Shown here: positions 1-24,000 of the stretch, one piece after another
Layout of the letters: every line of letters begins with the position of its first letter
Numbering within the stretch: the first letter of the stretch is position 1
Assembly (NCBI RefSeq): GCF_001597745.1
Contig: NZ_LUHJ01000050.1
Span: 136,697 to 160,696 of the forward strand
Length of the DNA stretch: 24,000 nt
Origin: Anabaena sp. 4-3
GTDB taxonomy: Bacteria; Cyanobacteriota; Cyanobacteriia; Cyanobacteriales; Nostocaceae
Direction: 5' to 3'
Notes under the pieces: generated by a model
Seen by the model: the letters and a program-made list of their open reading frames with translations, nothing else
What the model was told of the DNA's origin: nothing
Databases searched by the model: none
Translations under genes and position numbers: made by a program

Positions 1-54
1 ATTTTAGGAACAGGAACATTCATTGGTGCAGGAGAAGCTTTAGAAAATCTCAAC

Positions 55-1953
55 ATGATTCGCTATCTCCTACACTACTTAATTGTGCCACTGTTCATTG
101 TGATTGGTGTGGAACTGGCTCATCGTGCGGGAGCAGCTTGGGCGACTACATTAGTCAGAGTTTTATCCTGGGGAATTGCATTCGGACTGGCTGGGATAGA
201 TATTACCAAAAATTACCTAGGGATGGAGTTGAAACCAGAATTTTTTGCAGGAATGTTGCGTTATGTTCCTGAAAACCTCACTGCTCCACCAATTATTACC
301 ATTGTAGTTAATTTGTTCATGCTACTGATTGGTATCGGCATCTGGGTAAGACTGAAATGGCCATTGTTATTTATAGGTACATTTATCGGGCTAATTGGTA
401 ATGCTCTTCCTGCATCAACATTCGGTACACTTCCGGCTAGTGGTTCTGAATCTGTTATGGCTTTCAGTTTGTTATTAACAGAGCAGACAATACAGTTTTT
501 CCGCAACGTACCTGCTGAAAAGCAAAGACACAAAGAAACATTGATGGTAGATGTTGCAAATCGAGAAGCTTTGGAATGGGAGCATACTATCCACAAAAAT
601 GGCTACACAATATATCAGTCAGGAAGTCATATTCAAGGTAATTTTATCCAAGTCTATGTTCCTGATGCTCCTTACCGTGATCAGCAAGGCAAACTGAGGT
701 TAATTACTTACTTGCACGGCTTTGCTTTGTGTATGCCAAAATTCTATGAAGACCATTTGGAAGAATTGGCTAAACAAGGCTACTATGTAATTTTTCCAGA
801 CTTTCAAAAAAGTACCTATCCAGACGACCCAGAAGCCATAACAGCCTCCGTAGAAAATCAAGCACAAAATCAATTATCCTGGGGTAAAGTTCTGCAAGGT
901 GTGATTGCCAAAGGCAAGAACTTTAAGCTAGGAGATACTTTGAATCAAGAGCAGAATCGGCGGCGGAAACTGGGAATGGTGGCTCGCAAATTAATTAAAC
1001 CGACTTTCTTAAAGTATCTTCGCGTTTCCTTAGCCTTAGTCGTGTTCATCCTGGTGATTAAATTATTTTTCTCATGGTTTAATCGTCGCTATGGACAGAA
1101 TTTAATCAAACTCATTTCTACTGTTGGCTTAAGTCTGTTGCATAGCCCGATAGAATGGATTGACCAAGCAATAGACATTACTGATATAACTTGGAAAAAG
1201 TTATCTGATCATCATCCCAATATCGCCCAATCAGACTTTGATTTTTATGTATTTGGTCATTCTTTGGGAGGATTATTAGCACTGAGTTGGCCTCTTTATC
1301 TTGAGCCAAGTCAACAAAAGTTTTTACCAAAACAAATTATTACTGCCGATCCAGCCCCAAGTACGGAGATGGGCATTCCGCAGATAGCCCTGTGGATTTT
1401 AAAACTGTTCAATTCTCCGTTTGCAGAACAACCAATCAACATTCGTACAATCGGCAGTAAGTTAACACTACCCATAGGCATTTTACATGGAGCAGATGAT
1501 AGAATTGTCAAACCAGAATCTTGGGTAAAACCAGGATTTTGGCAACAAAAATCCAATTTTGACTGCATCGCTAGTCAAGAGAAGAAAATCTACTTTTCTC
1601 TTTCCAACAAAGACAAAAAGTATTACCCTCCCTTAATTGCTTTTCATAACCAGGCTGTAACCGATACCACCTATTATGATGATGCGTTGTTTGAAAATTT
1701 TGGTGGTGTCAAGACAGAGCCAAATCCTTATAATTTGCAATATATTTGGCTGGGTGTTGATCGAGTAGTGACAAACAAAGCCAATGTTAACCAGTTACTC
1801 GATCAATTTAATCTGCCTGGAAGTCCGATTATGATTACAGATACTTTGCCAGAGAAACCAATTAATTGGAAATTGATAGCGATCGCTATCTTAACTCTGC
1901 TAAGTTTTTTGGGTTTAGGATACTGGTTTTGGCACGGATATACAGCTTTGTAA
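55..1953 (+). CDS. membrane-anchored alpha/beta-hydrolase fold protein
   Basis: 632-aa ORF. It has a very hydrophobic N-terminal ~150 aa, an internal hydrophobic stretch (LRVSLALVVFILVIKLFF) and a C-terminal hydrophobic helix. The nucleophile elbow GHSLGG, then LHGADDRIV and AFHNQA, give the Ser/Asp/His order typical of the fold. The frame is open from base 1, so the true start may lie upstream of the window. Confidence 0.6.
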   Translation: MIRYLLHYLIVPLFIVIGVELAHRAGAAWATTLVRVLSWGIAFGLAGIDITKNYLGMELKPEFFAGMLRYVPENLTAPPIITIVVNLFMLLIGIGIWVRLKWPLLFIGTFIGLIGNALPASTFGTLPASGSESVMAFSLLLTEQTIQFFRNVPAEKQRHKETLMVDVANREALEWEHTIHKNGYTIYQSGSHIQGNFIQVYVPDAPYRDQQGKLRLITYLHGFALCMPKFYEDHLEELAKQGYYVIFPDFQKSTYPDDPEAITASVENQAQNQLSWGKVLQGVIAKGKNFKLGDTLNQEQNRRRKLGMVARKLIKPTFLKYLRVSLALVVFILVIKLFFSWFNRRYGQNLIKLISTVGLSLLHSPIEWIDQAIDITDITWKKLSDHHPNIAQSDFDFYVFGHSLGGLLALSWPLYLEPSQQKFLPKQIITADPAPSTEMGIPQIALWILKLFNSPFAEQPINIRTIGSKLTLPIGILHGADDRIVKPESWVKPGFWQQKSNFDCIASQEKKIYFSLSNKDKKYYPPLIAFHNQAVTDTTYYDDALFENFGGVKTEPNPYNLQYIWLGVDRVVTNKANVNQLLDQFNLPGSPIMITDTLPEKPINWKLIAIAILTLLSFLGLGYWFWHGYTAL

Positions 1954-2047
1954 TACCAATTTTCTCAACTCCAAAAATTCAGATATTGAGGCCAGCCTAT
2001 TACAATGGGTATGAAAGGCATCAAATCAACTTTTCTTACCTAAAATG

Positions 2048-2079
2048 AATCAGGATGAACTATAGATTTCATCCTGATT
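2048..2079. terminator. bidirectional stem-loop between the convergent hydrolase gene and fdxH
   Basis: Perfect 12-bp inverted repeat AATCAGGATGAA / TTCATCCTGATT with an 8-nt loop, lying between two convergent stop codons. Confidence 0.5.
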
Positions 2080-2127
2080 TCAGCTAGGCTTTCAAAAGCT
2101 GTAAATAGTAACGATTACCGCAATTGA

Positions 2128-2427
2128 TTAAACGAGATATGGTTCTTGATGGGTTTTGATTGTGCAGTTAGAACGGGGGTAGGTAACGCACAATAGAGCG
2201 AATCCTTGAGCCACCTGTTCATCATCTAAGAACTTTTGCTCAGATTGATCAACTTCACCTTCAACAACTTTGCCTACACAGCTAGAGCAAGAACCAGAAT
2301 AACAAGATACAGGTAATTCAATACCGTTATCTGCTGCTCCGTCAACAATTGTAGTGTTTTCATCAACTTCAATTGTCGTATCGAGGTTTTCTTTCTTGTT
2401 GATCAATCTAACTTGATAGGTAGCCAT
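2128..2427 (-). CDS. fdxH: heterocyst-type plant-like [2Fe-2S] ferredoxin FdxH
   Basis: 99 aa. The sequence [12 protein letters not shown]...[22 protein letters not shown]...[22 protein letters not shown] matches the remembered Anabaena FdxH almost throughout. It has the Cys-X4-Cys-X2-Cys...Cys ligand pattern and a GAGGAG Shine-Dalgarno before the ATG. It sits at the end of the hesAB-fdxH group. Confidence 0.92.
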
Positions 2428-2616
2428 TTTCCGATTCTCCTCAAGATTTATCAGACGGAACTAATTTCTCGAAGTTTTTAAATCTCCCTTGACTCTTCGA
2501 GAAGGGGCGCAAAGAGAGACACTGCTTTTGTTGCGAAAAAATCAGCAAGTGTCTGTTTTGTCTAAGGGAAACTTTTCAGATCAGACTGAATGTTCAGGGT
2601 TAAGTCTGAAATGGGA

Positions 2617-2991
2617 TTAACTGCAAGGTACGCCTTGAGGGGAACAATCACCAGCTTTGAAGGACTTACCACAACCGCAGGTACTGGTTGCTTTAGGGTT
2701 AGTGAACTTAAAGCCACTTTCAACCATCCCTTCTACAAAATCGATGATCAGTCCTTCTAATAAAGGCGCACTTTTGGCATCAACGTAAACCAAAACTTTA
2801 CCTTGTTCGATGACTAGATCATCTGGTTGAGGTTTGCTAGTGATTTCCATTCCATATTCATAACCACTGCAACCACCGTCGTTGACGGAGATGCGGACAC
2901 CTTTAGTAGTTTTTTCATCAGTGTCACTAGCTGAACCTCGCAACAATCCCCGCAGACGAAATTCTGCTTTTTCTGTTAAAGTAACGGTCAT
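2617..2991 (-). CDS. hesB: HesB/IscA-type iron-sulfur cluster assembly protein
   Basis: IscA/HesB signature: ...VNDGGCSGYEY... and the C-terminal CGCGKSF motif. I place the start at the ATG at 2991 (MTVTLTEKAEF...), which is preceded by GGAG. The longer ORF to 3087 adds a 32-aa non-conserved leader. Confidence 0.85.
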   Translation of the reverse strand: MTVTLTEKAEFRLRGLLRGSASDTDEKTTKGVRISVNDGGCSGYEYGMEITSKPQPDDLVIEQGKVLVYVDAKSAPLLEGLIIDFVEGMVESGFKFTNPKATSTCGCGKSFKAGDCSPQGVPCS

Positions 2992-3094
2992 TAAAACTCC
3001 TGATTTGTCGCGATTAGTTTTTGTGATTCTAGGTGTGGGTGTGTTTGTAGAGATGTTAAAAGCAGGTGTAGCGATCGCCTGACCCATTCAACCA

Positions 3095-3898
3095 TCAACT
3101 GTGTGTACAATTGCTACTAGCTTCCATCGCATTGGATTGTGCGTATCTCCAAGGCGCATTGTTACCACATACCGGACAAGAGCGATCGCGTTGAGAACGC
3201 CGCTTGGCAAATTCCATCCGATTTAAGTCAATCGTCAGCAATTGCGACAATAACGGTTGACTAAACCCAGTAATCAGCTTGATTGCTTCCAGTGCTGTCA
3301 AACAAGCCAGTGTACCAGACACCGCACCCAGCACAGAAAAACCACGCCGATCCCACTCAGGTTTCTCAGGAAAGAAACAGGACAAACACGGAGTCACACC
3401 CGGTATAATCGTAGTCAGGTAAGCCTCCATCCCACTCATCGCTGCTTCCACCATCGGCTTACGCCAGCGTACACAAGCTGTATTCAACAAATCACGTTCT
3501 GTAAAATTGTGAGCGCAATCCAGAGCCATATCAGCAGACTGCACTAACGCATCTACATTTTCCGGTGTGATATAGTCATGAACCGCTTCTATCTGGATGT
3601 CAGGATTAATCGCCTGTAGAGTTTCTTTCGCTTTGAAAACCCTTGGTTTTCCTACCCAATCATCCGTCATCAGAATCTGACGATTCATGTCATCTAGCCG
3701 CAGATCACCGCCTCGGACTAGGATGAGCCGCCCAACGCCCGCTACTGCTAGGTAAAGCGCAGCTGTACCGCCTAATCCCCCCACACCAGTCACTAAAACT
3801 GTCGCCGACTTCAGACGCTTTTGAGCTACTTCGCCAAAATTAGGGAGCATCATCTGGCGACTATATCGTTCTAACTCGGTAGGCGTTAGGTTGATCAC
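3095..3898 (-). CDS. hesA: HesA, ThiF/MoeB-family adenylyltransferase-like protein
   Basis: 267 aa. It has the RYSRQ motif, a GxGGLGG Rossmann nucleotide-binding loop (VTGVGGLGG) and paired CxxC motifs (CLSC, CPVC). The GTG start has a strong AGGAGG 7 nt upstream. Position between nifW and hesB is canonical. Confidence 0.9.
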   Translation of the reverse strand: MINLTPTELERYSRQMMLPNFGEVAQKRLKSATVLVTGVGGLGGTAALYLAVAGVGRLILVRGGDLRLDDMNRQILMTDDWVGKPRVFKAKETLQAINPDIQIEAVHDYITPENVDALVQSADMALDCAHNFTERDLLNTACVRWRKPMVEAAMSGMEAYLTTIIPGVTPCLSCFFPEKPEWDRRGFSVLGAVSGTLACLTALEAIKLITGFSQPLLSQLLTIDLNRMEFAKRRSQRDRSCPVCGNNAPWRYAQSNAMEASSNCTHS

Positions 3899-3908
3899 TT
3901 TATACCTC

Positions 3909-4223
3909 CTAATCAGAAGAAAGTTCTGTCAGCGTAATTACATTTTTTGGTTTGTCTTTAAATACCTTGAACAACTTTTGTTCTTGAGGTGTTGATTCCA
4001 AAAATGTCTGATAAGCTTTCTGCAATGCCAAACAATATTGATTTAATCTTTCTTCTGTACTGAGGTCTGGATTGCTATCAATTTCACTGATAAGTTGAGA
4101 GAATTTTTTTAGAATATGTAAACGATTTACATGAACAATTTTGGGGTCGTATTCCAATTCAAAGAATTTGAGAAATTCTTCGGCATCGGCAAGTTTTTTG
4201 AATTCTTCAATAGTTTTAGTCAT
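3909..4223 (-). CDS. nifW: nitrogenase-stabilizing/protective protein NifW
   Basis: 104 aa. The N-terminus ...AEEFLKFFELEYDPKIVHVNRLHILKKF... is the conserved NifW core. Its ATG overlaps the stop of the upstream small orf (ATGA). Confidence 0.9.
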   Translation of the reverse strand: MTKTIEEFKKLADAEEFLKFFELEYDPKIVHVNRLHILKKFSQLISEIDSNPDLSTEERLNQYCLALQKAYQTFLESTPQEQKLFKVFKDKPKNVITLTELSSD

Positions 4224-4435
4224 TTACCTTTCTCCAATTGCTTAAGATGTTGCTTCAGTTCATCAAGCTGGCGATATATTTCATAAGTTGCGGCTGCAAC
4301 TTCCATTAATTGTGTGTAATTTGTGGGTAAGCCTTCTGCTAAGTCGTGCAGATCCATTTTCATCTGCCCGGCTTTACTGTTGAGGCGTTTGATTTTGTTT
4401 TTGAGTTCTTCAATGCTGGTTTCTTCTACTTGCAT
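4220..4435 (-). CDS. small helical nif-cluster protein (Rop-like / CCE_0567-type family)
   Basis: Helical heptad-rich sequence (EELKNKIKRLNSKAGQMKMDLHDLAEGLP...YEIYRQLDELKQHLKQLE), found between the DUF269 orf and nifW as in other cyanobacterial nif clusters. The listed ORF start at 4492 is a TTG, so I prefer the ATG at 4435 (71 aa). Confidence 0.6.
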   Translation of the reverse strand: MQVEETSIEELKNKIKRLNSKAGQMKMDLHDLAEGLPTNYTQLMEVAAATYEIYRQLDELKQHLKQLEKGK

Positions 4436-4512
4436 TGTTGGGTTTTGTTTTGAGTTAGGGGGTTTCTTGCATAAAGACTTTGGCGTTGCCAAGAATATTA
4501 TTTAAATCTCAC

Positions 4513-4536
4513 GCAGAGGCGCAGAGGCGCAGAGGA
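4513..4536. repeat. tandem octamer GCAGAGGC x3
   Basis: GCAGAGGC GCAGAGGC GCAGAGGA, preceded by TCTCAC. A related CTCACGCAGAG...GCAGAGGCGCAGAG unit with an internal insert occurs at 23434..23512. Confidence 0.7.
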
Positions 4537-4611
4537 GAGCGCGAAGGTATCTATTCTTGTGGTTCGGTATTTATGCAAGAGGTTCGATGAACAAGGATGA
4601 AAATATTTATT

Positions 4612-4630
4612 CCCTACTCCCTACTCCCTA
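4612..4630. repeat. STRR-like tandem heptamer CCCTACT x2.7
   Basis: CCCTACT CCCTACT CCCTA in the intergenic region between the Rop-like orf and the DUF269 orf. Confidence 0.7.
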
Positions 4631-4633
4631 TTT

Positions 4634-5110
4634 TTACAGTTTGCTGACTTCGCGGAAGCGGTTGGCTAGGTCTAGTCCTTTGGTGACAAATTTCTCGCCT
4701 TCTTCGGCTAGTTGCTCTAGGGATTCAAAACCAAAGCGGTGTGCGTCGCGTAAGGTTTTGACGGTGAGTAATAGGCGACCGGAAAAGACTAAGGCCCAGC
4801 CAAAGCCTTCATGACTTAAATCAATTACTACTTGGGAAATTAGTCCGGTTTCTTGTTCGATTCTGGCAGCTATGGCGCGGAAAAATGACATGATTCGCGC
4901 TTGGGTGACAGGATCAACTTCACCTTCTATGGGAATTTCCCTTTTCTTTTTTTTGGGAACTATGAAGGGTTTTAGAAGTAGTTCGTCAGACCAACTGCGG
5001 AAAACTCCGTAAGTGTCTTGTCCGCGAATTTGTAATACTAAGGCTTTGAGAAATGGGGAGTTGGCAACTACATCTGTGGCGGTGTCGTTGACGCTATTTT
5101 CTGCGCTCAT
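4634..5110 (-). CDS. NifX-associated nitrogen fixation protein (DUF269 family; orf2 of Anabaena)
   Basis: 158 aa. FLKALVLQIR...HEGFGWALVFSGRLLLTVKTLRDAHRFGFESLEQLAEEGEK is the conserved DUF269 core. Its ATG overlaps the nifX stop. Confidence 0.85.
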   Translation of the reverse strand: MSAENSVNDTATDVVANSPFLKALVLQIRGQDTYGVFRSWSDELLLKPFIVPKKKKREIPIEGEVDPVTQARIMSFFRAIAARIEQETGLISQVVIDLSHEGFGWALVFSGRLLLTVKTLRDAHRFGFESLEQLAEEGEKFVTKGLDLANRFREVSKL

Positions 5111-5526
5111 ACTGTTGCTTCGTCTTCTAATTCATCAAGAAAGTTTTTGGTTTTGGGTTGCAATGCTTTCCGCAACCAAGGGGGAGGATTGCCTTTGAGG
5201 GTTTGAACTAATTTATTGAGGATTTCTTTAATTTCTTCTTGTTCGGAACGTGCTTTAACTGGGGTAACGCCTTTTTTGATTAATTTAGCGGCAGCAGTTC
5301 CACCAATTGCTGTGACATAAACTATGGCGCAGTCAACTAATGCGTCTAGTTTTGGTGCAACTTTATCTTCGTTGCCGTCTTGTTTTAAGTCACCTTCAAA
5401 GTTTAATGTTTCTAAAAATTGATATCCTTCTGCGTCGATTTCGTAGACATCAATTTCTCTCGCCCAGCCAAAGTGAGCATTAATATGAACGTGGTCGGTA
5501 GTTGTAAAGGCAATTTTCACTTTCAT
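5107..5526 (-). CDS. nifX: nitrogen fixation protein NifX
   Basis: NifX/NifB-C-terminal-like fold: MKVKIAFTTTDHVHINAHFGWAREIDVYEI.... I prefer the ATG at 5526, preceded by AGGAGA, over the ATG at 5574, which adds 16 non-conserved residues. Confidence 0.85.
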   Translation of the reverse strand: MKVKIAFTTTDHVHINAHFGWAREIDVYEIDAEGYQFLETLNFEGDLKQDGNEDKVAPKLDALVDCAIVYVTAIGGTAAAKLIKKGVTPVKARSEQEEIKEILNKLVQTLKGNPPPWLRKALQPKTKNFLDELEDEATV

Positions 5527-5613
5527 TCTCCTGCTTTTTTGGTCGTTGGGGATGGGGCATAGGGAATTGGGCATTGGTAATTTCTCCTCAATTCCCTAAT
5601 TTTGAATTTTGAA

Positions 5614-6939
5614 TTAATTTGACACCAGCCCCCATAGATGTTTCATTCGTTCTTCTTCTGCTTCGAGAAATAAGTTACCGATGCCAAATAAGACTTCCAT
5701 TGAGCCGCGATAACCTACTTTTGTGAATAGACCATTACCTAATCGGTCATAGATAGGTATACCGAGGCGATAGAGAGGGATGGATAGACGTTTGGCGATC
5801 GCAGCTACGTTAGAATTACCAATCAGCAGGTCAGATCCAACTGCCAATTCTTCAAAGTCTTCTAAATCACCAATGGTAACGCTCTTGATGGGGAGTTTTT
5901 CTAAGAGGGGTGAGCGTGTGGTGGTGACGGCTGCATGAATTTGTGTCCCCATCGATTGCAGAAACCGCACTGTTGACCAGAGTAAATCCGGTTCTAATGC
6001 TAATGATACTCGCTTGGCACTAAAGTAAAAGTGCGTGTCTAACATTGCATCTTGCAGTTGACGGCGTTGACGGCGATACTTTTCGGGTACGGGGCGACTG
6101 CTCAGTATGGCTAGTGCTTGTAAAAACTCGTCTACTGGTTCTAGTCCCGTGAGTTCACTGAATACTTCGTAGGGAATGTTAAACCGTTCTTCGAGTATTT
6201 TGGCTGCACCCCGCATACTTTCACCCAAGGCGATAGTAAAGGCGGAACTACCAATTTCTTGAAGTTGTCTGATGGTTGTACCACTGGCTGTCACCGCACT
6301 GTAACCATCTTCTAGATGTCCATCGAGTGATGCGCCGATGTCAGGGACAAAGATGGGAATTAATCCAAAAGCGGTGACAATCTCTTTAATTTCTTGCAAA
6401 TCCCCTGGTGTGAAGGCAGAACCAGCCAGAATTGTGACTTGTTCGCTTCTGATTGCCCCTGCTTTGGGGATTTCTTTGACTATGCTTTCGACAGCTGCGG
6501 CAAAACCATCTTGCAACGCCCCTTTAAAGTCAGGTGTGGGTGCAAAAATAACTGGGATGTGAGCGATTTCTGGATGGCGATCGCGGATATCCTTCAAAAA
6601 TTTCACAATATCATCGCCTCTAGTTTCTGTGAGTCCAGTGCTACACAAACCAATAACTTCAGGATTGGACTTCTCTACTAAGGTTAGTATCGCCTGTTCG
6701 ATGTTTTCTTCTCCACCCAAAATCGTAGTTACTTCCGTCATCGCTGTGGTAGCTAGGGGAATTGCTTCCCGAAAATGACGGACTAACACCACTTTGGCAA
6801 AGGCTGTACAACCTTGCGAACCGTGAAACAGAGGAATCATCCCCTTCAATCCCAAAAAAGCCAGAGATGCACCCAAAGCTTGACTTTGCTTTAGAGGATT
6901 CACTGCAACTGATTTTTCGGGAACAGTAACAACCGCCAT
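5614..6939 (-). CDS. nifN: nitrogenase FeMo-cofactor biosynthesis scaffold subunit NifN
   Basis: Conserved NifN start MAVVTV...NPLKQSQALGASLAFLGLKGMIPLFHGSQGCTAFAKV. The ATG at 6939 overlaps the nifE stop (TGATG) and is preceded by GAGGAG. The listed 478-aa ORF begins inside nifE and is an over-extension. Confidence 0.92.
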   Translation of the reverse strand: MAVVTVPEKSVAVNPLKQSQALGASLAFLGLKGMIPLFHGSQGCTAFAKVVLVRHFREAIPLATTAMTEVTTILGGEENIEQAILTLVEKSNPEVIGLCSTGLTETRGDDIVKFLKDIRDRHPEIAHIPVIFAPTPDFKGALQDGFAAAVESIVKEIPKAGAIRSEQVTILAGSAFTPGDLQEIKEIVTAFGLIPIFVPDIGASLDGHLEDGYSAVTASGTTIRQLQEIGSSAFTIALGESMRGAAKILEERFNIPYEVFSELTGLEPVDEFLQALAILSSRPVPEKYRRQRRQLQDAMLDTHFYFSAKRVSLALEPDLLWSTVRFLQSMGTQIHAAVTTTRSPLLEKLPIKSVTIGDLEDFEELAVGSDLLIGNSNVAAIAKRLSIPLYRLGIPIYDRLGNGLFTKVGYRGSMEVLFGIGNLFLEAEEERMKHLWGLVSN

Positions 6940-8378
6940 CAGATTAACTCCTCGATAGATGCCAAAGCGCGATTTTGATTTTTTGTATATTCGTGAGCCA
7001 GTGTCCCCATATCTTCGTCCCAAGGTGCGGGCTTTCGGACTTGTTCCCAAATCGGGCTGTAGAGGGCTTCGTACAATTCCCGCGCCATTTCCAACATTCC
7101 TACATAGCCGGCGTAGGGATGATGACGTTCTTGGTTGATATCGAGGAAAGGAATCCGGGCTTTTAGGGCGGTGTATTGGTTACGACCACCGGCAATTAAC
7201 ATATCAGCTTGTGTATCTTTGACCAATTGCAGCAATTCTTTGGCGTTGCCCTTTTCTAACATGATGCCTTCAGTACCCAGCAATTTCTTGATTTTTCCCT
7301 TATCTTCTTCCGTACTCTTGCGGGTACTGGTAGCAACTACTTCTATACCTAAGTCTTTCGCTGCGGAGATAATTGACCAACTCTTGACACCACCTGTGTA
7401 TAATACAACACGCTTACCTCTGAGGCGATCGCGATAGGGAGCGAGAGTCAAATCTAGAGCCGCCATTTCTGACGCTATCAACTCCTCTGTGCGTGCTTGT
7501 AAATCCGGGTCGCCCAATTGAGCCGCAATATTCCGCAGACACCGATTCATATCATCGATGCCATAAAAAGATTCTTCAATGTAGGGGATGCCGTATTTTT
7601 CCTCCATCTTTTTCGCCATATTGAGCAACGCCCGCGAACAAATCATGACGTTCAGCTTGGCGCGGTGAGCATAGCGGATTTCCTCAAATCGAGCATCGCC
7701 TGTAATTTTCGACAGGACACGAATACCCAATTTTTCTAGTAACGGCAGGACTCCCCACATTTCTCCGGCGATGTTATACTCGCCAATTAAGTTTATATCA
7801 TAGGGGGTGGTAAACTCCGGTTCTGCTGTCCCGACAACATAATCTAATAAAGCTTCACCGCCGAAACGGTTGCCTAAGTTCTTACTACCAATGAAGCCAG
7901 GAGCAAATACAGGGATAACTGGAGTATTAATTTTTGCTGCCGCCGCCTTGCACACAGCATTCATATCGTCACCAATCAAGGCTGTTACACAAGTAGCGTA
8001 GACAAATACCGCAGAGGGTTTGTAGCGTTTGTGAATTTCTAGAATTGCCTTATAGAGTTTCTTCTCACCACCGAAGATGACATCATTTTCTGACATATCG
8101 GTAGTGAAGCCCATTTTATAGAGTTGGGGGCCTGAAGAGAGACTACCACGACTACCCCAAGAATTACCAGCACAGGCGATCGGCCCGTGAACCAAATGAG
8201 CCGCATCGGCAATAGGTACTAAAGCAATCATCGCCCCGTCAAAAGCACAGCCACCTTGAGCCGCACCCGGTTGTGCTTGTTGTGTACAAGACTTATTCTT
8301 CTTTGCACCGTGTTTCTGTTGATTATGCTCGCATCCCGGCTGATTCAGCAGTTCGTTGATTTTGCCTTGGGTGTTCAT
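6939..8378 (-). CDS. nifE: nitrogenase FeMo-cofactor biosynthesis scaffold subunit NifE
   Basis: 479 aa. The sequence ...[38 protein letters not shown]...[18 protein letters not shown] is a NifD-like NifE signature. The gene is intact. Confidence 0.95.
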
Positions 8379-8399
8379 CGCAAAAATGGGTTTGAAACC

Positions 8400-8425
8400 C
8401 CGTCCTTTAGCGAAGCAAAGGACGG
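8400..8425 (-). other. stem-loop between the isrB stop and the nifE start (possible IS200/IS605-type subterminal hairpin or terminator)
   Basis: 9-bp perfect inverted repeat CCGTCCTTT / AAAGGACGG with an 8-nt loop, 14 nt downstream of the isrB stop codon. Confidence 0.35.
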
Positions 8426-8438
8426 CTTTACATATCTT

Positions 8439-9533
8439 CTAGGCAACAATTAACCCGTTGGAACGACGAATCAATTGCACTTTGCTAGAAGCAATCTGCC
8501 CTAACCGTTTCCAGTTAGCATCGCTGACAGATATCTGTTTTTCAGTGTCACCACTGACATAACCAATTCCCTTGGGCGAATGAACCAAATCACCCTTACG
8601 TAATCCGTGGCGAGTTGTAGAACCACCGTATTGACGACGTACCCCACCCTTTGCAGGAAGCATCAGGTGAAGTTGACGGCGAGATAATGGTGGTCTACGA
8701 ACACAAGTGAATACAGCAGGTGTAATCACAACATCGCCAAACCAATCAGCACCATCAATCTTTGTCGTGTGATACTGTCGGTACTCCACAAAAGCTGTTG
8801 CTGCAATAGCCACACCATCAACCGCATGAGTATTAAACTCAGGCTTGGATTTGTCTACCTTATTCTTGGTTAGCCCCAAGTGTTTGCGAATTGATGCAGT
8901 TTGATAGCCTTCAACTTTAACAACTGGTGCAAACTGTTCTAGCTGACTTAACATCCATTTTTGTCCGACCATTACAGGTGAAAAGTCTTTACCTGACTTT
9001 GCTTTTTTGCGTCCACTGGTGAGGTCTACATCAGCCCGAACATACTCGTAGCGTATTTCTGAGACTGGGTAAATTTTGCATAACTCAGAAACTATTCTCA
9101 GTTCCAATTGACGATTAGCCCGGATTGACGGCGCAAGTTTACCTTGACGGCAATTATCAAAACGTTTCTGGCGATGTGCGCGTTTTGAAAACACAACCTT
9201 GTGGTTAACTCTCCTACTCCGACGACTACGCCGCATTAATCGCCTTGCATCCATCCGGTTACGCACTGTCTGAAACGGCAAAATCAGATGTGCTGTATAA
9301 AGAGTCAACTTAGCTCCTTGAACACCAATTCCAGAGAACTTCTTGCCAGGGTCAATCCCAATGACAATATCTTGGGTTGCTCGTCCAGATGGCTCGCCAG
9401 TCAGTTGAACATAAAATTGTCCCCCGTCCGACCAGCGTTTTACTGCTTTACCCGATGCTATCCACTTCCTTGCTCGTGCAGGTGTTGTGGGCATCAGTGG
9501 TTGGTGGTTTTGATCTACTACAGGTACTCGCAT
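8439..9533 (-). CDS. isrB: IscB-family RNA-guided nuclease lacking the HNH domain (IsrB-like, OMEGA system effector)
   Basis: 364 aa. It has an N-terminal PLMP domain (VDQNHQPLMPTTPARARKWIASGKA), RuvC-I (VIGIDPGKKFSGIGV), an Arg-rich bridge helix (RRLMRRSRRSRRVNHK), RuvC-II (SEIRYEYV) and RuvC-III (NTHAVDGVAIA). The ~65 aa between RuvC-II and RuvC-III contain no Cys/His HNH motif. The size is the IsrB class (~350 aa), not IscB (>400 aa). Confidence 0.75.
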   Translation of the reverse strand: MRVPVVDQNHQPLMPTTPARARKWIASGKAVKRWSDGGQFYVQLTGEPSGRATQDIVIGIDPGKKFSGIGVQGAKLTLYTAHLILPFQTVRNRMDARRLMRRSRRSRRVNHKVVFSKRAHRQKRFDNCRQGKLAPSIRANRQLELRIVSELCKIYPVSEIRYEYVRADVDLTSGRKKAKSGKDFSPVMVGQKWMLSQLEQFAPVVKVEGYQTASIRKHLGLTKNKVDKSKPEFNTHAVDGVAIAATAFVEYRQYHTTKIDGADWFGDVVITPAVFTCVRRPPLSRRQLHLMLPAKGGVRRQYGGSTTRHGLRKGDLVHSPKGIGYVSGDTEKQISVSDANWKRLGQIASSKVQLIRRSNGLIVA

Positions 9534-9539
9534 TTTTTG

Positions 9540-9790
9540 GTATAACCCATAAATGTTTAAGTCCCTTCCCGCAACACAGCTAAGATGTCTTGGCTTTACT
9601 CAACTCCTGAACCAATCAGGATTACAGAGGGCTAAACTAGGGAAGTATTTAGCCGTGTGTACCAAACCGTGTCTCAATGCGGTATTCACTTCTTGCGTTG
9701 CCTAAATTGGTTTAGGCAATCCCCGCCCTAAAAGTGCAGGGTTAGTGAACTCTCTTCTCGCGCTAGATCGACATTTTTAATTTTAAGTTA
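9540..9790 (-). ncRNA. candidate omega-RNA scaffold upstream of isrB (extent approximate)
   Basis: The non-coding 5' flank of isrB is packed with perfect local hairpins: 9698..9719 (9-bp stem TTGCCTAAA/TTTAGGCAA), 9630..9654 (7-bp GGCTAAA/TTTAGCC), 9606..9620 (5-bp CCTGA/TCAGG) and 9726..9741 (CCCT/AGGG). IscB/IsrB omega-RNAs are encoded directly 5' of the ORF. No covariance-model check was possible. Confidence 0.45.
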
Positions 9791-10023
9791 TCAGTCATCA
9801 GCAATTAGTTAATAGCTATCAACTTATATACTGATGACCGTTCTTCATAAACTTCTTGCAAAAATCTTCTTTAAACCACATACACCAACTCATCTATCGG
9901 CGTATATTCGCACGGCGGTTAAATTTTCATAAACTAGACTTTTGCAAGAAAGGCCGCGATGTAATTAGGTAACATAAACAGCAAGAGGAATTCTTTTCCC
10001 TAGCCGCTTCTAGCCTTTAGTTT

Positions 10024-10350
10024 CTAGCAAATGTACTTAGTGACATCTTCTCCACATTCATCAGTTAGATAAGATAAAGCGCGAAAACGCAATCCTACAA
10101 AGTCGTCATACAGAGGATTGAGTTTACACAATGCTGGAATATGGAAAGTCCGCCCAAATAAATTAATATTTCGCTCAAAGGGACAACAGCAAGGTATAAC
10201 CTGACAGATGAGATGAGCGAAACGAGCATTGTTAACTGGAATATGATTAACCCAACGACGCAAAGGATGGAGAACATCAAATGCGCCGGGTTGTTTATAA
10301 TTGGGTGGATGGAAATTAGGATGATGATGGTGAGTGTGAGTTGTGGACAT
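10024..10350 (-). CDS. Mo-dependent nitrogenase C-terminal domain family protein (Mo-nitro_C type orf downstream of nifK)
   Basis: 108 aa. ...LICQVIPCCCPFERNINLFGRTFHIPALCKLNPLYDDFVGLRFRALSYLTDECGEDV matches the remembered conserved core of this cyanobacterial nif-cluster family. The N-terminus is His-rich. Confidence 0.7.
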   Translation of the reverse strand: MSTTHTHHHHPNFHPPNYKQPGAFDVLHPLRRWVNHIPVNNARFAHLICQVIPCCCPFERNINLFGRTFHIPALCKLNPLYDDFVGLRFRALSYLTDECGEDVTKYIC

Positions 10351-10513
10351 ACTAGATTCCTGAGATGAATAGAGTCAATTGGCATTGGTAAGGAAAAGGA
10401 GAAAGGAGGAAGGAGGAAGTAGGAAGGGGAAAAGGTGGAGAGGAATTTATCTCTTTTACCTTTTCCCTAAAATCTAACCCTTAGTCTCTAACTCCTAGCC
10501 CCCCTCGCAATTT

Positions 10514-11580
10514 CTAGCGAATCAAGTCGAAGGAGATATCGGTCTTACCGGTGATGTTGGAGTTGCGATCCAATTCATCTAGAATTGTGTTAACAACCCA
10601 GTTGAGGATGTTTAGACCACCTTGGTAGCCGAGGGTAGCGTAGCGGTGTAAGTGATGGCGATCGAAGATAGGATAACCAATGCGTACCATTGGGATCTTA
10701 GTGTCGCGCCACAGGTACTTACCGTAGGAGTTACCAACGAAGAAGTCTACAGGCTCGGTGAACAACAAGCTACGGAAGTGCCACAAGTCTTTTTGAATCC
10801 AAACTTTAGCTTCTTTACCGAAGGGGCTAGCGGCGAGGATAGCTTCCATTTCTTTCTTGAAGGCCTCATCGCCATTGTTGCAGAGGATGTGTACAGGTTC
10901 AGCACCCATCTCTAACAAGAAGCTGGTGACGGAGATGATCAAATCGGGATCGCCGTAGATAGCGAACTTCTTACCATGAATCCAAGCGTAGGAGTCGGTG
11001 ATAGCATCAACCAAACGACCGCGTTCAATTTCCAATTCTTCAGGAATGGGCTTACCGGTCAATTCAGAGATAGCAGTCAAGAACTCGTCAGTACCCTTAA
11101 CACCGAAGGGACGCAGAACTTTTGTTTCTTGGTTCCACTTGGTTTCGATGTATTCGCGGGTCTTGGGTGTGGTGTAAGCTTGAAGAGCAACTGTAGCTTT
11201 AGCGTTGATAGAATCAGCAGCATCTTCCAACTTAGTACCACCTGGGTACATTTCGTATTCACCGGTGTTGGGTGAATCAAAGTAGTCGCTGGTATCAGAC
11301 AGAATGGTGTAGTCAACACCCATTACACCCATCATCCGCTTCAATTCGCGGTTGTTACCTACATAGGTATCAAAACCAGGAATGAAGTTGATTTTGCCGT
11401 TGCTGGTAGCTTTCTTCTTACCTTCTGTCAGGTTAGACAGAATACCCCGCATCATGTTGTCGTAGCCAGTGGTGTGAGAACCTACGAAACTGGGGGTGTG
11501 AGCGAAGGGAACGGGGAAATCTTGAGGAATAGAACCAGCATTTCTAGAGTTGGTGATGAACGCGCCTAAGTCGTCACCAA
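10514..11580 (-). CDS. nifK: nitrogenase MoFe protein beta chain NifK, C-terminal segment (gene interrupted)
   Basis: The frame is open from 11578 (GDDLGAFITNSRNAGSIPQDFPVPFAHTPSFVGSHTTGYDNMMRGIL...) to the stop at 10514 (...ISFDLIR). There is no start or N-terminal third. It continues exactly where the 13605..14083 segment stops. Confidence 0.93.
11574..11580. repeat. nifK-element core direct repeat, left copy (TCACCAA)
   Basis: This is the only sequence shared by both nifK junctions. It corresponds to the Gly-Asp codons (TTGGTGA on the coding strand). Confidence 0.8.
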
Positions 11581-11643
11581 ATACATAATTAATGCGCTCA
11601 CAGACTTGCTCTACAGGGGTTTTATTATCTTGCTGGCTGGCGT

Positions 11644-11660
11644 TGCTTAGTTTTTACTTA
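11644..11660 (-). promoter_or_regulatory. 6-5-6 direct-repeat motif, recombinase-distal copy in the nifK element
   Basis: The minus strand reads TAAGTA-AAAAC-TAAGCA. A 63-nt gap separates it from the core at 11574..11580. It forms a 23-nt near-repeat (GGCNTTGCTTAGTTTTTNCTTAA) with 13458..13481. Confidence 0.45.
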
Positions 11661-11992
11661 ACTCTTTGAAATCTCCCCTTAATTTTTCAAGCAAAAAAGT
11701 AAATTTATTTCTTAGTTTTTGGTTAAATCTGGAGATATTTTCTACTGCAAAATAATATATTAACTATAACGGTTAAAATAACTTCTTTTCTTCCATATTT
11801 ACCGGAATAAGCTAACTAATTACTTATATAAAGTTATACATTTTACACCCATGAACAGTCAAAAAAGTTTAGTTTTTTCATAAAATAAGGTTGAATTTAA
11901 AAACGGTATCTAATGTACTTACTTTGTTATATTTTAGTGGTAATATTTGATAATTTTTAATCATCTACACAAAGATGTCATGCACAACATTA

Positions 11993-12019
11993 CAAAAAAA
12001 AGGGGGCTAACTACCCCTT
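11993..12019 (-). terminator. Rho-independent terminator of the nifK-element recombinase gene
   Basis: The minus strand reads AAGGGG-loop-CCCCTT followed by T8, about 20 nt after the stop codon at 12039. Confidence 0.6.
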
Positions 12020-12038
12020 CTAGCGTAATGCAATTGAT

Positions 12039-13463
12039 TTAGTTAGATAGAGCTTGCTTTATTTGGTGTTCTGTCAACATTAACATTAATTTTTCTAGTT
12101 CACTTTTGAGTCTTGCTACTTCGGTTTTTAACATGATATTTTCTTCTTTTAGTTCATCCATTTCATCCTTTTTATTTACCGCTTGTTTAATCGCTTGCTT
12201 TCTATGTTCGATACTAAACCATTTTTGGTAAGTGTCTGTGTGTTGCTCTATTGTATGCCCTAAATTATCAGCCGCAGCTTTCAGAGGTACACCCATTAAA
12301 TGCGCTCGAATTGCCCAAGCATGACGCAAATCGTAAGGACGGAATCCGACTTTTACTTTTTGAAACCAATCAGATATAGCTTGAACTAAGGTATTCCTAC
12401 CCTGTAAATCACATCTACCATTAATGTATTTTTCGACTAAATTAATAATTTCAGGGTTTCGTAATTCAAATAATTCCACCCAATTTTCATGTAATGGGAT
12501 GACTTCTCTAAAACCTGTTTTACATTCCCCGTAAACTTTCCATCTAAAATCGGTATTATCTTGACTTAGCCAATACTTGAAATCTGGATTTAAAATTACC
12601 TCATGCGGTCGGCATCCATAAGCAGCAATCATGCCATAAATCCATCTAAACACTAACCAATTATCTGCTTGTTCCTTTCTTTTATTTCGTCGGTTTTTAG
12701 CGTATTCTTCCCATTTTAAAAAACTTGTTTCAATGTCTGTATCGCTTGGGATGTCACGCCGTTCTGTTTGAGGTCTTTGGAACTTTACTTTTAAAGGAAT
12801 ATCAAAAGTTTTAGTAAATAAGTTTAAGGTGATCGCAGTCCTGTGCTTCCATTGTCCTATATCATTAGGTATGGCATCAAATTGTTTTTTTAAATTTTCT
12901 GGAGTTGCCAGCATTTCCCTATCAAACTGCTTCAGCACTTTCATGTAATTTGCAAAAGTACCTTCTGAGCCGATATTCCTTTGTCTTTCTGAAAAATACA
13001 ATCCTTCATATTGCTCTAATAGTTCTCCAAAAGTTTTGTTTTCTTTATCCTGTTTTTTACCTAAATACTTATCAGTCCATTCAAAAGTTTGACGAGCAAT
13101 TAATTTACTCAGTTCGTGAGCTTCTTCTGTCGCAGTTTTCAGCCCGTGTAGATTAGCAGGAATTCCTAACGATATTTTATATTGCTTTTTTCCCTTACCT
13201 GTTTTGTCAATATCTCCTGGTTTTAATGGCAGCGTTGCCTGTAACTGAAGCGCGTTCCCGGTTCTGATAATACTTACCCGTGCTTTGTCAGCTTTCAATC
13301 TAGTGTTAGCTTCCTCAAGCTTCAGTTTAAGCTGTTCTTCACTCTTGGCTGTTTGTTTGAGTACGTGCTTCATAGTTCCCATGTATGTCCCGTCTGTAGT
13401 GGCTTTAAATTCTTTATCGACGGTAGAAGCGTTGTAATCCCTGTGCAGTCTAGTTTTTGGCAT
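12039..13463 (-). CDS. XisA-family site-specific tyrosine recombinase (nifK element)
   Basis: 474 aa and a paralog of the two other recombinases in the window. Shared blocks include LQLQATLPLKPGD, LHGLKTATEEAHELSKLIARQTFEWTDKYLG, WIYGMIAAYGCRPHE, YDLRHAWAIRAHLMGVPLKAAADNLGH (H-x-x-R box) and HTDTYQKWF (candidate catalytic Tyr). A C-terminal coiled coil is present. Confidence 0.9.
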   Translation of the reverse strand: MPKTRLHRDYNASTVDKEFKATTDGTYMGTMKHVLKQTAKSEEQLKLKLEEANTRLKADKARVSIIRTGNALQLQATLPLKPGDIDKTGKGKKQYKISLGIPANLHGLKTATEEAHELSKLIARQTFEWTDKYLGKKQDKENKTFGELLEQYEGLYFSERQRNIGSEGTFANYMKVLKQFDREMLATPENLKKQFDAIPNDIGQWKHRTAITLNLFTKTFDIPLKVKFQRPQTERRDIPSDTDIETSFLKWEEYAKNRRNKRKEQADNWLVFRWIYGMIAAYGCRPHEVILNPDFKYWLSQDNTDFRWKVYGECKTGFREVIPLHENWVELFELRNPEIINLVEKYINGRCDLQGRNTLVQAISDWFQKVKVGFRPYDLRHAWAIRAHLMGVPLKAAADNLGHTIEQHTDTYQKWFSIEHRKQAIKQAVNKKDEMDELKEENIMLKTEVARLKSELEKLMLMLTEHQIKQALSN

Positions 13464-13480
13464 TGCTTAGTTTTTGCTTA
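13464..13480 (-). promoter_or_regulatory. 6-5-6 direct-repeat motif abutting the recombinase ATG (nifK element)
   Basis: The minus strand reads TAAGCA-AAAAC-TAAGCA immediately followed by ATG. A further related unit (CCAAAAACTAGACT) lies within the first codons. Confidence 0.45.
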
Positions 13481-13604
13481 AATATCATGAAACAACCTCA
13501 GCCAAAATACATCTGTTCAGGAGAAGCAGTTTAGCTGTGGCTCTTGCAACTAGGTATTTCGGTGGTTTTAAGATACCATGATTCATCTCTGATAACCCAA
13601 TTTT

Positions 13605-13611
13605 TCACCAA
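13605..13611. repeat. nifK-element core direct repeat, right copy (TCACCAA)
   Basis: Identical 7-mer at the point where the N-terminal NifK reading frame diverges from the NifK sequence. Confidence 0.8.
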
Positions 13612-14083
13612 TAACCTCAGCCATACAGGTGGTGCAAACAGCAATCATCTTAGGCTTGTAGAGTTGGTAAGCAACTTGCATACCTTCAATCATGTTGTTC
13701 AAGCCACCGAATACTGCTGCGTCTTCTGTCATAGAAGAAGACACTGCGGAGCAAGGCTCTTTGTAGTGACGGCTGAGGTGGGTACGGAAGTAAGCAACGC
13801 AACCTTGAGAACCTTGAACGAAGGGAAGAGTACCTTCAAAACCCAAAGCAGCGAACATCGCGCCTACGGGTTGGCAACCTTTAGCGGGGTTAACGGTTAA
13901 AGCTTCACGAGCGAAGTTCTTTTCCCGGTATTCCCAAGTTTTTGTCCACTCAGAAACTCTTTCAACTTCTTCAGCAGAGTGTGCGCCTTCAAAGTTCTTT
14001 CTCTTGTTTTCAAATAGCTCGGTGTATTCTGGCTGTTTGAATAGATCAACGTGGTCTACAATTTTTTCAGGATTCTGTGGCAT
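13605..14083 (-). CDS. nifK: nitrogenase MoFe protein beta chain NifK, N-terminal segment (gene interrupted)
   Basis: [20 protein letters not shown]...[32 protein letters not shown]...[14 protein letters not shown] is NifK. The ORF then reads 6 foreign codons (EKLGYQ R) and stops at 13583. Confidence 0.93.
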
Positions 14084-14287
14084 TTGTCTATCTCTCTACG
14101 CTTGCTGGTTGGTTTGTAAGTGATGAGTTGAATAGCCTGGGGGAGTAATTCCCCCTGAAGGGAGTGGCGAGTGATGAATCATGAATAATGAATGAAAGTA
14201 TTCATCCAGCATTCAGCATTCACCATTCCTCCCTCGTTTCCTGGGGCGCAAACACCCCAGGCTATCCGTTTATTTCCCTGGAATTAA

Positions 14288-14427
14288 TTAGGCTGCAACT
14301 TTAGCCTTTGCAGAAGCTTTCTTCCAAGGTGCGCCAATCAAGTCCCAAGTGGGGCTGTTGAGGGCGAGATCCATATCACGGGCGAAGATAGCGAATCCGT
14401 CGTAACCGTGATAAGGGCCGGAGTAAT
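14288..14427 (-). CDS. nifD: nitrogenase MoFe protein alpha chain NifD, C-terminal 43-codon segment (gene interrupted)
   Basis: The minus frame reads (Y)[44 protein letters not shown]-stop, the conserved NifD C-terminus. There is no start codon. It joins to ...HSWDYS at 19903. Confidence 0.9.
14419..14427. repeat. nifD-element core direct repeat, left copy (CGGAGTAAT)
   Basis: 9-bp identity with 19903..19911. It is the reverse complement of the inner 9 bp of the GGATTACTCCG core known for the Anabaena PCC 7120 nifD element. Confidence 0.9.
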
Positions 14428-14518
14428 TCTTTTTATGGTTTAATAGCTTTAAACGGCTTATTGTTTACGGTAAGCAGTGTTAGTCATGAACATTGTTTGC
14501 TGAGAACACATTAATTTT

Positions 14519-14535
14519 TAGGCTAAATATAGGCT
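14519..14535 (+). promoter_or_regulatory. 6-5-6 direct-repeat motif upstream of xisA (nifD element)
   Basis: TAGGCT-AAATA-TAGGCT, 12 nt before the xisA ATG and 91 nt inside the left core. Confidence 0.45.
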
Positions 14536-14547
14536 AATACCACAGCG

Positions 14548-15966
14548 ATGCAAAATCAGGGTCAAGACAAATATCAACTAGCCTTTGCAGACTTAGAGCC
14601 TCTTTCATCTACCGACGGCAGTTTTCTCGGCTCAAGTCTGCAAGCACAGCAGCAAAGAGAGTTTATGAAAGCAAAGGTATTACAAGAATTAGAAAAGGTA
14701 AATCTGCGTTTGAAGTCTGCAAAGACCAAAGTCACAATTAGGGAATCACACGGAAGTCTGCAATTAAGGGCGACATTACCCATTAAACCAGGGGATAAGG
14801 ACAGCAGAGGAACTGGGAGAAAGCAATACAATCTCAGTTTGAATATTCCTGCTAACTTGGATGGACTGAAAACGGCTGAGGAAGAAGCTTATGAATTAGG
14901 TAAATTAATCGCTCGTAAAACCTTTGAATGGAATGATAAATATTTAAGCAAGGAAGCTACTAAAAAAGATGTGATAACCATAGGTGAGTTACTGGAAAAA
15001 TTTGAAGAAGAATATTTTAAAACTCATAAACGCACAACCAAAAGCGAACATACTTTTTTTTATTATTTTTCTCGGACTCAGCGATATACCAATTCTCAAG
15101 ATTTAGCAACTGCGGAAAATTTCATCAGTTCCATTCAACAAATCGATAAAGAATGGGCTAGATATAATGCAGTCAGAGCAATATCGGCGTTTTGTCAGAC
15201 ATTCAACATCGATATTGATTTATCTCAATATTCCAAAATGCCTGAGCGCAATTCTCGGAATATACCAACCGATGCGGAAATAACTACAGGAATTAGCAAA
15301 TTTGAAGAGTATTTAAATATCAGAGGTAATCAAGTTAATCAAGATGTTAAAGATAGCTGGCAGCTTTGGCGGTGGACGTATGGAATGTTAGCAGTTTTTG
15401 GTTTACGCCCAAGGGAAATTTTTATTAACCCTGATATTGATTGGTGGTTAAGTTCAGATAATTTAGATTTTACATGGAAGGTGCATAAAGACTGTAAAAC
15501 TGGTGAAAGGCAAGCATTACCTTTACATAAAGAATGGATTGATCAGTTTGATTTAAGAAATCCTAAGTATTTAGAAATGCTGGCGACAGCAATTAGTAAA
15601 AAAGATAAGAATAATCATGCGGAGATAACAGCATTAACACAAAGAGTTAGTTGGTGGTTTCGCAAAATCGGGTTAGATTTTAAGCCTTATGATTTGCGTC
15701 ATGCTTGGGCAATTCGAGCGCATATTTTAGGAATTCCCATCAAAGCGGCGGCGGATAATTTAGGGCATAGTGTGCAAGTTCACACCCAGACTTATCAGCG
15801 TTGGTTTTCCCTAGATATGCGGAAGTTGGCAATTAATCAGGCTTTGACTAAGAGGAATGAGATTGAGTTAATTAAGGAGGAGAATGCTAAGTTGAGGATG
15901 GAGAATGAAAGGTTGAAGTTGGAGATTGAGAAGTTAAAGATGGAGTTTGTTTATAAACAGAGTTGA
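14548..15966 (+). CDS. xisA: site-specific recombinase XisA (nifD element excisase)
   Basis: 472 aa. The N-terminus MQNQGQDKYQLAFADLEPLSSTDGSFLGSSLQAQQQ... and much of the rest match XisA of Anabaena PCC 7120 as I remember it. It has the tyrosine-recombinase box YDLRHAWAIRAHILGIPIKAAADNLGH...HTQTYQRWF and sits next to the CGGAGTAAT core. Confidence 0.93.
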   Translation: MQNQGQDKYQLAFADLEPLSSTDGSFLGSSLQAQQQREFMKAKVLQELEKVNLRLKSAKTKVTIRESHGSLQLRATLPIKPGDKDSRGTGRKQYNLSLNIPANLDGLKTAEEEAYELGKLIARKTFEWNDKYLSKEATKKDVITIGELLEKFEEEYFKTHKRTTKSEHTFFYYFSRTQRYTNSQDLATAENFISSIQQIDKEWARYNAVRAISAFCQTFNIDIDLSQYSKMPERNSRNIPTDAEITTGISKFEEYLNIRGNQVNQDVKDSWQLWRWTYGMLAVFGLRPREIFINPDIDWWLSSDNLDFTWKVHKDCKTGERQALPLHKEWIDQFDLRNPKYLEMLATAISKKDKNNHAEITALTQRVSWWFRKIGLDFKPYDLRHAWAIRAHILGIPIKAAADNLGHSVQVHTQTYQRWFSLDMRKLAINQALTKRNEIELIKEENAKLRMENERLKLEIEKLKMEFVYKQS

Positions 15967-16081
15967 ATAGGCTAAAAAAATTGATCTGGTGTGTTGTACT
16001 GTTAAACAACATATCTAGATTGTTCATTACTTCCACTATTACATCAAATTAAGTAATATTACGATGTTAATTTACCTAGAA

Positions 16082-16150
16082 AGCAAGTATTGTAAATCAG
16101 CTTGAGTACAGTATTTCATCATGAATATGAATTAACACTGACGCACCCTT
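16082..16150. repeat. degenerate REP-hairpin copy
   Basis: AGCAAGTAttGTaaaTCAGCTTGAGTACAGTATTTCATCATGAATATGAATTAACACTGACGCACCCTt aligns with the 65-bp REP units below, but its left arm is decayed. Confidence 0.5.
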
Positions 16151-16298
16151 GATTTTCGTTGTTACGTATATATACTAATAAAATATAGCTATTCTATAAA
16201 CAAAAAAACACATAAACTTTAATGATTGGATATTGTATATTTTAATTTTTCTAGATACATTTAAAGAGTATTGTTCACGTCACTAAACTTTATTAATC

Positions 16299-16502
16299 AT
16301 GGCAGAACCATTAACTACCCTTGCAACAGGAGTTGTTGTAACGTTTGGGGCAGCAGCAGTTACAGCAGCAGGCGAAAAATTTGGAGAGTATGTAGCTGAA
16401 CAAGCAATTGAAGCTTGGGAAGAAGGGTGGGAGAGACATGACGAAGCTGTTAGTAATTTGTTGGGATCTCCTAATGATGAGCTAGAAGGGGCAGAAGCAT
16501 AA
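16299..16502 (+). CDS. small acidic hypothetical protein (67 aa)
   Basis: ATG-initiated ORF after a long AT-rich region. It has a Gly/Ala/Val-rich N-terminal half and an acidic C-terminal half. A perfect 12-bp-stem terminator follows 23 nt later. No family was recognised. Confidence 0.35.
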   Translation: MAEPLTTLATGVVVTFGAAAVTAAGEKFGEYVAEQAIEAWEEGWERHDEAVSNLLGSPNDELEGAEA

Positions 16503-16524
16503 TAATTCATCCGATCATCTAAGA

Positions 16525-16567
16525 CAAAACAGAGTATAGAGGTTTCTGTACTCTGTTTTGTTGTTGT
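16525..16567 (+). terminator. Rho-independent-type terminator after the small ORF
   Basis: CAAAACAGAGTA / TACTCTGTTTTG 12-bp perfect stem with a 12-nt loop, followed by TTGTTGT. Confidence 0.55.
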
Positions 16568-16577
16568 CAGCAAGCAA

Positions 16578-16642
16578 GTAGGGTGCGTCAGCTTGAGTGA
16601 GTTATTTCATCACAAAAATGAATTAATGCTGACGCACCCTAC
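16578..16642. repeat. REP/REPIN-like 65-bp hairpin (orientation A)
   Basis: 15-bp terminal inverted repeats GTAGGGTGCGTCAGC ... GCTGACGCACCCTAC. It lies 10 nt from the stop of the RAYT gene. Confidence 0.8.
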
Positions 16643-16652
16643 AAAATATGGG

Positions 16653-17204
16653 TTATTCCCTGCCAATATTGTCAGGTATATTTGGTACTTGAACACTTCC
16701 CCAATCTTCTGGATAAATTCCTTGTTTAACAAAACGGTGAAAACTTGAATATTTCCATTCTTTGGGAGATTGGCATAAACCATGCTTGACAGGATTATAA
16801 TGAACATAATCACAATGGTTAGCAAAGTCTTTTTCATCTCTAATTAAATGTTCCCAATATCGCCTTTGCCATAAATTACTTTCTTGGCGTTTTTGGCGCG
16901 ATTGACTAATTTCTGCTATTATGCCTAATTTTTCTGCACAACTATAGGTAACAAAGCTTTTAATTAATCGCCAACGGATGGCATAATTACTATCATTTTC
17001 CGGTAAAGTCCAGATACAATGAATATGCTCTGGTAAAAGAGCGATCGCCTCAAGAGAAAAAGGATAAAGTTGCTGAACTCTCCTAATAGATTTGCGAAGG
17101 TTTTCTCGCCCTATCTCACTACATAACCAAGGTATTCTTTGATAAGTCACCTGGGTAAAAAAGAAAGTACCTCCAGACGCTAAAACTCGGCGATAATTAG
17201 ACAT
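16653..17204 (-). CDS. REP-associated tyrosine transposase (RAYT; IS200/IS605 TnpA-like Y1 HUH enzyme)
   Basis: 183 aa. It has GGTFFFTQVTYQR, the HUH motif in LPEHIHCIWTLP, and RRYWEHLIRDEKDFANHCDYVHYNPVKHGL with the conserved Tyr region. The gene is flanked by inverted copies of the 65-bp hairpin. Confidence 0.85.
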   Translation of the reverse strand: MSNYRRVLASGGTFFFTQVTYQRIPWLCSEIGRENLRKSIRRVQQLYPFSLEAIALLPEHIHCIWTLPENDSNYAIRWRLIKSFVTYSCAEKLGIIAEISQSRQKRQESNLWQRRYWEHLIRDEKDFANHCDYVHYNPVKHGLCQSPKEWKYSSFHRFVKQGIYPEDWGSVQVPNIPDNIGRE

Positions 17205-17278
17205 ACTTCAGTATGATTTCATATTTAGCGCAAAAATTTTGACTGTACTGATACACACTAATACTACACTAAAGTAAT

Positions 17279-17343
17279 GTAGGGTGCGTCAGCGTTAATT
17301 CATTTTCATGATGAAATAGTGTACCCAAGCTGACACACCCTAC
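17279..17343. repeat. REP/REPIN-like 65-bp hairpin (orientation B, inverted relative to 16578..16642)
   Basis: GTAGGGTGCGTCAGC...GCTGACACACCCTAC. The interior is the reverse complement of the 16578 copy, with one arm mismatch. Confidence 0.8.
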
Positions 17344-17522
17344 AGAATAATTTCATGGTAAAAGAGCGTTAGTGTAGGTATCGCCTCCACAGAACAAGGA
17401 TAAAGTCCCATAAGTAAAAAGCAAGTATATCCACAGGCGATCGCAACAAAATAATAGGATTTGATAATATTAATGGAGTGGGCGATCGCTTATCGCCAAA
17501 ACCGCAGATTTGCAAAAACACT

Positions 17523-18101
17523 ATGGCAAAGCGTAAGAAAAACAATCTCCAGTGGATTAAAGAAACGCTTGAACTCAAGCCTGACCATCGTTGGGAAGCA
17601 CCATCAGGCTATAAAATCTTTGTAGCAGATCGGGGGGCTGTGCGCTTCAATGTTCCCCAGAATTGGTTTTTTGAGCCACAAGAAAAATCATTCAAGTTCA
17701 GTGATAGAAAACCACCTGATGATGATTGCTGTCTAGAAGTATCTTTCAATCGTCTACCGCCTCGTGACTGGAGTCTATTTCCCCTAAAATCTACCTTAAA
17801 GAAAGTGGTAGAAGATGATGGTCGCAACGTCATAGAGAAAGGGGAAATCATTACTGAAAAACGCCAAACCGCCCGAATTGTCTGGACAGAAATTAAGTTT
17901 ATCGACACTCAGGAAGAAGCACGGGAAGCATTTTCCCGGATTTGCATAGGTTTGGGTTCAAATGTGCAATGCTTGATTACATTCGATTATTGGGCTGATC
18001 AAGCCGAACAACTCACACCCGTTTGGGATGAAGTGATGCGTAGTCTCACACTAGGGTTATATATCCGCGATCCAAGTACGGGTTTGGCTTATCCAGATTA
18101 A
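17523..18101 (+). CDS. hypothetical protein (192 aa from the ATG at 17523)
   Basis: Long ORF with no competing frame. The listed start at 17478 is a GTG, and the first ATG gives MAKRKKNNLQWIKE.... No family was recognised. Confidence 0.5.
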   Translation: MAKRKKNNLQWIKETLELKPDHRWEAPSGYKIFVADRGAVRFNVPQNWFFEPQEKSFKFSDRKPPDDDCCLEVSFNRLPPRDWSLFPLKSTLKKVVEDDGRNVIEKGEIITEKRQTARIVWTEIKFIDTQEEAREAFSRICIGLGSNVQCLITFDYWADQAEQLTPVWDEVMRSLTLGLYIRDPSTGLAYPD

Positions 18102-18305
18102 GGCATAATATAAAATTAAAAGTAAGTCTTTAGTTCAGTTGTAATTAGGTATTGGAGAGATTGAGGTTAATAAATTTCCTTGCACAAGGTAAAATATAAG
18201 GCTTAATTCCATTCGGTATCAACATTGTCTAGCAGTGCAGTATGGGGAAGTTATAGCTGTAAAAGTTTCATGAAAATCACTATCTAGCAATTTGGAGCTA
18301 TTGAA

Positions 18306-19418
18306 ATGGTAGAAGAATCTAATAAACCAAGTTATCCAAGAAAAGTTATTATTAACATTCCATCTGAACATACCGAACTACAACCTACAAACCCAGAATT
18401 CAGCAATTATCGGAGTTTTGCCAAATACTGTTATTTATATGATCCATTAGTTGATACTAAAACAGTAACAGCATTCGATGAAGCTACTTTTGAATATCAG
18501 GAAAGATGGCATCGTAGAGGGTTCATTTACCTGAACGAATATGTCACACGTTACCCACTGCAATACTATTATAGTTGTCTTGCATATCATAGAGAACAGC
18601 TACTTCCAGGTAAAGCTTTAAAATTAGTAGAAAATTTTCAGAAAAAAACTGCATCCTATGAAGAAGATAACCGAAATAGGTGCAGACTTCTGAATGAACT
18701 GGATAGAAATATTAATCAGACATTTATCCTGAAACAGTACATTTACTACAGATGTAACAATGGTCAAGATGGCTGGAGTATCTTTTTACGATCACCAAAT
18801 GTGAAGGTTGAGTCAGACAGACCCTTTATTATTGGTAAAGGGAAAACTTTGCAAGAGGCTGATACCGATTTTAATCAAATGAAGGCTCGAAACTTTACGA
18901 AGATTACTAATATTGACAATATTCTAAAATTTTTAGGAGAAAATAATGTTCCCGTGAATGCGAAAGAAATGATTGATGTGTGTGTTACATTTGATTCAAA
19001 AATATACAAATCAAATGTAATACATCAAAATCATGGTCGTAAAATAACAGCTACACTAGCTGCGCGATATACTTTCCAATGTAGTTCAGAAGAAACTACC
19101 TTTTGCCTGGATGTAAATTTATATTCACAAAACATCAATTGGAAAGTTACTAAATACTTAAATCTTGATGATCAAAGTTCTCTTATTAGCAAGTTATCAA
19201 TAGAAGCTTCTGCAACCACTATTAAAGAAGCTTATTACACTTGTATCAAAAAATCAAAAGAACTTCAAGAAGATAATGATGCTTTAAACAAAGCTATTCA
19301 TGAAGCCGAACAGCTAGAGTTGAAATTGATAGAAGAAGATATGATTCGTGATGGTGAAGATACCTTTAATTGGCTGGTTTCAGAATTTGGTGATGACATA
19401 ATTCCAGATAGAGGTTAG
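18306..19418 (+). CDS. hypothetical protein (370 aa), AT-rich gene with a C-terminal coiled-coil-like tail
   Basis: Uninterrupted 1.1-kb ORF, rich in Asn/Lys/Tyr. The C-terminal end (KELQEDNDALNKAIHEAEQLELKLIEEDMIRDGED) looks helical. No catalytic motif was recognised. Confidence 0.55.
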   Translation: MVEESNKPSYPRKVIINIPSEHTELQPTNPEFSNYRSFAKYCYLYDPLVDTKTVTAFDEATFEYQERWHRRGFIYLNEYVTRYPLQYYYSCLAYHREQLLPGKALKLVENFQKKTASYEEDNRNRCRLLNELDRNINQTFILKQYIYYRCNNGQDGWSIFLRSPNVKVESDRPFIIGKGKTLQEADTDFNQMKARNFTKITNIDNILKFLGENNVPVNAKEMIDVCVTFDSKIYKSNVIHQNHGRKITATLAARYTFQCSSEETTFCLDVNLYSQNINWKVTKYLNLDDQSSLISKLSIEASATTIKEAYYTCIKKSKELQEDNDALNKAIHEAEQLELKLIEEDMIRDGEDTFNWLVSEFGDDIIPDRG

Positions 19419-19439
19419 CGTATAGTAAGCAAGTAGCAA

Positions 19440-19504
19440 GTAGGGTGCGTCAGCTTGAGTAGACTATTTCATCATGAAAATTAATTAATGCTGACGCACC
19501 CTAC
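19440..19504. repeat. REP/REPIN-like 65-bp hairpin (orientation A)
   Basis: GTAGGGTGCGTCAGCTTGAGTAGACTATTTCATCATGAAAATTAATTAATGCTGACGCACCCTAC with perfect 15-bp arms, 22 nt after the stop of the 370-aa ORF. Confidence 0.8.
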
Positions 19505-19823
19505 AGAACTTTGGCAACTTAGTATAAGTTTATCTACGGTCGCTGAACTCTATCGTCAAGTCTGTTTAGGTTGAACATACCACAGGTCGATTACTTCTGC
19601 TTATGGCGATCGCATCCCCTACTGTTAAATGAAGCGATATCTGCGACAATGCTGCACCAACGCCTCATGTTAATCTAAAAAAATATCAATTAAAATAGTT
19701 TTTTAATTTACAATTTTCCGCTAACCAAAATTTAAGCAAAACCCAAAAACCAGACCCCATAAGAGTTATATTATCTAAAACCGCAAAAATAAATTGTTCC
19801 CAGATAACCCTAAAACCTACATT

Positions 19824-19840
19824 TAAGCTAAAAATAGACT
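19824..19840 (+). promoter_or_regulatory. 6-5-6 direct-repeat motif, recombinase-distal copy in the nifD element
   Basis: TAAGCT-AAAAA-TAGACT matches 14/17 positions of the xisA-proximal TAGGCT-AAATA-TAGGCT. A 62-nt gap separates it from the right core at 19903. Confidence 0.4.
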
Positions 19841-19902
19841 CATTTTTCTCCCCCTACCAAAAAACCTTACCTTACCTGACATTTGCACCCTGTCACCAAG
19901 TT

Positions 19903-19911
19903 CGGAGTAAT
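19903..19911. repeat. nifD-element core direct repeat, right copy (CGGAGTAAT)
   Basis: It lies at the point where the NifD N-terminal frame (…HSWDYS) leaves the NifD sequence. Confidence 0.9.
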
Positions 19912-21265
19912 CCCAAGAGTGCATTTGACGGAAGGGAAGACCCATCTTTTGGAAGACGTACTTCTCTTTAATACCAGAAGCGATTAAATCAGGCTTCTTA
20001 GCTTTAACGAATTCCTCGAATTCGTAAGCGGTAACGTCATCATAAATGATGGTGGCGTTATCGATGTAGTGGGTGGTACGTTTGTAGTCGTCGTTGTGAG
20101 CAAACTCGTAACCAGTACCAAGAACTTTGATACCCAAGTCTTCAAAAGCGGGAACAACGTGACGAGGACGTAGACCACCTACGTACAACATTACGGTGTT
20201 GCCTTCGAGACGAGGACGGTACTTCTCAACCACGGCGTTCATGATTGGAGTGTACTTAGCAATTACCTTCTCGGCGTTTTCTTGAATCTTAGAGTCAAAT
20301 TTAGCAGCGACTTGACGTAAAGATTCAGCAATCTTGGTGGGGCCGAAGAAGTTGAACTCCATCCAAGGCATACCATAAGCTTCTTCCAAGCTACGGCAGA
20401 TGTAGTTCATAGAACGGTAGCAGTGGATCAGAACCAACTTAGCAGCAGGCCCTTGGATCAACTCGTTGAGAGTACCGTCACCAGACCACTGAGCAACAAC
20501 ACGTAAGCCGATTTCTTCCAACAGCATCCGGCTAGCCCAAGCGTCACCACCGATATTGTAGTCACCAATTAATGCTACATCATAGGGGCTTGGCTCGAAG
20601 TCAATTTTGTTTTCCTTCTTAGCCTTGTCAAAGTGAGGGAAGATCCAGTCACGGATAGCGTCGTTAGCAATGTGGTGACCTAAAGATTGGGATACACCAC
20701 GGAAACCTTCGCAACGCAGGGGGATAACTGGCTTACCAATTTGTTTAGAAGCTTTCTTAGCAACAGCTTCGATGTCATCCCCGATTAGACCGATGGGACA
20801 TTCAGATTGAATGGAAATACCACGGTTGAGAGGGAAAAGAACGTCGATTTCTTCGATCAGTTTAGTTAGTTTTTTGTCACCACCAAAAACGATGTCGCGT
20901 TCTTGGAAGTCGGAAGTGAAGTGCATGGTACCGAAAGAGTCGATACCAGTTGAACCTACATAGTAGTTACGACGACCAGACCAAGACCAGTAACCGCAAC
21001 CTACAGGCCCGTGGCTGATGTGGATCATGTCCTTAATAGGACCCCAAACCACACCCTTAGAACCTGCGTAAGCACAACCACGAGCGGTCATTACACCAGG
21101 AACGGATTTGATGTTAGACTTAACGCCGCAGTCAGACTTACCTTCTTCGTGTACATTCAGGTGTTTTTCGCGTTTTTTGCGAGATTTTTCGGGATAAGCT
21201 TTCAGAACGTCTTGGATGAGTTCCTTATGTTCTTCTACAAGATTCTTGTTTTCTGGAGGTGTCAT
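19903..21265 (-). CDS. nifD: nitrogenase MoFe protein alpha chain NifD, N-terminal 454-codon segment (gene interrupted)
   Basis: [27 protein letters not shown]...[46 protein letters not shown]... is NifD. After ...[10 protein letters not shown] the ORF reads 26 element-encoded codons and stops at 19823. Confidence 0.95.
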
Positions 21266-21398
21266 AGTCTGCCTCAGTGACTTTTACGAATGGAAAATAA
21301 AAGGATATAGGGAGAGGGGAGAGGGATGGGAAGGGAGAGTGGGAAGGGGAATTACTTCCTCAACTTCCTTTCTCCATGTCTCCTAATTACGGTATGAC

Positions 21399-21881
<483 letters not shown>

Positions 21882-21950
21882 TTAACCTATAAATGTTCAA
21901 TTTAAACAATGTTTGCTGTCATCATTGTCAATGATGAACAGTATTTTTAT

Positions 21951-21967
21951 TAGGGTAAATCTAGGGT
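21951..21967 (+). promoter_or_regulatory. 6-5-6 direct-repeat motif abutting the recombinase ATG (nifH element)
   Basis: TAGGGT-AAATC-TAGGGT immediately followed by the ATG at 21968, ~92 nt inside the nifH junction. Confidence 0.45.
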
Positions 21968-23395
21968 ATGAACAGAACACAGGAAGCATTTGCCGATTTT
22001 CAAGCAACAGCCATCACCGATGGAGGATATTTAGGCAGAATGCAAGCAGTAATAGAGCAACAAAATCACTTGGCGGCAAAATTAGAGGCGGAATTAAAGG
22101 CGGTAAATGCTAGACTGAAGGCGGCGAGGGTAAGTGTTTCTGTAAGGAAATCTGGTAATTCGCTGCAACTGAGAAGTACCCTACCCATTAAACCAGGAGA
22201 TATTGATAAAAAAGGTATAGGAACGAAACAATATGATGTTTCTTTGGGTATACCGTTTAATTTTGATGGTTTAACTACGGCGGAAGAAGAAGCTTATGAG
22301 TTAGGTAGATTGATTGCAAGAAAACAGTTTCAATGGACTGATAAATATCTAGGCAAAACTCGCCATAAAGTTAAAGCAAAAACTATTGGTGATTTGATTG
22401 CAGATTTCGAGCGCAATTATTTCCAAACTAGAAAACTTACTCTGAAGAGTGAGAACACTTTTAATAGTTATCTGTATATTGCTCAAACACACTTACCGCA
22501 GGATAAACCAGCAACAAATGTTAATTTTATTGAAGCTGTGCAAGGTTGTACTTCCTCAGATAGTGTAAAAAATGAGTTAATTAAAGTGATTCGGGTATTG
22601 TGTAAATGTTCTGGGTTAGAAGTCCCAGAGCTTAGTAATTTAAAAATCAAACCTAGTGCTACACGTAAGCGTGATATACCGACTGATGCAGAGATAGAGC
22701 AGGAATATCTCAAGTTTGAGACTTACGCCCTCAACCGTCCTAGTAAATTGCTCACCAGGGAAGATAGGAATAATTGGAAACTTTGGCGTTGGGTATATGG
22801 GATGTTAGCTACCTATGGATTACGACCAAGAGAAATTTTTGTCAATCCTGATTTAGATTGGTGGTTATCATCAGATAATACTATGAATACTTGGCGTGTG
22901 AACGAAGAATGTAAAACAGGTGAAAGGGAAGCTTTACCATTATATCCGCGCTGGGTGGAGATTTTTAATTTAAAAACTGATACGGAAGCGATTGAGTTAT
23001 TAAAGGCGAAGATAAAAAATAAGATTTCCAGTAAACAAATTAATTCGGCTCGACATGGTACAGACCGATGGTTTAGATTTGTCGGGATTCCTTTTCAACC
23101 TTATGATTTACGTCATGCTTGGGCTATTAGAGCGCATTTAATGGGGATTCCTATTAAAGCTGCTGCTGATAATTTGGGTCATTCGGTGAATATGCACACA
23201 TCCATTTATCAAAAATGGTTTAGTTTGGAAAATCGCAAGGTTGCTATTGAACAAGCTATTAAGAAAAAGTCTAAGGTGCAAGAGTTGCAAGAAATGGTAA
23301 TTGCGCTACAGCAGGAAAATGAGCAATTGAGAAGAGAAAATGAGAGGTTGCGGTTACAGATAGAAAATCAAGGAGTGATACCCATGATGAATTAA
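21968..23395 (+). CDS. XisA-family site-specific tyrosine recombinase (nifH element)
   Basis: 475 aa with the same conserved blocks as the other two: LQLRSTLPIKPGD, TTAEEEAYELGRLIARKQFQWTDKYLG, WRWVYGMLATYGLRPREIFVNPDLDWWLSSDN, YDLRHAWAIRAHLMGIPIKAAADNLGHSV..H..IYQKWF. A C-terminal coiled coil is present. Confidence 0.9.
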   Translation: MNRTQEAFADFQATAITDGGYLGRMQAVIEQQNHLAAKLEAELKAVNARLKAARVSVSVRKSGNSLQLRSTLPIKPGDIDKKGIGTKQYDVSLGIPFNFDGLTTAEEEAYELGRLIARKQFQWTDKYLGKTRHKVKAKTIGDLIADFERNYFQTRKLTLKSENTFNSYLYIAQTHLPQDKPATNVNFIEAVQGCTSSDSVKNELIKVIRVLCKCSGLEVPELSNLKIKPSATRKRDIPTDAEIEQEYLKFETYALNRPSKLLTREDRNNWKLWRWVYGMLATYGLRPREIFVNPDLDWWLSSDNTMNTWRVNEECKTGEREALPLYPRWVEIFNLKTDTEAIELLKAKIKNKISSKQINSARHGTDRWFRFVGIPFQPYDLRHAWAIRAHLMGIPIKAAADNLGHSVNMHTSIYQKWFSLENRKVAIEQAIKKKSKVQELQEMVIALQQENEQLRRENERLRLQIENQGVIPMMN

Positions 23396-23609
23396 GCAAA
23401 GGTTCTGGCGGTGCTGATTAAGAATATGAATTTATCTCACGCAGAGACGAGCCAGTGCGTTGGGCGGCTTCGCCGACTTGTAGCAACTGGCGTGCAGAGG
23501 CGCAGAGAGAGAGTAAGATTTTGTAGAAGCAAAAATTAAAATTTTATGCTTCAATTCAGCAACGCCAAATTTTTCATACTGAAGAATTAAGCGAGGTGTT
23601 GGGAAGTGA

Positions 23610-23822
23610 CTAAGCCAACACTAAAATACTTTCTTGTTGAGTATCGGCAAACTGGTTAATGATGTTAAAGTTATCTCGCAAAATTTGCACAATTTTAGAT
23701 GTTGGGCTGTTACCAATACGAAGAAATATAAATTTTGGAGGATGACCATAAAGTAAACTGCGTTGATGAAAATCAGAGTCTTTAGAAACAATCACAAAAT
23801 CATTCAATTTCGCGTATTCCAA
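23610..23822 (-). pseudogene. C-terminal fragment of a PIN-like DUF5615-type (toxin-like) gene
   Basis: ...VIVSKDSDFHQRSLLYGHPPKFIFLRIGNSPTSKI... resembles the C-terminal half of DUF5615 proteins. The ORF only 'starts' at a TTG, and the N-terminal half with the acidic catalytic residues is missing. Confidence 0.4.
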
Positions 23823-24000
23823 TCGACACGAAGCGGTTGTTTTTTTGGTCTTTTAATCCCATACTCTTGTATAAGTGTCCATTTGAACTGCTGACAGCAA
23901 GACTCAAGCAATTTTTGAAAAGCAGCTTTAACGGCAGTCTCATGCACAACACCCAATTTGTTAAAATTTTCTAACTCTTCGTAATACTGCTTAATAGGTT
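23804..24000 (-). pseudogene. truncated ORF resembling the N-terminus of large restriction-modification-type DNA methyltransferases (5' end outside the window)
   Basis: The open frame entering from the window edge reads PIKQYYEELENFNKLGVVHETAVKAAFQKLLESCCQQFKWTLIQEYGIKR...LRVD, then stops at 23804 in another frame of the DUF5615 fragment. The family call is from memory of similar N-termini and is weak. Confidence 0.25.

Follow-up and report, generated by a model that had tools for sequence, protein, structure and literature searches.

The locus directly upstream of nifE in Anabaena sp. 4-3 is very probably a non-autonomous insertion sequence of the IS200/IS605 family, of the IsrB-only (ISC1) kind, which is 1371 bp long and lies directly 5' of the ATGA with which nifE starts. 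Its parts are listed in Table 1, where positions are those of the window, the whole stretch of 24,000 nucleotides that was analysed. The site has a clean natural OMEGA layout, consisting of guide flank, scaffold, nickase gene, end hairpin and TAM, and the locus therefore adds one natural pair of IsrB and omega-RNA for which the guide, TAM, ends and empty site are defined.

The IsrB family is already known, is abundant in cyanobacteria and has been characterised biochemically, including assays of cyanobacterial orthologues (PMC9581776). Literature searches turned up no description of IsrB from Anabaena or from a nif cluster, a setting that concerns where the element lies and not what kind of element it is.

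Boundaries of the element and its insertion site

Following blastn comparison with independent cyanobacterial copies, similarity was seen to begin sharply at 9749 (TTCACYRACC...) and to end at 8375 (...YGATGA), with both flanks unrelated. Together, 80 related loci and the nif clusters of sister strains place the insertion between ...GAGAAGAGAG and ATGA. Every copy ends in (Y)GATGA and then passes into unrelated flank, and the ATGA is also present at the empty sites of the sister strains. Four related strains have nif clusters that lack the element, and each shows the site exactly empty; the sequence in Nostoc sp. UHCC 0870 is ...aaaatgtcgatctaggacgagaagagag/ATGAacacccaagg (...gagaagagag/ATGAacaccc, the slash marking the junction), which joins window position 9750 to 8378, so that the insertion comprises 8379..9749. 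No duplication of the target is seen when occupied and empty sites are compared. The comparison with sister nif clusters, which had been proposed in a first-pass annotation made from the sequence alone, fixed both the boundaries and the ATGA target.

That annotation had delimited a unit at 8400..9840 with possible end hairpins at 8400..8425 and 9794..9838. The insertion is real, but its extent is that given by the blastn ends and the empty site. The first of the two hairpins belongs to the conserved end of the element, in which a terminator-like pattern was also called at 8400..8388. The second, an inverted repeat GTCATCAG/CTGATGAC present at about 9792..9840, was rejected as an element end and is native nif intergenic sequence, since it is conserved in the four sister clusters that do not carry the element. 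With regard to the features expected of IS200/IS605 ends, the element has sharp ends (9749 and 8379), subterminal hairpins (9741-9721 and 8425-8400), ATGA adjoining all copies and no inverted terminal repeats.

As first annotated, the insertion lies between nifK and nifE; its neighbours are an ORF of 108 aa encoding a Mo-nitrogenase C-terminal domain (10024..10350), which follows nifK, and nifE itself (6939..8378). The element sits between the purine-rich leader of nifE and its ATG, and nifE is intact because this position is upstream of the start codon and outside any gene. The insertion thus parts nifE from its native leader, inside a heterocyst-specific operon, and leaves the gene unbroken. 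As the sister strains supply the exact sequence before insertion, the site is useful for teaching and for the design of nicking or homing assays.

Table 1. Features of the IsrB element upstream of nifE, in window coordinates
Feature	Position	Strand	Evidence or remarks
Whole inserted element, 1371 bp, very probably a non-autonomous IS200/IS605-type (ISC1-like) IsrB element	8379..9749	(-)	blastn, empty sites
isrB gene, 364 aa	8439..9533	(-)	ORF list, Pfam, NCBIfam, 8DMB alignment, motifs
Order within the isrB product: PLMP domain, RuvC I (D61), bridge helix (97-108), RuvC II (E163), short linker, RuvC III (H236, D239), TAM-interacting domain (R343, Q346)			
Predicted guide segment, host flank GATCTAGCGCGAGAAGAGAG	about 9750..9769	(-)	position directly 5' of scaffold
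Omega-RNA scaffold	9555..9749	(-)	HEARO match, covariation; may extend up to the first codon of isrB (9533)
Helix P1	9749-9744/9690-9685	(-)	covariation
Helix P2	9741-9736/9726-9721	(-)	covariation
Helix P3 (9 bp)	9719-9711/9706-9698	(-)	covariation
Long-range helices	9682-9679/9572-9569 and 9673-9662/9584-9573	(-)	covariation
Hairpins	9653-9647/9637-9631 (7 bp), 9621-9617/9609-9605 (5 bp), 9603-9600/9593-9590	(-)	covariation
Pseudoknot, loop of the 9-bp hairpin with loop of the 5-bp hairpin	9710-9707/9615-9612	(-)	covariation
Pseudoknot, loop of the 7-bp hairpin with AGGGA	9643-9639/9566-9562	(-)	covariation
Downstream element end (canonical IS200/IS605 left end)	8379..8438	(-)	conserved in all copies
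9-bp hairpin CCGTCCTTT/AAAGGACGG	8425-8417/8408-8400	(-)	compensatory change of CCGTCC/GGACGG to CCGCCC/GGGCGG across copies
Small GGGTTTCAAACCC hairpin and T-run	8400-8381	(-)	followed by terminal ...TTTTTGCG
TAM/transposase target motif ATGA, host DNA	8375..8378	(-)	nifE start codon ATG and first base of codon 2

The IsrB protein and the RNA encoded upstream of it

The 364-aa ORF is, judged from its sequence, a full-length IsrB with no signs of catalytic inactivation. This assignment is made because it matches an IsrB of solved structure over its full length, keeps the RuvC, bridge-helix and TAM-reading residues and lacks an HNH domain. The best match among solved structures was the IsrB chain of DtIsrB (8DMB), over residues 2-361 with E=7e-41 in phmmer, whereas IscB chains aligned with the N-terminal third to half alone (no further than query residue 175), with E values of 1e-9 or weaker. 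Pfam RRXRR was matched by residues 3-176 (E=8e-49), and the NCBIfam model guided_IscB by residues 5-170 only, with 108 bits, which is under its cut-off of 175. The HNH domain that distinguishes IscB was found by none of the Pfam, NCBIfam and structure-chain searches, and HNH families of Pfam gave no match in this ORF even at E<=1. The first-pass reading of an IsrB without HNH is thereby borne out, and since the HNH domain is absent, nicking alone would be expected as the activity of this protein.

The motifs on which that reading had relied were also located on alignment. The PLMP motif occupies residues 12-15, and the RuvC motifs IGIDPG (D61), YEYV of IRYEYV (E163) and THAVDG (H236/D239) pair with VDPG, TEDV and THANDA of DtIsrB, such that all four catalytic residues are retained. 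The Arg-rich bridge helix RRLMRRSRRSRR (residues 97-108) aligned to RRNLRRARR of DtIsrB, which holds R100 and R104; these two residues were used to confirm the offset of 150 in the numbering of the 8DMB chain. Little sequence separates RuvC II from RuvC III, and this short segment aligned with the linker of DtIsrB. In the C-terminal TAM-interacting domain, where the 8DMB alignment reaches residue 361, R343 and Q346 are the counterparts of the TAM readers R323 and Q326 of DtIsrB, and the motif seen adjoining the element is ATGA.

The RNA directly 5' of the ORF, annotated at first pass as an omega-RNA, is one on the evidence of homology and covariation. An Rfam search of the window at gathering thresholds returned no matches, and HEARO (RF02033) surfaced in E-value mode only, where the full model (positions 1-211) aligned on 9555..9749 (-) with 44.5 bits and E=2.6e-7. 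This falls short of the curated gathering score of 83 bits, so that the RNA is not a HEARO member at that threshold, but homology is still indicated; a model hairpin at positions ~128-170 is mostly missing from the window RNA. HEARO is the RNA now called the IscB/IsrB omega-RNA.

Covariation was assessed in the scaffold region aligned over 37 copies, using a structure predicted by RNAalifold to which three helices were added by hand. Because of gaps in the alignment, RNAalifold by itself failed to recover P1, one hairpin and the greater part of P3, and these were checked by pair counts. Across the 37 copies, 94.1% of cells in the 55 nested pairs were paired and compensatory changes were found in 44 of the pairs; none of 500 shuffles was as good, and slid controls were 30-48% paired. 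For the two pseudoknots, 95.5% of cells were paired and five of nine pairs were compensatory. The region 9520..9860 also folded better than its shuffles (z = -3.1). The three perfect stems of 9, 7 and 5 bp noted at first pass are real and equate to conserved helices of the RNA. Both pseudoknots correspond to those described for group-B IsrB omega-RNAs (PMC9581776).

The guide had been correctly predicted to come from flanking sequence, but was placed at 9780..9830; as the scaffold begins at 9749, it would lie at about 9750..9769, its length of 20 nt being an assumption borrowed from DtIsrB (PMC9581776). Sequences directly 5' of the scaffold differ and are unrelated between copies. In this copy the segment is the native nifE upstream sequence of the sister strains, and it occurs once in the window.

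Mobility of the family and the fate of this copy

Scanning a single genome of each species gave 80 related loci, all of them cyanobacterial, and the genomes with multiple copies include Scytonema sp. HK-05 and Crocosphaera watsonii WH 8501. At E<=1e-5 there were 2813 IsrB homologues, the best 120 of which are at least 78% identical. The upstream end of the copies was found with an nhmmer profile, a simple regular expression having caught only part of them, and 36 copies were complete, each being 1330-1452 bp. Independent insertions have differing flanks, and L005 and L008 are the only pair with a common site.

Autonomous IS200/IS605 members carry a Y1 (HUH) TnpA within the element. No tnpA is present in this one, the 1371 bp being taken up by the RNA, isrB and the 60-bp end, and the element is considered non-autonomous because all 36 complete copies are too short to hold tnpA; the mobilising transposase must therefore be encoded elsewhere. 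The first-pass annotation had left a choice between a non-autonomous and a domesticated copy, of which the former stands but the latter is unsupported by any sign. A compatible TnpA was not found in the window, where the sole Y1-type gene is 16653..17204. This ORF was considered as the missing TnpA on account of a weak match to Pfam Y1_Tnp, but was rejected on being identified as a REP-associated tyrosine transposase (E=2e-54) with no evident link to the element.

On the model of characterised homologues, nif transcription from upstream, which has the same orientation, would cross the host flank and continue into the element, and this read-through would yield an omega-RNA with its 5' ~20 nt (9769..9750) as the guide, which IsrB would then bind. 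If a Y1 TnpA from elsewhere were to excise the element, the rejoined donor, GATCTAGCGCGAGAAGAGAG followed by ATGA, would match the guide and TAM. The occupied site would be spared, as the guide sequence there precedes TTCA and not NTGA; self-nicking is not expected because TTCA differs at the G position. Since nif genes are transcribed specifically in heterocysts, which are non-dividing cells, guide RNA from nif read-through may be of little use to this copy of the element.

The layout in the window matches that reported for IscB elements in the preprint of Meers et al., where one transposon end delimits the omega-RNA, the guide lies outside that end, and the TAM adjoins the opposite end. In the same preprint, IscB elements tend to have the orientation of the upstream gene, which is consistent with read-through transcription. 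Homing has been shown experimentally for the double-strand cutters TnpB and IscB, not for the nickase IsrB (review PMC13565253).

Whether this copy is still mobile bears on a second reading, possible but on balance doubtful, in which it is an immobile relic with intact structure, stranded in a genome without a compatible TnpA, its IsrB and omega-RNA idle here and its persistence due to being harmless upstream of nifE. The absence of tnpA from the element and its neighbourhood is in keeping with this, as is the rarity of tnpA in IscB elements generally (only ~1.5% of iscB genes lie near it; Meers et al. preprint). The same insertion was found in two assemblies with surrounding DNA 99.5% identical and the protein identical, which speaks for stability rather than activity. 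However, no damage is seen in the ORF, its catalytic residues, the RNA helices or either end, and the family has probably been mobile recently, since it is multi-copy, is scattered over differing sites in many genomes and has proteins that are ~80% identical across cyanobacterial orders.

It is highly improbable that the pair has been domesticated as an RNA-guided regulator, with IsrB and omega-RNA binding or nicking near nifE and modulating nif expression in the manner of the TnpB-derived TldR transcription factors. The element is in the nif operon, co-oriented and directly before nifE, and bioRxiv 10.1101/2023.11.30.569447 provides the TnpB precedent; but the catalytic residues are intact, the guide, like that of every other copy, is simply the sequence flanking the insertion, sister nif clusters do without the element and its ends are typical of mobile elements. 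Moreover, with TTCA in place of a TAM after the guide match, the RNP would have no target at the occupied locus. It is scarcely credible that the protein is an IscB whose HNH has degenerated, or some unrelated RRXRR protein, beside a structure that is a mere transposon end or terminator and gives no guide RNA. In favour of this are the match of guided_IscB to the N-terminal half, the definition of HEARO on ORFs that contain HNH and its score here below the gathering threshold; against it, the short segment between RuvC II and RuvC III aligns with the DtIsrB linker, IscB structures reach no further than query residue 175, and the long-range helices and pseudoknots with compensatory changes go far beyond an end hairpin.

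Start codons at the insertion sites and comparison with known systems

If the locus is taken as a non-autonomous IsrB insertion sequence, its position at a start codon can be compared with that of its relatives. The flanking ATG was the start of an ORF of at least 100 codons at 30 of 52 evaluable downstream ends, compared with 13% of all the remaining ATGA sites of these loci (p=7e-14). For elements with both ends mapped it was the start of the downstream host gene in 23 of 36, against 19% expected from ATGA sites at which an insertion would leave genes undisrupted (p=5e-9). The reconstructed empty sites have an in-frame upstream extension of at most 33 codons. Several of the ORFs that begin at the flanking ATG carry a typical signal peptide or the N-terminus of a response regulator.

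We tentatively suggest that, for cyanobacterial IsrBs of this lineage, the start codon of a co-oriented host gene (Met plus an A-initial codon) usually supplies the TAM ATGA, the guide then being the 5' leader or ribosome-binding region of that gene. The elements would then be systematic start-codon passengers, which need host transcription for their guide RNA, spare the host ORF and swap its native translation-initiation region for a conserved U-rich element end. Were this the case, the IsrB and omega-RNA of the window would fall under nif-operon (heterocyst) transcription and nifE translation would depend on the element end. The enrichment may be caused by targeting, by selection for transcription or by an evolved end that drives downstream translation; joint selection against gene breakage and for sense transcription from the host promoter is a plausible cause. 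Integration upstream of ATGA/GTGA was reportedly already noted in the 2009 HEARO paper of Weinberg et al. If not already described, the enrichment at start codons bears on how a promoterless guide RNA is expressed and how harm to the host is avoided, and the association is the one lead worth pursuing.

Among known systems, the locus is most fully compared with DtIsrB-omegaRNA of Desulfovirgula thermocuniculi (8DMB; Hirano et al. 2022, PMC9581776), which has an NTGA TAM and nicks ATGA targets, R323 reading G3 and Q326 reading A4. The two share domain order and align over their full length; catalytic motifs, bridge-helix arginines and TAM readers are kept, the TAM is of the NTGA type with ATGA accepted, and in each the upstream sequence encodes an omega-RNA that has its guide at the 5' end and contains two pseudoknots. 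In contrast, the sequences are distant, with several indels in the phmmer alignment, and the host of the window element is a mesophilic cyanobacterium. The scaffold is ~216 nt when counted up to isrB, versus 264 nt in DtIsrB, and the window RNA appears nearer to subgroup B2 than to B1, with no obvious SL3.

[quoted passage not shown] Of these, CwIsrB (from Crocosphaera watsonii) and DsIsrB (from a Dolichospermum sp.) share with the window protein a cyanobacterial origin as well as the family, and they nick in vitro with an NTG TAM (PMC9581776); the window protein is 59% identical to the chromosomal IsrB copy L040 of C. watsonii WH 8501, which is possibly the assayed CwIsrB locus. With the HEARO RNA (RF02033) the window RNA shares alignment to the full-length model, whereas its score is under gathering and one model hairpin is largely missing. 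The IscB elements of IS200/IS605 (GstIscB, OgeuIscB) likewise combine a guide flank, omega-RNA, nuclease gene, end hairpin and TAM, rely on upstream transcription and usually lack tnpA; unlike the window protein, in which HNH is absent, IscB has an HNH domain and cuts both strands.

The nifE leader and the IsrB element end

The 1371-bp IsrB insertion (omega-RNA plus isrB) stands directly 5' of the nifE start codon, and the native purine-rich leader of nifE, GAGAAGAGAG, is now 1371 bp distant from that codon. Within the conserved end of the element, at 8381..8400, is a small hairpin followed by a T-run; this pattern is described as terminator-like and precedes the nifE ATG by only ~10 nt. Four nif clusters of related strains without the IsrB element retain a strong hairpin, GTCATCAG...CTGATGAC (9792..9840), which begins some 45 nt and ends some 90 nt 5' of the nifE start. 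This hairpin may serve to process or stabilise the transcript, or may act as a terminator for the ORF that precedes it.

Elements in nifK and nifD and the apparent interruption of nifH

The window was compared with the contig of GCA_001597855.1, a second assembly carrying the same IsrB insertion. In the window a 2024-bp element interrupts nifK. In that contig, which is otherwise 99.5% identical to the window, nifK is uninterrupted and this element is missing. The nifD elements of the two assemblies differ in content, as they have only 17329..18108 in common, at 95% identity. Similarity to the reference contig ends at 21857, and nifH itself seems to be split after roughly 426 nt; the far end of the adjoining DNA is outside the window.

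Features of the nifK and nifD elements, of the apparent nifH break and of variant IsrB loci (positions are those of the window unless a locus is named)
Feature	Position	Strand	Details
Element inside nifK	11581..13604		2024 bp; 7-bp direct repeat TCACCAA on both sides
XisA/XisC-like tyrosine recombinase gene	12039..13463	minus	within the nifK element
nifD element	14548..19614		
xisA	14548..15966		in the nifD element
REP-associated tyrosine transposase gene	16653..17204		in the nifD element; NF047646, E=2e-54
DNA adjoining the apparent nifH break	21858..24000		
Third XisA-like recombinase gene	21968..23395		in the DNA adjoining the apparent nifH break
Omega-RNA loop insertion	L012:3885-3939		Calothrix anomala FACHB-343
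Omega-RNA loop insertion	L019:3887-3942		Anabaena azotica FACHB-119
isrB split by insertion	L069:4570-7083		Floridaenema flaviceps; insertion of ~2.5 kb

Variant, broken and shared-site IsrB relatives

Among the 80 related cyanobacterial IsrB loci (designated by L numbers), two copies have a structured insertion of ~55 nt at the same position, within a hairpin loop of the omega-RNA. Broken copies were also observed (L069, L077, L041, L062, L066 and L074), and loci other than L069 retain C-terminal fragments only, with the downstream end intact. Loci L005 and L008 have the insertion site, the 24-nt upstream flank and the downstream start in common, although they come from a contig of Planktothrix sp. 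PCC 11201 and from a MAG with the label Candidatus Obscuribacterales, suggesting that the contig was placed in the wrong MAG by binning.
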